Positions 1 through 64,000 of a DNA stretch of 64,000 bases are shown here, piece by piece (the stretch's first letter is position 1; each line of letters starts with the position of its first letter). The stretch spans positions 19,318 through 83,317 of the forward strand of contig CAVRJY010000005.1 of the NCBI GenBank assembly GCA_963721805.1. The letters run 5' to 3'. Position numbers and translations under genes: made by a program. The notes beneath the pieces are model-generated. The model was not told the DNA's origin. It saw nothing but the letters and a program-made list of their open reading frames with translations, and did not search any database. Source of the DNA: Nitrospirota bacterium. GTDB taxonomy: Bacteria > Nitrospirota > Thermodesulfovibrionia > Thermodesulfovibrionales > JdFR-86.

Positions 1-110
1 CGATCACCGCGGCGGACGTAAAGCGCGTGGCCGAGAAGTACCTCGACCCGGATAAGTGCACGGTCGTAGTCGTCGCGCGGCAGTCTGAGGCCGGGATCAA
101 GACGAAGTAG
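1..110 (+). CDS. 3' end of a CDS entering the window (C-terminus ...KCTVVVVARQSEAGIKTK); possibly M16-type peptidase
   Basis: Open frame from nt 3 to TAG at 108-110. Only 35 codons are visible, so the family call is weak. Confidence 0.3.
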   Translation, partial: ITAADVKRVAEKYLDPDKCTVVVVARQSEAGIKTK

Positions 111-124
111 GGGGAGAGGGATTA

Positions 125-196
<72 letters not shown>

Positions 197-248
197 GCCT
201 TGCCCTCGATAAGACAGGAAAATATTATATCACAGCGGCGGCCAGCCG

Positions 249-2420
249 CTACTTTATCCTGAGACCGGCCCTGACTTCGGCAAGCGTGGTGAGCACGACC
301 GGCTTTCCGTCCTCGTCCGTAGCGGCAAGCACCATCCCATTAGACTCGTTGCCCATCAGCTTCACGGGCTTGAGGTTCGCGACTATTATTACGGTCTTGC
401 CTACAAGGTCCTCGGGCGCGTATGAGCCGCCTATGCCGGCCACTATCTGGCGCTGGTCCCCGCAGTCGACCTGAAGCCGTAATAGCTTCTTCGACTTCTC
501 TACGCGCTCGGCTTGGAGTATCTTCGCGGTGCGCAGCTCGACCTTCGCGAACTCGTCAATACCTATTAATTCCGATGCGACAGGTGTTGCTGCCGCATCG
601 GACACAAGCGCGGCTGCAGGTGCTATTGCAGCAGTCTCTGGTGTTTTTTCCGGTTCTGTCACTTTCTTCTCCTTATTATTTTGCTCATTGAGTCGCTTAT
701 GCACATCTGATAAATTGTAGACAATTTCTAGGTTAACTTTTATGTTGTCTACCTTTGTAAATTGAAGATGTGTTGAATCCTTCGCCTTAACAAGAATATC
801 TGTATTTTCATGATAATTTATATTTTGACACTTAGCTAATACCACATTAGCCGGTGCGGCTTCCTTAGGCTTCCCTATGCGCGGGAACAACTGCTCAAGC
901 GGGCTGAGTTCCGTGCCAGGCTTGAGAGCTCCCCATACAAAGTCCTTATCAGGGAATATGTTATCCCACTGTCCAAATGCTGATCGGAGCTTTCTCATCG
1001 TTGTAGGCATAAAAGGAATAAGATATAAACTAACTAATCTCAATGCTTCTGCAGAGTGATATAGCACAGTGCCAAGGCGACCATTCTGTGCCGGATCTTT
1101 AGCGAGTTGCCAGGGTGCGTTCATATCAATATATCTATTCGTATATGTAACAAGCTTCCATATCTCTTCGAGTGCCCTATGAAACTGCACCGCCTCAATT
1201 TGTGCAGCAACTTTAATGGGGAGTTCTAAATTAGTTTTTTCAGCAAATTCTCCTTCTTCACAACTTATATATTTTTCCAAATCATTGTGATAAGTTCCCA
1301 CTTCAGGCGCTGGCACCTTGCCCTCGCAGTAGTTCATGATAAGTTTATGCACGCGGCTCGCGAGGTTCCCGAGGTCGTTAGCCAGATCCACATTGATGCG
1401 CTTTATCAGCGCGTCCTCTGAGTAATCCCCGTCGAGCCCGAACGGCACCTCGCGCATCAGGAAGTACCTGAAGGCGTCCGCGCCATACTTCTCGGCCACG
1501 TCGCCGGGGCTCACGACGTTGCCCAGGCTCTTGGACATCTTGCGGCCATTGATAGTCCACCAGCCATGCGCGAAGATGTTCTCGGGCAGCTCCTCGCCCA
1601 TCGCCAGTAGCATCGTGGCCCAATAGACGCTGTGCGTCGTGAGGATGTCCTTGCCAATGAGCTGGTGCGTCGCTGGCCATATATTTTTGCCCGCCAGGTA
1701 TTGGGGCGCTGAATAGTAATTAAGGAGCGCGTCGAACCAGACGTAGGTGACGAACTCGGGGTCGAACGGGAGCGGGATGCCCCACGACATGCGCTTGACC
1801 GGCCTCGATATGCAGAGGTCCCCAAGAGGCTGGGAGCGCAGGAACCCGAGCACCTCATTGCGGCGGCTCTCTGGGAGGATGAACCGGGGGTGCTCCTCGA
1901 TATGCCGCGCGAGCCTCTCGGCGTACCGCGACATCAGGAAGAAGTAGTTCTCCTCCTCGATGCGCTCGACCTTGCGGCCGCAGTCCGGGCAGTTGCCGTC
2001 GATTAAATCCTTCTCGGTCCAGAACCGTTCGTCAGGGGTGCAGTACCATCCCGAGTATGAGCGCTTCTCGATCTCGCCGCGCTTCCAGAGGTCCGCGAGC
2101 ACGTCCTGTACGATCTTGATATGCCCGCTATCCGTCGTGCGCATGAAGGCGTCGGGCGATACGTTTAGCTTACCCCAGAGCTCCCTGAAGTTTTGGGACA
2201 TCTGATCGGCGAGTTCCTTGGGAGAGATATTGCGCTTCGCCGCGGCCTCGGCGATCTTCTGGCCGTGCTCGTCCGTGCCTGTGAGGAAGAACACGTCGCG
2301 GCCCCGCAGGCGGTTGTGCCTTGCGAGGACGTCGGCCGCGACCGTGGTATAGGCATGCCCTATATGGGGCTGGTCGTTGACGTAATATATCGGCGTCGTG
2401 ACGTAGAAAGCCTTGGCCAC
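249..2420 (-). CDS. metG: Methionyl-tRNA synthetase with C-terminal tRNA-binding (EMAP/Trbp111-like) domain
   Basis: 723-aa ORF with HIGH-type motif (PHIGHAYT), KMSKS motif, and C-terminal GIDEFAKVELRTAKIL...VANLKP domain. Confidence 0.95.
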   Translation of the reverse strand: MAKAFYVTTPIYYVNDQPHIGHAYTTVAADVLARHNRLRGRDVFFLTGTDEHGQKIAEAAAKRNISPKELADQMSQNFRELWGKLNVSPDAFMRTTDSGHIKIVQDVLADLWKRGEIEKRSYSGWYCTPDERFWTEKDLIDGNCPDCGRKVERIEEENYFFLMSRYAERLARHIEEHPRFILPESRRNEVLGFLRSQPLGDLCISRPVKRMSWGIPLPFDPEFVTYVWFDALLNYYSAPQYLAGKNIWPATHQLIGKDILTTHSVYWATMLLAMGEELPENIFAHGWWTINGRKMSKSLGNVVSPGDVAEKYGADAFRYFLMREVPFGLDGDYSEDALIKRINVDLANDLGNLASRVHKLIMNYCEGKVPAPEVGTYHNDLEKYISCEEGEFAEKTNLELPIKVAAQIEAVQFHRALEEIWKLVTYTNRYIDMNAPWQLAKDPAQNGRLGTVLYHSAEALRLVSLYLIPFMPTTMRKLRSAFGQWDNIFPDKDFVWGALKPGTELSPLEQLFPRIGKPKEAAPANVVLAKCQNINYHENTDILVKAKDSTHLQFTKVDNIKVNLEIVYNLSDVHKRLNEQNNKEKKVTEPEKTPETAAIAPAAALVSDAAATPVASELIGIDEFAKVELRTAKILQAERVEKSKKLLRLQVDCGDQRQIVAGIGGSYAPEDLVGKTVIIVANLKPVKLMGNESNGMVLAATDEDGKPVVLTTLAEVRAGLRIK

Positions 2421-2423
2421 TGC

Positions 2424-3983
2424 CTAACCCTGCGCCGGTGGAGCGCCTGTGCCGCCTCCGGGGCCCTTTGGAGGCTTGTTGCGCCTGCGGCGCGGCCGGC
2501 GGGGCCTGCCTGCCGCCTCCGGGGCCGGGGCCGTCTGGCCCTCTCCTGAAGACCGCGTGGCCGTCTCGGGTGCAGAAGCCTGCCCTGCCTCGGCATGCCG
2601 CCAAGGCGACGGGGCGGACTGGCCCTCTCTTTGGGGCGACTGCCCCTCTCTTTGAATCGGCTGGGCCTCGGGCTGACCGGCTCCTGCCTCGGCATGCCGC
2701 CAAGGGGACGGGGCCGACTGGCCCCCTCTTTCAGGTCTGGGCGGCCGCTGGACCTCTCTTGCAGGCCTCGGCGGGGCCGACTGGGCCTCTCTTGCAGGCC
2801 TTGGCGGGGCCGACTGGCCCTCGGGTCTGGTAGCGCCCTCGGCGCCGGGCTTCCTGCGGCCGCGCCTTCTCTTGCGGCGCTTCTCGCCGGTCTCGCCCTC
2901 CGCAGCTGCGGGCTGGGCCTGAGGTGCAGTGAACTCCGGCTCGTACTCGAAGTCAGCGTGGTATGTAAGCGTCGGCTCTCCGGCCTCTATCGGCGGCGGA
3001 GGGGGCCTGTGCGTCGCGCGCGACGGCCTCTTTGCGGGTGCGGTGACGGCGTCCACCGCTGCCTCCAGCGCCTCGGGCGACGGCTGCTGGGCTGCCGCTG
3101 ACTTCGGCCGCCTCTTGGCGCGCGCGGCGTCCTCGTCGTATTCGTAGTTCAGGCAGCAGAGCAGCCGTCCGCAGCCGCCCGAGAGCTTGGCCGTATTCAG
3201 GACGAGGTCCTGCTGCTTGGCCATCTTTATCGATATCGGCGCGAACGAGCGCAGGAACGTACGGCAGCAGTACTCTATGCCGCAGATGCCGATCCCGCCT
3301 GCCATCTTCGCGGCGTCCCGGACGCCTATCTGCCTAAGCTCGATGCGCGTGCGGAACTTCGATGCGAGGTCTTTTACGAGCTCGCGGAAGTCGATCCTCG
3401 TCTCGGAGATGAAGTAAAAAAGCAGCCTCTTTCTATCGAGCGTGACCTCGGCCAGAAGTAGCTTCATCGGCAGGCCGCGCGCGGCTATGCGTTCGTTGCA
3501 GTATGCGCGGGCCTCGAGGCAGAACGCCTTGTTCTCCTCGTCCTGCCTGATGTCCTCGGCCGTCGCGCGCCTGAGCACGTTTTTGACGCCGCGCTCGTGC
3601 AGGTCCGGCTCGAACTGGACCTTGGCCACCGAGCCTATCGAGATGCCGAGCTCGTTTTCGACGACGACCTGCTCGCCGATCTTGAGGCCCATGCCGCCAT
3701 CGCGGTAAGCGAAGGCCTTGTTCGAGCTTGGAAAGCGCACGCCGACCATCGGCTCGGGCAGGGGGGGCAGCTCGCGCACCTCCACGGCCTCAGCAGCGGG
3801 TGTCTCTATTGGCGCGGCCTCAGGCTCTGAAGCGGCCGCGGGTGTCTCTATGGGCGCGGCCTCAGGCTCGGCAGCGGCAGCGGGGCCATTAGCCTCGGGC
3901 GATTCCGCAGGCTCTATGTTAGGGTCCACGGGATTATTCTCCATGGCCGATGATTCCGAGTGTTCCGATGACGGTTCCAGCAT
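2424..3983 (-). CDS. PSP1 domain protein (YaaT/RicT-like) with repeat-rich N- and C-terminal tails
   Basis: Central block RLLFYFISETRIDFRELVKDLASKFRTRIELRQIGVRD...CGRLLCCLNYEY is typical PSP1. Alternative start at Met14 (3944). Confidence 0.8.
   Translation of the reverse strand: MLEPSSEHSESSAMENNPVDPNIEPAESPEANGPAAAAEPEAAPIETPAAASEPEAAPIETPAAEAVEVRELPPLPEPMVGVRFPSSNKAFAYRDGGMGLKIGEQVVVENELGISIGSVAKVQFEPDLHERGVKNVLRRATAEDIRQDEENKAFCLEARAYCNERIAARGLPMKLLLAEVTLDRKRLLFYFISETRIDFRELVKDLASKFRTRIELRQIGVRDAAKMAGGIGICGIEYCCRTFLRSFAPISIKMAKQQDLVLNTAKLSGGCGRLLCCLNYEYDEDAARAKRRPKSAAAQQPSPEALEAAVDAVTAPAKRPSRATHRPPPPPIEAGEPTLTYHADFEYEPEFTAPQAQPAAAEGETGEKRRKRRRGRRKPGAEGATRPEGQSAPPRPAREAQSAPPRPAREVQRPPRPERGGQSAPSPWRHAEAGAGQPEAQPIQREGQSPQREGQSAPSPWRHAEAGQASAPETATRSSGEGQTAPAPEAAGRPRRPRRRRNKPPKGPGGGTGAPPAQG
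2584..2822. repeat. In-frame tandem repeats inside the PSP1 gene tail (99-bp unit x2, then 30-bp unit x2)
   Basis: CCTGCCTCGGCATGCCGCCAAGG recurs at 2584 and 2683. GCAGGCCT(C/T)GGCGGGGCCGACTGG recurs at 2761 and 2791. They encode repeated APSPWRHAEAG and PPRPARE peptides. Confidence 0.8.
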
Positions 3984-4926
3984 AGTTCCAGACGATACTC
4001 CTGTTCAGATTGTAGACCAGGTCGCGGCGCAACTGCCGCAAGGTCTCGTAAACTCGTATTATACCTTTTACGCCGGCCTCAGGTCTGCCTGCCATCCTGT
4101 GCATGGCCTCCGGGATGTCCCGGTTGACCAGCAGGCCGCCATCCCCGGTGGCCCTCATCACCGCGAGGTCCCGAAGCAATACCGAGAGCTCGTCGATCCA
4201 TTCCCCGGCCTCCGCGGTCGAGGCCCACGAGGGCTTCCCGCCCGCGGCGCGCATCGCCGAGAGCGAGTCCATGAGGCTATCGCGCCGCGCGATCAAGTCC
4301 TCGCGCACCCCGAGCCCCGGCCTGCCCATCGCAAGCGGTACGGCCTCGTCCCCGCCCATCACGGCCGCGGAGTCCGCGTCCGAAAGCGGGCGGAAGTTCA
4401 GGCGCAGGCAGCGCGAGCGTATCGTCGAGGGCAGAACGTCCGGCCTGGCCGATACGAGTATGATCGTCGTGTCCTCAGGCGGCTCTTCCAGCGTCTTTAA
4501 AAACGCGTTGGCCGCGTTTTGGTTCATAGTGTCCGCGTCGTCGATGATCACGACGCGGGTGCGGGCCTCGAGCGCCCGGAACTGTAGGACTTCCTCGACC
4601 GAGCGGTAGGGCTCGCCGGCCTCGTTCTTGGCGGAGTCGTCGCGCCTGATCTGGGCTATCCTTATTTCGCCCCTATCGGGCTCGACTGTCATGAAGTCCG
4701 GGTGAGTCCCGGCCTTGATCATGCGGCAGCTGTCGCACCGGCCGCAGGCGTCGCCGTCTACCGGCTCGTTGCAGTTAAGCGCCATCGCAAACGCGGTCGC
4801 GGTGAGCCGCTTGCCGATGCCCTCCTCGCCCGCGAAGAGATAGGCCGAGGCCACGCGGCCTCGCCGCATCGCGCCACGGAGTATCCTCAAAGCCCGGTCC
4901 TGCCCTATTATATCGCTAAGCGCCAT
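3934..4926 (-). CDS. holB: DNA polymerase III delta-prime subunit
   Basis: AAA+ P-loop-like GEEGIGK, zinc module CGRCDSC, TIRSRC sensor motif. Start set to ATG at 4926 because the longer ORF (to 5070) runs into repeat R1. Confidence 0.85.
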   Translation of the reverse strand: MALSDIIGQDRALRILRGAMRRGRVASAYLFAGEEGIGKRLTATAFAMALNCNEPVDGDACGRCDSCRMIKAGTHPDFMTVEPDRGEIRIAQIRRDDSAKNEAGEPYRSVEEVLQFRALEARTRVVIIDDADTMNQNAANAFLKTLEEPPEDTTIILVSARPDVLPSTIRSRCLRLNFRPLSDADSAAVMGGDEAVPLAMGRPGLGVREDLIARRDSLMDSLSAMRAAGGKPSWASTAEAGEWIDELSVLLRDLAVMRATGDGGLLVNRDIPEAMHRMAGRPEAGVKGIIRVYETLRQLRRDLVYNLNRSIVWNYAGTVIGTLGIIGHGE

Positions 4927-4967
4927 AAGCTGTAAGTATACCCTATTGGGGCTATGAGGAGTGGTTG

Positions 4968-5177
4968 GAGCGTCTTGAAAGCGCTCGAAGCGTCTTGAAA
5001 GCGCTCCGAATCGCTTGATGCTGCGTTGGACTTCAAAAACTCGCCCTCTATGTACATCCAAGTACACCATCGGGCGGTTTTCTTGTCCTGCCTTGCCTGA
5101 AGACGATTTAGGCGCGCTTTCGGGGGGAGAGAATAACGGAGCCCCCCGCGCCCCACGAGGTCAACGGCATTGATTGG
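4968..5177 (-). repeat. SRE copy R1 (full length; head variant b, body type 1)
   Basis: Head GGTCAACGGCAT at 5159-5170, core CATCGGGCGG/GTACA motifs. Tail carries a 20-bp tandem duplication (4970-4989 and 4990-5009). Confidence 0.85.
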
Positions 5178-5202
5178 ATGGAAAAGTGGTATTATTCCTG
5201 AA

Positions 5203-5706
5203 ATGGACCTGCTTGAGGGAATATACACGCGCCGGAGCGTGAGGAAGTTCACGGCAGAGGACGTCTCGAAAGAGGCGGTCTCGGAGGTCGTCCGCGCCGG
5301 TACGTGGGCGCCGTCGGGCATGAACAACCAGCCCTGGCGGTTCGTCATAGTCCGCACGCCGGAGATGAGGCGCACACTTGCGGGATACACGAAATACGGC
5401 ATGGTCATCGAAGGCGCGCCGGTCGCCATAGCGGTATTCATCGAGACCAGCGAGATGTACAACGCGACCAAGGACCATCAGGCCATCGGCGCGTGCCTTC
5501 AAAACATGCTGCTCGCCGCGCATGCGCAGGGCCTCGGCGCGGTATGGCTGGGCGAGATACTAAACCGCGCGGCCGAGGTAAGAGTGGCGCTCGGAGTTGG
5601 AGAATCTCTGGAACTCATGGCGGTGCTCGCGATAGGCCATCCCGAAGCAGGAAAGCATCACTCTAAACGCAGGCCGGTAGAAGAAGTACTGCTCAAAGAA
5701 ATCTAG
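5203..5706 (+). CDS. Nitroreductase family protein
   Basis: RRSVRKF...PSGMNNQPWRFVIV...HAQGLGAVWLG motifs. Start moved to the Met after the R1 head. Confidence 0.8.
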   Translation: MDLLEGIYTRRSVRKFTAEDVSKEAVSEVVRAGTWAPSGMNNQPWRFVIVRTPEMRRTLAGYTKYGMVIEGAPVAIAVFIETSEMYNATKDHQAIGACLQNMLLAAHAQGLGAVWLGEILNRAAEVRVALGVGESLELMAVLAIGHPEAGKHHSKRRPVEEVLLKEI

Positions 5707-5710
5707 CCTG

Positions 5711-5884
5711 CCTTCCTTGCCAAAGTCGCGCTAAATACGCGTGATACGTTGTCACGGCTCGGAAATCCGTCCTCCAGAGTACATCTCAGTACACTTGCGG
5801 ACGTTTTCCTCGCCGTTCCTAGTCTGACGCGATTTATCGCGCTTTAAGTATCCGCTGCATAATCGTGCGAGCGGTCAACGGCAT
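5711..5884 (-). repeat. SRE copy R2 (head type 2, body type 2)
   Basis: Tail CCTTCCTTGCCAAAGTCGCG at 5711, head GCGGTCAACGGCAT ending at 5884. Abuts R3 head to head. Confidence 0.85.
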
Positions 5885-6079
5885 ATCTAATTAAGCAGTT
5901 GACCTTGGGGGTGCGGGGGTCCAGCGGCTGGGCCGCGTATAACCCCCGAAAGCGCAGCCAAATCGTCTTCAGACTAGGCAGCGGCGAGAAGATCGCCCGA
6001 TGGTGTACTTGGACGTACATAGAGGGCGAGTCTTTGAAGCCCAACGACGTATCAAGCGATTTGGGGCGCTTTCCCTTCC
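5885..6079 (+). repeat. SRE copy R3 (head variant a, body type 1)
   Basis: AT box ATCTAATTAA plus GCAGTTGACC at 5895-5904. Tail GATTTGGGGCGCTTTCCCTTCC ends 3 nt before the pfkB-like stop. Confidence 0.85.
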
Positions 6080-6082
6080 CGC

Positions 6083-6992
6083 TTAGAGCTCTTCGAAGTG
6101 ACTAAGCGCCTTAAACCCTCTATAGCGGTTCTCTATCTCGCGATAGTCGAGAGAGCGGAGCCTATCCAGGCTAAACGCCTCGACATTAAACGAGGCCATG
6201 ACAGAGCCCATCACTACCGCGCGCCGCATCGCGGCCTCGCCGAAGTCCATCGAGTTCGCGAGGTATCCGATGAACCCGCCCGCGAAGGTGTCGCCCGCGC
6301 CGGTCGGGTCGTAGACGTCCTCGAGCGGGTATGCCGGGGCCGCGAAGACCCCGTTGGCCGAGAACATCAGCACGCCGTACTCGCCGCGCTTTATCACGAC
6401 CGTCTGTGGCCCGAGCGTCATGATCACACGCGCGGCCTTCACGAGGTTGCGTCTCGCCGGTGAGCTGCCGGGCCTCGGCGTCGTTGATCAGCAGTATGTT
6501 GACGAGCTTGAGTGTCTTAAGCAGCGAGTCGCGCTGGCCCGAGATCCAGAAGTTCATCGTATCCATGGCGATGACCTTGGGGGCCTTGACCTGCCCCACG
6601 ACCTCGCGCTGGAGGTCGGGGTGTATATTGGCGAGGAAGACGACCTCGGCCTCGCGGTGCGCGGCGCTCAGTATGGGCTTGAAGGTCTCAAAGACGTTAA
6701 GCTGCGTATCGTGCGTGCGTGCCTCGTTTAGCTCGTATGTGTATGAGCCCTTCCAGCGGAAGGTCTTCCCGGCGACGCGTTCTAATCCCGAGAGGTCGAC
6801 CCCGCGCGATTTGAGGAACTTGACGTGCTTGTCCGGGAAGTCCTCGCCGACTACGGCGACGAGGCTTACGTCCGTGAAGTAGCTGGCCGAGGTCGAAAAG
6901 TACGTGGCAGAGCCCCCGAGCGCGTCTTCGACCTCGCCAAAGGGCGTCTTTACGGAATCCAGCGCCATCGAGCCCACCACCAGTAGTCCCAT
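6083..6992 (-). pseudogene. PfkB-family sugar/nucleoside kinase, frameshifted
   Basis: ORFs 6186..7010 and 6083..6442 are N- and C-terminal halves (DPTGAGDTFAGG motif in the C-half). One extra base sits near 6445-6452 (ACGCAACCTC vs expected ACGAACCTC). Confidence 0.7.
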
Positions 6993-7128
6993 CCTCACAG
7001 CCTCCCGCAAGCGTAATTTCTCGGCGTATTATACACGAGATGGAATCGGGGGAGGCAATTTTGGTGTTGACACACGCGCTGTTTGGCATTAATATCTGTG
7101 CATCCATCAACACACGGAGGAACCGATA

Positions 7129-7861
7129 TTGAAAAGGGCATTCATTACGGCCGCGCTAGCTGGGCATCCTGGCGTTCTCGGCAGTCGCGGCCTCGGCCGA
7201 GGGGCCGCTCAAGGACGACAAGGCCAAGGAAAGCTACACCATAGGCTACCAGTTCGGGACGAGCATTAAAGAGCAGAAGATGGATATCGACCTCGACATT
7301 ATGATCTCGGCGATCAAGGACGGCCTCAAAGGTACAAAGGCCCCGCTCACGGCCGAGGAGATGGGCGACGTGATCGAAAAGCTCAGGGCCAGGATGACCG
7401 CCAACGCCGCACAGCGCCAGAAGGAACTCGACGAGGCGAACCTCGCCGAGGGCAAGGCGTTTTTGGCCGCGAACGCCAAGAAAGAGGGCGTAAAGACCCT
7501 CCCCAGCGGGCTTCAGTACAGGGTGATCAAGGAGGGCGAAGGCCCCAAGCCGACCGCGACGGACTTGGTCACGGTCAATTACGCCGGCTCGTTCATCAAC
7601 GGCACGGAGTTTGACAGCACGTACAAGCGCAACAAGCCGGCCACGGTGAAGCTCGGCAGCATCATCCCCGGCTGGCGCGAGGCGCTCCCGATGATGAAGA
7701 CAGGCTCGGAGTGGGAGGTCTTCATGCCCGCGGACCTCGCCTACGGCAACAGGCAGGCCGGGCCGATCCCGCCGGGCAGCACGCTCGTATTCAAGATCGA
7801 ACTGCTGTCGATAGGGATCGAGAACGCGCCCTCGAAAGAGGTCCCGCCGCCGGCCGAGTAA
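7129..7861 (+). pseudogene. FKBP-type peptidyl-prolyl isomerase (FkpA/FklB-like), apparent 1-nt insertion in the signal-peptide region
   Basis: GGAGG-N8-TTG at 7129 gives MKRAFITAALAG. Shifting one base at about 7163 continues ILAFSAVAASAEGPLKDD into ORF 7280..7861 (FKBP domain LVTVNYAGSFINGTEFDS). Confidence 0.6.
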
Positions 7862-7883
7862 TGCCATAAATCAAGCGCGGCCT

Positions 7884-8228
7884 CTAGTTGTAGTCGTGCG
7901 TGCCGAGGACGACCCTGATCCCGGTCTTCTCGGCGATGAGTTTCGCCAAGTCCTCGGGGCTCGTATAGGGGCAGCCGGGTTTGGACTTCGCGAGGCAGGT
8001 GCTGAGGTGTATCACGTCGGGCTTGATCTGCGCGAGCTTCATCGACATGCCGAGGTTCGGGATCACGGTCCGTCCGGGGCACTCGCAGGTGAAGAAGCCT
8101 ACTACGGTGTAAGGCTCCTCGTAGCTCCCATCGCCGAGCGCCGCCGCCTTCAGGCACCTCCACTCGCCGGGGCAGCCGTATCCACTGTCCATGTATGCTC
8201 CGCAGCCGATTACAACGACGTTCTTCAT
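7884..8228 (-). CDS. CGGC domain protein
   Basis: 114-aa ORF with VIGCGAYMDSGYGCPGEWRC and CECPGR / STCLAKSKPGCPY cysteine motifs. Confidence 0.65.
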   Translation of the reverse strand: MKNVVVIGCGAYMDSGYGCPGEWRCLKAAALGDGSYEEPYTVVGFFTCECPGRTVIPNLGMSMKLAQIKPDVIHLSTCLAKSKPGCPYTSPEDLAKLIAEKTGIRVVLGTHDYN

Positions 8229-8384
8229 CTCGATTCAAACCTCCTTATATGTATGTCCCCGAAAGCCGGGTTGCACGAATGCGATATTTTATATGATCGG
8301 AGCGGGAGAGTCCAGGGCAAGCGGGATGGAATCAAGGAGGGGGCAAGGCACGCACTATCTCGGCATTCGTTTGCTTAAGACAAA

Positions 8385-8433
8385 GTTGAAAAGGAGGGGC
8401 GGGGCATCAAGGCCGACATGCGGCTGATGCCCC
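8385..8433 (-). terminator. Hairpin downstream of the small membrane-protein gene
   Basis: GGGGCATCA (8401-8409) pairs with TGATGCCCC (8425-8433). Partial U-run on the minus strand. Confidence 0.45.
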
Positions 8434-8445
8434 ACACCGAGTGAA

Positions 8446-8640
8446 CTATTGCTTTCCTATACGGATCTTTGAAAGGTCGCCTATGAGACCGAAGACGCTC
8501 AAGAGCCAGATGATAACCGCGATGACCACTACCGCATTCAATATGCTCTTGATGGTAGACTGCATCGGTATAAAGCGGTTAACCATCCATAAAACAACTC
8601 CAACGACTGCCAAGACTACAACTACCTGGACCAATGGCAT
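8446..8640 (-). CDS. Small two-TM hydrophobic protein
   Basis: 64-aa ORF, two hydrophobic segments, own hairpin downstream. Confidence 0.5.
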   Translation of the reverse strand: MPLVQVVVVLAVVGVVLWMVNRFIPMQSTIKSILNAVVVIAVIIWLLSVFGLIGDLSKIRIGKQ

Positions 8641-8804
8641 AGCTCTTCTCCTTTCTGATTACTGCATGCTGTCCAAAAAGTATCACAAGATGTCCGGCTG
8701 CACAAGACGTCCCCGGCCCTGCATTGGAACTTCTTTGACTTACGACGGCGGACGGCATAAGATTAGGATAATGTTATGGCGGACCCTTTTGCCGGGAGGC
8801 ACAT

Positions 8805-10196
8805 ATGAGATACATTAGGCGATTGTTGATGATTGTTTTATCGCTTGCGCTGTTTGTGGGCTGCGGGCTTGGGCAGATAAAACCGCCCGAGGCCCGTGTC
8901 ACGCCCGCGCAGGAGCCTCCGGCCGCGGACTCCTATCTCTTGATGCCAGTAACCGTCTCGCTCGACAAGGTCGTCGCGGAGCTCGACGGCGCGATCCCCC
9001 AAAGCGATGACCGTGACCGCGGGAACAAGGACTGGAAGGTAATCGGCCGCGTGGGCGGGGAGATCGGACTGCGCTATTACTGGGAGCGGGGCCCCGTCTC
9101 GCTGAGCGTGAGCGGGCGGCGCTTGAGGGCCGAGACCGCGCTCAGATACCGCGCAAGGGTCGGGCTGCGTGCGGGCAAGGGCTGGAAGGAGACGTTTTGC
9201 TGCGGCTGCGGCGACCTGAGCACCGCGCGGATAGGGCTTTCGACCCCAATTTCCATAAACCCTGACTGGAGCATCCACACTAAGATCGCGGCCACGCTTG
9301 GTGACACGGGACACCGCTGCAAGGTGAAGGTGCTTAATTTCGACGCGACTGAACTCGTGACCTCCAAGCTCCAAGACCTGATGAACTCCAAGGCCTCTGT
9401 GGTGGATCGGCTCATACGGGAAAAGGTGGACATCAAGCCCAAGGTGCAGGAGGCATGGCGGATACTGCAGCAGCCGATCCCGGCCGGCGATAACGCAAAC
9501 CTGCTCATAAATCCCACGGGCCTGATGGTCTCGCCGTTAAGCGGGGACGGGAATTCCGTGAGCTTCTCGGTTGGAGTGGTGGCGCAGCCAAGGCTGGTCG
9601 CCGGGGTGCTGCCACCCGTGAGCTCAATCCCTCTGCCGAACCCTGAACCCAACGGCTCCCGGCAACGAGTTTCATGTCGCGCTCGAGGGGGAGGTGACAT
9701 ATGATTATGCCACCCAAAAGCTCGCGGACGCGGTCGTCGGGCATGAGTTCCCGATAGGGGACAAAAAGATCACGATAGCGGGCGCGAGGGTGTACGGCTC
9801 GGGGCAGTCCGTGGTGGTCGAGGCCGCGATCAAGGGCTCGTACGAGGGCACGGTCTACCTGTATGGAAGGCCCGCTTACGACGCCGCCAGCGCGCACCGT
9901 CTATATTCAGGACCTCGACTATACGATAGAGACAGACGAGCTTCCTCGGGAGGGTCGCGGACTGGCTCAGGCACTCGACCCTCCGGCAGGACATCGCGGC
10001 AAAGGCCAGGTGGTACGTCGGCGACAAGCTCGACGATGCCGATGCAAAGATAAACCGCGCCATCAATCGCGAGATCAGCCCCGGCGTATCCTTAAGCGGC
10101 AGCGTCGAGTTGCAGCCCGACCGGGTGATCCTGACCGAGACATCCATTAAGGCCATCGTCGTCGCGAGCGGGACGGTGGCGCTTAGCGTAAGGTAG
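8805..10196 (+). pseudogene. DUF4403-like lipoprotein, three successive +1 frame changes
   Basis: Lipobox-like LFVGCG at the N-terminus. The sensible protein path goes frame of 8805, then frame of 9694 (near 9650), then frame of 9863 (near 9890), then back to the first frame (near 9945), ending at TAG 10194-10196. Confidence 0.6.
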
Positions 10197-10228
10197 GCAG
10201 AAGCGAAAATCATGTTTTGTTATAATAG

Positions 10229-10405
10229 ATGATGAACGAGATAATCTTCGTAGTCGAGCCGGACTTGGAAGGCGGGTATAACGCCCATGCGCTGGGGCAC
10301 AGCATACACACGCATGCCGATGACATGGACGGCCTCAAGCAAAACATCCGAGACGCCATCACCTGCCACTTCGAGGACACGAGTTGGAATCCGGTGCTAC
10401 GATAG
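10229..10405 (+). CDS. HicB-like / UPF0150-fold antitoxin fragment (58 aa)
   Basis: MMNEIIFVVEPDLEGGYNAHALGHSIHTHADDMDGLKQNIRDAITCHFE resembles HicB-type N-domains. It appears to end early and has no partner toxin beside it. Confidence 0.45.
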   Translation: MMNEIIFVVEPDLEGGYNAHALGHSIHTHADDMDGLKQNIRDAITCHFEDTSWNPVLR

Positions 10406-10481
10406 CGCTCTACCTCCGCATGCGTGGCATAGAGGCAAGAGACCACATCGACCCGCTAGGTTGTATTGCCATATAAAGATA

Positions 10482-10510
10482 TTGACTATTAATAGCTATC
10501 AGCCTAATAT
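10482..10510 (+). promoter_or_regulatory. Sigma70-like promoter for the 10580 gene
   Basis: TTGACT (10482-10487), 17-nt spacer, TAATAT (10505-10510). Confidence 0.55.
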
Positions 10511-10579
10511 AATGTCAAAGCAAGTCCTTTGGACTTCAACAGCATTCTTGATTTCTTACAACAAAGGGGCAAATATAAA

Positions 10580-11128
10580 ATGTCAACATCACGACGGAGT
10601 GTAGAAAAACATTTTTTAGAAGCTCCAAAGGAGATTCAAGGCTGCTTTGAACATTTGCCTAAACTGCTAAAAGAGTTCCCCTTAGATGTGAGCCTCGGGT
10701 ATTTATTTTCTAGAGTTGAGTACATTCATAATATGGCACTATATTGCGGAGCTACAAAATTGCGCAGGACAGACTCGGAGCTTACATGGAAAGCTATTGA
10801 ATCGCATCAATTAACACGCGATGGGTTTCGTGAGTTTTTTACAAATATTTACGAAAATAGCATTCCTGACAATATCATACAGAAGATCAAACTAGCGGAA
10901 AAAGTCCGCGATAAAGCCTTGCATGGCAAGACACCGCCAGACAAAGATATTAGACCGGCACTTGTTGCGATAATTGACTATGCTAATTCTTTTAATGATT
11001 TTGTATATGGCATTGCTGGGCTCAGGCCTTTTACGAATAACCTTACTGGCTATAAAGGTCGCGGGGAGTCCTTAGACAAGCGCACAACGCGGTTGATGTT
11101 GCAAGGATTAGGTTTTAAACTTTCATAA
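10580..11128 (+). CDS. AT-rich hypothetical protein with an Rx4H (RDKALH) motif
   Basis: ORF with AAGGGG RBS upstream of ATG 10580. Composition is far below the backbone GC. No family recognised. Confidence 0.5.
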   Translation: MSTSRRSVEKHFLEAPKEIQGCFEHLPKLLKEFPLDVSLGYLFSRVEYIHNMALYCGATKLRRTDSELTWKAIESHQLTRDGFREFFTNIYENSIPDNIIQKIKLAEKVRDKALHGKTPPDKDIRPALVAIIDYANSFNDFVYGIAGLRPFTNNLTGYKGRGESLDKRTTRLMLQGLGFKLS

Positions 11129-11134
11129 TTCCCT

Positions 11135-11377
11135 TTAGGCTGCTACGAGTTCTTCGTTTTGGATGGTAACCTTCGGATTAGGGTTTGACGGAGGCACGGG
11201 AAGCCCCTGTTCGTGGAGTAGGCTAACATGTTCGGCCATGCCCCATTTGGCCTTATAAAGGCAGTCCTCGACGGAATGCCCTATGCCGCTGAACCCTTCG
11301 AGGTCAGGCGAGTAGAAACCGAAATAATCGGGCTCCTTTGTGGCTTCGATAATCAACGAATACGGTATATCAATCAT
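11135..11377 (-). CDS. hicB: HicB family antitoxin
   Basis: 80-aa ORF, YSLIIEATKEPDYFGFYSPDLEGFSGIGHSVEDCLYKAKWGMAEHV. Lies directly downstream of the hicA remnant. Confidence 0.75.
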   Translation of the reverse strand: MIDIPYSLIIEATKEPDYFGFYSPDLEGFSGIGHSVEDCLYKAKWGMAEHVSLLHEQGLPVPPSNPNPKVTIQNEELVAA

Positions 11378-11386
11378 GGCGTCCTC

Positions 11387-11575
11387 CTATTTCCTCAACC
11401 CTGCGGCCTTGAGGATCGCGTTGCATGTCCCGGTGGGGATTTCCTTCGAGCCATGGAAATCGACTCTGATGAGCTTGTCCCAGCCCGGTCGGCTATAGTA
11501 TCGAATCGAGCCCTTTTCCTTTATCTGCCTGAATCCGGCTTCTTAAAGCATGCGGATCAGCTCGGAAAATTTCAT
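11387..11575 (-). pseudogene. hicA: HicA toxin with in-frame TAA at codon 11
   Basis: Minus-strand translation MKFSELIRML*EAGFRQIKEKGSIRYYSRPGWDKLIRVDFHGSKEIPTGTCNAILKAAGL. The stop is TTA at 11543-11545 on the plus strand. Confidence 0.7.
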
Positions 11576-11622
11576 GCCTTATTATAGCACTCCCGGCTTC
11601 AAGTAAATCCCGGACGCACTAT

Positions 11623-11842
11623 CTCTAATAAAAGCCGTTGACCACGGGGGTGCGGGGGGCGTCCGTTATCCTCTCCCCCCGAAAGCGCGCCCAAATCGGC
11701 TTCAGACAAGGGGACCGGTTGGCCCCTTTTCTTTAGGAAGAGGGGTCCGTGACCTCCGCCCGATGGTGTACTGTGACGTACTTAGAGGGCGAGTCTTTGA
11801 AGACCAACGACGTATCAAGCGATTTGGAGCGCTTTCACTTCC
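11623..11842 (+). repeat. SRE copy R4 (solo; head variant b; body with embedded terminator-like hairpin)
   Basis: CTCTAATAAAA plus GCCGTTGACC at 11634-11643. Hairpin GGGGACCGGTTGGCCCC plus T-run at 11710-11734. Tail ends 35 nt before dnaE. Confidence 0.85.
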
Positions 11843-11877
11843 GCATTGACTCCCCCCCGACATAACCGATAAAATTG

Positions 11878-14800
11878 ATGATGCAACACTCCGATTTCGT
11901 TCCTCTGCATGTCCATACCGAGTATAGCCTCCTAGACGGGGCCATAAAGCTCTCCGAGCTCGTCAAGACCGCATCGGAGTACCGGATGCCGGCGGTCGCG
12001 ATGACAGACCACGGCAACATCTTCGGCGCCGTAGAGTTCTATAAATCCGCGACCAAGGCCGGGGTCAACCCGATCATCGGCTGCGAGGTATACGTCACGC
12101 CCGGCAGCCGCCACGACCGCGGCGCGCAAGAGGGCTCGGCCCGCCACCACCTCGTCCTGCTCGCGCGCGACAATGTCGGCTATTCCAACCTCGTAAAGCT
12201 CGTATCGAAGGCCCACATAGAGGGCTTCTACCACAAGCCGAGAGTCGACCACGAGCTGCTGGAGCTGCACCACGAGGGGCTGATCGCGCTCTCGGCGTGC
12301 CTCAAGGGCGAGGTCCCCTCTGCGTTCATGCACGGAGACGACGCGAAGGCCCGCACGCTCGCGAAGTGGTATCTGGATTTGTTCGGCAAGGACAACTACT
12401 GGATAGAGCTTCAGGACAACGGCTTGAAGGAGCAAAACGAGGTCAACCCCAAGCTCGTGGCGCTCGCGAAGTCGCTGGGGATCGGGCTGGTCGCGACGAA
12501 CGACAGCCACTACATGAAGCGCGAGGACGCGCGCGCGCACGAGATACTGCTGTGCATCCAGACCGGCAAGACCATGGGCGACCCGACCCACATGCGGTTC
12601 GGCACGGACCAGGTATATTTCAAGTCCCCCGACGAGATGCACGCGGCGTACCACCACCTGCCCGAGGCCGTGACCAACACGCGCGCGATAGCGGAGCGCT
12701 GCCATGTCGAGTTCGAACTCGGCGTGCCGCGCCTGCCGAAGTTCGCGCCCCCGGAGCCGTACAGCCCGTCTGAGTACCTTGAGAAGATCGCGCGCGAGGG
12801 GCTCTCGAATATGTTCGCCCCGGCCGAGCCGCCCGCGAATTATATAGAACGCCTCGACTACGAGCTTGCGATGTTTAAAAAGATGAAGTTCGCCTCGTAC
12901 TTCCTCATCGTCTGGGACTTCATCCGCCACGCGAGGGAGGAGGGCATCCCCGTCGGGCCGGGGCGAGGCTCCGCGGCCGGAAGCCTGGTAGCGAACTCCA
13001 TCGGGATCACGGACATCGACCCGCTAAAGTACGGCCTGCTGTTTGAGAGGTTCCTGAACCCCGACCGCATAAGCATGCCGGACATAGACGTCGACTTCTG
13101 CAAGGACCGCCGGGGCGAGGTCATCAAGTACGTCGGCGAGAAATACGGGCAGGACCACGTCTGCCAGATCATCACGTTCGGGACGATGGCCGCGCGCGCC
13201 GCGATACGCGACGTGGCGCGGGCGATGGACTTCCCTTATGCCGACGCCGACCGCATAGCGAAGCTCATCCCCGAAGAGCTCAAGATGACCATCGAGAAGG
13301 CCATCGGGGCCGAGCCCCAGCTCCGCAAGGAATACGAGGGCAACGACGCGGTGCGCGACCTCATTGACGTGGCAAAACGGCTTGAGGGCCTCTCGCGCCA
13401 TGCCTCCACCCACGCGGCCGGGGTAGTGATCTCGCGAGAGCCCCTGATGGACATCGCCCCGCTGTACGTCAACCAGTCGGACAAGAGCATCGTCACGCAG
13501 TTTGACATGAAATCGGTCGAGGCGATGGGGCTCATCAAGTTCGACTTCCTCGGCCTGAAGACCCTGACGATCATCGACAACACGCTTAAGCTCCTTCATA
13601 CCGACGGGATCGAGTTAGACATGAAAAAGATCCCGCTGGACGACAAGAAGACCTACGACATGCTGAGCGCGGGCCACTCGACCGGCGTGTTTCAGCTTGA
13701 ATCAAGCGGGATGAAGGACATACTTTTGAAGATGGCCCCGGACCGCTTCGAGGACCTCATAGCGATAAACGCGCTCTACCGCCCAGGGCCTATAGGCAGC
13801 GGGATGGTCGACGACTTCATAAAGCGCAAAAAGGGCCTCACGGCGGTGCGCTACGACGTGCCGCAGACCAGGGAGGTCCTGGACGAGACGTACGGCATCA
13901 TCCTCTATCAGGAGCAGGTCATGCAGATCGCCAACAGGATCGGCGACTTCACGATGGGACAGGCCGACGAGCTTAGAAAGGCGATGGGCAAGAAGCTCGC
14001 GGACAAGATCGAGGAGAAGCGCGCTACGTTCGTAGAGGCCGCTGTCGGCCACGGGGTCAAGGAGGCCAAGGCAGTAAAACTCTATGGCCTGATGGCGAAA
14101 TTCGCGGAGTATGGCTTCAACAAGTCGCACGCGGCCGCGTACGCGCTCGTGATCTACCAGACCGCGTACCTCAAGGCCAACTACCCCGTGCACTTCATGG
14201 CCGCCTCGCTCTCGGCGGATTTGGACAACACGGAGAAGCTCGTAAAGTCGATAAAGGAATGCCGCAAGATGGGCATCAGCATCCTGCCGCCGGACATCAA
14301 CCTCTGCGGCGCGGAGTTCCGCGTGAGCGGGCAGAGCATCCGCTTCGGCCTGGGCGCGGTCAAAGGCGTCGGGGTCGCCGCGCTGGAGTCCATCATCGAG
14401 ACCCGGCGCGGAAGCGGGCATTTCAAGTCCACGGAGGACTTCCTCAGGCGCATAGATTCGCGCCGCGTGAACAAGAAGGTCATCGAGGCCCTGATAAAGG
14501 CCGGCGCGATGGATGGCTTCTGCGAAGCCGCGGCTGGCACGCTCGGCGTGGCCGCGTGCAGGCACAAGGCCTTAAAGACCGCGGCCGAGGCCGGTGGCGG
14601 CGCGATACCCTCGATGGACCTCTTCGGCGGAACCCCTGAGGAGCAGGCAGCCGAGGACACGTGGGACGAGGCCGAACTGCTCAGAAACGAGAAGGAGGCG
14701 CTGGGATTCTATATAACCGGCAGCCCGCTCGATAAGTACAGAAAAGTCCTGACCGCGATGGGCATACCGGACATCACGGAGCTCGAAGAGAGCGCCGACC

Positions 14801-15294
14801 GCTCTACGGTCGAGACCGCGGGGATCGTGACCGCGATCCGCCGCCTGCGCACTAAGAAGGACAAGGAGCGCATCATGGCCGCCCTCACGCTCGACGACGG
14901 CGAGGGCAGCATCGAGGTGATGGTGTGGCCGGACCTCTACGACGCCCAGCACGGCGGGATCAAGAAGGACGCGGCGTACCTCGTCAAGGGGACGTTCGAA
15001 AAGAGCGACCGGGGCTCGAAGATACTGGCCGATTCTTTGCGCGAGCTTGAAGGGATACTGCACAGCAAGGGCAACGGCCGCAAAGTGATCGTGAATGTCC
15101 AGAGCGGCAGCGCGGACATGCGCGCCCTGCGCGAGCTGCTGCCTTCGGCGCAAAACGGGATGCCTCTTTATATACGGGTGCGCATGGCCGACGCGGAGGT
15201 CTTGATACAGACCAGCCTTGAGGTCATGCCGGATGAGCCGCTGATCGCGCGCGTCGAGACCGCGCTGGGGGCCGGGGCGCTGGAGATTTTGTAA
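11878..15294 (+). CDS. dnaE: DNA polymerase III alpha subunit
   Basis: About 1138-aa ORF with PHP domain start FVPLHVHTEYSLLDG and a typical polymerase core. TTG 11875, ATG 11878 and ATG 11881 are all possible starts. Confidence 0.95.
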   Translation: MMQHSDFVPLHVHTEYSLLDGAIKLSELVKTASEYRMPAVAMTDHGNIFGAVEFYKSATKAGVNPIIGCEVYVTPGSRHDRGAQEGSARHHLVLLARDNVGYSNLVKLVSKAHIEGFYHKPRVDHELLELHHEGLIALSACLKGEVPSAFMHGDDAKARTLAKWYLDLFGKDNYWIELQDNGLKEQNEVNPKLVALAKSLGIGLVATNDSHYMKREDARAHEILLCIQTGKTMGDPTHMRFGTDQVYFKSPDEMHAAYHHLPEAVTNTRAIAERCHVEFELGVPRLPKFAPPEPYSPSEYLEKIAREGLSNMFAPAEPPANYIERLDYELAMFKKMKFASYFLIVWDFIRHAREEGIPVGPGRGSAAGSLVANSIGITDIDPLKYGLLFERFLNPDRISMPDIDVDFCKDRRGEVIKYVGEKYGQDHVCQIITFGTMAARAAIRDVARAMDFPYADADRIAKLIPEELKMTIEKAIGAEPQLRKEYEGNDAVRDLIDVAKRLEGLSRHASTHAAGVVISREPLMDIAPLYVNQSDKSIVTQFDMKSVEAMGLIKFDFLGLKTLTIIDNTLKLLHTDGIELDMKKIPLDDKKTYDMLSAGHSTGVFQLESSGMKDILLKMAPDRFEDLIAINALYRPGPIGSGMVDDFIKRKKGLTAVRYDVPQTREVLDETYGIILYQEQVMQIANRIGDFTMGQADELRKAMGKKLADKIEEKRATFVEAAVGHGVKEAKAVKLYGLMAKFAEYGFNKSHAAAYALVIYQTAYLKANYPVHFMAASLSADLDNTEKLVKSIKECRKMGISILPPDINLCGAEFRVSGQSIRFGLGAVKGVGVAALESIIETRRGSGHFKSTEDFLRRIDSRRVNKKVIEALIKAGAMDGFCEAAAGTLGVAACRHKALKTAAEAGGGAIPSMDLFGGTPEEQAAEDTWDEAELLRNEKEALGFYITGSPLDKYRKVLTAMGIPDITELEESADRSTVETAGIVTAIRRLRTKKDKERIMAALTLDDGEGSIEVMVWPDLYDAQHGGIKKDAAYLVKGTFEKSDRGSKILADSLRELEGILHSKGNGRKVIVNVQSGSADMRALRELLPSAQNGMPLYIRVRMADAEVLIQTSLEVMPDEPLIARVETALGAGALEIL

Positions 15295-15392
15295 GCTCGG
15301 TGAAAACGCGCTTTCCAAGATGGGCGAAAGCCGCTGGCCGCTGCCGCGGTCCGATTGACAGTTGAAGCATTAGGGCCTAAGCTTATGGTGTC

Positions 15393-15539
15393 ATGGACAA
15401 CGAAAATAACGAGCCCGCCCAGGTCATCTGCGGCAACTGCCTTGAGGAGGTCCCGCATGAGCTTTTCTGTGAAAACTGCGGGGTTATACTGAAGCCTTAC
15501 AGCAAACAATCATCTTCAAATCCCAGGGTATCTAGCTGA
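15393..15539 (+). CDS. Possible small zinc-ribbon protein (48 aa)
   Basis: CGNC...CENC pair of CxxC motifs, followed by a terminator hairpin. Short and unsupported otherwise. Confidence 0.35.
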   Translation: MDNENNEPAQVICGNCLEEVPHELFCENCGVILKPYSKQSSSNPRVSS

Positions 15540-15565
15540 CCCGTTAACCGCGATTGGAACCTACA

Positions 15566-15595
15566 GGGGGACCCTCAGGCCCCCCTTCCTTTTTA
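15566..15595 (+). terminator. Rho-independent terminator after dnaE / small ORF
   Basis: GGGGGACCCTCAGGCCCCCC followed by TTCCTTTTT. Confidence 0.7.
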
Positions 15596-15618
15596 GGAAT
15601 CTTACACCGCTCCCGCTA

Positions 15619-15813
15619 CCTTCTTGAAAGCGATCCAAAGTTCCGGGATACTGCGTCACGTCTCGGAAATCCGTCCTCGATGTACGTCTCAGTACACCGT
15701 CGGACGTTTTCCTCGCCGTTTCCTTGTCTGCCGAAATTTGGCCCGCTTTATGGGGTTAAACGCGGCCCAGCCGCTGGACCCCATACCCCGTGGTCAACGG
15801 CGTTAAATTAGGG
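15619..15813 (-). repeat. SRE copy R5 (head variant a, body type 2, unique covarying P2)
   Basis: Tail CCTTCTTGAAAGCG at 15619. Head GGTCAACGGCG at 15792-15802 plus AT box. Confidence 0.85.
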
Positions 15814-15983
15814 ACACCCATACTGCTACCGGCTACTTTGACATAGTATGTCTCAGTGTGATAAATAATAAGTGGAGGTGCAGATATGACATAGGATAAA
15901 ATGGCTATATTTTTTGAAATGGTTTCACCAAGTATAAGACGCCCTTTGGGCCGAAAATGATTGCGTTGTAAAAGGAAAAGAAA

Positions 15984-16166
15984 ATGGAAATTCAGCCGTC
16001 AAAGAAGAGCCAAGCGCTCCCACGTTGTCAGACCAAGATAAGCGGGTCAGGGTATAACTGCACTACCAATGATCCTGGGGTTCAGCAATACATAGGCAAG
16101 GGCATCTTAATTCTATTGATCTGTGTTGGAGTTGCCGTTATATTAAAGGCGATGCCCCGCAACTGA
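15984..16166 (+). CDS. Possible small C-terminally membrane-anchored protein (60 aa)
   Basis: AT-rich ORF with hydrophobic tail GILILLICVGVAVIL. A strong hairpin follows. Confidence 0.3.
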   Translation: MEIQPSKKSQALPRCQTKISGSGYNCTTNDPGVQQYIGKGILILLICVGVAVILKAMPRN

Positions 16167-16194
16167 TCGTTCTGTGCATAAGTAAATAGAGGCT

Positions 16195-16243
16195 ATAGAC
16201 ACCACGGCCCCTCGTTCGAGGGGCCGTGGTGTCTATATGTTTA
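16195..16243 (+). terminator. Very long perfect hairpin (19-bp stem)
   Basis: ATAGACACCACGGCCCCTC ... GAGGGGCCGTGGTGTCTAT. Weak T-run. Confidence 0.55.
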
Positions 16244-16310
16244 ACATGGGATCGATGATCTTGCAATCGTGAATAAAATTAATCGCTAATCAAGAACCTT
16301 CATTGGCGCG

Positions 16311-16511
16311 GGGGCAGCGGGAGCAAACCAGCCACTATTATAATGCCGTTGACCGCTCGCACGATTATGCAGGGGAAGGTTAAAGTGCGAGAAATCGTGT
16401 CAGACAAGGAACGGCGAGGAAAACCGTCCGCAGTCGTACTGGGATGTACTTCGAGGACGGATTTCCGAAGCCGTGACGACGTATCACGCGCATTTCGCGC
16501 GCTTTGAGAAC
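16311..16511 (+). repeat. SRE copy R6 (head type 2, body type 2; core from 16336)
   Basis: GGGGCAGCGGG extension, TATAAT at 16339-16344, GCCGTTGACC at 16345-16354. Tail ends at the stop codon of the response regulator. Confidence 0.85.
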
Positions 16512-16910
16512 CTAGACTATCAGCCGCAGCTTTTTTATCTCTTGAAGCAATAAACCCTTGTCTATGGGCTTGACTATGTAGGAGAGCGCCTCACCTTTAT
16601 AGAACGCGACCGATACGTTCTTCGGGTCGTCGAGCGACGTGATCATGATGACCTTCATCGCCTCGTGCGCCCCGATGCCGCGCTCGCGCTCCATCGCGCG
16701 GACGTGTTCGAGGGCCTCCTGCCCGCTGAGGTGCGGCATGATGATGTCCATCAGTATCAGGTCGTAGGGCGCGCCCTCGTCAAGCGCGATGCGGCAGGCC
16801 TGCACCGCCTCCAGCCCGTTTACGGCGACCTCGATGCTGCCGTACTCGCTCAGGATCGAGGTCAGGATCTGCCTGTTGACGAAGTCGTCCTCAGCGATCA
16901 GTATCTTCAT
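16512..16910 (-). CDS. Single-domain response regulator (CheY-like receiver)
   Basis: MKILIAEDD...DLILMDIIMP...KP receiver signature. Start set at the second Met. Confidence 0.85.
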   Translation of the reverse strand: MKILIAEDDFVNRQILTSILSEYGSIEVAVNGLEAVQACRIALDEGAPYDLILMDIIMPHLSGQEALEHVRAMERERGIGAHEAMKVIMITSLDDPKNVSVAFYKGEALSYIVKPIDKGLLLQEIKKLRLIV

Positions 16911-17040
16911 CGCGGTATCTTTCACGTTGATATTTTACAATATTTCTGGCTATTGCGCTTGATATTTCTGGTAATATATAGCAATAAGGGCTCGGAGCGG
17001 CATTTGTTATCAGGGCCGGGCGCGGAGGGGACAAGGACTC

Positions 17041-17868
17041 ATGGCCGAGGCCAGGGAAGTCAGCGAGTACATCAGGGGCATCAGGGAGGGCTCGACCCTC
17101 CCGGAGATGCTCGGCAAGATCATCGCGCTCGTGCAGGACGAGAACTCCTCGAGCGCGGACCTGTGCCGCCTGATCTCGTTCGACCAGGGCCTGGCCGAGA
17201 GCATCCTGCGCGTCGCCAACTCCTCGATGTTCGGCCACTCGGGCCGTATACGCGACATAGACCAGGCCGTGATGTTCCTGGGCTACCGCCAGATAAAGGC
17301 CATCGCGCTTGGGATGAGCGTGATGAAGGTCTTCCCGCCCGGCGGCTCGTTCAGCCTGCGGGCGCTCTGGGCGCACGGCTACGAGGTGGCGTGCATCGCA
17401 AACGCGCTGGCCGAGGCCGTGCCTTCGGCCACTGCGAGGGAGTGTTTTCTGGCCGGGCTGCTGCACGACATAGGCCGCGTGATATTCTGCCGCCTGGACG
17501 CGGAGCGGTTCCTGAAGATCGGCACCGGCGACGACATGCTGCAGCGCGAGCGCGAGCTCTACGGCTGCACGCACGAGGACGCCGGGCGGTGGTTTTTGGA
17601 GGACACGAAGCTCCCCGATGACATCATCATGCCGGTGGCCTTCCACCACCAGCCGGACAAGGCCACGTCGTACGCCGACTCTGTCGCGATAGTGTCGTTC
17701 GCCGAGGCGCTCTCGCGCGTGCTCAACCCCGAGCGGGAGAACGACGGCATATGGCTTGCGGCCCATGACGAGATCAACCGTAGATTCGCGCTCTCTCAGG
17801 ACCAGATCATGCAGATCGGCACGAGGCTTGCGCTGATGAAACGGGATATAGGAGTGTTTTTCAGATAA
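17041..17868 (+). CDS. HDOD domain signalling protein
   Basis: 275-aa ORF with GLLHDIGRVIF and a typical HDOD layout. Confidence 0.8.
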   Translation: MAEAREVSEYIRGIREGSTLPEMLGKIIALVQDENSSSADLCRLISFDQGLAESILRVANSSMFGHSGRIRDIDQAVMFLGYRQIKAIALGMSVMKVFPPGGSFSLRALWAHGYEVACIANALAEAVPSATARECFLAGLLHDIGRVIFCRLDAERFLKIGTGDDMLQRERELYGCTHEDAGRWFLEDTKLPDDIIMPVAFHHQPDKATSYADSVAIVSFAEALSRVLNPERENDGIWLAAHDEINRRFALSQDQIMQIGTRLALMKRDIGVFFR

Positions 17869-17889
17869 CGGCGTCAATTTGGGAGGTGG

Positions 17890-18747
17890 ATGTTGTCCGA
17901 TAACAGGGAGAAGATTTTAAAGACGCTGGACTTGCCGTCGGTGCCGATGGTCGCGCTAAAGATACTCCGGCTGATGGACAACCCCAACGCCGGGGTCGAT
18001 GACCTTCAAAACGCGATCATGGCCGACCAGGGCCTGGCGGCGCGCGTCATCCGCATGGCGAACTCGTCGTTCTACTCGATGAGCCGCGAGATCGACACAG
18101 TGAGCTCGGCGATCTTCGTGATGGGCTTCGGGACGATCAAGAACCTCGCGCTTGCGGTCGCGACGCGCGACATCTACAAGAAGTTCGGCCTGCTGGAGCA
18201 GAAGCTCTGGGAGCACAGCATCGGGGTCTCGGTCGCGGCGGGCATCATTGCGCGGCAGGTGAAGTTCTTCAAGCCCGAGGAGGCGGTCATGGCCGGGCTC
18301 CTGCACGACATCGGCAAGGTCGTCCTGAACAACAACCTCCCGGAGCAGTTTCTGGTGCTCACGCAGCGCGTGTACGAGGAAAACGTCATGTACTCGGAGA
18401 TCGAAAACGACATATTCGGGTTCGGCCACGCCGAGGTCGGCGGCCTCTTCGCCGAGAAGTGGAGGTTCCCCGAGGCGCTCGTGAGCGTCATCCAGCACCA
18501 CCACGACTGCGAGCAGTTCGCCTCGACGCTCCCGGCCGACGCCTCGGAGGCCAAGCTCTGCCGCATCATCGCGCTGGCGGACGCCATCTGCCTCCGCCTC
18601 GGCATAGGCTACAGCGGCCCGATGACCGACCTCAAGATCGACGAGGACGCGATGCTCGCGAAGCTCGACATACCCAAGGCGAAGTACCCGGAGCTGAAGG
18701 AAGACATAAAGCAGCAGTACATGAAGGAGAAGCTCTCGTTCCACTGA
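17890..18747 (+). CDS. HDOD domain signalling protein (paralog)
   Basis: 285-aa ORF with LPSVPMVALKILRL and GLLHDIGKVVL. Confidence 0.8.
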   Translation: MLSDNREKILKTLDLPSVPMVALKILRLMDNPNAGVDDLQNAIMADQGLAARVIRMANSSFYSMSREIDTVSSAIFVMGFGTIKNLALAVATRDIYKKFGLLEQKLWEHSIGVSVAAGIIARQVKFFKPEEAVMAGLLHDIGKVVLNNNLPEQFLVLTQRVYEENVMYSEIENDIFGFGHAEVGGLFAEKWRFPEALVSVIQHHHDCEQFASTLPADASEAKLCRIIALADAICLRLGIGYSGPMTDLKIDEDAMLAKLDIPKAKYPELKEDIKQQYMKEKLSFH

Positions 18748-18765
18748 GAAAGAGCTGAGGGGGCC

Positions 18766-19011
18766 GTGGAGATACCCGAGATAAAAGGCGCGTTAGAGGG
18801 CGCACCCTACGCCAGGCCAAAGGTGCGCAAGCCGGGCGAAAAGGACGTCGAGCCCACCGAGCGCATCGCGTTTACCGAGATAATCTCCGAAGACCAGCGC
18901 GAGGGGCACCACCCGCCCACCGAGGACCTCCATCCCGAGGCGAGGGGCGGCCACAAGAAAGAGGAGAAGGCCCCGCCGCCTCCGCCGGGCCACGTGGACA
19001 TAAAAGTTTAG
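18766..19011 (+). CDS. Hypothetical charged/proline-rich small protein
   Basis: 81-aa GTG-initiated ORF. No recognisable domain. Confidence 0.3.
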   Translation: MEIPEIKGALEGAPYARPKVRKPGEKDVEPTERIAFTEIISEDQREGHHPPTEDLHPEARGGHKKEEKAPPPPPGHVDIKV

Positions 19012-19044
19012 GGCCTGTCTCCAGCAGGCCCTGGGGGGGACGAG

Positions 19045-19887
19045 ATGAAAACAGCCGTTGTCCTGGCCGCCTCGATCTTCGCATTCGTCCTGGCCGCGGC
19101 CCTGCCGGCATTCGCCACCTGCACGCCGGGCACGGACTGGACCGTCTCCTGGACCGACCAGTATGGCGAGACGACTTATACACTCACCGCGCCGTGCAAG
19201 GTCTACATCGGCGTCCCGTTTAATATCAACGCTACGGCCTCAGACAGCTACTATCCAAACAGTTCGGTCGCGTACCCGTGGGCGATCTACGACGCGTACG
19301 ACCCGGGCACCGGGCTGGTCAACGATACCGTCGCGGGCGGCTCGTGGCTTACTCTCTCTGGCGGACACTGGCAGACGGTCGTCTCGCGCACATACAGCGG
19401 CACGCCATACGACCATACGATCGGTTTTTACGCCAACGACCTCGGCCACGGCACCGGGGCCCATAACTTCTCGCAGCAGATTGTCGGCAACGTGACCGTG
19501 GACCCGTTTCTGGTCGATGCGGGGCCGGACCTCGTCATAACCGCCAGCCAGCAGGGATCGACCGTGATCCACGGCACTACGGCGGGGACCGGGCTGAGCT
19601 ACCGCTGGCTGGAGGGGGCCACGGTTTTGCAGGGCTACCTGCCGGTGGACGGCTCGGGAGGCGCCCCGCTGGACCTCTCGACGCTCTCGCCGCTCTCCGA
19701 TGGCGCACACACACTCACGCTTCAGATCACCGACGGCAACGCCACGAACGCCGACGCCATGGTGCTCACGATAGGCGCCCCCGCGGCCGCATACGTGGGC
19801 TATGACCCCAAGTGGTTCGGCATAACCTTCCTTATACTTATGGCCGCCGGAGCGTATCTCTTGCGCGGGCGGACCGCGAGGAGTTAA
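19045..19887 (+). CDS. Secreted protein with N-terminal signal peptide and C-terminal TM plus basic sorting tail
   Basis: MKTAVVLAASIFAFVLAAALPAFA signal peptide. C-terminus is YDPKWFGITFLILMAAGAYLLRGRTARS. Lies directly upstream of the exosortase-like gene. Confidence 0.7.
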   Translation: MKTAVVLAASIFAFVLAAALPAFATCTPGTDWTVSWTDQYGETTYTLTAPCKVYIGVPFNINATASDSYYPNSSVAYPWAIYDAYDPGTGLVNDTVAGGSWLTLSGGHWQTVVSRTYSGTPYDHTIGFYANDLGHGTGAHNFSQQIVGNVTVDPFLVDAGPDLVITASQQGSTVIHGTTAGTGLSYRWLEGATVLQGYLPVDGSGGAPLDLSTLSPLSDGAHTLTLQITDGNATNADAMVLTIGAPAAAYVGYDPKWFGITFLILMAAGAYLLRGRTARS

Positions 19888-19910
19888 GCCCTCTGGTGAA
19901 CAGTTACACA

Positions 19911-20444
19911 ATGAGGGAAGGGGGCAGTCGCCCCCCATTCGGCCGCCCCCTGTGGCCCCTTGGCCTTGTTTTCGGCCTGACCGCGATAATCCTCAACGTG
20001 CTCGTGGCATACCTGATGGGCAACGGACATCTCGCATTCATACCCGACCTCACCGCTCGCGCGATAACCGCGCTGGTGCAGGCCTCGGGGCTGCACGCGG
20101 TGAGGGAGGGGCTCGTCATACACCTGACGAACAGCACCTGGGAGGTCGCGATCGAGTGCACCGCGGTCTTCATCATGCTCATATACGCCTCGTTCGTGCT
20201 CGTCTATCCGGCCTCCGTGAGGGCCAAGCTGGCCGCGCTGTTGGCCGGGATACCGTTTATCTTCTGCGCCAACATCCTGAGGCTGTACGCCATGGCCTGG
20301 ATCGATTACCTGATGCCCGGCTACAGCGCGGCCTTCCACAGCTACGTCTGGCAGGTGGCGTTCATACTTATGGTGGTCATGATGTGGCTTGGCTGGATCG
20401 CGCACCTCGGGGACGATGAGAGCAAGGCTCCTCTTTCTCGCTAA
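19911..20444 (+). CDS. Small exosortase/archaeosortase-family protein
   Basis: Polytopic 177 aa with candidate catalytic Cys (VAIECTAVF), NxxR (CANILRLY) and His (AAFHSYVW) motifs. Confidence 0.65.
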   Translation: MREGGSRPPFGRPLWPLGLVFGLTAIILNVLVAYLMGNGHLAFIPDLTARAITALVQASGLHAVREGLVIHLTNSTWEVAIECTAVFIMLIYASFVLVYPASVRAKLAALLAGIPFIFCANILRLYAMAWIDYLMPGYSAAFHSYVWQVAFILMVVMMWLGWIAHLGDDESKAPLSR

Positions 20445-20898
20445 GTTTCTGGGCTGCTCGCTGCTGCTTGACGCGGCCTGGCCTGCGGTGTCCTCGGCTT
20501 ATGTCGCCGCGCTCGGCGGCGCGCTCGATTGGCTGACCGGCGTGCCGGGCTTCTTCTCGCCCGGAGATGCCCCCGGCATAGCCGAGCTCAGCAGGCTCCT
20601 GATCCCCCTGTTTTCGCTCGTGCTCGTGACGCCCGGCGTGCGGCCCGCCAGGAGGGCGGCCCTGCTCGCGGCCGGGGCGGTCGCCTTCGGGGCCGACGAC
20701 CTCGCGGGCTACTGGTCGTTTGCGCAGCTCGTGCGCACGCACAGGCTGGCTCTGGGCAGCCCGCTGTTTCTCGCGGCCTCCGCCGTGCCGCTCACCGTAA
20801 AGTGGCTGCTGCCCTTCCTGCTGGGCGCGCTGCCGAATTACGCCCGCCTGAAGGCCGTATTCGCTCCGCCCCCGGCCCCCGCAACAGTCCCGGAATAG
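20416..20898 (+). CDS. Membrane protein, possibly exosortase-associated
   Basis: Overlaps the exosortase gene end. Multiple hydrophobic segments. Association inferred from position only. Confidence 0.4.
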   Translation: MRARLLFLAKFLGCSLLLDAAWPAVSSAYVAALGGALDWLTGVPGFFSPGDAPGIAELSRLLIPLFSLVLVTPGVRPARRAALLAAGAVAFGADDLAGYWSFAQLVRTHRLALGSPLFLAASAVPLTVKWLLPFLLGALPNYARLKAVFAPPPAPATVPE

Positions 20899-20995
20899 GC
20901 CCGCCTGTGGGGCCTTGATCTGGCCCGCTGTGCGGGTTGTTGCGTCCCGCCGCATTGTGCCGTATAATCGAATTTAGATATATGTATCGGGCCGC

Positions 20996-21024
20996 TTGAC
21001 TAATTGTTTAGAAGTTTCTAAACT
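20996..21024 (+). promoter_or_regulatory. Sigma70-like promoter with embedded palindromic operator upstream of tusA
   Basis: TTGACT (20996-21001), 17-nt spacer, TAAACT (21019-21024). Perfect inverted repeat GTTTAGAA-GT-TTCTAAAC at 21006-21023. Confidence 0.5.
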
Positions 21025-21085
21025 ATAGATAAGGTCGCGCGCCTCTGCGTGCGACACCAAAGACCCAAGGAGGATAGAGAAAGCG

Positions 21086-21307
21086 ATGTCAACCGAACTG
21101 AATTTCAAGGGCATGGCCTGCCCGATGCCGATCATGAAGACCGCGATAGCGTTCAAGAAGGCCGCCTCTGGCGACGAGTTCAAGATCGTATGCGACGACC
21201 CCGGGTTCGAGCCTGACATCAAGGCGTGGGCCTCAGAGACCGGCAACCCCCTGGTGGGCATCGAGAAGTCCGGCAAGGACACCATCGCCACCATCAAGAA
21301 GAAATAA
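21086..21307 (+). CDS. tusA: TusA/SirA-family sulfurtransferase
   Basis: 73 aa with the CPMP active-site motif (GMACPMPIMK). Confidence 0.8.
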   Translation: MSTELNFKGMACPMPIMKTAIAFKKAASGDEFKIVCDDPGFEPDIKAWASETGNPLVGIEKSGKDTIATIKKK

Positions 21308-21320
21308 GGAGGCTGGCGAA

Positions 21321-21851
21321 ATGTCGGTCGAAGAGAAGGTAAAAGAGCTGGAGGCCCGGCTCGAGAAGCTCGAGGCCAAGGGCGAGAACCTCACGATGGT
21401 CCTGATGAGCGGGGACTTCGACAAGGTGATGGGCGCGTTCATCATCGCAAACGGCGCGCTCGCGATGGGCAAGAACGTGACCGTGTTCGCGACCTTCTGG
21501 GGCCTCGACGCGATCAAGAAAAGCTCGTTTGACACCTCCGGCCGCGGGTTCCTGGAGCGTATGGTCCTGATGATGCGCCCCAAGGGGCCGATGAAGCTCC
21601 CGACCTCGAAGATGAACTTCGCTGGCATCGGGCCGATGCTTTTCAGGTACATGATGGGCAAGAAGAACGTCGAGGGCCTGGATTCCCTGATCTCTATGTC
21701 CGTGGAGTTCGGGATAAAGATCATCGCCTGCCAGATGTCGATGGACGTCATGGGCATAAAGAAGTCGGATCTTCTGGACAGCGTGGAGGTGGGCGGCGTG
21801 GCCGCGTTCCTCCAAAGCTCGTATCAATCCAACACCACACTGTTTATATAA
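21321..21851 (+). CDS. DsrE/DsrF/DsrH-like family protein
   Basis: 176 aa with VLMSGDFDKVMGAFIIANGA...IACQMSMDVMG, typical of the DsrE2-like group. Adjacent to tusA. Confidence 0.65.
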   Translation: MSVEEKVKELEARLEKLEAKGENLTMVLMSGDFDKVMGAFIIANGALAMGKNVTVFATFWGLDAIKKSSFDTSGRGFLERMVLMMRPKGPMKLPTSKMNFAGIGPMLFRYMMGKKNVEGLDSLISMSVEFGIKIIACQMSMDVMGIKKSDLLDSVEVGGVAAFLQSSYQSNTTLFI

Positions 21852-21866
21852 GGAGCATTAAAACGC

Positions 21867-22235
21867 ATGGCAGAGAAGAAAGTCGTATACGTTGTCTCTA
21901 ACGACCCGTACTCAAACACCGAGAACGTCTCGGCCGTCTTCGCCCAGGCCCTCACCGCGGTGAGCTTCGGCCACGAGTGCAGCATCTACCTGATGGACGA
22001 GGCCGTTAACATCGCTAGGAAGGGCGGCATCAAGGACGTGAAGTTCCCGCAGTTCGAGCCCCTTGCCATGATGGTCGAGAACTTCATGGACATGGAGGGC
22101 AAGATCTTCGTCTGCCACCCCTCGAGCGACGCCAGGGGCATACACGAGGCCGACTGCCTCGAGGGCGTGAAGTTCGTAAACGCCTCGGCGCTCGTCGCGG
22201 CCGGGATAGAGTCCGACGCGCTCTTCACGTTTTAA
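21867..22235 (+). CDS. DsrE-family sulfur relay protein
   Basis: 122 aa with a DsrE-like fold signature (VYVVS...IFVCHPSSDARG). Clustered with tusA. Confidence 0.6.
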   Translation: MAEKKVVYVVSNDPYSNTENVSAVFAQALTAVSFGHECSIYLMDEAVNIARKGGIKDVKFPQFEPLAMMVENFMDMEGKIFVCHPSSDARGIHEADCLEGVKFVNASALVAAGIESDALFTF

Positions 22236-22254
22236 ATAACGCTTTTTCCCCTCG

Positions 22255-22298
22255 GGCCGGGCCTCCACTCCCCCCTAAGAGCGAGGCCCGGCCTTTTT
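22255..22298 (+). terminator. Rho-independent terminator after the tusA-dsrE cluster
   Basis: GGGCCGGGCCTC ... GAGGCCCGGCC followed by TTTTT. Confidence 0.7.
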
Positions 22299-22360
22299 CA
22301 TTGAACCCTCATGGGTTCCCCGGATGCATAACGGGCCGCGTTCCTGATAAGCTAAATATA

Positions 22361-23164
22361 ATGGGTATCGCATCCAAAATCGACTCGCTCGCGTCCGCTG
22401 TGGCGGGGCTGCCAAGCGCGGTCATCGCGTTTTCGGGTGGCGCTGACAGCTCGCTCGTGCTTAAGGCCGCCTCGATGGCCGGGATGCGCCTGCTCGCGGT
22501 CACCGGCCGGAGCGAGACCACGCCGGTCTCTGACATCGAGAGCGCGATCAGGACCGCCCGCGCCCTGGGCGCGCCCCACCGCATTATCGAGACCTCCGAG
22601 CTCGGGATCGAGGAGTTCGCCTCCAACCCCGTAGACCGCTGCTACCACTGCAAGCGCCACCTGTTTGGCCTGCTGAGCACGCTGGCGCATGACGAGGGCT
22701 ACGCATGCGTGCTGGAGGGCTCAAACGCGGACGACGCAGGAGACCACCGCCCCGGCATGAGGGCCGCGCGCGAGCTCGGCGTCAGAAGCCCGCTGCTCGC
22801 GGCCGGGCTCACGAAGGCGGACGTCCGCGAGATCTCGCGCTCGCTCGGCCTCGATTCCTGGGACCGCCCGTCCTCGCCCTGCCTCTCCTCCCGCATCCCC
22901 TATGGCATGCGGATAACCCCCGAGGCGCTCGGGATGATAGCTCGCGCCGAGGACGCGCTCCATGCCCTCGGCATTCGGGAGCTAAGGGTGCGCCACCACG
23001 GCGATAGCGCGCGCATCGAGGTCAGGCCCGAGGACATGGCGGCCGTCATAGAGCGGAGCGCTCAGATAACTTCGGAGCTGCGGACTATTGGATACCGCTA
23101 CGTCAGCCTCGACATCGAGGGCCTCCGAAGCGGTAGCCTCAATCCCCGCAGGGGGCTGGCATGA
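22361..23164 (+). CDS. PP-loop ATP pyrophosphatase, LarE-like sulfur transferase family
   Basis: SGGADS PP-loop, CYHCKRHLF, PCLSSRIPYG, RVRHHGDSARIEV motifs. Start set at Met21 of the ORF. Confidence 0.75.
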   Translation: MGIASKIDSLASAVAGLPSAVIAFSGGADSSLVLKAASMAGMRLLAVTGRSETTPVSDIESAIRTARALGAPHRIIETSELGIEEFASNPVDRCYHCKRHLFGLLSTLAHDEGYACVLEGSNADDAGDHRPGMRAARELGVRSPLLAAGLTKADVREISRSLGLDSWDRPSSPCLSSRIPYGMRITPEALGMIARAEDALHALGIRELRVRHHGDSARIEVRPEDMAAVIERSAQITSELRTIGYRYVSLDIEGLRSGSLNPRRGLA

Positions 23165-24312
23165 TCGAGCCGCTGCTGCAGGACGTCGAGAAGTGCGTCA
23201 AGTGCGGGGGCTGCAAGGCGATCTGTCCGACCTTTGAAAGCGGGCTGAGCGAGGCGCTCTCGGCGCGCGGCCGGATGATGATTCTCAGAGACCTTTACAA
23301 GGGCAACCTCAAGCCGGACCCCGCCTTGCGCGACCGCATCTGGAGCTGCCTGCTGTGCGGGCTTTGCGAGTCGGCATGCCCGGCCGGGGTTCAGGTGACC
23401 TCGGCGATCTACCGCGGCCGCAAGCGCATGGTCGGCCGCGACTTCAAGCGCCTGCCCCAGAGGCTGATCGCCCGCCACGTACTGAACTCGCACGCGAGGA
23501 TGGGCATGGCGCTGGGCGCGATGCGCCACCTCATGCCTTACCTCAGGCGCAAGGGGATCATCCCGTTTGACCTCGAGGTCGCGGACGCCCCGCTTCGAAG
23601 CGGGCCGCAGGTGATCAAGCCCAAAAAGAAAAAAGGCCGCGTCGCGATATTCACCGGCTGCGCGACTAACTTTCTGATGCCGCACCTCGGCGACTCCCTG
23701 ATCCGCATACTGTATGGTTTGGGCTACGAGGTCGTGCTCCCGGCCGGGGAGGTCTGCTGCGGCGCGCCGCACCGCTCGCTCGGGATGGAGCGCTCGTTCC
23801 AGAAGCTCGCCAAGCGCAACGTCGCGGTCTTCTCTCGGCTGAAGGCCGACGCGGTCGTGAGCCTCTGCCCGACCTGCACGCTCATGATAAAAAAGCACTA
23901 CTCCGAGGCGTTCGAGCAGGGCATCCCAAACGCGATGGACGCGCTTGCCTTCCTCTCGGACAAGATCAAGCTCCCGGACGAGACGCCGGAGGGCGGCTCG
24001 GTGATGTACCATCCGCCGTGCCACCTCGCATACGGCCTCGGCGTCAAGCGCGAGCCCGTAAATCTCCTGACCTCGCTTAACTATACCGTGGCTGAGCCCT
24101 CGGAGCCCGGCTGCTGCGGGTTCGGGCTGAGCATGACGCACGCGAAGCTCTCGGAGGGCATCCTCAACATGCGCGAGGAGCAGTACCGGAAGGCGGATAC
24201 CCTAGTCACGGCATGCCCCGGATGCATGCTGCAACTCGAACGCATACGCGGCAATGTACGCCACGTGATCGAGCTGATCGATGAATCGTTAGGCGGGGCG
24301 AGGCTCTTTTAG
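23161..24312 (+). CDS. (Fe-S) oxidoreductase with two CCG domains (GlcF/HdrD-like)
   Basis: Two ferredoxin-type CxxCxxCxxxCP clusters at the N-terminus and CCG motifs (CCGAP, CCGFG). Confidence 0.8.
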   Translation: MIEPLLQDVEKCVKCGGCKAICPTFESGLSEALSARGRMMILRDLYKGNLKPDPALRDRIWSCLLCGLCESACPAGVQVTSAIYRGRKRMVGRDFKRLPQRLIARHVLNSHARMGMALGAMRHLMPYLRRKGIIPFDLEVADAPLRSGPQVIKPKKKKGRVAIFTGCATNFLMPHLGDSLIRILYGLGYEVVLPAGEVCCGAPHRSLGMERSFQKLAKRNVAVFSRLKADAVVSLCPTCTLMIKKHYSEAFEQGIPNAMDALAFLSDKIKLPDETPEGGSVMYHPPCHLAYGLGVKREPVNLLTSLNYTVAEPSEPGCCGFGLSMTHAKLSEGILNMREEQYRKADTLVTACPGCMLQLERIRGNVRHVIELIDESLGGARLF

Positions 24313-24325
24313 GCTGCTATTCTCA

Positions 24326-24457
24326 CCTTCTTCAAAGCGCTCCAAATCGCGTGATACGTCGTCAGTTCTCGAAAACTCGCCCTCGGAGTACATCACAGTA
24401 CACCTCCGGGCGGTCTTCTTGCCCTGCCTTGTCTGAAGACGATTTGGCGCGCTTTCC
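24326..24457 (-). repeat. SRE copy R7 (5'-truncated: lacks head and P1 5' strand)
   Basis: Tail CCTTCTTCAAAGCGCTCCAAATCGCG at 24326. Body type 1 with AAGAC/GTTTT (G-U) helix. Ends at GCGCGCTTTCC. Confidence 0.8.
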
Positions 24458-24489
24458 TAAGAGTACCGGCTGGCTGTATAATAATCTCC

Positions 24490-27400
24490 ATGGGTATGCT
24501 GCATTTGTATAGGACACCTGCGCTCACTCAGGGCCAGGCTGCGTCACTCATCGAGTCTCTCGCCAATGCGGGCCACGAGGTCAGCGCCATAACCGCCGAA
24601 TACTGCTTCAATTGCTGGTGCACCGGCACCCTGGATGCCGCCGAGCAGGAGCGGCTTACATGGCTGCTGAGCGAGACCTTCGAGCCGGAGAATTTCTCGG
24701 CCAACTCGTTCCTCTCGGGCGATGTTATCGAGGTAGGCCCGAGGCTGAATTTCCAGACCACGTGGAGCGCCAATGCGGTCTCGATCGCCCGCGCGACCGG
24801 GGTCACGCATGTCACGCGCATCGAGCGCTCGCGGAGGTATCTGCTCGAGGGCGCGGATGCGGCAGGCCGCGCCGCGTTTACCGCGATGGTGCACGACCGC
24901 ATGACCGAGACCCCGTATCCCGCCCCGCTTCAGAGCTTCGAAAGCGGGATCGTGCCGGAGCCGGTCACGGTAGTGCCGGTGATCGAGCAGGGCCCGGAGG
25001 CGCTTCGCGAACTCAACCGCCGGATGGGCCTCGGGCTCGATGACTGGGACATAGAGTATTACCACAACCTCTTCGTGAACGTGATGAAGCGCAACCCGAC
25101 CACGGTCGAGTGCTTCGACCTGGGGCAGTCCAACAGCGAGCACTCTAGGCACTGGTTCTTCAAGGGCGATCTCGTTATAGATGGCGAGCGGATGCCGGAA
25201 AACCTGATGCAGATAGTCGGCGGCCCGATCCGCACGCAGGGAACTACGAACAGCGTGATCGCGTTTAGCGACAACTCAAGCGCGATACGCGGGTTTAAGA
25301 TAAACACCCTCCTGCCCGAAACTCCGGGTACGCCCGGCGCGATGGTCGAGGCTCAGAGGGAGTACCACCCCACGTTCACGGCCGAGACGCACAACTTCCC
25401 GACCGGGGTCGCGCCGTTTCCGGGCGCGGAGACCGGCACGGGGGGCCGCATCCGCGACGTACAGGCGGTCGGGCGCGGCGGGCTCGTCGTGGCGGGCACG
25501 GCCGGGTATTGCGTCGGCAACCTCCACCTGCCCGGATACGTGCAGCCCTGGGAGGACGCGACATTTTCATATCCGGGCAACCTCGCAAGCCCGCTTAAGA
25601 TCGAGATCTCGGCCTCTAACGGGGCTTCGGACTACGGCAACAAGTTCGGCGAGCCGCTGATACAGGGCTTTACCCGCGCGTTCGGCATGCGCCTTCCCAA
25701 TGGCGAGCGCCGCGAGTGGATCAAGCCGATCATGTTCACCGGCGGAGTCGGACAGATGGACTCGGCCCACGTCGCGAAGGGCCAGCCGGAGCGGGGGATG
25801 CTCGTAGTCAAGGTCGGAGGCCCGGCGTTTCGGATCGGGATGGGCGGCGGCGCGGCATCGAGCATGCTCCAGGGCGAGAACTTAGAGGAACTAGACTTCA
25901 ATGCGGTGCAGCGCGGCGACGCCGAGATGGAGCAGAAGCTCAACCGCGCGATACGCGCGTGCATAGAGCTTGGCGATAAAAACCCGATAGTCAGCATCCA
26001 CGATCAGGGCGCGGGCGGCAACTGTAACGTGCTGAAGGAACTCGTCGCCCCGGCCGGAGGGCGGATAGACATACGCAAGATCGAACTCGGGGACGCAACG
26101 CTCTCGGTGCTGGAGATATGGGGCGCGGAGTATCAGGAGCAGGACGCGCTGCTGCTGCGGCCCCAGGACGGCCCGCTGTTTGAGGCGATATGCCGGCGCG
26201 AGAAGGTCCCGGTCGCGTTCGTGGGCGAGATCACCGGAGACGGCCGCGTCGTCGTCTGGGACAGCAAGGATAACTCTACTCCGGTGAGCCTCGATCTCAG
26301 GCACGTGCTTGCGGAGATGCCGTCGAAGACATTTACGATAACGAGGCAGAAGCCGTTATTGAAAGCCCCGGAGCTTCCGGCCTCGCTCACTCTAAAGGAC
26401 GCGCTCGGCCGCGTGCTCAGGCTCGTAAGCGTCGGCTCTAAGCGGTTCCTCACGAACAAGGTGGACCGAAGCGTAACTGGATTAATAGCCCGGCAGCAGT
26501 GCGCCGGGCCTCTGGGGCTCACGGTCGCGGACGTGGCGGTCATTGCCCAGAGCCATTTCGGCACCACCGGGGCCGCGATCTCGATAGGCGAGCAGCCGAT
26601 TAAAGGCCTAATCAATCCCTCAGCCATGGCCCGCATGAGCGTGGCCGAAGCGCTGACGAATATCGTTTGGGCTCCGATTACCAGGATCGAGGATATAAAG
26701 GCCTCGGGCAACTGGATGTGGGCCGCGAAGCTACCCGGCGAGGGCGCGCTGATATACGACGCGGCGGTCGCGCTCAGAGACGTGATGATCGAGTTGGGCA
26801 TCGCGATAGACGGCGGCAAAGACAGTTTATCCATGGCCGCGCGCGATAACGCGACCGGCGAGATGGTCAAGTCGCCCGGAACTCTCGTCATTTCGGCATA
26901 CGCCCCCGCGACCGACATCACGAAGGTTGTGACGCCGGACATAAAACATCCGGGCGGAAGCGTGCTGCTGCATGTCGATCTGGCAAAGGGCCAACGCCGC
27001 ATCGGCGGCTCGGCGCTCCTGCAGTGCTTTAACCAGTTTGGCGATGAAAGCCCTGACATAGAAGATGCTGGCATCCTCCGCCGCGCGTTCGGGGCAGTGC
27101 AGGCGATGATTAAAGAAGGCGTCGTGCTCGCGGGCCACGACATCAGCGACGGCGGGCTGATAGTGGCCGCGCTGGAGATGGCGTTTTCAGGAAACTGCGG
27201 GCTTGCGCTTAATATGGCCCTCATGGACGACGATCCCATACAGGCGCTGTTCAGCGAGGAGGCCGGGCTGCTGATCGAGGCCGATGCGCAGGACGCCGAG
27301 CAGATTATCAACGCGCTCGGAGACGAGGGCGTTCAGTGCAACCTCATAGGCCGCACCGTGGCCGACGACAACGTGACGGTCATAGTGGAAGGCCGCACGC

Positions 27401-28377
27401 TTTTGTGCGAGCCGATGACCGCCCTGCGCGCGGACTGGGAGGAGACGGGCTACCGCTTAGAGCGGCTCCAGTGCGACCCCTCATGCGCTGACGAGGAATC
27501 GCGCAACATAATGCAGAGGCAGGGCCCGCGGTTCTCGGTGGGCTTCAAGCCCGCATTGACCGAGCCTCCGGCAGTGCGGCCCAAGGTCGCGATCATCCGC
27601 GAGGAGGGCAGCAACTCCGACCGCGAGATGTCATCGGCGTTCTACATGGCCGGGTTCGAGCCCTGGGACATCACGATCACGGACCTGATGGACGGGCGCG
27701 CCACGCTCGACGCCATGCGCGGGGTCGCGTTCGTAGGCGGCTTCAGCTACGCCGACGTGCTCGACTCGGCGAAGGGCTGGGCCGGGACTATACGTTTTAA
27801 CGCGCGCACGCGTGAGGAGTTCGACCGCTTCTACGCGAGGCCGGACACCTTCAGCCTCGGCGTCTGCAACGGCTGCCAGCTTATGGCGCTGCTTGGGTGG
27901 GTTCCATGGCGCGGGATAGCGGACGCGGCTCAGCCCCGGTTTATTCACAACCGCTCGGGCCGGTTCGAGAGCCGCTTCAGCACGGTAAAGATATTTAACA
28001 GCCCCGCGATGATGCTTCGGGGGATGGAGGGCTCGGTGCTCGGCATATGGGTCGCGCACGGCGAGGGGATGCTGCATTTTCCGGACCGCGAGATATACAA
28101 TAAAGCTATGGCTATGGACCTTGCGCCGGTGCGGTTCGTGGACGACGCAGGGGAGCCGACCGAGGCGTATCCCTTCAACCCTAACGGCTCGCCGCTTGGG
28201 ATCACCGCACTGTGCTCCCCGGACGGCCGGCACCTCGCTCTGATGCCGCATCCGGAGAGATCGTTCCTCGCGTGGCAGTGGGCCTGGATGCCGGAGCAAT
28301 GGAGGCGAGAGATGAAGGTATCGCCGTGGCTGAAGTTATTCCAGAATGCGAGGCAGTGGTGCTTGAGCCAATCATGA
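24490..28377 (+). CDS. purL: Phosphoribosylformylglycinamidine synthase, single-chain large form
   Basis: 1295-aa ORF with a C-terminal glutamine amidotransferase domain (GVCNGCQ, HPE). Confidence 0.95.
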   Translation: MGMLHLYRTPALTQGQAASLIESLANAGHEVSAITAEYCFNCWCTGTLDAAEQERLTWLLSETFEPENFSANSFLSGDVIEVGPRLNFQTTWSANAVSIARATGVTHVTRIERSRRYLLEGADAAGRAAFTAMVHDRMTETPYPAPLQSFESGIVPEPVTVVPVIEQGPEALRELNRRMGLGLDDWDIEYYHNLFVNVMKRNPTTVECFDLGQSNSEHSRHWFFKGDLVIDGERMPENLMQIVGGPIRTQGTTNSVIAFSDNSSAIRGFKINTLLPETPGTPGAMVEAQREYHPTFTAETHNFPTGVAPFPGAETGTGGRIRDVQAVGRGGLVVAGTAGYCVGNLHLPGYVQPWEDATFSYPGNLASPLKIEISASNGASDYGNKFGEPLIQGFTRAFGMRLPNGERREWIKPIMFTGGVGQMDSAHVAKGQPERGMLVVKVGGPAFRIGMGGGAASSMLQGENLEELDFNAVQRGDAEMEQKLNRAIRACIELGDKNPIVSIHDQGAGGNCNVLKELVAPAGGRIDIRKIELGDATLSVLEIWGAEYQEQDALLLRPQDGPLFEAICRREKVPVAFVGEITGDGRVVVWDSKDNSTPVSLDLRHVLAEMPSKTFTITRQKPLLKAPELPASLTLKDALGRVLRLVSVGSKRFLTNKVDRSVTGLIARQQCAGPLGLTVADVAVIAQSHFGTTGAAISIGEQPIKGLINPSAMARMSVAEALTNIVWAPITRIEDIKASGNWMWAAKLPGEGALIYDAAVALRDVMIELGIAIDGGKDSLSMAARDNATGEMVKSPGTLVISAYAPATDITKVVTPDIKHPGGSVLLHVDLAKGQRRIGGSALLQCFNQFGDESPDIEDAGILRRAFGAVQAMIKEGVVLAGHDISDGGLIVAALEMAFSGNCGLALNMALMDDDPIQALFSEEAGLLIEADAQDAEQIINALGDEGVQCNLIGRTVADDNVTVIVEGRTLLCEPMTALRADWEETGYRLERLQCDPSCADEESRNIMQRQGPRFSVGFKPALTEPPAVRPKVAIIREEGSNSDREMSSAFYMAGFEPWDITITDLMDGRATLDAMRGVAFVGGFSYADVLDSAKGWAGTIRFNARTREEFDRFYARPDTFSLGVCNGCQLMALLGWVPWRGIADAAQPRFIHNRSGRFESRFSTVKIFNSPAMMLRGMEGSVLGIWVAHGEGMLHFPDREIYNKAMAMDLAPVRFVDDAGEPTEAYPFNPNGSPLGITALCSPDGRHLALMPHPERSFLAWQWAWMPEQWRREMKVSPWLKLFQNARQWCLSQS

Positions 28378-28700
28378 GATCGCTTCTGGCATTCATACTC
28401 TTGCTCATCCTACTGACTGCCGGTACCGCGCTTGCGGTGGCGCCCGAGAAGTCGGTCGACTACGACGGCGGGATTCTCGGGATGGTCACGTTTTCGGGCA
28501 GGACGCACGCGGATGCGGGCCTTAGGTGCGACGACTGCCACACGCGCATATTCCCGAGGCTCAGCGGGGCCGGACATATGACCAGCCGCGACCATATCAA
28601 GGAACTGCTCTGCGGAGTCTGCCACAACGGCAAGAGGGCGTTTAGCGTTAATGAAGAGTCGGCCTGCGACAAGTGCCATCAGCGCAATCCGGGGCCGTAA
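28374..28700 (+). CDS. Small triheme c-type cytochrome (c7-like)
   Basis: Signal peptide MRSLLAFILLLILLTAGTALA. Three CxxCH motifs (CDDCH, CGVCH, CDKCH). ATGA overlap with the purL stop. Confidence 0.75.
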   Translation: MRSLLAFILLLILLTAGTALAVAPEKSVDYDGGILGMVTFSGRTHADAGLRCDDCHTRIFPRLSGAGHMTSRDHIKELLCGVCHNGKRAFSVNEESACDKCHQRNPGP

Positions 28701-28726
28701 TTCACCACATCATTCCTGTCCGATAG

Positions 28727-28935
28727 ATCTTCTAAAGTCGCGCTAAATACGCGTGATACGTCGTCACCGTTCGAAAAACGATCCTCGAAGTATGTCCATA
28801 TACGACTGCGGGGGTCACAGACCCCTCCTGTAAAGAAAAAGGTGCCCATGGCACCCCTAGTCTGACGCGATTTATCGCGCTTTAAAGTGGTCATTGCATA
28901 ATCGTGCGAGCGGTCAACGGCATTGATTAGAGCAT
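28727..28935 (-). repeat. SRE copy R8 (head type 2; body with embedded hairpins; GTAT/ATAC P4 variant)
   Basis: Tail CTTCTAAAGTCGCGCTAAATACGCG. Hairpins at 28808-28857. Head GGTCAACGGCAT ending 28923 plus TGATTAGAGCAT. Confidence 0.85.
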
Positions 28936-28949
28936 TTCGATTGCTGATT

Positions 28950-28958
28950 TGATATAAT
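28950..28958 (+). promoter_or_regulatory. Extended -10 promoter (TGaTATAAT), probably giving leaderless hicB mRNA
   Basis: TG at 28950-28951 and TATAAT at 28953-28958. The hicB-like ATG is at 28965, and no SD sequence lies between. Confidence 0.45.
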
Positions 28959-28964
28959 CGGGAT

Positions 28965-29192
28965 ATGAGGAAGATCAAGATAACCGCCGAGCTGTTGCCT
29001 GCCGAGGAAGGCGGCTTCGTGGTGTATTGCCCCGAACTCGACATAACCACCGAGGGCGAGACCGCCGAGGAGGCAATCGCGATGCTCAAGGATGCCGCGC
29101 TTGGGTATGTCGAGGTCACGGGCATCGAGAACATCCCCCATTTTTCCGCTAATACCGTCCGGGAAGAGCTTGAACTCGTGGTGAATGGCTAA
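28965..29192 (+). CDS. hicB: HicB-like antitoxin
   Basis: 75 aa, GGFVVYCPELDITTEGETAEEAIAMLKDAA. Overlaps the hicA start. Confidence 0.7.
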   Translation: MRKIKITAELLPAEEGGFVVYCPELDITTEGETAEEAIAMLKDAALGYVEVTGIENIPHFSANTVREELELVVNG

Positions 29193-29433
29193 AGCGCCTT
29201 CCGTCAGCGGCAAGGAGCTGTCCGCTGTGCTTGAGAGGGAGGGCTTCAAGCTCGTAAGGCAGACCGGAAGCCACAGGATATATCAGAAGCAGACCGAAGA
29301 AGGCACAATTACAATCCCCGTCCCGGTGCATTCGAACAAGCCGCTTAAGAAAGGCACCCTCCACGCGATCATCAAGAAAGCCGGAATCACGATGGAGAGA
29401 CTTTCGTTCCTGCTCGCGATCCTGTTCGGCTAG
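29185..29433 (+). CDS. hicA: HicA family toxin
   Basis: 82 aa, GKELSAVLEREGFKLVRQTGSHRIY...PVHSNKPLKKGTLHAIIKKAGI. Confidence 0.75.
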   Translation: MAKAPSVSGKELSAVLEREGFKLVRQTGSHRIYQKQTEEGTITIPVPVHSNKPLKKGTLHAIIKKAGITMERLSFLLAILFG

Positions 29434-29519
29434 GGGGCAGCGCCCCTTGGCTGCCGAAATTTATCGCGCTTTGATGTAGCTTATGCCTAACCGTGCGAGC
29501 GGTCAACGGCATGTTGAGG
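29434..29519 (-). repeat. SRE copy R9 (3'-truncated: head, P1 and first part of P2 only, ending at a GGGGC..GCCCC hairpin)
   Basis: Head GGTCAACGGCAT at 29501-29512. CCGAAATTTATCGCGCTTTG resembles R5. Hairpin at 29434-29446. Confidence 0.7.
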
Positions 29520-29524
29520 CTACC

Positions 29525-30349
29525 TCATTCAGCGGTTGACCAAGCAGCGTAATACGTGTCGTTCAAGTAATTTGCAAGCTTGTTGGTCCCATCAACAAAC
29601 TGCTTCCATACCTGTCGAGTTTCAACAAGCAGAAAATCCAACTCAAAATCAGGAGGTTGTTGTCCAGGGATTGCCAATAATTTGCCTTTTTCTTGCTGTA
29701 TTGGTGCTATCTGAGTCTCCTTAGGCCAATCCACATATGGTGTCTCATTGTGGACAAATTCATGTCGATATGTTTTCATCAGCTTTCTTGTTTCTTCTGA
29801 ATCGAAACATTCATAAAGCAGACTGCACAATTCAGGGTTCTTCTTATTGGCTTTCTTGCAATATATTGAGAAAGACATTTTCTGTTTATTTGTTTCTGTA
29901 TTGATAAAACATAATTTAGCATGCGAGTTCAGTAACCATGCGAGCTTTTCACGATAAGAATGTAGCCTGAATATCGCATTATCCAAGTAATATTTCGAAT
30001 AAAACCAAGCTTCGCCACAGAACGATTTCGAATCCACAAAATCAAGGAATTCAGCACACTGACTTTTTGTCTTTTGCTCATTAAGGTATCTTGACCAAGC
30101 TAAGGCCCAACTGAGACTAACAGCTATAGAGCTTCCACAGTTGTAGACTTGTCTCCACCATTTTGGAATATTATTTACATCACAGTAAAACTCAATAGAA
30201 TCGAGAGCGGGACGCTTCAGAATATTACCTAGAGAAATCCTGCCTTTTGGCAGTGGCAAACTGTCCCAGTCAGTATTTTCAATTTTTAAGGATGTTGCGT
30301 ATTCGGCAACTATACGGAGTCTATCAAGGTAGGCTTCTTTTTCATCCAT
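29525..30349 (-). CDS. AT-rich hypothetical protein with C-terminal Rx4H motif (YRHEFVHN); possible HEPN-type
   Basis: 274-aa ORF with composition far below the backbone. HEPN assignment rests only on the motif. Confidence 0.5.
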   Translation of the reverse strand: MDEKEAYLDRLRIVAEYATSLKIENTDWDSLPLPKGRISLGNILKRPALDSIEFYCDVNNIPKWWRQVYNCGSSIAVSLSWALAWSRYLNEQKTKSQCAEFLDFVDSKSFCGEAWFYSKYYLDNAIFRLHSYREKLAWLLNSHAKLCFINTETNKQKMSFSIYCKKANKKNPELCSLLYECFDSEETRKLMKTYRHEFVHNETPYVDWPKETQIAPIQQEKGKLLAIPGQQPPDFELDFLLVETRQVWKQFVDGTNKLANYLNDTYYAAWSTAE

Positions 30350-30379
30350 CTTTCTTCCCTCTCGGCCACCAGCAAAACC

Positions 30380-30601
30380 TTACGTCAGCAGGCTCGCCAC
30401 AGAGATGTCCTCGTCGATCTCTTCCCAGTGTATGCCGATTCCCCGGCCTATGAGGCGCCATCCGGCGCGCTGGGCCTCGGACGCGTCACGGAGCCTAGGG
30501 AACCACTCGAACGGGACACTTATCTGCCGGCCGTCTAGGAGGCGCACATGCAACATATCGTTATCGAACCATACGGCGTTTGCTATATGAGCAGTAGACA
30601 T
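30380..30601 (-). CDS. DUF2442 domain protein
   Basis: 73 aa, LHVRLLDGRQISVPFEWFPRLRDASEAQRAGWRLIGRGIGIHWEEIDEDIS. Confidence 0.7.
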   Translation of the reverse strand: MSTAHIANAVWFDNDMLHVRLLDGRQISVPFEWFPRLRDASEAQRAGWRLIGRGIGIHWEEIDEDISVASLLT

Positions 30602-30666
30602 GAGTTGATTATACCACTTCGATTATTGCCGGCCGATTGTCCCCACTCACCGCTGAGCTGTGCCCC

Positions 30667-31028
30667 CTTCATTAACAATAGTTAATCGAAAGTTAATAGA
30701 AAACGCACAGGGCTCAATTTTTCCTATAACCTTCTGTTTATATATAAACCAAAGTTTGGCATTCTTTAGTGTATAGTGGTGACATGAGCATGATAGAATC
30801 ATATTTGATGGGCTGGACAGGCGAGGATGCAGGGTTCCGCACTTGTTCGGATAAATCGCTAAATACCGCTCTTTTTATCCGAACATCCGAACAAGACGGA
30901 CTCAGTGAAGCTATATATTCCGCAGGGTTAGCCTCGTTTTTGTCTCCAACATCCGAACAAAAAAGGCAAAAACGCGCGCGCACGCGCGCGGAATGCGTAA
31001 CTATACCTAAGCGCGAACGTCCGAACAC
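30667..31028 (+). repeat. Module X1: 360-bp AT-rich module fused to the head of R10
   Basis: Roughly 75-80 percent identical (by eye), with no indels, to 47670-48032. Contains ATTAAC/GTTAAT sites, GTTTATATATAAAC, five ATCCGAACA-like sites and a (CG)n palindrome at 30973-30990. Confidence 0.8.
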
Positions 31029-31205
31029 GCCTTTGACCTCGTGGGGCGCGGGGGGCCTCCGTAATGTTCTCCCCCCGAAAGCGCGCCCAAATCGGCTTCA
31101 GACAAGGCAGGGCGAGAAGACCGCCCGATGGTGTACTGTGACGTACATAGAGGGCGAGTCCTCGCAGCCCAACGCAGTATCAAGCGATTTGGCGCGCTTT
31201 GCACC
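31029..31205 (+). repeat. SRE copy R10 (head variant b, body type 1)
   Basis: GCCTTTGACC at 31029-31038. Tail GATTTGGCGCGCTTTGCACC ends 37 nt before ald. Confidence 0.85.
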
Positions 31206-31242
31206 TATTGCCAATAACGATTATTTTGAGTACCATATACCC

Positions 31243-32337
31243 ATGGTAATCGGCGTGCCGAAAGAGATCAAGCCCCAGGAGCACAGAGTGGCCCTCACGC
31301 CCGAGGGCGCGCGCGAACTGGTGCGCGAGGGCCACACAGTGCTGTGCGAGGCCTCGCTCGGCGAGGGCAGCGGATTTCGGGACATGGACTATATCGCGGC
31401 GGGCGCGTCGATCGTGCCCAAGGAGGCGGTGTTCGCGGACGCCGCGCTCGTCATCAAGGTCAAGGAGCCGATACCCGAGGAGTTCCCGTTCCTGCGGCCC
31501 GGGCTTGCGCTCTTCACCTTCCTGCACCTCGCGGCCAACACCGCTCTGACGGACACGCTGATGCGGGGCCGCATCACAGCCCTTGCGTACGAGACGCTCA
31601 CGCGCGGCGGCCGTTTCCCGCTCCTGATGCCGATGAGCGAGATAGCCGGGCGGATGGCCCCGATCATGGGGGCGCACTACATCCAGCGCACCTATGGCGG
31701 AAGCGGCCTGCTGCCCTCTGGAGTGCCGGGCGTGGCCCCGGCGGGCATGCTCGTATTGGGCTCGGGCGTCGTAGGCTCAAACGCCGCGCGCGTCGCGGTT
31801 GGCCTCGGCATGGACGTGACCGTGCTCGGGCAGGACATCGCCCAGCTTCGCGAGATAGACCGCGAGCACTGTTTCAGGGTCAAGACGCGCGTGTTCTCGG
31901 ACGAGGCGCTGGAGGAATGCCTCGCGCTGGCGGACGTCGTGGTAGGCGCGGTGCTCGTAAACGGGGAGCGCGCCCCGGTGCTCGTACGGCGCTCGATGCT
32001 CACTCTCATGAGGCGCGGCGCGGTCGTCGTGGACGTCTCGATAGACCAGGGCGGCTGCTTCGAGTCCTCGCACCCGACCACTCACGCCGACCCCGTGTTC
32101 GTGGACTCGGGCGTGGTGCACTACTGTGTGGCGAACATGCCGGGCGCGTATCCTCACACCTCGACGCTCGCTCTGACGCATGCAACGCTGCCGTACATCA
32201 GGGCGCTCGCTTCAAAGGGCATAGAGGTCGCGATGAAGAAGGACGCGGAGCTCAGAAGCGCGCTTAACGCCTATGACGGGATGATTGCCCACAGGGGGCT
32301 TGCGGAGTCGACCGGGCTGCCGTTTACGGAGTTTTAG
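31243..32337 (+). CDS. ald: Alanine dehydrogenase
   Basis: MVIGVPKEIKPQEHRVALTPEG start and an NAD-binding GSGVVG motif. The 522-aa track ORF is read-through of X1/R10. Confidence 0.9.
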   Translation: MVIGVPKEIKPQEHRVALTPEGARELVREGHTVLCEASLGEGSGFRDMDYIAAGASIVPKEAVFADAALVIKVKEPIPEEFPFLRPGLALFTFLHLAANTALTDTLMRGRITALAYETLTRGGRFPLLMPMSEIAGRMAPIMGAHYIQRTYGGSGLLPSGVPGVAPAGMLVLGSGVVGSNAARVAVGLGMDVTVLGQDIAQLREIDREHCFRVKTRVFSDEALEECLALADVVVGAVLVNGERAPVLVRRSMLTLMRRGAVVVDVSIDQGGCFESSHPTTHADPVFVDSGVVHYCVANMPGAYPHTSTLALTHATLPYIRALASKGIEVAMKKDAELRSALNAYDGMIAHRGLAESTGLPFTEF

Positions 32338-32710
32338 CCGGGTGCTTGCGCTGTAGTTCGGCCAGGGCCTGCAGCCTGCGCACATGCGGGTTTACGGCCA
32401 GCACCAGGAGGTTCAGCCCGGAGGATAGCGCGAAGAACAGGCCGGTCAGAAAGAGAGCGAGAGCGGAGCCTGCCATCACCGCGAAGACGATCCACTTCGA
32501 GGCCCATACGAGCGCCCCGCCCTGGATCTTGAACTTGTAGAGGTAGTAGAGGTCGGGCTTGCCTGTCCACAGCACGTAGGCGAGCGAGGTCGAGAGTATC
32601 GCCGAGACGAGCATCGCCGCGGCGTCGCGGGCGAATATCCATACGTAGATCCCGCCGAGGCTGTGCCCGGCGGCCGCCTGCTTGAGCCTGCGCTTTATGC
32701 GGTCTTTCAT
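32324..32710 (-). CDS. Membrane protein, hypothetical
   Basis: 128-aa ORF just downstream of nadE with three or four hydrophobic segments. Confidence 0.45.
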   Translation of the reverse strand: MKDRIKRRLKQAAAGHSLGGIYVWIFARDAAAMLVSAILSTSLAYVLWTGKPDLYYLYKFKIQGGALVWASKWIVFAVMAGSALALFLTGLFFALSSGLNLLVLAVNPHVRRLQALAELQRKHPAKTP

Positions 32711-32714
32711 CTGG

Positions 32715-34445
32715 TTACGAGCCCTCTCCCCGGTATCCGTTCGTGATCGGCATGCGCCGGTCTTTGCCGAACGCGCGCTGCGTGATCTTGATCCCCGGCG
32801 GCGACTGCCTTCGCTTGTACTCCGAGCGGTCGACCATCCGCACCACGCGCCTTATTATATCCTGAGGCGCGCCGGTCTGGCCAGCTATCTCGTCCATGCC
32901 GCGCTCCTGCTCGACGTAGGCGCGCAGGATCGGGTCCAGCACGTCATAGGGCGGGAGGCTGTCGGTGTCGAGCTGGCCGGGGCGGAGCTCCGCGGTCGGC
33001 TCGCGCGTGAGGACGCGCTGGGGTATCACGTCCGACTGGGCGTTGCGCCAGCGCGCGAGGCGGTATACCATCGTCTTGGGGACGTCCTTGATCACCGCGA
33101 ACCCGCCTGCCATGTCGCCGTAGAGCGTGGCGTACCCCACGCTCATCTCGGATTTGTTGCCGGTCGTGAGCACGAGCGAGCCGGTCTTGTTCGAGACGGC
33201 CATCAGGAGGTTGCCCCTGATGCGGGCTTGGAGGTTCTCCTCGGCCGTGTCGGGCTTCATGCCCCTGAAGGCGTCCGCGAGCGCCGCGTCGTATGAGCGG
33301 AAGACCGGGTCTATCGGGATCGTCAGGAGTTTAAGCTTGAGCGACCGGCAGAGCGCGACGCTGTCGTCGCGGCTCATCTTCGAGGTATAGCGCGAGGGCA
33401 TGAAGATGCATGTGATGTTCTCCGGCCCGAGCGCGTCGGCGGCTATCGCAGCGACGAGGGCGGAGTCCACCCCGCCGCTTAACCCTATGAGCGCGCCCTT
33501 GAAGCGGTTTTTGCGGACGTAGTCGCGCAGCCCGAGCACGAGCGCGGCATAGACCTCCTCGTCGTCCGGCATCGGCTCCGGCATAGGCGCGGGCTTTGAG
33601 GCGGGCTTGCGCTTTCTGGGCTTGAAGTCTACGTCCACGGGCTCAGCGCTCGGGGCGGCCTCGGCCTGCTTGCGGCGGCGGGGGTCCATGAGGCGGCGCA
33701 TGAAGACTCCGTCGAGATCGAGGTCAGCGACGAGCAGGCCTTCCCTGAACTGTGGCCCGCGGCTGATGACCTCGCCCTGCTCGTTTAAGATCATGCTCGC
33801 GCCGTCGAAGACGAGCTCGTCCTGGCCGCCAACCATGTTTAGGTATGCGACCACGACCGAGCTGTCGGTCGCGCGCGTGCGGAGCATCGCCTCGCGCTCG
33901 GCAAGCTTGCCGATTGAGTACGGCGATGCGTTTATGTTGATGATGAGCTCCGCGCCCGCGACGGCCTGCATGCGGTGCGGCCCCTCGGGATACCAGATGT
34001 CCTCGCAGATCGTTATGCCGACCAGGACCTCGCCGATGCGGAAGACCGTCGGCGCGCATCCGGGCTTGAAGTACCTGAACTCGTCGAAGACCCCGTAGTT
34101 GGGCAGGTGGGCCTTGCGGTATGTGCCGGCTAGGTGGCCGCCCGTGAGCACAGCGGCCGAGTTATAGATGTCCACGTCGCGCTCGACGAACCCGACGACC
34201 GTGACGATCCCCTTGGGCACGGCCTTGCGCACCGCATCGAGCGCGAGGAGGTTGTCCTCGATGAAGCCCTGCTTCAGGAGCAGGTCCTCGGGCGGATAGC
34301 CGGTAATCGCGAGTTCGGGGAACGCGACCACGTCCGCGCCGAGGCCATGGGCCTCCTTTATCAAGGCAACTATCTGCCGAGCATTCCCCGCGAGGTCGCC
34401 TACCGTGGGGTTCGTCTGCGCGAGCGCGAGCCTTAGCGTCTTCAT
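32715..34445 (-). CDS. nadE: Glutamine-dependent NAD+ synthetase
   Basis: N-terminal nitrilase-type domain (FPELAITGYPPEDL, ICEDIW) plus a C-terminal NAD synthetase PP-loop (SGGVDS). Start set at MKTLRLALAQ. Confidence 0.9.
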   Translation of the reverse strand: MKTLRLALAQTNPTVGDLAGNARQIVALIKEAHGLGADVVAFPELAITGYPPEDLLLKQGFIEDNLLALDAVRKAVPKGIVTVVGFVERDVDIYNSAAVLTGGHLAGTYRKAHLPNYGVFDEFRYFKPGCAPTVFRIGEVLVGITICEDIWYPEGPHRMQAVAGAELIININASPYSIGKLAEREAMLRTRATDSSVVVAYLNMVGGQDELVFDGASMILNEQGEVISRGPQFREGLLVADLDLDGVFMRRLMDPRRRKQAEAAPSAEPVDVDFKPRKRKPASKPAPMPEPMPDDEEVYAALVLGLRDYVRKNRFKGALIGLSGGVDSALVAAIAADALGPENITCIFMPSRYTSKMSRDDSVALCRSLKLKLLTIPIDPVFRSYDAALADAFRGMKPDTAEENLQARIRGNLLMAVSNKTGSLVLTTGNKSEMSVGYATLYGDMAGGFAVIKDVPKTMVYRLARWRNAQSDVIPQRVLTREPTAELRPGQLDTDSLPPYDVLDPILRAYVEQERGMDEIAGQTGAPQDIIRRVVRMVDRSEYKRRQSPPGIKITQRAFGKDRRMPITNGYRGEGS

Positions 34446-34506
34446 TGGGTTATAATATCCGACGCCCGGCGCTTTGTAAAGCCGCAGGCGGCAAGGAGGG
34501 CGCGGC

Positions 34507-35391
34507 GTGGAGCTGCTCGACGTGGTGTTTTCGGTCTCGGGCGTCAAGACCAACATACTCCTGCCGCCGCTGGTCGCGATGGCGATATCGTTTTTCACCT
34601 CGATGGGCGGCGTGTCGGGCGCGTTTCTGCTCCTGCCGTTTCAGATGAGCGTGCTTGGGTACACGAGCCCCTCGGTGAGTTCCACTAACTTCGTCTATAA
34701 CATCGTCGCGATCCCAAGCGGGGTCTACCGTTTTATACGCGAGGGCAGGATGTTCTGGCCGCTTACGATGGTGATAATCCTCGGCACCCTGCCCGGCGTA
34801 TTCATCGGATATTACGTCCGCGTGCTGTGGCTCCCGGACCCCAGGCGGTTCATGGCGTTCGCGGGCTGGGTGCTCTTATACATCGGCGGCAGGCTCGCAT
34901 ACGGCCTTATCAGGGAGCGCGCGACTATGCCTGTCGCGATACCGCCCAGGGGCTCGGTCGTTACCCCGGTCTCGGTAAGGCTGCGGCGCGTGGAGTTCGA
35001 TTTCCTCGGGGAGCGCCACGGCTTCAGCACGATAGGGATGTTCATGCTCGCGCTGGTGGTCGGAGTGATCGGCGGGACGTACGGCATCGGCGGGGGCGCG
35101 ATCATCGCGCCGTTTTGCGTCGCGATATTCGGGCTCCCGGTATACGCGGTGGCAGGGGCGGCGCTCATGGGCACGCTTATCACCTCGGTCGCGGGGGTCG
35201 CATTCTATAGCATCATACCCTCGGCCCAGAACACCCAGCCTGACTGGGCATTAGGCGCTTTATTCGGCGCGGGCGGGTTCGTGGGGGTATATCTCGGCGC
35301 AAGATGCCAGAGGTTTGTGCCCCAGCGCTACATCAAGATCATGCTCACCCTTGTCCTCCTCGGTCTCGCGGCGAAGTATTTGCTAAGGTAG
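34507..35391 (+). CDS. TauE/SafE-family (TSUP) anion exporter
   Basis: 294-aa polytopic ORF with duplicated 4-TM halves (GGVSGAFLLLP, GIGGGAIIAP). Confidence 0.75.
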   Translation: MELLDVVFSVSGVKTNILLPPLVAMAISFFTSMGGVSGAFLLLPFQMSVLGYTSPSVSSTNFVYNIVAIPSGVYRFIREGRMFWPLTMVIILGTLPGVFIGYYVRVLWLPDPRRFMAFAGWVLLYIGGRLAYGLIRERATMPVAIPPRGSVVTPVSVRLRRVEFDFLGERHGFSTIGMFMLALVVGVIGGTYGIGGGAIIAPFCVAIFGLPVYAVAGAALMGTLITSVAGVAFYSIIPSAQNTQPDWALGALFGAGGFVGVYLGARCQRFVPQRYIKIMLTLVLLGLAAKYLLR

Positions 35392-35398
35392 GGTACTG

Positions 35399-35597
35399 AC
35401 GCTTTTTGGAAAGTCGCACTAAATCGCGTGATACTGCGTCGCGAGTCAAAAATCGCCCTCGGAGTACATCCCAGTACACCATCGGGCGGTCTTCTCGCCG
35501 CTCCTAGTCTGACGCGATTTATCGCGCTTTGGTGTAGCCTCGCATAATCGCGCGAGCGGTCAACGGCATTTATTAGAGCATCCCAGCCGCTGCCCCT
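35399..35597 (-). repeat. SRE copy R11 (mosaic: head type 2, body type 1, tail type 2)
   Basis: Head GGTCAACGGCAT at 35558-35569, TTATTAGAGCAT, and extension CCCAGCCGCTGCCCC at 35582-35596. Confidence 0.85.
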
Positions 35598-35725
35598 CGG
35601 ACTGGCGATGAAATATTTCATGAGATAAAATCCGCTCGCGATGTTTTGAAAAATATTGTATTATTCATCATCCTTGCGAGTTGAGCAAATTTTGTATCTA
35701 AAGGGGTTTATTGGAGGTTAATCCG

Positions 35726-36310
35726 ATGGAACTAAAATTAAAAGATATGTATAGCTATCTGCTCTCACATACTTTCCCGGGGTTATTTTTTGGGATAGAG
35801 ATAATGTTTATATTCAAATGGTTTATGAACGTCGATTTGATATCACCAATCATTATTGAATTTACAAAGCCTGACAATGCAGGCATCGTCATTGCAGTGG
35901 TTGTTCTCTCATATGCTTTTTCCACACTATTGGGTTTCGTACTCGACGGTATCCATCATTTTGTATATGAAGATTTCATGCGAAAATTCGATGGATATAA
36001 AGATGACGATATTTTTGCTGCTATAAATACAATTGAGCGGATGCAAATATACCAACATTTCGTTGAAGATGATTACTGGTACCCCTATGAAGCATATGCA
36101 AATATTAGCATTGCAATGTTGCCTGGCCTTTTTTTATTGACATACAAGCTAATTAATTTAGGGATTACGTGGTGGATCATCTGCTTATTTACTATCGTAT
36201 ATATTTTAATCCTCTATATTATGTTTTATGAAGCAAAATGCACATATGAATGCTGCTGCGATAGAGAAGAACAAATAATTAAAAATTTTAGCAATGATAA
36301 GAAAGAATAA
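35726..36310 (+). CDS. AT-rich polytopic membrane protein, hypothetical
   Basis: GGAGG RBS then ATG at 35726. Four or so hydrophobic segments and a CCC motif near the C-terminus. Confidence 0.5.
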   Translation: MELKLKDMYSYLLSHTFPGLFFGIEIMFIFKWFMNVDLISPIIIEFTKPDNAGIVIAVVVLSYAFSTLLGFVLDGIHHFVYEDFMRKFDGYKDDDIFAAINTIERMQIYQHFVEDDYWYPYEAYANISIAMLPGLFLLTYKLINLGITWWIICLFTIVYILILYIMFYEAKCTYECCCDREEQIIKNFSNDKKE

Positions 36311-36334
36311 TGGCATTTTTACAGAGAACGATGA

Positions 36335-36850
36335 ATGGTTAAAATAGAAGTGGTCAAACAATTTGATGAGCAAACATTGAAAGATATCTTATTTATCCTA
36401 AGAGATTCTTTCCCATTACAATGGCGGTATGATGATGATTATACCTATTACAAATCAATGTTAAACAATAAAATGAACATACATCTTTTTCTAATAGTTG
36501 ATGGTAGGAGAGTTGGTTATTTACATGCAATCCCTCATGTTGATGCGGCAGATGAATTGAAAGAAGATGATCCAGAAATGCGACCCGACTCTTCAATGTA
36601 TTATATTGAAGTCGTAGGAATACGTTCCGAATACCGAGGCAGAAAAGGTTTTACGCTCATGCTTGAAGCATTAAAGCATGAATGCAGATTAAGAGGCATA
36701 AGCAAAATATCGTTGCATGCAAGGGTTCACACTAATTTTAGCGAGATTATTCAACATAAACTAAATGTCGATACTATAAGAAGGGTTGAGAAATGGAAAC
36801 ATTACAATTTTGAAGAACCTACTGATTATATTGAGGCATCTTTCTATTAA
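36335..36850 (+). CDS. GNAT-family N-acetyltransferase (cargo paralog 1)
   Basis: 171 aa, YIEVVGIRSEYRGRKGFTLMLEAL acetyl-CoA-binding-type motif. About 35 percent identical by eye to 51807..52331. Confidence 0.65.
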   Translation: MVKIEVVKQFDEQTLKDILFILRDSFPLQWRYDDDYTYYKSMLNNKMNIHLFLIVDGRRVGYLHAIPHVDAADELKEDDPEMRPDSSMYYIEVVGIRSEYRGRKGFTLMLEALKHECRLRGISKISLHARVHTNFSEIIQHKLNVDTIRRVEKWKHYNFEEPTDYIEASFY

Positions 36851-36904
36851 TTACACCAACCGATGAGTTCTTCGACACTTGAGTCCACCGGCACCCATGA
36901 TAAT

Positions 36905-37096
36905 CTCTAATTAATGCCGTTGACCTTGGGGTGCGGGGTCCAGCGGCTGGATCGCATAACCCCGAAAGCGCGCCCAAATCGTCTTCAGACAAGGAAACGG
37001 CGAGGAAAACGTCCGATGGTGTACTGAGACGTACATCGAGGACGGATTTCCGAGACGTGACGCAGTATCAAGCGATTTGGAGCGCTTTGAAGAAGG
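36905..37096 (+). repeat. SRE copy R12 (mosaic: head variant a, body type 2, tail type 1)
   Basis: CTCTAATTAAT plus GCCGTTGACC at 36916-36925. Tail ...GCGCTTTGAAGAAGG ends 7 nt before the PilZ stop. Confidence 0.85.
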
Positions 37097-37103
37097 CACC
37101 AGA

Positions 37104-37391
37104 CTAGTTGAACTGCACTCCCACGCGGTAGAGGTTGGAGGTTAGGCGCGAGGTCCACATCACCTGCGCCGTACACGGACAGTGCATGATCTCGGCGCTC
37201 GTGATCTCGATCTCGGTGCCCGCCTGCAGCGGGACGGAAGTGAACAGGCCCGCGCCGTTACGGCTCAGGTTGGTCGTAACGGCCGAGCAGGTGTCATACT
37301 CCGTGCGGCCGTAAACGCTCTTAAGGTAAGCGTAGTCGATCGTAACGCTGTAGAAATCGCGCCTGTCAGTCCTCTTGTCAGATGCCGCCAT
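37104..37391 (-). CDS. PilZ domain protein
   Basis: 95 aa with RRDFY (RxxxR-like) and NLSRNGAG (D/NxSxxG) c-di-GMP-binding motifs. Confidence 0.65.
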   Translation of the reverse strand: MAASDKRTDRRDFYSVTIDYAYLKSVYGRTEYDTCSAVTTNLSRNGAGLFTSVPLQAGTEIEITSAEIMHCPCTAQVMWTSRLTSNLYRVGVQFN

Positions 37392-37534
37392 GCATCTCTC
37401 CCTCGCGCCTGCCCGTGAAACCCCCTAGGCCAGGCACCATTAAAATACACCTTTCATGCCGTATAGGCAAATTAAATATATTTATGAGAGCGATCCGCCG
37501 CGCCTATGGGCCGGGTGGCTTATAATAATGAACG

Positions 37535-38737
37535 ATGTTGGATGCCTTGAAGCTCATGGCCGTATTCGCGGCGGTGGTCGCGCTGCTGCGCTACAAGGTC
37601 CCCGTAGGGCTCTCGATGCTCGGCGGCGCGCTCCTGATGGCGCTGCTCTACGCGATGCCGCCGGGCGCGATCATGGACGCAGCGCGGGTCGCATTCATAG
37701 GCAGGACGACGTTTGAGTTCCTGGGGGCGCTGATGCTGATCCGCGTGCTGGAGCAGGTGATGAGGGAGCGCGAGCTGCTGGCGCGGATGATGTCGGCCTC
37801 GCGCGCGTATCTCATAAGCCGGAGGGCCGGGATCGTCGCGATGCCCATCCTGATCGGGCTTCTGCCCTCTGTAGGCGGGGCGTATTTCTCGGCCCCGATG
37901 GTCGAGGAGTCGACGGCCGGCACGGGGATGACGGCCGAGGAGAAGGGGTTTATCAACTTCTGGTTCCGCCACATATGGGAGCCGACGCTGCCGCTCTATC
38001 CGGGCCTGCTGCTCGCGACCGCGGTCTCGGGGCTGCCGCTGCGCACGCTCGTCGCGGCCAACACCGGCGTGACCCTCGTGATCCTCATAACCGGCTTCGT
38101 CTTCAGCATGCGCGACCTGCGGGGGCTCCGCGCCGAGGCCGCAACGCGCAACCCGCGCGAGCTCTGGAGCTTCCTGCCCCTGGTCGCGATACTCGTTATG
38201 GTGATGGCGTTTAACGTGACGCTCTATATCGCGATGGCCGTGGCCATAGCGGGGCTTTACGCCGTATGCCGCATGAGCTGGCGCGAGATAGGCCGCTCGC
38301 TGCGCGCCGGGCTGTCGTGGGAGCTGGTGGCGCTGATCTGGGGCGTGATGTTCTTTAAGGCCGTGATGGAGGGCTCCGGGGCGGTGGGGGGCATGAGCGC
38401 GTCGTTCGCGGGGGCCGGGATACCGCTATGGGCCGCGCTCGCGGTGCTGCCGTTTCTGACAGGGCTGTTGACCGGCTTCACCATCGGATTCGTCGGCGCG
38501 ACCTTCCCGCTCCTGCTGAGCCTGCCCGGCGGGGGCTCGGTTGCGGCCGTGAGCTTCGCCTTCGCGTGCGGGTACATAGGGGTGCTGCTCTCGCCCGTGC
38601 ATATATGCTTCGTGCTCACGCGCGACTATTTCAAGGCGGACCTCGGCGGCAGCTACAGGATGATGCTCCTGCCTCTGGTGCTCGTCGCGGCATACTCAGC
38701 CGCGCAGTACGCGGCGCTCTCGCTCTGGATGCGATAG
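37535..38737 (+). CDS. Polytopic membrane protein, DUF401-like / transporter-like
   Basis: 400-aa ORF with more than 10 hydrophobic segments. Family call from overall look only. Confidence 0.5.
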   Translation: MLDALKLMAVFAAVVALLRYKVPVGLSMLGGALLMALLYAMPPGAIMDAARVAFIGRTTFEFLGALMLIRVLEQVMRERELLARMMSASRAYLISRRAGIVAMPILIGLLPSVGGAYFSAPMVEESTAGTGMTAEEKGFINFWFRHIWEPTLPLYPGLLLATAVSGLPLRTLVAANTGVTLVILITGFVFSMRDLRGLRAEAATRNPRELWSFLPLVAILVMVMAFNVTLYIAMAVAIAGLYAVCRMSWREIGRSLRAGLSWELVALIWGVMFFKAVMEGSGAVGGMSASFAGAGIPLWAALAVLPFLTGLLTGFTIGFVGATFPLLLSLPGGGSVAAVSFAFACGYIGVLLSPVHICFVLTRDYFKADLGGSYRMMLLPLVLVAAYSAAQYAALSLWMR

Positions 38738-38815
38738 CGCACGCATCTTGACACATCGACTGCGGTTACTATACTTTAGAAGTTTGGGGGAGAATGATTA
38801 CGGAGGATTGCACTG

Positions 38816-40444
38816 ATGTTTATTAAGCTCAATATAGGCCAGAGGCTCGGGGCCGGCTTCACGCTGCTGGTCGCGCTGATGGTCCTGCTCGTGATAATAG
38901 GCCTGGTCGGGATGAAGAAGATCCGCACCGAACTCGACATCGTCGTCGGCGAGAACAACGTAAGGGCGGTCACGGCCAACGAGATGGTCGAGCAGGTCCG
39001 AAACGTCGCGATCACTATCCGCAACATCCTGCTGACCACGGACCAGGCATTCGTCGGGGCCGAGGTCGATAGCGTCAAGGAGCGCCGCGCGATCTACAAC
39101 AAGGACTTCGAGAAGCTCGTGCTCATGATCCCGAAGGAAGACTCCCAGGCATGGGCCCTGATACAGAAGGTCAAGGAGGCGCAGGCCATTGCCGGCCCGC
39201 TGACCAACAAGGTAATAGACCTCGGGCTCGACGGCAGGGACAAAGAGGCCGCCGAGATCATGATCAAGGAGACCGGCCCGGCGGTCGGCGACCTCATCGA
39301 CGCGCTCCAGACGCTGGCCGACTTCCAGCAGTACGAGACCGAACTCGCGTACCAGTCCGCGCAGGTCACGTACAAGAAGGCCCAGATCATACTGCTTGCC
39401 ATCGCGGCCGTCGCGATACTGATCGCGATCATCGCGGCTACGGTGCTCCGGCGCGGGATCATAAGACCCCTCAACGCGGGCGTCGACGCCGCGGGCATGA
39501 TAGCGCGCGGGGACCTCACCCTGAAGATCGACGGCGGCGGCACCGACGAGATCGGCCTCCTGATGCGCTCGATGAAGGACATGGCCGACAAGCTCCGCGG
39601 GATCATCGGCCAGATCAAGGCCGTGTCGGTCTCGCTCAACGACGCCAGCACGCACCTGAGCGGGAAGTCCGAGCAGATATCCGAGACGACCTCCAGCCAG
39701 TCCTCGCGCTCCACGCAGATAGCGACCTCGGCCGAGGAGCTCACCCAGACCGTCATAGACGTCGCCAGAAACGCTTCCAGCATCGCCGACAGCGCCAAGA
39801 GCACGGTAGAGAAGGCCCAGGAGGGCGACCGCATCGTCGAGGCCTCGGTCAAGGAGATCCGCGAGATCGCGACCGCCGTAAGCGGCACCTCGAAGGTGCT
39901 GGAGTCCCTGCACGAGCGCTCGAAGCAGATCGGCGAGATCGTCAAGGTCATCAACGACATCGCGGACCAGACGAACCTGCTGGCCTTAAACGCGGCCATC
40001 GAGGCAGCGCGCGCGGGGGAGCAGGGCCGCGGCTTCGCGGTCGTCGCGGACGAGGTAAGGAAGCTCGCCGAGCGCACCGCGCGCGCGACCTCGGAGATCG
40101 GCGGGATGATAACCTCGATCCAGCGCGAGGTCGACGAGTCGGTCGGCTCGATGAAGGGCGCTATCACGAAGGTCGACACCGGCGTGCAGCTCTCGACCCG
40201 CGCCGGACAGCAGCTCAAGGAGATAGTCTCCAGCATCAGCGACCTGCAGGGCCTCGTCCAGCAGATAGCGTCTGCCACCGAGGAGATGTCCGCCGTGGCC
40301 GAGGGCATAGGCTCGGACATATCGAGCATCGCTGAGTCGTCAAACGACCTGTCCTCGGGCACGATAGAGATCGCGCGCTCATCGTCCGAACTGGCGCAGA
40401 TAGCTTCGACGCTCAAGCACACGATGGACGGGTTTAAGATCTAG
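38816..40444 (+). CDS. Methyl-accepting chemotaxis protein
   Basis: N-terminal TM plus sensor, HAMP, and the highly conserved signalling hairpin (IADQTNLLALNAAIEAARAGEQGRGFAVVADEVRKLAERT). Confidence 0.9.
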   Translation: MFIKLNIGQRLGAGFTLLVALMVLLVIIGLVGMKKIRTELDIVVGENNVRAVTANEMVEQVRNVAITIRNILLTTDQAFVGAEVDSVKERRAIYNKDFEKLVLMIPKEDSQAWALIQKVKEAQAIAGPLTNKVIDLGLDGRDKEAAEIMIKETGPAVGDLIDALQTLADFQQYETELAYQSAQVTYKKAQIILLAIAAVAILIAIIAATVLRRGIIRPLNAGVDAAGMIARGDLTLKIDGGGTDEIGLLMRSMKDMADKLRGIIGQIKAVSVSLNDASTHLSGKSEQISETTSSQSSRSTQIATSAEELTQTVIDVARNASSIADSAKSTVEKAQEGDRIVEASVKEIREIATAVSGTSKVLESLHERSKQIGEIVKVINDIADQTNLLALNAAIEAARAGEQGRGFAVVADEVRKLAERTARATSEIGGMITSIQREVDESVGSMKGAITKVDTGVQLSTRAGQQLKEIVSSISDLQGLVQQIASATEEMSAVAEGIGSDISSIAESSNDLSSGTIEIARSSSELAQIASTLKHTMDGFKI

Positions 40445-40499
40445 GGGGCGACTGCCCCCTCTTCCTGTTCGAGCCGCCAGAGGCGACTCTCACTAATAA

Positions 40500-40522
40500 G
40501 GGGCCTGCCGGCCCCTTTTCGC
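40500..40522 (+). terminator. Rho-independent terminator after the MCP gene
   Basis: GGGGCCTGCCGGCCCC followed by TTTT. A second weaker hairpin lies at 40444-40459. Confidence 0.65.
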
Positions 40523-40638
40523 TTTCTAACCCGATATATTCGAAATTCATTGATTCTTCACACGCCAGCGTTAAACTATAAAGTTAGAAACATCCTCTGC
40601 CCGCGCGGAGGGGAAAATCCATTAGGGAGGCGTATCGA

Positions 40639-40872
40639 ATGAGAAAAGTACTGTTAGTCTTGATGGGAGCCGTATTTGCCTTGAGCCTCATGACTTCCGC
40701 GTATGCCATGACAAACTCCGCAACCGCCGGCAAAGGCGCTGGCACCGCGATTGCCGGGACTCAGACCGGGACGCATGCCGGCAAGACCGGAACTCACAGG
40801 CATGCCGGCTACAAGGGCTCGCATAAGCATGCGGCCAACAAGACCGGCGTGGCAAACACGACAGCCAAGTAA
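40639..40872 (+). CDS. Small secreted Gly/Thr/His/Lys-rich protein
   Basis: AGGGAGG RBS, signal peptide MRKVLLVLMGAVFALSLMTSAYA, low-complexity mature part. Confidence 0.5.
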   Translation: MRKVLLVLMGAVFALSLMTSAYAMTNSATAGKGAGTAIAGTQTGTHAGKTGTHRHAGYKGSHKHAANKTGVANTTAK

Positions 40873-40902
40873 TAACTCTGAATATTACGAGCGAAGAGGG
40901 AA

Positions 40903-41034
40903 AGGGGGCCGGATGGCCCCTTCTCTTTTATGGGAGGGGTCCGTGACCCCCGCAGGTGTACTGGGATGTACTCCGAGGGAGCGGCTGCGAGCCGTGACGA
41001 CGTATCACGCGATTTCGGCTCGCTTTCTAGAAGG
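40903..41034 (+). repeat. SRE copy R13 (5'-truncated; begins at the terminator-like hairpin)
   Basis: GGGGGCCGGATGGCCCC plus T-run (40904-40930), GGGGTCCGTGACCCC (40936-40950), then body and tail. The tail overlaps the ccsA-like stop codon. Confidence 0.75.
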
Positions 41035-41764
41035 AGTGTGAGCTTTTCATTAATAGGCTAACTCCGAGGTAGGTGAATAGTACAACCCCGAATCCCGCTG
41101 TGCCGACGATCGAAACCTTCCGCCCCTGCCAGCCGCGTACGAGCCGCGCGTGCAGGTAGAAGCCGTAGTAAATCCAGAGCACCGTGGTCCAGACCTCCTT
41201 CGGGGTCCATAGCCAGTACGTCCCCCACGCGAAATACGCCCATATCCCCCCGGCGATCATCGAGAGGCTGAACAGCCCGTAGCCTGTAAATATAGTGCGG
41301 TACTGCATCCGCTCTATCGCATCGTCGCGCTCGATCAGGTATATCGCACCGAGCACCGTGGCCACGGCGAAGACCGCGTATGAGAAGAACGAGAGCGCCA
41401 CGTGGAGCTCGAACCAGTAGGTGCGCAGAATCGGGGGGAGGAACCCGGCATGAGGGGGCGTGGCGAGGGCGACCGCGGTGCACAGCGCGCAGATGAGCGC
41501 GAGCACTCGGAAGTAGGCCGGGCGCTGCGGGCCTGAGTGGTGCACCGCGAGGCCGAAGGCCGCGACCGAGGCCGCGAGGAAATTAAGCGTATCGTGAACG
41601 CCGATCAGGGGCAGGCGGCCCATCACGAGCCCGCGCGAGGCGATATAGGCAGCCTGCGCGATGAGCCCGGCATACAGCAGCGGCCTCCAGGCCAGCGCGC
41701 CTATGTATAGACCGAGGGCGATAGCTGGCAGCGCGGCCAGGGAGAGGCCCTGTGGGTCGTTCAA
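41027..41764 (-). CDS. ccsA: Cytochrome c biogenesis protein CcsA/ResC family
   Basis: Polytopic 245 aa with the Trp-rich heme-handling motif WGTYWLWTPKEVW. Confidence 0.8.
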   Translation of the reverse strand: MNDPQGLSLAALPAIALGLYIGALAWRPLLYAGLIAQAAYIASRGLVMGRLPLIGVHDTLNFLAASVAAFGLAVHHSGPQRPAYFRVLALICALCTAVALATPPHAGFLPPILRTYWFELHVALSFFSYAVFAVATVLGAIYLIERDDAIERMQYRTIFTGYGLFSLSMIAGGIWAYFAWGTYWLWTPKEVWTTVLWIYYGFYLHARLVRGWQGRKVSIVGTAGFGVVLFTYLGVSLLMKSSHSF

Positions 41765-43119
41765 CCGAAGATCTTTCCGGGGTTGAGGATGCCCTGCGGG
41801 TCGAAGACCGCCTTTATCCCACGCATCAGCGAAAGCTCGCGGGCCTTGATCTCCATGCCGATATAAGGGGCCTTCGTGAGCCCGACGCCGTGCTCGCCCG
41901 AGATCGTGCCTCCAAGTTCGATCACCTTCAGGAATATTTCGCGCACGAGGCCCTCGGCCCGGTGGCGCTCGTCCGGGTCGTCGCGCTCAAACAGGATATT
42001 GACGTGGATGTTGCCGTCCCCGGCATGGCCGAAGTTTACGATCTTTATCTTGCTGCGCTCGCTGAGACCGCGCATGTGCCCGAGCATCTCGGCCATGCGG
42101 CTGCGGGGCACTACGATGTCCTCGCTGATCTTCGCGAGACCTAAATTAAACAGTGCGGGCGAGACCGAGCGGCGGCACTCCCAGAGCCGCTCGCGCGCCG
42201 TGGCGTCCGGGGCGACCTCGGCCTCCCCGCCCAGGCGGCGGACCTCGGCCACGACTCGCGCCGCCTCCTGCTCTATGGCGCGCGGGTGGCCGTCAAGCTC
42301 GATCAGCAGCAGGGCCTCGACGTCCTTCGGCAGGCCGGTCGGCTTGAAGGCCTCTACGGCGCGTATCGCCTCGCGGTCCATGAATTCGAGCGTGCGCGGG
42401 ATTATGCGCGCCGCGGTGATAGCGGCCACGGCCTCCCCGGCCGCCTCGATGTCCGCGAAGTACGCAAGCAGCGTCGTGATCTCGAGCGGCTCGGGCAGCA
42501 CGCGCAGCCGGATCTTCGAGAGCACCACGAGCGTGCCCTCCGATCCGGTGATCAGGCGCGTGAGGTCGTAGCCGACCACACCTTTGTGCGTGCGCACGCC
42601 GGTGTTTATTACCTCGCCGGAGGGCAGCACGCATTCGAGGCCCATCACGTAGTCGCGCGTGACGCCGTATTTTAGCGCCCTCGGGCCGCCCGCGTTTTCG
42701 GCCACGTTGCCGCCCAAGGTGCAGAAGTTCATGCTCGCGGGGTCGGGGGGATAGAACAGCCCGACTCCGGAGAGCGCGCGCTGGAGCCGCCCGTTTATCA
42801 CTCCCGGCTCGACCACGCAGGTGAGGTTCTGCTCGTCGACGTCGAGGATGTGGTTCATGCGCTCGGTGCTCAGCACTATCGCGCCGGTGGAGGGCACCGA
42901 GCCCGCGGTCATCCCGGAGCCCGCGCCGCGCGGCACTATCGGGAGGTTACGCTCAGAGGCGTACCGCACCATCGCCGAGATGTCCTCGGTGCTGCGGGGC
43001 CATGCGACCATCGCGGGCTTCCCCTCGAGGCCGGAGGCGTCGAAGCCGTAGCATACCAGGTCTTCAGGGGAGGTCGAGACCGGCATGTCCGGGAGATTCG
43101 TAAACCCCGTCTTAGACAT
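41761..43119 (-). CDS. FAD-linked oxidase (GlcD-like)
   Basis: 452 aa with an FAD-binding PCMH-type N-domain (PRGAGSGMTAGSVP) and GTISGEHGVGL near the C-terminus. Confidence 0.85.
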   Translation of the reverse strand: MSKTGFTNLPDMPVSTSPEDLVCYGFDASGLEGKPAMVAWPRSTEDISAMVRYASERNLPIVPRGAGSGMTAGSVPSTGAIVLSTERMNHILDVDEQNLTCVVEPGVINGRLQRALSGVGLFYPPDPASMNFCTLGGNVAENAGGPRALKYGVTRDYVMGLECVLPSGEVINTGVRTHKGVVGYDLTRLITGSEGTLVVLSKIRLRVLPEPLEITTLLAYFADIEAAGEAVAAITAARIIPRTLEFMDREAIRAVEAFKPTGLPKDVEALLLIELDGHPRAIEQEAARVVAEVRRLGGEAEVAPDATARERLWECRRSVSPALFNLGLAKISEDIVVPRSRMAEMLGHMRGLSERSKIKIVNFGHAGDGNIHVNILFERDDPDERHRAEGLVREIFLKVIELGGTISGEHGVGLTKAPYIGMEIKARELSLMRGIKAVFDPQGILNPGKIFG

Positions 43120-43123
43120 AGCG

Positions 43124-43996
43124 TTATGCCCTCGCTTTCGTTATCTTGCAGCCCTCGCTTGTTAATTTGCAGCATGCACACCTTGCGGCCGAGCACTCGC
43201 CGGAGATCCCCATGTGGCAGAGCGCAAAGTCATATTTTAACGGATCGGCGGGGTCGAGCGCGCGAAGAGAGGCCGTGATCTCAAGCGCGGTCTTCCAATC
43301 ATTAGAGGCGCGCGACGTAAGAGACAGGCACCGCCCTATGCGGCCGATGTGCGTATCGAGCGGGATGACGAGCTTCGACGGGCTCACGGAGCGCCATAGC
43401 CCCATGTCTATGTCCGCGCGCCTGACCATCCACCTGAGATACAGGCACATGCGCTTCGAGGCCCCGCCCGTGGCCGGGGACGGCAGCATCTGCCTGAGAC
43501 CGGGTGGCAGGCCCAAGGGCCTTCCCTTACCGCCATAGACCGCTGAGGTATCTACGCCCAGTGCCTCGTCGACGAACCCGGCGATCATAGCGCCGGTGTC
43601 CTCGTCATCAGGGCGCATGTGGCGCGTGAACGCGGCTTCTAGCGTGCCGCGGCGGCGGAGCATCTCGCCGGTGATGTATATGAGCGCGGCGATATCATCG
43701 GCGCTCTGGAAGCGGTACTTCGCGCCGCCGAGTTTCTTCGCGTCGCGCCGGGGGTTGAATGAGGCGATGAACTCGTGCGGGTGCTCTCCCATAGCTCTGA
43801 AGAGTCTTTCGAGCACCGCGCTAAATAGCGCGACGCGTCCGTATGCGAGGCAGGCCGAGATGAACCCGACCGCCTCGCGGTCCGGGGCGGCCTTATAGCT
43901 TAAGGGGAAGCGGATCGGGTCGTGCTTCACGCGCTCGGCGAAGGGATAGCTTATATAGAGCCGCTCTAGCATGGCCTTGAGGCTGGCGCGGTTCAT
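43124..43996 (-). CDS. TIGR02757/DUF2400-family protein
   Basis: About 290 aa, KHDPIRFPLSY...ISACLAYGRV. Start set at the Met with ATGA overlap to the upstream small ORF. Confidence 0.65.
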   Translation of the reverse strand: MNRASLKAMLERLYISYPFAERVKHDPIRFPLSYKAAPDREAVGFISACLAYGRVALFSAVLERLFRAMGEHPHEFIASFNPRRDAKKLGGAKYRFQSADDIAALIYITGEMLRRRGTLEAAFTRHMRPDDEDTGAMIAGFVDEALGVDTSAVYGGKGRPLGLPPGLRQMLPSPATGGASKRMCLYLRWMVRRADIDMGLWRSVSPSKLVIPLDTHIGRIGRCLSLTSRASNDWKTALEITASLRALDPADPLKYDFALCHMGISGECSAARCACCKLTSEGCKITKARA

Positions 43997-44181
43997 CGCG
44001 CTTTCTCCGGTTTGGGCTTGAACCCGAAGCAGCCCTCGGCCCCGTAGCACCCCGCGCGCCTGAGCTTGCAGGTGACGTTGACGCAGATCGTCCGCTCGGC
44101 GGCCGACTCGGCGGCCTTCCGGTGCGTGGTGACATACGGGTCTATCGGTGCGGGGCTTGAGTACCTGTCTTTCTTCTTCAT
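43993..44181 (-). CDS. Small Cys-rich basic protein (62 aa)
   Basis: MKKKDRY...CVNVTCKLRRAGCYGAEGCFGF. ATGA coupling to the downstream gene and overlap with the rsmG stop. Confidence 0.4.
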   Translation of the reverse strand: MKKKDRYSSPAPIDPYVTTHRKAAESAAERTICVNVTCKLRRAGCYGAEGCFGFKPKPEKAR

Positions 44182-44789
44182 CTCGGCACCTTTATTATAT
44201 GCCTCACCGCGCCGCCTGAGTGCGGGAGTTCGACGTCTATGACCTCGCACTCGACCCCGGCGATCTCCTCTTCGTAACGCGGCCCTTTATTCAGCACGAA
44301 AGCGCCGCCGGGGGCGACTATGTCCCCTGCCCCTTCAATAAATTCCCTCACACTAAATAGCGCGCGCGTCACCGCGATGTCCGCGCTGATGCCCGAGGCC
44401 TCCGAGACCTTGGCGTTGATAACCGTGATGCCCGTAAGATTGAGCCGCCGGATGATATGCCGAAGGAACGCGCACTTCTTCTTCGCGGGCTCGATCAGGT
44501 ATACCGTGATATCCGGGCGCATTATCTTGATAGGCACGCCCGGAAACCCCGCGCCGGTGCCGATGTCCGCGAGGCTGTGCACCTCCGGGCCGATAGCGCG
44601 CAGGTATAGGCAGCTGTCCAGCATGTGCTTTACAGCGATCTCATTGGCGTCGCGCAGCGCGGTGAGGTTGTGCGTGCGGCCCCAGCGGCTGAGCTCGTCC
44701 ATGTGAAGCACCATAGCCGAGACCTGCGCGGCGGTGGCCTCGATGCCGAGGCTGGCGAGGCCGTCTGAGATTATCTCATCAGGCCGCAC
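44178..44789 (-). CDS. rsmG: 16S rRNA (guanine527-N7)-methyltransferase
   Basis: 203 aa with SAM motif DIGTGAGFPGVPIKI. Immediately downstream of mnmG. Confidence 0.85.
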   Translation of the reverse strand: MRPDEIISDGLASLGIEATAAQVSAMVLHMDELSRWGRTHNLTALRDANEIAVKHMLDSCLYLRAIGPEVHSLADIGTGAGFPGVPIKIMRPDITVYLIEPAKKKCAFLRHIIRRLNLTGITVINAKVSEASGISADIAVTRALFSVREFIEGAGDIVAPGGAFVLNKGPRYEEEIAGVECEVIDVELPHSGGAVRHIIKVPR

Positions 44790-46642
44790 TCCGGCGGTCC
44801 CTCTCTAACATTATGATCAGGAGTGAGAGAGCGACCGGCGTGACGCCGGGTATGCGGCTTGCCTGCCCGAGGCTCCGGGGCCTGACCTCCTCGAGCTTGT
44901 GGCGCACCTCGGTCGAGAGGCCGGTGATCGCGGCATAGTCGAACCCGGCCGGGATCGCCATCGACTCGGCGCGCCGCAGCTTCTCTGCCGCCTCGCGCTG
45001 GCGCAGGATGTAGCCCGAGTACTTCACCTCGGTCTGGATCAGCATCGCATCGTCGGCACTGAACTCGGCGGCGGGCGGCGATATGCGCGAGATCGAGGGA
45101 TAGTCCATCTCCGGCCGCTTAAGCAGCGTATCGAGCATCACACTCTCGGCAATCGGCGAGGTCCCGCGCTCGCTAAGTATTGGATTTGCGTCACGCGGCT
45201 TGCAGCGCGTCGTGCGGATGCGCTCGATCTCGGAAAGCACCAAGCGGCGCTTTTCGCTAAACGCACGGTGGGCATCATCAGAAATCAGCCCGGCCTCGTG
45301 GCCCTTGTCCGTCAGGCGCATCTGGGCGTTGTCGTGGCGCAGCAGCAGGCGGTATTCCGCGCGCGAGGTGAACATGCGGTACGGCTCGTTCGTGCCCTTT
45401 GTCACGAGATCGTCTATCAGGATGCCGATGTACGCCTCGTCGCGGCCAAGGATCAGCGGAGCGCGGCCCTGAAGCGAGAGCGCGGCGTTTATCCCGGCCA
45501 TTATCCCCTGTGATGCGGCCTCCTCGTACCCGGAGGTCCCGTTTATCTGCCCGGCGAGGTAGAGACCGCGTACCGCCTTGGTCTCTAATGAGTGCGTGAT
45601 CTGCGTGGGGTATACGAAGTCGTACTCTATCGCGTATGCCGGGCGCATGATCTCGGCGGCCTCAAGCCCCGCGATAGAATGAACCAGCGCGACCTGCACG
45701 TCATATGGCAGGCTCGTCGAGATCCCGTTTGCGTAGTATTCCTCGGTCTTCAGCCCTTCGGGCTCCAAAAATACCTGATGCCGCTCGCGCGCGGCAAAGC
45801 GCATCACCTTGTCCTCTATCGAGGGGCAGTATCTGGGGCCTATGCCTGTTATCTGTCCACTATACAATGGTGAGCGGTCCAGAGATCCACGGATGATCTC
45901 GTGCGTGGTCGCGTTCGTATATGTCATGTAGCACGGGAGCTGTTGGTTCGTGATCTCGCGGGTCGAGTGCGAAAACGGGGGCGGCGGGACGTCGCCATAG
46001 TGAGCGGTCGTCTTTGAGAAGTCTATCGAGCGGGCGTCTATACGGGGCGGTGTGCCGGTCTTGAGGCGGCCCAATCTCAGGCCCATCGCAGGCGAGAGAT
46101 TCGGATATGCCTAACGCGGGGAACTCACCGGCGCGTCCTGCGCTGATCTGGCTCAGGCCTATGTGCATCAGTCCGTTCAGAAACGTACCGGTCGTGACGA
46201 TCACCGAGCGCCCAGCGATGAACACGCCGATGTTATCGATAACGCCTGTGACTCGTCCGCCCTCATGCGTTATGTCCACGATATTGGCCTGCCGGATCGT
46301 GAGGCCCGCCTGCGCCTCGATCGACTGGCGCATATTGGTGCGGTACAGGGCGCGGTCGGCCTGCGCGCGGAGCGACCAGACGGCGGGGCCCTTAGAGAGG
46401 TTGAGCATCTTGAAGTGGATGCCCGAGCGGTCGGTGACGCGCGCCATCTCGCCGCCCAGCGCGTCGATCTCGCGGACTAGGTGGCCCTTCGCGAGCCCGC
46501 CGATGGCCGGGTTGCAGGACATCTGGCCTATCGTATCGAGGTTCATCGTGCAGAGGCACGTACGCATACCCATCCTAGCCGCAGCCAGAGCGGCCTCGCA
46601 ACCGGCGTGGCCGGCACCGATAACTATTACGTCGAATGACAT
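44779..46642 (-). pseudogene. mnmG: tRNA uridine 5-carboxymethylaminomethyl modification enzyme MnmG, split by one frame change
   Basis: ORF 45860..46642 (GAGHAGCEAA FAD motif) and ORF 44779..46086 (GRLKTGTPPRID onward) together give full-length MnmG. The shift lies near 46085-46100. Confidence 0.85.
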
Positions 46643-46674
46643 CCCTTATAATAACATCCGCGCTATTTCAGTCG

Positions 46675-46863
46675 CCTTCTTCAAAGTCGCGCGAAATACG
46701 CGTGATACTGCGTCAGGGCTTCAGAAATCCGTCCTCAACGTACGTCACAGTACGCCTCGGACGTTTTCATTGCCCTTCCTTGTCTGACACAATTTCTCGC
46801 GCTTTAGCAATGAGCTGCCTGCGCGTGCGAGCGGTCAACGGCTTTGATAAGAGGGGGCACTCG
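46675..46863 (-). repeat. SRE copy R14 (head type 2, body type 2)
   Basis: Tail CCTTCTTCAAAGTCGCG at 46675 (32 nt from the mnmG start). Head GGTCAACGGC at 46843-46852 plus TTTGATAAGAG. Confidence 0.85.
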
Positions 46864-46903
46864 GCCCGGCCGCTGCTCCGGAGCTCCCGAGGAAGGCTAT
46901 TAA

Positions 46904-47479
46904 TTAAGCAGAAGATGTTTTATTGAAAGCTCTCCCTGAGTGAATCCATGAAGCAATTACAGCTATCAATAAAACCAAATCAAATAAAATAAGGCATTTT
47001 TCCCAGCGTGTAATATTTTGAAGAGAGTCATAATTAGATATCAAAAAAATCAATAAAGGACCAAGCGGCATAAGAACCAGTAAAAAATTACGCCCCAAGG
47101 CTACAAGCCATAGCTGTCCGCTAGTACTTTGGTGAAAGGTTTCCCATTCAAATGCATCATTGTAAGTTAATAATCTAATTCTTGGATATAAAATGCTTGA
47201 AAAATACCTTCCGATTCTGTAAACCATAAGCTGATTATCGTAATACAGCAAAACAAGAGGTGCCGTTATAATTGGAGCAACGAGCATAATTGATGCAAAT
47301 GATTCTTCTCCATGGAGTTTAACATAAGCCGCAAGTGCACCAGCTAAAATCACTATCAGAACATTAAGTATTGTTGAGTTAATTGTAAGTCTAGTCTTTT
47401 GTTCATCGCGCAAGGCTCGGTATTCTGTGAGATAAACTTCAATATCTTTCTTGTCCTGTATTTCTTCTGACATTAACAA
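46904..47479 (-). CDS. AT-rich polytopic membrane protein, hypothetical
   Basis: 191-aa ORF with four hydrophobic segments. No family recognised. Confidence 0.5.
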   Translation of the reverse strand: MLMSEEIQDKKDIEVYLTEYRALRDEQKTRLTINSTILNVLIVILAGALAAYVKLHGEESFASIMLVAPIITAPLVLLYYDNQLMVYRIGRYFSSILYPRIRLLTYNDAFEWETFHQSTSGQLWLVALGRNFLLVLMPLGPLLIFLISNYDSLQNITRWEKCLILFDLVLLIAVIASWIHSGRAFNKTSSA

Positions 47480-47669
47480 ACACCTTTACCTATCAACCTT
47501 GTCCCAGCTTTCGTTGAAGCCCTAAGGGCTCGCCTTGCCATTATCATAAACTGCCTACATTTATCTGTCAATAATATTTTGCAGCAAGACAACCGTGAGG
47601 CTTAATCATATCGCCATATTCGCATACGTTCGGAACTGGTTTATGGGAAAGAGTTCCCATGGCATCTCT

Positions 47670-48032
47670 CTTCATTAACCATAGTTAATCGAAAGTTAAT
47701 AGAAAACGAATGGCCCCTAATTTTTCCTATTATCTTCGGTTTATATATGAACCAAAGTTTGGCATTCTTTAGTGTATAGTGGAGGCTATGAGTATGATAG
47801 AGTCCTATTTGATGGTCGCGGCAAGTGTTATGGATGTCCGCGCCGCGTGTTCGGATAATGGGCCAAAAACATCGCTTTTTATCCGAACATTCGAACAGGG
47901 GAACTTTTCAAAAGCTAGTAAATCCGGTGGGTTAGCTCCGATTTTGCCCCCAACATCCGAACAAAATCGGCAAAAACGCGCGCGTGCGCGCGCGGTATGC
48001 ATATATATGCCTAAGCGGGGATATCCGAACAT
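47670..48032 (+). repeat. Module X2: second copy of the 360-bp AT-rich module, fused to the head of R15
   Basis: Collinear with X1. GGAGG then ATG at 47794. Inverted repeat GTTCGGATAA (47849-47858) / TTATCCGAAC (47879-47888). (CG)n palindrome at 47977-47994. Confidence 0.8.
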
Positions 48033-48201
48033 GCCGTTGACCGCTCGCACGCGCAGGCGGGAGAAACTTAAAGCGCGAGAAATCAGCGTCAGACTAGGAG
48101 CGGCGAGGGAAACGTCCGAGGGTGTACTGAGACGTACATCGAGGACGGATTTCCGAAGCCGCGACAACGTATCACGCGATTTGGCGCGCTTTGGAGAAAA
48201 C
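48033..48201 (+). repeat. SRE copy R15 (head type 2, body type 2)
   Basis: GCCGTTGACC at 48033-48042. Tail GATTTGGCGCGCTTTGGAGAAAAC. Confidence 0.85.
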
Positions 48202-48219
48202 TACAAACGCAGCTTTCTC

Positions 48220-48687
48220 TTACTCGGCCTCTACGATCTTGTAGTTTACGTTGTGTTCCAGATCCTTGCGCAGCGAATGATACACCGAGCAATACTTGTC
48301 CTTGGAGAGCGCAATCGCCCTGTCCATCTTCTTCGGGTCAATATGCTTGCCCGTGATCGTTATCATCAGGTCGATGCGCTTGAAGTACTGCGGAGGCGTC
48401 GGGTTGCGCCATCCCATCGTCTCGATCTTGAAGTCCTGGATATCTACGCGCATCTTCTGAAGGAAGCTCACCATGTCTATGGCCATGCACGCGGTTACGG
48501 AGGCCAGCAGGCTCTCCGTCGGCATGCAGCCCCACTCGACCTTCGCGTCGTAGTCGATGACGTAGCCGGTCGATGTGCGCGCGGCGAATATGAGGTCCTT
48601 GTCGTAGGTGAGGGTGAGCTTCATCTCGGGGTTAATCTTGCCCTTGTAGCCCTCGAGCTGCTCTTCAAGCTGCGGTTCTTCTGCCAT
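48220..48687 (-). CDS. OsmC/Ohr-family protein
   Basis: 155 aa with LLASVTACMAIDMVSFL and KYCSVY motifs. Confidence 0.8.
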   Translation of the reverse strand: MAEEPQLEEQLEGYKGKINPEMKLTLTYDKDLIFAARTSTGYVIDYDAKVEWGCMPTESLLASVTACMAIDMVSFLQKMRVDIQDFKIETMGWRNPTPPQYFKRIDLMITITGKHIDPKKMDRAIALSKDKYCSVYHSLRKDLEHNVNYKIVEAE

Positions 48688-48723
48688 GGTTCGGGTCTCC
48701 TTGTATTGGGGCGGGCGCGGCTG

Positions 48724-50127
48724 CTAGAGGATGAGTTCGAGCTGCTGCAGGTGCTCGCCCGGGAAATTGATGGGGTATGCGTTGTCGAAGCACGCGGCGC
48801 AAAAGTTCTCGGGCTGCGGCACGATCTCGCGGAGCCCTTCGAGGCTGATGTACGCAAGCGAATCGGCGGTAGTGTAGCGCCTGATCTCCTCGACCGAGTG
48901 GGACGAGGCGATCAGCTCCTGCCGCGTCGGGGTGTCGATGCCGTAGAAGCACGGCCCGACGGTCGGCGGGGAGGAGATGCGCAGGTGGACCTCCTTGGCG
49001 TGGCCCTGCTCGCGGATCATCTTGACGATCTTCTTGCTCGTCGTGCCGCGCACGATCGAGTCGTCGACTACGACGACGCGCTTGCCCTCAAGCAGGCTGC
49101 GCACCGGATTGAGCTTGATCTTGACGCCGAAGTGGCGGATGTTCTGCTTGGGCTCGATGAAGGTGCGGCCGATGTAGTGGTTCCTGACGAGGCCGAAGTC
49201 GAAGGGGATGCCGCTTTGCTCGGCGTATCCGAGCGCGGCGGGCACGCCGCTGTCAGGCACCGGGATGACTATGTCGGCCTCGACGCCGGACTCTATCGCG
49301 AGCCGCCTGCCGAACTGCTTGCGGATCTCGTTGACGTTCGTGCCGCCGTAGATGTAGCTGTCCGGGCGGGCGAAGTAGATGAACTCGAATATGCACGATG
49401 CGCGGCGGATGCTCGGCACCGCGCGGATCGACTGGATGCCCTTGTCGTTGATTATGATCATCTCGCCGGGGGCGACGTCGCGCAGGTATGTCGCGCCGAC
49501 GAGGTCGAACGCGCAGGTCTCGGAGGCCACGACGTATGCGCCGTTTGAGATCTGACCGAGGCACAGGGGGCGCACTCCGTGCGGGTCGCGCACCGCGATG
49601 AGCTCGTTTTCGCGAAGTATCAGGAGGCTGTATGCCCCGGCGACCTCGTGCATCGTCTCTATGACGCGGTGGCTGAAGTCGTCGCTGCGGGAGCGCGCTA
49701 TCAGGTGGATGAAGACCTCGCTGTCGGAGGTGGTCTGGAAGATCGCGCCCTCCTCCTCGAGCTTCTGGCGGAGTTCGGCCGCGTTTACGAGGTTTCCGTT
49801 GTGGGCCAGGGCGAGCGTGCCTAGGGCGAACTTCGCCGAGATCGGCTGGACGTTCTTGAGCCCGCCGCCGCCCGCGGTGGAGTAGCGGTTATGGCCAATG
49901 GCGATATGTCCGGGGAGTTTCTTGAGGCGCTTCTCGCTGAAGATGTCGGCCACGAGCCCGATGGCCTTCTCGGTGTTCATGACCTTGCCGTCGGAGGAGG
50001 TTATGCCCGCGCCCTCCTGCCCCCTGTGCTGAAGGGCGTACAGGCCGAGGTATACGAGGTTGGAGGCCTCGGGATGGCCGAATATGCCGCATACGCCGCA
50101 CTCCTCGTGCATCTTGTCCAGGATCAT
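48724..50127 (-). CDS. purF: Amidophosphoribosyltransferase
   Basis: 467 aa with N-terminal [11 protein letters not shown] (Ntn Cys) and PRTase motif [13 protein letters not shown]. Confidence 0.95.
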
Positions 50128-50295
50128 GGCACCCCGCTCGTTAGTGTCCAGTGTTTAGAGCCCCAATGCGTTGCGAAAGCAGGTGCGACTTAATATAATA
50201 ACACACCGGCGAGGGCCGGCGCACCCGCGCCGGAGGGGCACGCACCTCAAAATTTGGCAACACCCCGGAACATTTTTGTGATATTCTATTCATAT

Positions 50296-50688
50296 ATGTG
50301 TTCATCGGTGCCGAGGGCCAAGATAATGATCGTGGAGGACGAGCGGCTGCTGGCCCTCAACCTCAGGCTGTCGCTGGAGGGTATGGGCTACACCGTCACC
50401 GGCATCGCGGATTCGGGCGAGTCTGCCGTGAGCGAGGCCGGGGCCTCGAGGCCGGACATCATCCTGATGGACATAAAGCTCAAGCCCGGCTCGATGGACG
50501 GCATAGAGGCCGCCACGCGCATCAGGGACCTCTACCACATCGGGTATATTTACGTCACCGGCAACTCCGACGAGAGCACCTACCAGCGGGCGATGAAGAG
50601 CATGCCGCTGGGGTACTTCAACAAGCCGCTCAACGAGGATACCTTAGACCAGGCCATACAGGAAGCCATCACCCGCGACTCCAACTAG
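50296..50688 (+). CDS. Single-domain response regulator receiver
   Basis: IMIVEDERLL...DIILMDIKL...KP. Start uncertain (50254, 50296 or 50326). Confidence 0.8.
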   Translation: MCSSVPRAKIMIVEDERLLALNLRLSLEGMGYTVTGIADSGESAVSEAGASRPDIILMDIKLKPGSMDGIEAATRIRDLYHIGYIYVTGNSDESTYQRAMKSMPLGYFNKPLNEDTLDQAIQEAITRDSN

Positions 50689-50695
50689 TCCGCAG

Positions 50696-50891
50696 TCTTT
50701 TTCAAAGCGCTCCAAATCGCTTGATACGTCGTCATCAGTCGAAAATAGTCCTCGGAGTATGTCCATATACACCTGCGTCCTATTTTCGCCTTCTTCCTAG
50801 TCTGAAGACGATTTGGCCGCGCTTTCGGGGGTTGGTCGCGGCCCAGCCGCTGGACCCCCGCACCCCCAAGGTCAACGGCTTAGATTAGATA
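50696..50891 (-). repeat. SRE copy R16 (head variant a; private P3 AAAATAG/CTATTTT; GTAT/ATAC P4)
   Basis: Tail GTCTTTTTCAAAGCGCTCC at 50696. Head GGTCAACGGC at 50870-50879 plus TTAGATTAGATA. Confidence 0.85.
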
Positions 50892-51215
50892 TTATCTGAC
50901 AATCGAACGGACGACTTTTAGGATGAGGCGCTGTTTATCTTCACCAGCTTCCTTGACTAGGCTGCTGATTTCCTTTGCCAGTTCCTGTGAAGATTTTTTA
51001 TGATGTGAGAACTCGAAGAAATCCTTCATATCCATTTTCAAAGACTTGGCTATTGCCGCCAGTGTATCCATCGAGGGGAACCCCCTCCCTACTTCAATCC
51101 GGCTAAGGTGCTTCGGGTCTATATCTATCATCTCGGCAAGCTTTTCCTGAGACAAGCCCCTCAGCTTTCGCAGTTCTTTTATCCTTGCCCCAAGTAATCC
51201 TTTTGGTGTCTCCAT
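50892..51215 (-). CDS. XRE-family helix-turn-helix transcriptional regulator
   Basis: 107 aa, LGARIKELRKLRGLSQEKLAEMIDIDPKHLSRIEVG. Confidence 0.8.
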   Translation of the reverse strand: METPKGLLGARIKELRKLRGLSQEKLAEMIDIDPKHLSRIEVGRGFPSMDTLAAIAKSLKMDMKDFFEFSHHKKSSQELAKEISSLVKEAGEDKQRLILKVVRSIVR

Positions 51216-51409
51216 AATCTTCCTCCATCAATAATCGCTTTTCAGGAGGGTTTTTATAACTATCTTAAATGGCGATAAGTAATTGCCTTATCTACATTTG
51301 ATATAGTAAACTCTACATTGCAGATAGATATTAGAGGCAAGTCCGGCTTAATATGCTGAATCATGATGCCGTAAGGGGCACGATATGACGGAAGACAACG
51401 AACTCTAAA

Positions 51410-51805
51410 ATGACACACCTGCACAACAGCCAGCCTGTCGGCATCCACTTCCTTGTCGAGTTTTTCGGCTGCTCGGAGGAGCAGTTGGATTCGCTCCGCT
51501 TCTGGAAGAAGCTGCTTGCGGATGCGGTCAAGGGCAGTGATATAAAGATGCTGAATAAGCACTTCTATCATTTCAAGCCCCATGGCATAACCGGATATCT
51601 CCTGCTTTCCACGTCCCATATATCGGTGCATACATGGCCCGAGTATGCCTATGTCGCCTGCGATGTCTTTAGCTGCGGCGGGAAAGCCGAGACTAAAAGC
51701 ATTGTAAAGCACATTACGGACAATCTTAATCATGACACGGTGAAGATAAAGAAAATGAAACGGGGATTTAGGATTTTTTCTGACAAAGGAGGTCATCTTA
51801 GCTAA
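51410..51805 (+). CDS. S-adenosylmethionine decarboxylase-like (SpeD-family pyruvoyl enzyme), atypical processing site
   Basis: HFLVEFFGC...GITGYLLLSTSHISVHTWPEYAYVACDVFSCG aligns to the prokaryotic SpeD core. The usual Glu-Ser cleavage pair reads Thr-Ser. Confidence 0.65.
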   Translation: MTHLHNSQPVGIHFLVEFFGCSEEQLDSLRFWKKLLADAVKGSDIKMLNKHFYHFKPHGITGYLLLSTSHISVHTWPEYAYVACDVFSCGGKAETKSIVKHITDNLNHDTVKIKKMKRGFRIFSDKGGHLS

Positions 51806-51806
51806 T

Positions 51807-52331
51807 ATGGTTGGGAAAATCGGTTTTCAAACTGAGATAATTCAAGGATATAGAGAAGAATATTTCAAATCAATTTTAAAGCTCGAACCATTATTCCCGA
51901 TTTCCATCCAAGACTCAAAAGATAAAACAATTGAACATTTGAAAACACCTTCAAACATTAATATTTTTCTCAGGAAAGATGAAAGCATAATCGGCTGGAT
52001 CTTGGGGACGCCACAAAATACTATCTATGAAGAACTAAAAACCGATGATATTGAGATCAAGCCCGATGACGAAATGTATTATATTGATAAAGTTGTTGTA
52101 GTACCTGAACACCGCGAAGGTCTAACCTTTCTCAGGTTGGGAGACGCGCTAATCAATGAGGCAAAAAAACGAGGTTGTCATAAAATATCTGCACATATCG
52201 TATCTGACAACGGACTCCATAAAATAATTATAAGGAAATTTGGCAAATTTATCATAACAAGGAGAAAAGTGTCTTTAGCAATACATGATTTTATTCCATT
52301 TGAGTATATTGAAATATGCTTACCTAAATGA
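51807..52331 (+). CDS. GNAT-like acetyltransferase (cargo paralog 2)
   Basis: 174 aa. Shares blocks N-I-x-x-FL, ELKxDD, PDxxMYYI, RG-x-x-KIS-x-H with 36335..36850. Confidence 0.55.
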   Translation: MVGKIGFQTEIIQGYREEYFKSILKLEPLFPISIQDSKDKTIEHLKTPSNINIFLRKDESIIGWILGTPQNTIYEELKTDDIEIKPDDEMYYIDKVVVVPEHREGLTFLRLGDALINEAKKRGCHKISAHIVSDNGLHKIIIRKFGKFIITRRKVSLAIHDFIPFEYIEICLPK

Positions 52332-52338
52332 CTTACCG

Positions 52339-52881
52339 ATGAAAGGCGAGGGCACCAAGGAGAACAGCACAGAAAAGCTGTTGTCTTATGGCGGCAGGAT
52401 TGCTGAGCTATCCATCGGAATTACCGCAAGTCAATTTTTAGTGTTCGTTTTCGATTATCTTCTTTATCCGTTTATCGTTTATCAATTCGGGCTTCTCATG
52501 GGCGGGATTGTAATGACTATTTTTTCATTGATTGCTTGTTTACTTGTAATGAAAGTTTATGATTGGTCTAAACGGGATTGGTTAGGCATTGAGTCAATAA
52601 AACGGTTAAAGGAATACACAGGAGGTAGAAAAACAGGAAAGATACTGTCATGGATATTAAGACAGAGTAATCCAGTGGTCATGCTATTTCTCTCAATCAA
52701 GTTTGACCCATTTATCGCAACTATATACATGAGACATGGAAGCCACCAATATAACGGCATGAGCAAGAGGGATTGGAAGATATTCTTTACAAGTCTTGTA
52801 CTCAGTAATATCTATTGGACACTCGCAGCCTTCACAGGGGTTACGGTCATAGAGTACGCATGGAGGCACTTATTCAAATAA
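52339..52881 (+). CDS. AT-rich polytopic membrane protein, hypothetical
   Basis: About 180 aa with four or five hydrophobic segments. The stop TAA at 52879-52881 directly abuts the R17 head. Confidence 0.5.
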   Translation: MKGEGTKENSTEKLLSYGGRIAELSIGITASQFLVFVFDYLLYPFIVYQFGLLMGGIVMTIFSLIACLLVMKVYDWSKRDWLGIESIKRLKEYTGGRKTGKILSWILRQSNPVVMLFLSIKFDPFIATIYMRHGSHQYNGMSKRDWKIFFTSLVLSNIYWTLAAFTGVTVIEYAWRHLFK

Positions 52882-53058
52882 GCCGTTGACATTGGGGGCG
52901 CGGGGGGCGTCCGTTGCAGTGCCCCCCGAAAGCGCGCCCAAATCGTCTTCAGACAAGGCAGGGCGAGAAGACCGCCCGATGGTGTACTTGGGCGTACATA
53001 GAGGGCGAGTCTTCGATGCCCAACGACGTATCAAGCAATTTGGCGCGCTTTAAAGAAA
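52876..53058 (+). repeat. SRE copy R17 (head variant b, body type 1)
   Basis: GCCGTTGACA at 52882-52891. Tail GCGCGCTTTAAAGAAAGC ends 5 nt before the rodA stop. Confidence 0.85.
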
Positions 53059-53063
53059 GCGAG

Positions 53064-54182
53064 CTAGTAGAAAAGTTCGAACCGTCTGGTTCGAACGTTG
53101 ATTAACAAGGCGGCGGCTATGTAGTTGCCGGCCAGCGCCGTCCCCCCATAGCTCATGAACGGCAGCGGTATGCCCACGACCGGCATCAGCCCCAGCGTCA
53201 TCGAGACGTTGATCACGGTATAGAGGAAGAACATGAAGGTGATGCCCGTTGCGAGCATGCGGCCGAAGTCGTCCTTGGCCTTCCCTGCAGTATCGAGGCC
53301 CCGGTGCAGGAGCGTGAAGTACAGCCCCAGCAGCGCCAGCGAGCCTACCAGCCCCCACTCCTCGGCGAAGATCGAGAAGATGAAGTCCGTGTGCTTCTCT
53401 GGCAGGAACCTAAACGGCCCCTGCGTGCCCTTGAGGTAGCCCTTGCCGAACAGCCCGCCCGAGCCCACCGCGACCTTCGACTGGTTGATGTGGTAGCTCA
53501 GGCCGTCGGGGTCGCTGTCGGGGTCCACGAAGGACAGTATGCGGTTTTTCTGGTAGTCCTTAAGGTGGTCCCAGGCCACGGTGCCCGCGACCGGCAGCAC
53601 GACCAGCGAGACCAGCACGCTCACGATCAGGAGCTTCTTGCCGACGCCCTTGGCGAGCACCATCAGCACGAACATCCCAAGCAGTATCACCGCGGTGCCG
53701 AGGTCCGGCTGCTTGATGATCATCAGCACCGGTACGAGCGTGAAGGACAGAAACGCGGTTATCACCTGCCGGGCCGTAAGCGCCCCCTCTATGCCCGAGA
53801 GGTAGCGCGAGAGCATCATCAGGTATGCGAGCTTGAAGACCTCGCTCGGCTGGAACTGCACCCCGCCGACGGATATCCACCGCTTGGCCCCCATGCCGGT
53901 ATGACCGAGCACGAAGACCAGCGCGAGCAGCACGATGCCCAGGGCGTAGAGGTATGGCGCGGCGCGGTGAAACCAGGTGTAGTCCACGCTCAGGATCAGC
54001 GACATCATCCCCAGCCCGATCAGCAGCCAGTAGGTCTGTCGCACGTAGAACGTGGGCCAGCTGGTATCGAAGAGCGGCCGCGTGGCGCTGAAGATCGTCA
54101 TGATCCCGAGCGCGGTGATCGAGAGCACGATGCCGAGCGTCGGCCAGTCCATGTTCGCCAGCAGCCGTCTGTCAATGCGCAC
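53064..54182 (-). CDS. rodA: Rod-shape peptidoglycan glycosyltransferase RodA (SEDS family)
   Basis: 372-aa polytopic ORF (PEKHTDFIFS, MSYGGT motifs). GTG start at 54182. Downstream of mrdA. Confidence 0.9.
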   Translation of the reverse strand: MRIDRRLLANMDWPTLGIVLSITALGIMTIFSATRPLFDTSWPTFYVRQTYWLLIGLGMMSLILSVDYTWFHRAAPYLYALGIVLLALVFVLGHTGMGAKRWISVGGVQFQPSEVFKLAYLMMLSRYLSGIEGALTARQVITAFLSFTLVPVLMIIKQPDLGTAVILLGMFVLMVLAKGVGKKLLIVSVLVSLVVLPVAGTVAWDHLKDYQKNRILSFVDPDSDPDGLSYHINQSKVAVGSGGLFGKGYLKGTQGPFRFLPEKHTDFIFSIFAEEWGLVGSLALLGLYFTLLHRGLDTAGKAKDDFGRMLATGITFMFFLYTVINVSMTLGLMPVVGIPLPFMSYGGTALAGNYIAAALLINVRTRRFELFY

Positions 54183-54196
54183 TGTTGGCTCCGGGA

Positions 54197-54405
54197 ACGT
54201 TTAATAAGCCGTTGACCTTGGGGTATGGGGTCCAGCGGCGGAGCCGCGACCAACCCCATAAGGTGCGATAAATCGTCTTCAGGCAAGGAAGGGCGAGGAA
54301 AACGTCCGCAAGTGTACTGTGATGTACTCTGGAGGACGGATTTCCGAAGCCCTGACGCAGTATCAAGTGATTTAGCGCGCCTTCAAAAGGTGTGCAAACA
54401 GCTCT
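54197..54405 (+). repeat. SRE copy R18 (solo; head variant a, body type 2) inserted between mrdA and rodA
   Basis: GCCGTTGACC at 54208-54217 and tail GCGCGCCTTCAAAAGG at 54375-54390. Flanked by AATGCGCACTGTTGGC at 54174-54189 and 54406-54421. Confidence 0.85.
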
Positions 54406-56182
54406 AATGCGCACTGTTGGCCTCCAGGTTGGCGAGGTATGTTTCTATTGCCTTCTTCGCTATGGGCGCGGCGGCCGAGCCGCCGTGGCCTCCGTGCTCG
54501 ACGAGCACCGCGCATGCGATCTCCGGGTGCGAGGCCGGGGCATAGGCCACGAACCAGGCGTGGTCCTTAAGCGCGTCCGGCGTTGCGCTCGCGAGGCGTT
54601 TCTTGTTCGCGTTTGAGTATACCTGCGCGGTGCCGGTCTTGCCCGCGATCACGAAATCGTCGGAGTGCGCGGCGTGGGCCGTGCCGCGCGGGTCGTTGAC
54701 CACGCCTATGAGCGCGCGCTTTACGAGCTCTATGTTCTCGGGGCTGAGGTCATAGGAGTCCGCCGCGGCGCGCTTTGCCTCATACGGGGCTATGCGCTTG
54801 AGCGTCGGCTCGTAGAGCCTGCCGTCGGCCGCGACGGTCGCGATCATCCGCGCGAGCTGAAACGGCGTGACCGCGACGTAGCCCTGCCCGATTGCGGCGT
54901 TGTACGTCTCGCCGAGGTACCAGCTCTCGCCCTTTGTCTTGAGCTTCCACTCCTCGTCCGGTATGAGCCCCGGCCGCTCCATCGCGAGCCCCAGCGTGCT
55001 CGTCGCACCGAGGCCGAGGCGGCGGGCCATCTTCGCTATCGAATCGATCCCGGTCAGCGCGCCGACGGTATAGAAGTACACGTCGCACGACTGTATCAGC
55101 CCGGCCTCGAACGCGAGCGCGCCGTGGCCGCGCTTCTGCCAGCAGCCGAACCGCCACTTGCCGTACTGCAGGCCGCCGTTGCAGACGACGACGCGGCCCG
55201 GCGTGACCTTGCCGGACTCCAGCGCTGCCAGCCCTGTGACTATCTTGAAGGTCGAACCCGGCGGGTACTGGCTTTGGAGCGCGCGGTTGAGCATCGGCTT
55301 TTCCGGGTCGTTTATCAGGCGGCCCCAGTCGCCGCTCTTTATCCCGAAGCTGAAGAGGTTCGGGTCGTAAGAGGGCTTGCTCACCATCCCCAGGATCTCG
55401 CCGGTTGAGGGGCGGATTGCGACGAACGCGCCCTTGCGGTCCCCGAAGGACTCCTCGACGGCCTTCATCATCTCGATGTCTATGCTCAGGTGCAGGCCCT
55501 CGCCCTTCCGGGGCGGGGTCTGAGCGATCACGCGTATCTGCTTGCCGAGGGCGTTGACCTCTATCGCGCGCTCCCCGGGCACGCCGCGCAGGGTCTTGTC
55601 ATAGAGCTTCTCGACCCCGAACTGCCCGATGAAGGCCTGCATCGGGACGTCGGCGAATTCGGGCAGCTCGGCCTGCTCCGGGGTGATGCGGCCGAGGTAT
55701 CCCAGCAGGTGCGCCCCGACCTCGCCGTAGAGGTACTTCCGCGACTTGTCGACCATCACGTTCAGGGCCGGGAAGTCCGAGAGCCGGGCCTCGACCTTCG
55801 AGACCTCCTCGAGGTTCAGGCCCTCGCGGACGATGATCGGGTCAAGCGTATTTCTTGCGCGGTCGGCGCGTTTCTGGAGCCACTGGGGGTCGAGGCCGAG
55901 GAAATCCGCGGCGCGGCCGAGGTCCGTTATGTCGATGAGCTCTGGGTTTAAGGTGATCGAGAACGCGGCCGAGCTCTGGACGAGCGCCTTGCCCCAGCGG
56001 TCGTAGATGATGCCGCGCGGGGCCGGGACCTTCTCGAGCCTCAGGCGGTTTTCAAACGCCATGCGGCTGTATTCGGCGCCCCTGAGTATCTGCAGGTGCC
56101 AGAGCCGTATCGCCAGGATCGAGAAGAATATCCCGATGAAGAAGATGATCGCGAATGAGTTTATGTTGCGTTCAGCTCTCAT
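54404..56182 (-). CDS. mrdA: Penicillin-binding protein 2 (elongasome transpeptidase)
   Basis: 592 aa with SxxK (STFK), SxN and KTG (AGKTGTAQ) motifs. Located in the mre operon. Confidence 0.9.
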   Translation of the reverse strand: MRAERNINSFAIIFFIGIFFSILAIRLWHLQILRGAEYSRMAFENRLRLEKVPAPRGIIYDRWGKALVQSSAAFSITLNPELIDITDLGRAADFLGLDPQWLQKRADRARNTLDPIIVREGLNLEEVSKVEARLSDFPALNVMVDKSRKYLYGEVGAHLLGYLGRITPEQAELPEFADVPMQAFIGQFGVEKLYDKTLRGVPGERAIEVNALGKQIRVIAQTPPRKGEGLHLSIDIEMMKAVEESFGDRKGAFVAIRPSTGEILGMVSKPSYDPNLFSFGIKSGDWGRLINDPEKPMLNRALQSQYPPGSTFKIVTGLAALESGKVTPGRVVVCNGGLQYGKWRFGCWQKRGHGALAFEAGLIQSCDVYFYTVGALTGIDSIAKMARRLGLGATSTLGLAMERPGLIPDEEWKLKTKGESWYLGETYNAAIGQGYVAVTPFQLARMIATVAADGRLYEPTLKRIAPYEAKRAAADSYDLSPENIELVKRALIGVVNDPRGTAHAAHSDDFVIAGKTGTAQVYSNANKKRLASATPDALKDHAWFVAYAPASHPEIACAVLVEHGGHGGSAAAPIAKKAIETYLANLEANSAH

Positions 56183-56627
56183 CTGTGGGCTTTATGAAGT
56201 ATCCGGCCACGCCGTTTATGGCGGCCTGCGCCGAGATCGAGACTATTGCGTACGTTGCGTCAGGCGCCTTGTTCGTGAAGGCCCAGAGAGCGCCGTACGA
56301 GATGAAGCCGTCAAGCATCGTCACGGCCGATGCCGCGAAGAACCCGAATACCGGGGCCCAGGTGAACAGCCCCCTGTTGACGAACGAGGCGACATACCCC
56401 GCCGCCGCCTTCCCCGCGATGCTGGGGCCGATAAAGTCCATGGAAAGCCCGTCGACAGCAAGGCCCATCCCGGCGCCGTAAAGCATGCCGGGGTAGTGGC
56501 CGAAGCGCATCCCGACCGTATAGGCCGCGAGCGCGGTCAGGTTCAGCCCGATGCCGAGCGGCCTGTAGCGGGTCTCTATAAACAGCGCGGCGAAGGTCAT
56601 GAGGATGAGGCCGGGGGCGCGTTTCAT
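56172..56627 (-). CDS. mreD: Rod shape-determining protein MreD
   Basis: 151-aa hydrophobic ORF between mreC and mrdA. Call is mainly positional. Confidence 0.7.
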   Translation of the reverse strand: MKRAPGLILMTFAALFIETRYRPLGIGLNLTALAAYTVGMRFGHYPGMLYGAGMGLAVDGLSMDFIGPSIAGKAAAGYVASFVNRGLFTWAPVFGFFAASAVTMLDGFISYGALWAFTNKAPDATYAIVSISAQAAINGVAGYFIKPTDES

Positions 56628-57409
56628 CGTCTGACTACTATGACCTCATCGACCGAGCGGGGGTTGACGTAGGGCTTAAGCTCGACGTACTGGAAGAATT
56701 CGTCCTGCCCTGATGCGGCCACCCCCGAGACCTCCCCAACGGGGATCCCGAACGGAAACAGGGCGTCGAGCCCTGAGGTCACGACTACCTCGCCGTTTGA
56801 GGTCGCGGTGTCGATATCCGCGTACTTAAGCACGCAGCGGCCGCGGCCGTTTCCGGAGAGCACCGCCTCGATGCGCGTGCTCTGGAGCCGCACCGCAGCG
56901 CCGAAGCGCGGGTCATCGAGCAGCAGCACCACGGATGAGTCGCGTCCGGTCTCCTGGATCTTCCCCAGGAGCCCGCGCGGGGTGATGACGGCCATGCCCT
57001 TCGCCACGCCCTCGGCGGCGCCCTTGTCTATTACGAAGGTGTTGGCCCAGCGGTCGGTGCCGCGCGCCGTAACGCGGGCGGACGCGACGTAGTTAAACGT
57101 GTTGTCCTTGAGTTCGAGCAGGTCGCGGAGGCGCACGTTTTCGGCCTTTATCTCGTTGCCGCGCAGGAGTTCGGCCCGCAGTCGGTCGGCCTCCGAGCGC
57201 GCGGCCTCAAGCTCGCTCTCGCGGCCGAATATGCGCTTGAAGACTCCGCCCACGTAGTCGCCCGCGCCGGTGACCGCCTCGTTGATGGCGGCAACAGGGG
57301 ACGAGAGGGCGCTGATCGGTCCGAGCGAGCCCTGCCTGGCCTGGTAGAGCACGGCCGCGGCCGCCGCTACCAGCAGCAGGGCGAAGAGGCGGGCGTGCTT
57401 CGTGCGCAT
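56624..57409 (-). CDS. mreC: Rod shape-determining protein MreC
   Basis: 261 aa with an N-terminal TM, a coiled-coil and beta-barrel motifs (VVTSGLDALFPFGIPVG). Confidence 0.85.
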   Translation of the reverse strand: MRTKHARLFALLLVAAAAAVLYQARQGSLGPISALSSPVAAINEAVTGAGDYVGGVFKRIFGRESELEAARSEADRLRAELLRGNEIKAENVRLRDLLELKDNTFNYVASARVTARGTDRWANTFVIDKGAAEGVAKGMAVITPRGLLGKIQETGRDSSVVLLLDDPRFGAAVRLQSTRIEAVLSGNGRGRCVLKYADIDTATSNGEVVVTSGLDALFPFGIPVGEVSGVAASGQDEFFQYVELKPYVNPRSVDEVIVVRR

Positions 57410-57415
57410 CGCGCC

Positions 57416-58926
<1,511 letters not shown>

Positions 58927-59019
58927 GCCCGTCTCACCCCCCGCAAGCGCGCGCGGGCAGGGGCCATATTATTGTTATACTTAGCGGATGTCCGATACAC
59001 GAGGCATAGAGGGGCTCAT

Positions 59020-59757
59020 ATGAGCCGCCGGAGGGGCCGCAAGGGACGGCTCGGGCTGCGCATCGCGCTCTGGCTCGTCGTGCTCATCGCGCTTGGGGCG
59101 GGCGCGCTCATGGTTTACCCGCCTGTCGGGAGGCTCGCCAGGGAGAACCCCGGCAAGACCGCCTTCATGCGCGAGGCCGAGGCAGAGGCCGCCGCCAAGG
59201 GCCGCAAGCTCACGATCTCGCAGCAGTGGGTCACGCTCGGCCGCATATCGCCGTACCTCGTGCGCGCGGTGCTGATAGGCGAGGACGACAAGTTCTACAT
59301 GCACGAGGGCTTCGACTTCGAGGCGATGCAGAAGGCCCTTGAGAAGGACGTGCAAGCCGGCAGGCTCAAGGCCGGCGGCAGCACGATCAGCCAGCAGCTG
59401 GCCAAGAACCTATACCTCTCGCGCTCGAAAAACCCTCTCAGGAAATTGCTGGAGGCGGTCATCACGTGGAGGATGGAGCGTTCTTTGACGAAGCGCCGCA
59501 TACTGGAGATATACCTAAACGTGATCCAGTGGGGCGACGGGATCTACGGGGCCGAGGCGGCCAGCCGCCACTACTACGGCAAGCACGCCTCGGAGCTCAC
59601 GGCGATTGAGGCCGCGCGGCTCGCGGCGGTCATACCCAACCCCATCCGGTTCAACCCGATTGGGCAGTCCAGGTACGTCGAGAACCGCAGCCGCATCATA
59701 TACGGCGTGATGCAGCAGCGCGGCATAGTCGACGAGGAGTACGAGGGCGGCGAATAG
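59020..59757 (+). CDS. mtgA: Monofunctional biosynthetic peptidoglycan transglycosylase
   Basis: GT51 motifs EDDKFYMHEGFD, GGSTISQQLAKN, RILEIYLN. Start set at MSRRRGRKG. Confidence 0.85.
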   Translation: MSRRRGRKGRLGLRIALWLVVLIALGAGALMVYPPVGRLARENPGKTAFMREAEAEAAAKGRKLTISQQWVTLGRISPYLVRAVLIGEDDKFYMHEGFDFEAMQKALEKDVQAGRLKAGGSTISQQLAKNLYLSRSKNPLRKLLEAVITWRMERSLTKRRILEIYLNVIQWGDGIYGAEAASRHYYGKHASELTAIEAARLAAVIPNPIRFNPIGQSRYVENRSRIIYGVMQQRGIVDEEYEGGE

Positions 59758-59782
59758 CAAATATTTGTTATAATAAACAGTT

Positions 59783-60893
59783 ATGACTAAAGAGGAAATA
59801 AAGCTGCAGGCAGGCCTTCTTAGGGAGCGCACCGATTCCCTAAGAGGGTATCTTTGATCTCCCCACCCTCACGCACAAGCTCGAAGAGATAGACAAGGCA
59901 CTCGGGGCCGAGGACACATGGGCCTCGCACGAGCGCGCCACCGAGCTCAACCGCCAGAAGACCCGCATCCAGTCCACGCTCGCGCCGTTTGAGGCCGCCG
60001 ACCGGAAGATGACATACATCGAGAGCTCAATCGGGATGCTCGACGAGGAGGGCGGCGAGATGTTCGCCCCCGAGCTCGCGGCAGCGCTTAACGAGCTCAT
60101 CCCTGAACTTGACGGCCTCGAGCTTCGGTGCCTGATGTCCGGCGAGCGCGACATCTCAAACGCGATAGTCACGATACATCCCGGCGCGGGCGGCACCGAG
60201 AGCCAGGACTGGGCCCAGATGCTGATGCGCATGTACCTCAGGTGGGCCGAGACGCACGGCCTCGCAACCGAAATCCTCGACCTCCAGCCGGGCGACGAGG
60301 CCGGGATCAAGAGCGTCACGTTCGAGGTCACCGGGCCGTACGCATACGGCAACCTCAAGACCGAGGCCGGGGTGCACAGGCTCGTGCGCATCTCGCCGTT
60401 TGACGCGGCGAAGCGCCGCCACACCTCGTTTTCCGCGGTGCTCGTATACCCCGAGGTCGAGGGCGACGTCGAGGTCGAGCTCAGGGACGAGGACATCAAG
60501 ATGGACACGTTCCGCGCCTCGGGCGCAGGCGGGCAGCACGTCAACAAGACCTCCTCCGCGGTGCGGCTGACGCACATCCCCTCGGGCGTGATCGTGAGCT
60601 GCCAGAACGAGCGCTCCCAGCACAGAAACCGCGAAAGCTGCATGAAGATACTGAAGGCCAAGCTCTACGACCTCGGGCTCAAGGAGCGGGAAAACGAGAT
60701 GGAGGGCATCGTCGGGGAGAAGAAGAATATCGCCTGGGGCAGCCAGATACGCTCGTACGTCCTGCAGCCCTATCGCATGGCGAAGGACCATCGCACGGGA
60801 GTCGAGATCGGCAACGTGGACGCGGTACTCGACGGGGCACTCGACCTGTTCATAAAAGCTGCACTGAAAAATAAACTGGGGCGGACGTCTTAA
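59783..60893 (+). CDS. prfB: Peptide chain release factor 2, requires programmed +1 frameshift
   Basis: ORF0 ATG 59783 runs to an in-frame TGA at 59855. The +1 frame continues DLPTLTHKLEE... into ORF 60009..60893 (SPF and GGQ motifs). Confidence 0.9.
59843..59858 (+). promoter_or_regulatory. prfB +1 frameshift site (AGAGGG TAT CTT TGA T)
   Basis: SD-like AGAGGG 3 nt upstream of slippery CTT followed by TGA (59852-59857), as in the classical RF2 autoregulatory site. Confidence 0.85.
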
Positions 60894-61084
60894 TAAAGTC
60901 GCGCCAAATCGCTTGATACTGCGTCACGGCTTCAAAGACACGCCCTCTATGTACATCCCAGTACACCATCGGGCGGTCTTCTCGCCCTTCCTTGTCTGAA
61001 GACGATTTCTCGCGCATTAAGTTTATTCTTGCGTAATCGTGCGAGCGGTCAACGGCATGATTTGAGCGGCCCATCCGCTGCCCC
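60888..61084 (-). repeat. SRE copy R19 (mosaic: head type 2, body type 1)
   Basis: The tail overlaps the prfB stop (TCTTAATAAAGTCGCGCC). Head GGTCAACGGCAT at 61047-61058. Extension GGCCCATCCGCTGCCCC. Confidence 0.85.
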
Positions 61085-61133
61085 AAAGTATGATTAGATT
61101 GGATATGTGCCATCACTTGACACTACAAAGTTG

Positions 61134-61912
61134 CTAAATTTTTTGGCCTGTATTAAGCCGGCGCTCTAGAGCCTCAAGGAACTTTATTGAAGATGCGACA
61201 TGTGTATAGATTAGTAGACTCTCTTCGTAATTGAGGAAGCTATTGTCATGGGCAAGGCTTTGGTCATTACGTACTTTATTAAAGGCCTCAAGTGTTGAAA
61301 TGCTTGATTTTAGGATGCGCTCGGTCATTTCTGACTCCAAATGCCCATGCACCTTTAATGTTTTAACGTACTCGCCAACCAAACTATGCAATGGCTTATC
61401 TTTGTCTGTGGATATTCCGTGATTTTGGCAAAGTACTCGAAGATACTTAATAGTAAAGGTGTGCAGTCTGTCCAAACCGACCTCTGGCTCGTGTTTTTCA
61501 ATGGATTCCCGGACAGCCCTTGCCAACACAGCAAACTCTCGTTCAGGACTATTAGGGGTTAATGTCACAACTTCTGGGATTCCTGCTGCCTCAGAAAGCC
61601 TTGCTAAGGCCCTGCGACAATCATCATACGCTTTTAACATTTCCGCGTTAGCGAACTCTACGGAAACGCACTGCATTAGGTCTGTGAGCAGTTTGGCAAC
61701 TACATCGTTTGACTCCCGTGTCCAAAATGCTCTAAGCCGGTTTGCTTTTTGAAACCACTTCCGAAGTTGTACTTCTCGTCTAAGATGCTTAACCCAGTAC
61801 TATCAAAGACAAACTCATCGAATAAGCGAGTTGTAAAATCCAAAACGTAGCCACTTCCCATGCCGAAGAGTGCCTCAAAGTTCCGTTTTTCAATTTTCGT
61901 TAGGTCAGACAT
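61134..61912 (-). pseudogene. Abortive-infection-type protein (Abi_C/HEPN-like C-terminus), frameshifted
   Basis: ORF 61700..61912 (GYVLDFTTRLFDEF...DEKY) and ORF 61134..61676 (VRNDQSLAH motif) join as ...GSGSKANRLRAFW... if homopolymer runs near 61745-61760 are corrected. Confidence 0.6.
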
Positions 61913-61966
61913 AGATTCCTGCGCACAAAAATAATTAATAAGTCTGCATCTACCTTAACCTTTTTA

Positions 61967-62021
61967 TATAGCGCGAGATTTCCGAGGCCGTGACGCAGTA
62001 TCCAGGAAATCTCGCGCTATA
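61967..62021. repeat. SRE fragment R20: foldback built from SRE pieces
   Basis: Perfect 17-bp inverted repeat TATAGCGCGAGATTTCC / GGAAATCTCGCGCTATA. Stem and loop carry GATTTCCGAGGCCGTGACGCAGTATC from the SRE 3' region. Confidence 0.6.
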
Positions 62022-62028
62022 ATGATTT

Positions 62029-62235
62029 TTACTGCCCTACGGCTGTGAGGTCGAGTTTAAAGAGCGTATTGATCGGGAATTTCTTGCTTGCTTCGAGGAT
62101 TTCGATACCCACGAGGTCGTTTTGGGCCGTAGTGTGCAGGGCTACTCCTTCCGCGATCTCGATCGCGCCGTCAGGCTTCTTGGGTGAAAGCTGTATATAT
62201 GCCGCATCGGCCTCTTTATCGTACTTAATTTTCAT
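62029..62235 (-). CDS. DUF2283 domain protein (putative antitoxin-like partner)
   Basis: 68 aa, MKIKYDKEADAAYIQL...LVGIEILEAS. Overlaps the upstream DUF4258 gene. Confidence 0.65.
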   Translation of the reverse strand: MKIKYDKEADAAYIQLSPKKPDGAIEIAEGVALHTTAQNDLVGIEILEASKKFPINTLFKLDLTAVGQ

Positions 62236-62476
62236 TTGCGCCTCCCCAAGCCTTACGCTTAAGCGGATATGCTGTTATTACAAATGTCTCGCCGCCTGAA
62301 AGCTCAAAAACCACCTTCAGCGGGTATCCAGAAAAGCGCTTTCCAAAGCGCTTGATCGCGACTTGTTTGCCCGTTTGAGACTCAAGGAGTTCAGGCGTGC
62401 CTATTGCCTCCGAAACATCATCAGCGGTGATCCCGTATAGTTTCATGTTGCTCCGGGCATGGCGCGACAGTCTCAT
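62225..62476 (-). CDS. DUF4258 domain protein (putative toxin-like partner)
   Basis: 83 aa, RLSRHARSNMKLYGITADDVSEAI...FVITAYP. Confidence 0.6.
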   Translation of the reverse strand: MRLSRHARSNMKLYGITADDVSEAIGTPELLESQTGKQVAIKRFGKRFSGYPLKVVFELSGGETFVITAYPLKRKAWGGANEN

Positions 62477-62513
62477 AAATTATTGTACCAGAATGTGAAA
62501 GTGATAAATAGTA

Positions 62514-62709
62514 TATATAACTAAGACGTTGACCTTGGGGGCGCGGGGGTCCAGCGGCTGGGCCGCGTCTAACCCCCGAAAGCGCGCCCAAATCGGCTTC
62601 AGACAAGGCAGGGCGAGAAGACCGCCCGATGGTGTACTGGGATGTACATAGAGGGCGAGTCTTTGAAGCCCAACGCAGTATCAAGCAATTTGGAGCGCTT
62701 TGAAGAAGG
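62514..62709 (+). repeat. SRE copy R21 (head variant a, body type 1; near-consensus reference copy)
   Basis: GACGTTGACC at 62525-62534. Helices listed in the findings. Tail ...GAGCGCTTTGAAGAAGG ends at 62709. Confidence 0.9.
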
Positions 62710-62827
62710 CGAACGCGTGAAGGGGGCAATCGGCCCCCTTCACAATCTATTCATATGTCTCCTGATAGGATATAATTGAAAAATTATGGGATATAACATT
62801 ATTGACTTAATAGGAGGACTCAGGAGA

Positions 62828-64000
62828 ATGAGCAGAAAAAAGGCATTGAGCATCGCGGCCGTCTTCACGGTCGTGGGCTTGATCGTGGGGCTTGTGCTTT
62901 CATCGGACTTCGGGTTTCAGAGCAAGGCCTTCACCGACAGCAACAAAGAGACCGTGAATATGGCCGCGCCGCCGCGTATGTCGCAGGCTGCAACGGACAC
63001 GCTTATGAAGTACAGCGACGCGATGGTCGAGCTCGTCGAGGCGGTCAAGCCCTCGGTCGTGAGCGTCATGACCTCGCATAAGGTCGTCACCGGCGTGGGT
63101 ATGGAAGGCAACCCGTTTTTGGAGGACCCGTTTTTCCGCCGGTTCTTCGGCGATGATTTCGTGCACCCGGGCGGGGGCCCGCATGAGCGCAAGGAATCCG
63201 CGCTCGGCTCGGGCGTGATCGTCGAGAAGGACGGCTATATCATCACCAACTACCACGTGGTCAAGGACGCCGAGGAGATCAAGGTCACGCTGGGCGACAA
63301 GCGCGAGTTCAAGGGCAAGGTCATCGGCACCGACCCCAAGACGGACGTGGCGGTCGTGAAGATCGAAGCGCGTGACCTGCCCGCTATCAGGTGGGGCGAC
63401 TCCGACAAGCTCCGCGTGGGCGAGACGGTGCTCGCGGTCGGGAGCCCCTACGGGCTTTCGCAGACCGTCACGAGCGGCATCGTGAGCGCCAAGGGCCGCG
63501 CCAACGTGAGGATAGCGGACTATGAGGACTTCATCCAGACCGACGCCGCGATCAACCCCGGCAACTCCGGCGGCCCGCTCGTCAACGCCAGGGGCGAACT
63601 CGTCGGGATCAACACCGCGATATTCAGCACCAGCGGCGGGTATCAGGGCATAGGGTTCTCGATCCCGAGCAACATGGTGCGCGTGGTGATGGACAGCCTC
63701 ATCAAGGAGGGCAAGGTCACGCGCGGGTGGCTCGGCGTGACGATCCAGCCGCTGTCGAAGGACATGGCCGCGCAGTTCGGGCTAAAGGACCAGAAGGGCT
63801 CGATCGTTAGCGACGTGACCGAGGGCGGCCCGGCCGAGAAGGCGGGGCTCAAGCCCGGCGACATCATCACCGCGTTTGACGGAAAGCCGGTCGACGACCC
63901 CTCGGTGCTGCGCAACATAGTGGCCTCGACCCATCCGGGCGCGAAGCTCAAGATGGAAATCATCCGCAACGGCAAGCCCAAGACGCTCACGGTCGAGATC
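62828..64000 (+). CDS. HtrA/DegP-family periplasmic serine protease (3' end outside the window)
   Basis: AGGAGG-type RBS. Catalytic triad context (TNYHVV, DVAVVKI, GNSGGPL) and start of a PDZ domain. Open to the window end. Confidence 0.9.
   Translation, partial: MSRKKALSIAAVFTVVGLIVGLVLSSDFGFQSKAFTDSNKETVNMAAPPRMSQAATDTLMKYSDAMVELVEAVKPSVVSVMTSHKVVTGVGMEGNPFLEDPFFRRFFGDDFVHPGGGPHERKESALGSGVIVEKDGYIITNYHVVKDAEEIKVTLGDKREFKGKVIGTDPKTDVAVVKIEARDLPAIRWGDSDKLRVGETVLAVGSPYGLSQTVTSGIVSAKGRANVRIADYEDFIQTDAAINPGNSGGPLVNARGELVGINTAIFSTSGGYQGIGFSIPSNMVRVVMDSLIKEGKVTRGWLGVTIQPLSKDMAAQFGLKDQKGSIVSDVTEGGPAEKAGLKPGDIITAFDGKPVDDPSVLRNIVASTHPGAKLKMEIIRNGKPKTLTVEI

Follow-up and report, generated by a model that had tools for sequence, protein, structure and literature searches.

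The sequence at positions 62514-62709 (plus strand; R21) is one copy of a repeat of about 185 nt, here a stretch of about 190 bases, with a core of about 130–132 nt that maintains a long irregular hairpin by compensating mutation. The window (i.e., the whole 64-kb stretch of DNA analysed) contains 18 full cores and two to three fragments of this repeat on both strands, as determined by repeat finding, iterated nhmmer and a covariance model, and further copies were found in bacteria of other phyla, mostly with the tail of the element facing the 3' end of a gene on the opposite strand. In all likelihood these copies constitute a real, strand-specific family of structured repeats. The reading that we favour, which combines an RNA role at gene boundaries with mobilisation of the structured repeat in trans, is assigned a probability of roughly 0.5; the specific boundary role of the RNA is a model and is put forward tentatively.

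R21 is one copy of a proliferating, non-coding repeat that is constrained by its structure. Read head to tail, the core folds from its base through a P2 helix of about 20 bp, a purine-rich internal loop, helices P2b and P3, a tandem G-A mismatch and the P4 hairpin. Copies are placed at gene 3' ends and have their folded strand antisense to the gene concerned, and in this Nitrospirota genome the core gained one of two 5' heads and then multiplied. In the reading favoured here, the folded molecule is taken to be RNA. Transcripts running antisense toward the end of a gene would fold into a rod, and this rod might serve as a boundary structure before the coding region, either as a barrier or as a site of processing or termination, while the DNA copies would be spread by a trans-acting activity encoded elsewhere.

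Conserved fold and the strand that folds

Coordinates of the parts of R21 and of the other copies in the window are given in Table 1. The AT-rich segment at the 5' boundary of R21, where the copies cease to resemble one another, has stop triplets in both strands. All 14 exact matches to the head consensus GCCGTTGACC in the window were heads of the element, and 31 matches were noted when up to one mismatch was allowed, compared with 4.9 expected. In most copies the 5' head consists of this motif followed by one of two unrelated types of hairpin, such that eight other copies carry an unrelated type-2 head instead of the type-1 hairpin of R21. Within the core, the tandem mismatch is conserved in the form GA[G/U] ... 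[U/A]GA, and the basal pair of P4 (helix 7 of the family model) varies between G-U, A-U and G-C (67, 28 and 14 occurrences, respectively).

Table 1. Positions of the parts of R21 and of other copies of the repeat in the 64-kb window (CM, covariance model).
Feature	Positions	Strand	Remarks	CM bits
R21, AT-rich 5' boundary	62510-62524	+	here GTATATATAACTAA; consensus of other copies (C)TCTAATnAA, from a 20-copy alignment with flanks	
R21, head motif GACGTTGACC	62525-62534	+	consensus GCCGTTGACC	
R21, P1 5' strand GGGCGCG	62539-62545	+	GGGTGCG variants give U-G or U-A with partner	
R21, type-1 head hairpin	62545-62577	+	GGGGG...CCCCC around GCGGC-TGG-GCCGC	
R21, P2 closing helix, 5' strand AAAGCGCGCCCAAATCGGCTT	62579-62599	+	helices 1-3 of family model	
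R21, P1 3' strand CGCGCCC	62583-62589	+	overlaps P2 5' strand	
R21, 5' loop CAGACAAGG	62600-62608	+	near-invariant across phyla	
R21, P2b 5' strand GGGC	62611-62614	+	pairs with GCCC 62668-62671; helix 5, family-wide	
R21, P3 5' strand AAGACCGCCC	62618-62627	+	family helix 6	
R21, GA of tandem G-A/A-G mismatch	62628-62629	+	opposite GA 62651-62652; read from alignments	
R21, P4 hairpin	62632-62649	+	GTGTAC-TGGGAT-GTACAT; GUAC/GUAC stem invariant	
R21, P3 3' strand GGGCGAGTCTT	62653-62663	+		
R21, P2b 3' strand GCCC	62668-62671	+		
R21, 3' loop AACGCAGTATCA	62672-62683	+	family consensus RACGNNGUAUCA	
R21, P2 3' strand AGCAATTTGGAGCGCTTT	62684-62701	+		
R21, 3' extension GAAGAAGG	62702-62709	+	semi-conserved; confined to copies of this genome	
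Core copy	4992-5124	-	type-1 head up to 5173	101.6
Core copy	5717-5849	-	type-2 head up to 5886; head-to-head with copy 5945-6078	96.8
Core copy	5945-6078	+	type-1 head from 5890	96.5
Core copy with inserted hairpin	11678-11841	+	hairpin GGGGnCC..GGCCCC	54.7
Core copy	15621-15753	-	type-1 head up to 15806	94.5
Core copy	16378-16511	+	type-2 head from 16341	88.4
Headless core copy	24328-24459	-		106
Core copy with inserted hairpin	28729-28887	-	type-2 head up to 28926	41.5
Type-2 head and truncated 5' core part	29443-29513	-	abuts stop codon 29431-29433	
Core copy	31074-31206	+	type-1 head from 31025	106.9
Core copy	35405-35534	-	type-2 head up to 35572	100
Core copy	36961-37094	+	type-1 head from 36911	110.2
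Partial rearranged copy	40909-41032	+	3' half intact	20.5
Core copy	46677-46809	-	type-2 head up to 46847	88.7
Core copy	48066-48198	+	type-2 head from 48030	110.2
Core copy	50698-50829	-	type-1 head up to 50884	96.6
Core copy	52925-53057	+	type-1 head from 52877; tail 7 nt from opposite-strand rodA stop	106.3
Core copy	54256-54389	+	type-1 head from 54204; tail 15 nt from opposite-strand PBP2 stop	100.5
Core copy	60890-61022	-	type-2 head up to 61060; tail overlaps release-factor gene stop	107.8
Mini-derivative	61964-62026	+	nothing but 17-bp closing helix around GAGGCCGTGACGCAGTATCC	16.1

The importance of pairing in the core was evident from covariation. When 45 core sequences were folded with RNAalifold, one long irregular hairpin was obtained in which 22 of 27 pairs keep pairing through double changes. 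Among 116 distinct family members, in alignments that were fitted to the model and in which paralogous copies inflate cell counts, 92.7% of cells were paired as opposed to 69.7% after shuffling, double changes were noted in 24 of the 27 pairs and the covariation score was 0.561 versus 0.165 for shuffled alignments, with none of 500 shuffles reaching the former value and slid controls at or below 0.13. For the 18 cores of the window, aligned in the same manner, the corresponding values were 90.0% versus 83.3% of cells paired, changes on both sides in 13 of 27 pairs versus a shuffled mean of 6.8, and a score of 0.234 versus 0.136 (0 of 500 shuffles reaching it; slid controls at or below 0.077). 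Between phyla the stems are wholly different with pairing kept, while loops UCAGACAAGG and RACGNNGUAUCA, the tandem GA and GUAC-N6-GUAC are fixed. These findings indicate that the core is a structure under compensating mutation, beyond both kinds of control and more strongly so across the family than in the window alone.

The earlier note on this DNA had proposed that copies differ in sequence and still pair, and this was borne out by compensatory changes above both shuffled and slid controls. The helices that it named P2, P3 and P4 match helices with family-wide support (in the analysis of the window alone, where P3 is helix 5, both sides change in four of four pairs), and all 17 of the segments that it quoted read as it gave them, at the positions that it gave. 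Points that the note did not raise are the spread of the core family across phyla, its position against stop codons and the lineage-specific nature of the head with P1, which competes with P2. It is scarcely credible that the repeat is instead a decaying palindromic DNA sequence with no selected structure, in which relatedness of copies gives rise to apparent covariation. Such an account can point to alignments fitted to the model and to cell counts that overstate independent events because copies from the same genome are paralogues, but it must also accommodate double changes in 24 of 27 pairs and 92.7% pairing among stems that differ between phyla, the collapse of slid controls, loops conserved among contigs of Saccharibacteria, Firmicutes-like bacteria, Bacteroidaceae and Nitrospirota, and an excess of G-U over A-C of 50 to 8 at one orthologous locus.

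Selection acts on the head-to-tail strand, as shown by this excess of G-U over A-C and by a bias in folding energy. For all modelled pairs, 170 G-U and 62 A-C were counted. At two positions anchored by invariant neighbours, where G-U alternates with A-U/G-C or C-G, the counts were 102 and 0, whereas in the remaining, less well aligned inner stems they were 68 and 62. At the orthologous nrdJ–hldE locus, for which 13 distinct contigs were compared, the 50 G-U and 8 A-C included 29 versus 3 in the closing helix and 5 versus 5 in the inner stem. Folding energy was lower on the forward strand in 87 of 107 members, with a mean gap of 6.4 kcal/mol. It is from the two anchored positions, together with the closing helix and the purine-rich loops, that the strand was assigned. 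Strand-biased deamination on the sense strand of the gene (or on the leading strand) would be expected to give a skew in the opposite direction.

With respect to the nature of the folded molecule, RNA is favoured by the free exchange of G-U with A-U and G-C (up to three wobbles per 20-bp helix), by the tandem G-A mismatches and by the purine-rich conserved loops. Against RNA, recognition of a site by protein would better suit both the GTAC pair, which is invariant and self-complementary, and the exactness with which the element joins stop codons, an upstream promoter is not recurrent, a forward transcript at the nrdJ locus would start in hldE, and G-U is about as frequent as A-C in the inner stem. 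The same counts of G-U and A-C also fit a strand-specific hairpin of single-stranded DNA, such as that of integron attC or REP sites.

Comparison by eye with the K-turn, the sarcin-ricin loop, loop B of the hairpin ribozyme and SRP domain IV gave registers that did not fit. The element was also considered as a coding sequence; an ATG in CGATGGTG is limited to some copies, and substitutions are compensatory rather than codon-like.

The 5' head and promoter searches

The head of the element is a lineage-specific add-on that competes with P2. CGCGCCC, the 3' strand of P1, lies inside the 5' strand of P2, and P1 and outer P2 therefore cannot form together; in its fold of lowest energy, R21 adopts P1. 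Either of the two types of head module can pair with the P2 5' strand. The head is missing outside this genome and from the copy at 24328-24459. It may act as a switch or may simply be an adjacent module. Variants of type-1 P1 were C-G, U-G and a single U-A, and the last of these, the T-A change cited in the earlier note for the third copy (R3), is present as described and is accompanied by an adjacent G/G mismatch. The pairing suggested there for type-2 P1 fared less well, as CTCGCAC opposite GCGCGAG/T includes an A/C mismatch in six of eight copies, which on the other strand is a G-U pair.

In 95 contexts, sigma-70-like promoters upstream of the folded strand were found in 17, with no positional peak, and among window copies there were just two distant matches, at -95 and -117. 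The head sequences TTGACC and TCTAAT were tried as -35 and -10 hexamers, respectively, and neither has a partner hexamer at the right distance; one type-2 copy alone gives a 9/12 match to the promoter consensus. No clean intrinsic terminator was found after the tail, and a generic terminator scan was blank at R21. R21 lies between a minus-strand DUF4258 gene on one side and a plus-strand gene on the other and is an exception to the gene-end placement described below. It is followed by a GC-rich hairpin at 62717-62743.

These searches bear on the idea, close to that of the earlier note, of a discrete small RNA gene or riboswitch-like cis-regulator that would be transcribed head to tail from a promoter within the head itself (-10, TCTAAT; -35, TTGACC). 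We consider this very improbable. The conserved fold and invariant loops agree with it, as do the switch-like alternative pairing of P1 and P2, the position of R21 between divergent genes with the GC-rich hairpin after it, and the copy of locus L002, which is located in a 5' leader, with the Shine-Dalgarno sequence hidden in its closing helix. However, there are twenty copies in 64 kb beside unrelated genes, mostly directed toward gene 3' ends, no -10 is suitably spaced from TTGACC and no -35 is conserved upstream of TCTAAT. The head, moreover, is absent from other phyla as well as from the headless copy, and close relatives are without the element. A riboswitch or leader would also be expected to precede functionally related genes in the sense orientation, whereas here the neighbours are unrelated and 49 of 61 contexts have the tail directed at the 3' end of a gene on the opposite strand.

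Placement at gene ends

Outside the window, an opposite-strand stop codon was found within 80 nt after GUAUCA in those 49 of 61 distinct contexts (opposite-strand ORFs of at least 120 aa), and in 43 of the 49 the stop was 14–21 nt after GUAUCA, which is the outer end of the closing helix. The folded strand is thus mostly antisense to the flanking gene. Flanking genes are unrelated housekeeping genes (groEL, nrdJ, pnp, ychF, rpoD and galE), and the groEL beside an element retains its natural C-terminus. In copies from other genomes, the closing helix finishes with base pairs to which the complement of the stop codon contributes; the ends of the helix read YTRA...TYAR, and therefore a stop triplet points inward at both ends. 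In one gut genome, six copies end in ...GTTCAG, the opposite-strand CTGA of each being in frame with a different gene.

Similar placement was noted within the window, where in 11 of 18 cores the distance from GTATCA to a stop of this kind (again for ORFs no shorter than 120 aa) is 20–53 nt; the number rises once small genes, e.g., a PilZ gene, are counted. The tail of the copy at 16378-16511 is 5 nt from the stop of an opposite-strand response-regulator gene. Copies occur at a density of about one per 3 kb, and the repeats make up about 5% of the window, which is ordinary chromosome with genes for dnaX, dnaE, purL, rodA, PBP2, release factor (prfB), response regulators and cytochrome c7 as well as an MCP and a few defence-like genes. 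On the head side, no comparable gene association was seen. Same-strand ORFs that lie upstream and end at the head in the nrdJ group were dismissed as spurious antisense ORFs halted by the built-in stop triplet.

At the nrdJ–hldE locus the two flanking genes are both on the other strand and the element fills the gap between them, and therefore a forward transcript would need to start inside hldE. Thirteen diverged contigs have the element at this intergenic position, with stems that covary, and such long-term retention together with covariation suggests that the element is of use to the host. A possible hldE promoter after the element was read by eye at this locus.

Placement directly after stop codons raised the alternative that the element is a mobile or duplicated Rho-independent terminator of the neighbouring gene, acting on the tail-to-head strand with the inner stem followed by UUUU(U)CCUUGUCU, in which case the bias in orientation would reflect selection for termination. 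About half of non-window members indeed resemble such terminators in having a GC-rich stem with an A-run and a U-run right after the stop. On the reverse strand, the GC-rich inner stem is followed by at least four U in 31 of 71 non-window members and by at least two in 58 of 71, the element begins at the stop codon of the gene, the possible hldE promoter follows at the nrdJ locus, and mismatches of the inner stem are neutral with respect to strand. In contrast, window copies are without usable U-tracts, with U-runs of 0–3 on the reverse and 0–1 on the forward strand (R21 reads CUGCCUUGUCUGA), and it is on the other strand that selection maintains the closing helix and the foot of the GUAC hairpin, wobbles being opposite to the gene strand. 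The hairpin of the element, at 70–130 nt, also differs from a terminator in its conserved non-U loops and its enclosing helix; neither RACGNNGUAUCA, GA/GA nor an enclosing helix of 20 bp is needed for one, and one window copy sits beyond a separate canonical terminator (15540-15620). On balance, a terminator module of this kind appears decidedly improbable.

Distribution, mobility and relation to known repeats

With a strict pattern for the 3' half, matches were found in seven representative genomes, which comprised Clostridiales, Bacteroidaceae, Christensenellaceae and four Saccharibacteria; with one genome per species, each gave a single match, and similarity runs past the pattern. A looser pattern gave at least 80 metagenome loci from human gut, sediment and other sources, and carriers also include gut Firmicutes-like bacteria and gammaproteobacteria-like contigs. 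Covariance model R1, which was built from 15 window copies and 30 diverse copies, gave at least 130 matches in the window and 88 loci, several loci having two to four copies. In one gut assembly, element copies were present on at least five contigs. Contigs often terminate at an element, as expected for a repeat.

The element did not correspond to any known family. Rfam 15 was searched with the element, the window and a total of 21 loci, and no family was matched. At the gathering threshold, the window and 16 loci gave just tRNA-Gly and one Gut-1 RNA, and with the element itself at permissive settings (E-value up to 10 or 1) there was only noise. No description of the element was found in the literature, either by topic or by sequence string. 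Plasmids were without a match to a gut copy or to R21. The single match in a viral collection indicates that the element is not linked to phage.

The DnaE and an Fe-S protein of the window put the source organism with Nitrospirota/Thermodesulfovibrionales-like MAGs, named members of which share 57–61% DnaE identity; other relatives are at 75–81%. The element was not found in 44.8 kb from relatives with 62–81% DnaE identity and, since close relatives are without it, expanded recently in this lineage. A comparison with relatives for empty sites was abandoned as only the dnaE coding sequence aligns and flanks are not conserved.

Searches for a mobilising activity were negative within their scope. 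No transposase, integrase or mobile-element gene was detected by Pfam among 30 window proteins, no non-orthologous protein recurs near the 88 loci (recurring neighbours are all orthologous), and neither tnpA, tnpB nor iscB was found near any copy, with no Rfam match to HEARO or IS605-orfB. Similarly, no consistent direct repeat indicative of target-site duplication was found at the boundaries of 12 window copies or in gut copies. Since neither a transposase nor a target duplication nor an empty site was found, mobility is inferred from three observations only, namely the number of copies, their near-identity and the lack of the element in relatives.

A different account of both structure and spread is that the element is a recognition structure of single-stranded DNA, the head-to-tail strand of which would fold and be recognised by a tyrosine recombinase or HUH transposase acting in trans; this enzyme would copy or move the element with a preference for sites with a stop triplet (YTRA), by analogy with REP/REPIN-RAYT, the ends of IS200/IS605 and attC bottom strands. 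This account is possible, if somewhat unlikely. The fold is strand specific with conserved unpaired bases, the strand that folds is the complement of the upstream gene and runs over the stop codon of that gene, a geometry also seen in attC, no promoter was found and the GTAC palindromes are invariant. Moreover, near-identical copies in one genome end exactly at CTGA in frame with six genes, hairpin repeats are nested in copies and expansion is seen in one lineage only. Set against these points are the absence of a recombinase or transposase both from the window and from the surroundings of all 88 loci, the lack of a target duplication, and an orientation that tracks the neighbouring gene on both strands of the 64-kb window and not the direction of replication. 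In addition, the neighbours are housekeeping genes in both orientations rather than a cassette array, three G-T mismatches per 20-bp stem are costly in DNA, and the orthologous nrdJ copy was kept across species with covariation.

Similarities with known systems place the element among REP/ERIC/MITE-like repeats; its conservation across phyla is unusual, and it has no entry in Rfam. To our knowledge, the small structured intergenic repeats REP, ERIC and Correia are each confined to one lineage. In common with REP/BIME and REPIN-RAYT, the element is a multicopy extragenic palindrome that lies after genes or between convergent genes, is mosaic with small motifs and keeps its hairpins, and as with REP/REPIN it shows lineage-specific amplification with no transposase per copy. 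REPs, however, are 20–40 nt in length (REPINs about 70–110), carry a GTAG or CGTC tag and are genus specific, whereas the 132-nt core of the element keeps four helices and three loops from phylum to phylum, and the element adjoins stop codons precisely and in a specific orientation. CGTC often precedes CAGAC in the element, but CTTC, TGTC or GCTT does so in other copies. No RAYT was found by Pfam among the 30 window proteins, and none was recurrent near the 88 loci.

ERIC/IRU, Correia/NEMIS, RUP, BOX and bcr1 share with the element the form of transcribed intergenic imperfect palindromes of about 100–170 nt with terminal inverted repeats; the strands of the closing helix correspond to inverted termini of about 17–22 nt, as in MITEs. 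Orientation-dependent RNA effects have reportedly been described for ERIC in Yersinia and Correia in Neisseria. These ERIC- or MITE-like repeats differ in being restricted to one genus or family and in usually having a TA or other target duplication, whereas the element shows no such duplication, has loops that are conserved across phyla between covarying stems and favours one strand. Neither the window nor the loci yielded a candidate parent in the form of an insertion sequence that encodes a transposase and shares the termini of the element.

The resemblance to attC extends to a folded strand that is complementary to the upstream gene, a site that starts at or overlaps the stop of that gene, conservation of structure over sequence, unpaired bases and a length of 60–140 nt, and some members end in ..AAC/GTT.. 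like attC. The consensus RYYYAAC...GTTRRRY was absent; gut members come part of the way with CTGAAC...GTTCAG or CTAAAC...GTTTAG, and in window copies GTTGACC is gene-distal and AAC is missing on the gene side. Unlike attC, the element has internal loops that are conserved in sequence, is accompanied by no integrase and forms no unidirectional cassette array, its copies lying on both strands among core housekeeping genes (dnaE, purL, rodA, PBP2 and prfB).

A bolder proposal is that the family represents either a novel class of self-propagating element, inserted at stop codons with single-nucleotide precision and mobilised through its folded strand with no transposase, or a conserved antisense RNA of gene ends. 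This we regard as improbable. A self-propagating element of this kind would supply its own TGA/TAA as the last pairs of the closing helix, in phyla that include genome-reduced Saccharibacteria, and candidate routes are ribozyme-like, RNA-templated or dependent on a host enzyme; for the antisense RNA, a universal host partner would be the candidate.

The consequences differ with the nature of the folded strand. If RNA, as in the reading that we favour, the element would be a common, uncatalogued antisense element of gene ends in human-gut and environmental bacteria; if DNA, it would point to a mobilisation system new to knowledge and aimed at stop codons. In either case annotation is affected, and the repeats break metagenome assemblies. 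The element is directly testable, since its carriers include abundant gut bacteria. Small GC-rich hairpin repeats were also observed nested within copies, in this genome as well as in gut genomes, and tandem copies were noted too.

Additional repeats accompanying the element

A second small hairpin repeat was noted in the window, consisting of GGGGnCC-loop-GGnCCCC followed by a run of T residues, and this arrangement looks like a terminator. Two copies of the main element (a core repeat of about 132 nt that forms a long hairpin) were interrupted by the small repeat, which also occurred free-standing 3' of genes. Two further copies of the main element, with heads (5' modules) of different types, were each located directly downstream of one copy of a non-coding repeat of about 400 nt. 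The latter contained four occurrences of the motif ATCCGAACA and a CGCGCGCG-CA-CGCGCGCG hairpin, which has the form of a strong terminator if the minus strand is read. Direct repeats of 49 nt were noted within or adjoining the ORF at 2424-3983 (-).

Repeats and selected genes of the window, with one repeat of gut genomes
Feature	Position	Strand	Remarks
GGGGnCC-loop-GGnCCCC repeat	11708-11759, about 28780-28830, 40902-40953		
Hairpins resembling this repeat	15575-15610, 62717-62743		
Non-coding repeat, ~400 nt	30660-31040, 47665-48045		82% identity
Direct repeats, 49 nt (n=2)	2584-2632, 2683-2731		94% identical, 99 nt apart
Release-factor gene	60009-60893	+	PCRF and RF-1 domains
HEPN (Cthe_2314-like) gene	29525-30349	-	
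Abi_C gene	61134-61676	-	
DUF4258 gene	62225-62476	-	
Small zinc-ribbon ORF	15393-15542	+	about 49 aa, two CxxC
tRNA-Gly(CCC) gene	125-196	-	Rfam or ARAGORN
CCCCA..-loop-..TGGGGaCCCCGA repeat	L054 about 6760-6830; L012, L019, L043, L079		upstream of core in the last four

Genes of the window

Three genes that resemble defence or toxin genes (HEPN, Abi_C and DUF4258) were dispersed amid housekeeping genes, and two of them flanked R21, the copy under study. The tail (3' end) of one copy of the main element overlapped the stop of the release-factor gene, the match of which began at position 57 of the PCRF profile; the N-terminus is probably encoded in another frame, as with the programmed frameshift of prfB. 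Another tail followed, in order, dnaE, the zinc-ribbon ORF and a canonical terminator. The GidA/MnmG-like gene at 44779-46642 (-) appeared to be divided between two ORFs that overlap and use different frames. The one at 45860-46642 covered no more than the N-terminal half of the domain. A sequencing error, a frameshift or a pseudogene could account for this. The tRNA-Gly(CCC) gene was the sole Rfam or ARAGORN match in the window.

Surroundings of the element at other loci

The main element was present in tandem or in clusters at five metagenome or genome loci outside the window, L014 (about 40-70), L030 (about 2390-2420), L066, L038 and L087, the last with four copies in 11 kb, and the spacer between neighbouring copies was CTTG in two unrelated loci. 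In a Bacteroidaceae MAG (L002, 2597-2726 (-)), the element, in sense orientation, immediately preceded a gene that had a dihydrofolate-reductase-like ORF after it, and the 3' strand of the element's closing helix (P2) contained the Shine-Dalgarno sequence GGAGA. In a Christensenellaceae MAG (L005), a copy lay about 150 nt downstream of a Gut-1 RNA (Rfam RF01706, 62 bits) at 52-129.

A further small repeat in gut genomes, CCCCA..-loop-..TGGGGaCCCCGA, the stems of which covary, was noted upstream of main-element cores, and in one case it interrupted a closing helix in its 3' strand. In the closest relative (L091, about 4215-4250), GCCGTTGACT matched the head motif at 9 of 10 positions at a site that lacked the main element and preceded the dnaE start by 8 nt; this match may be due to chance.
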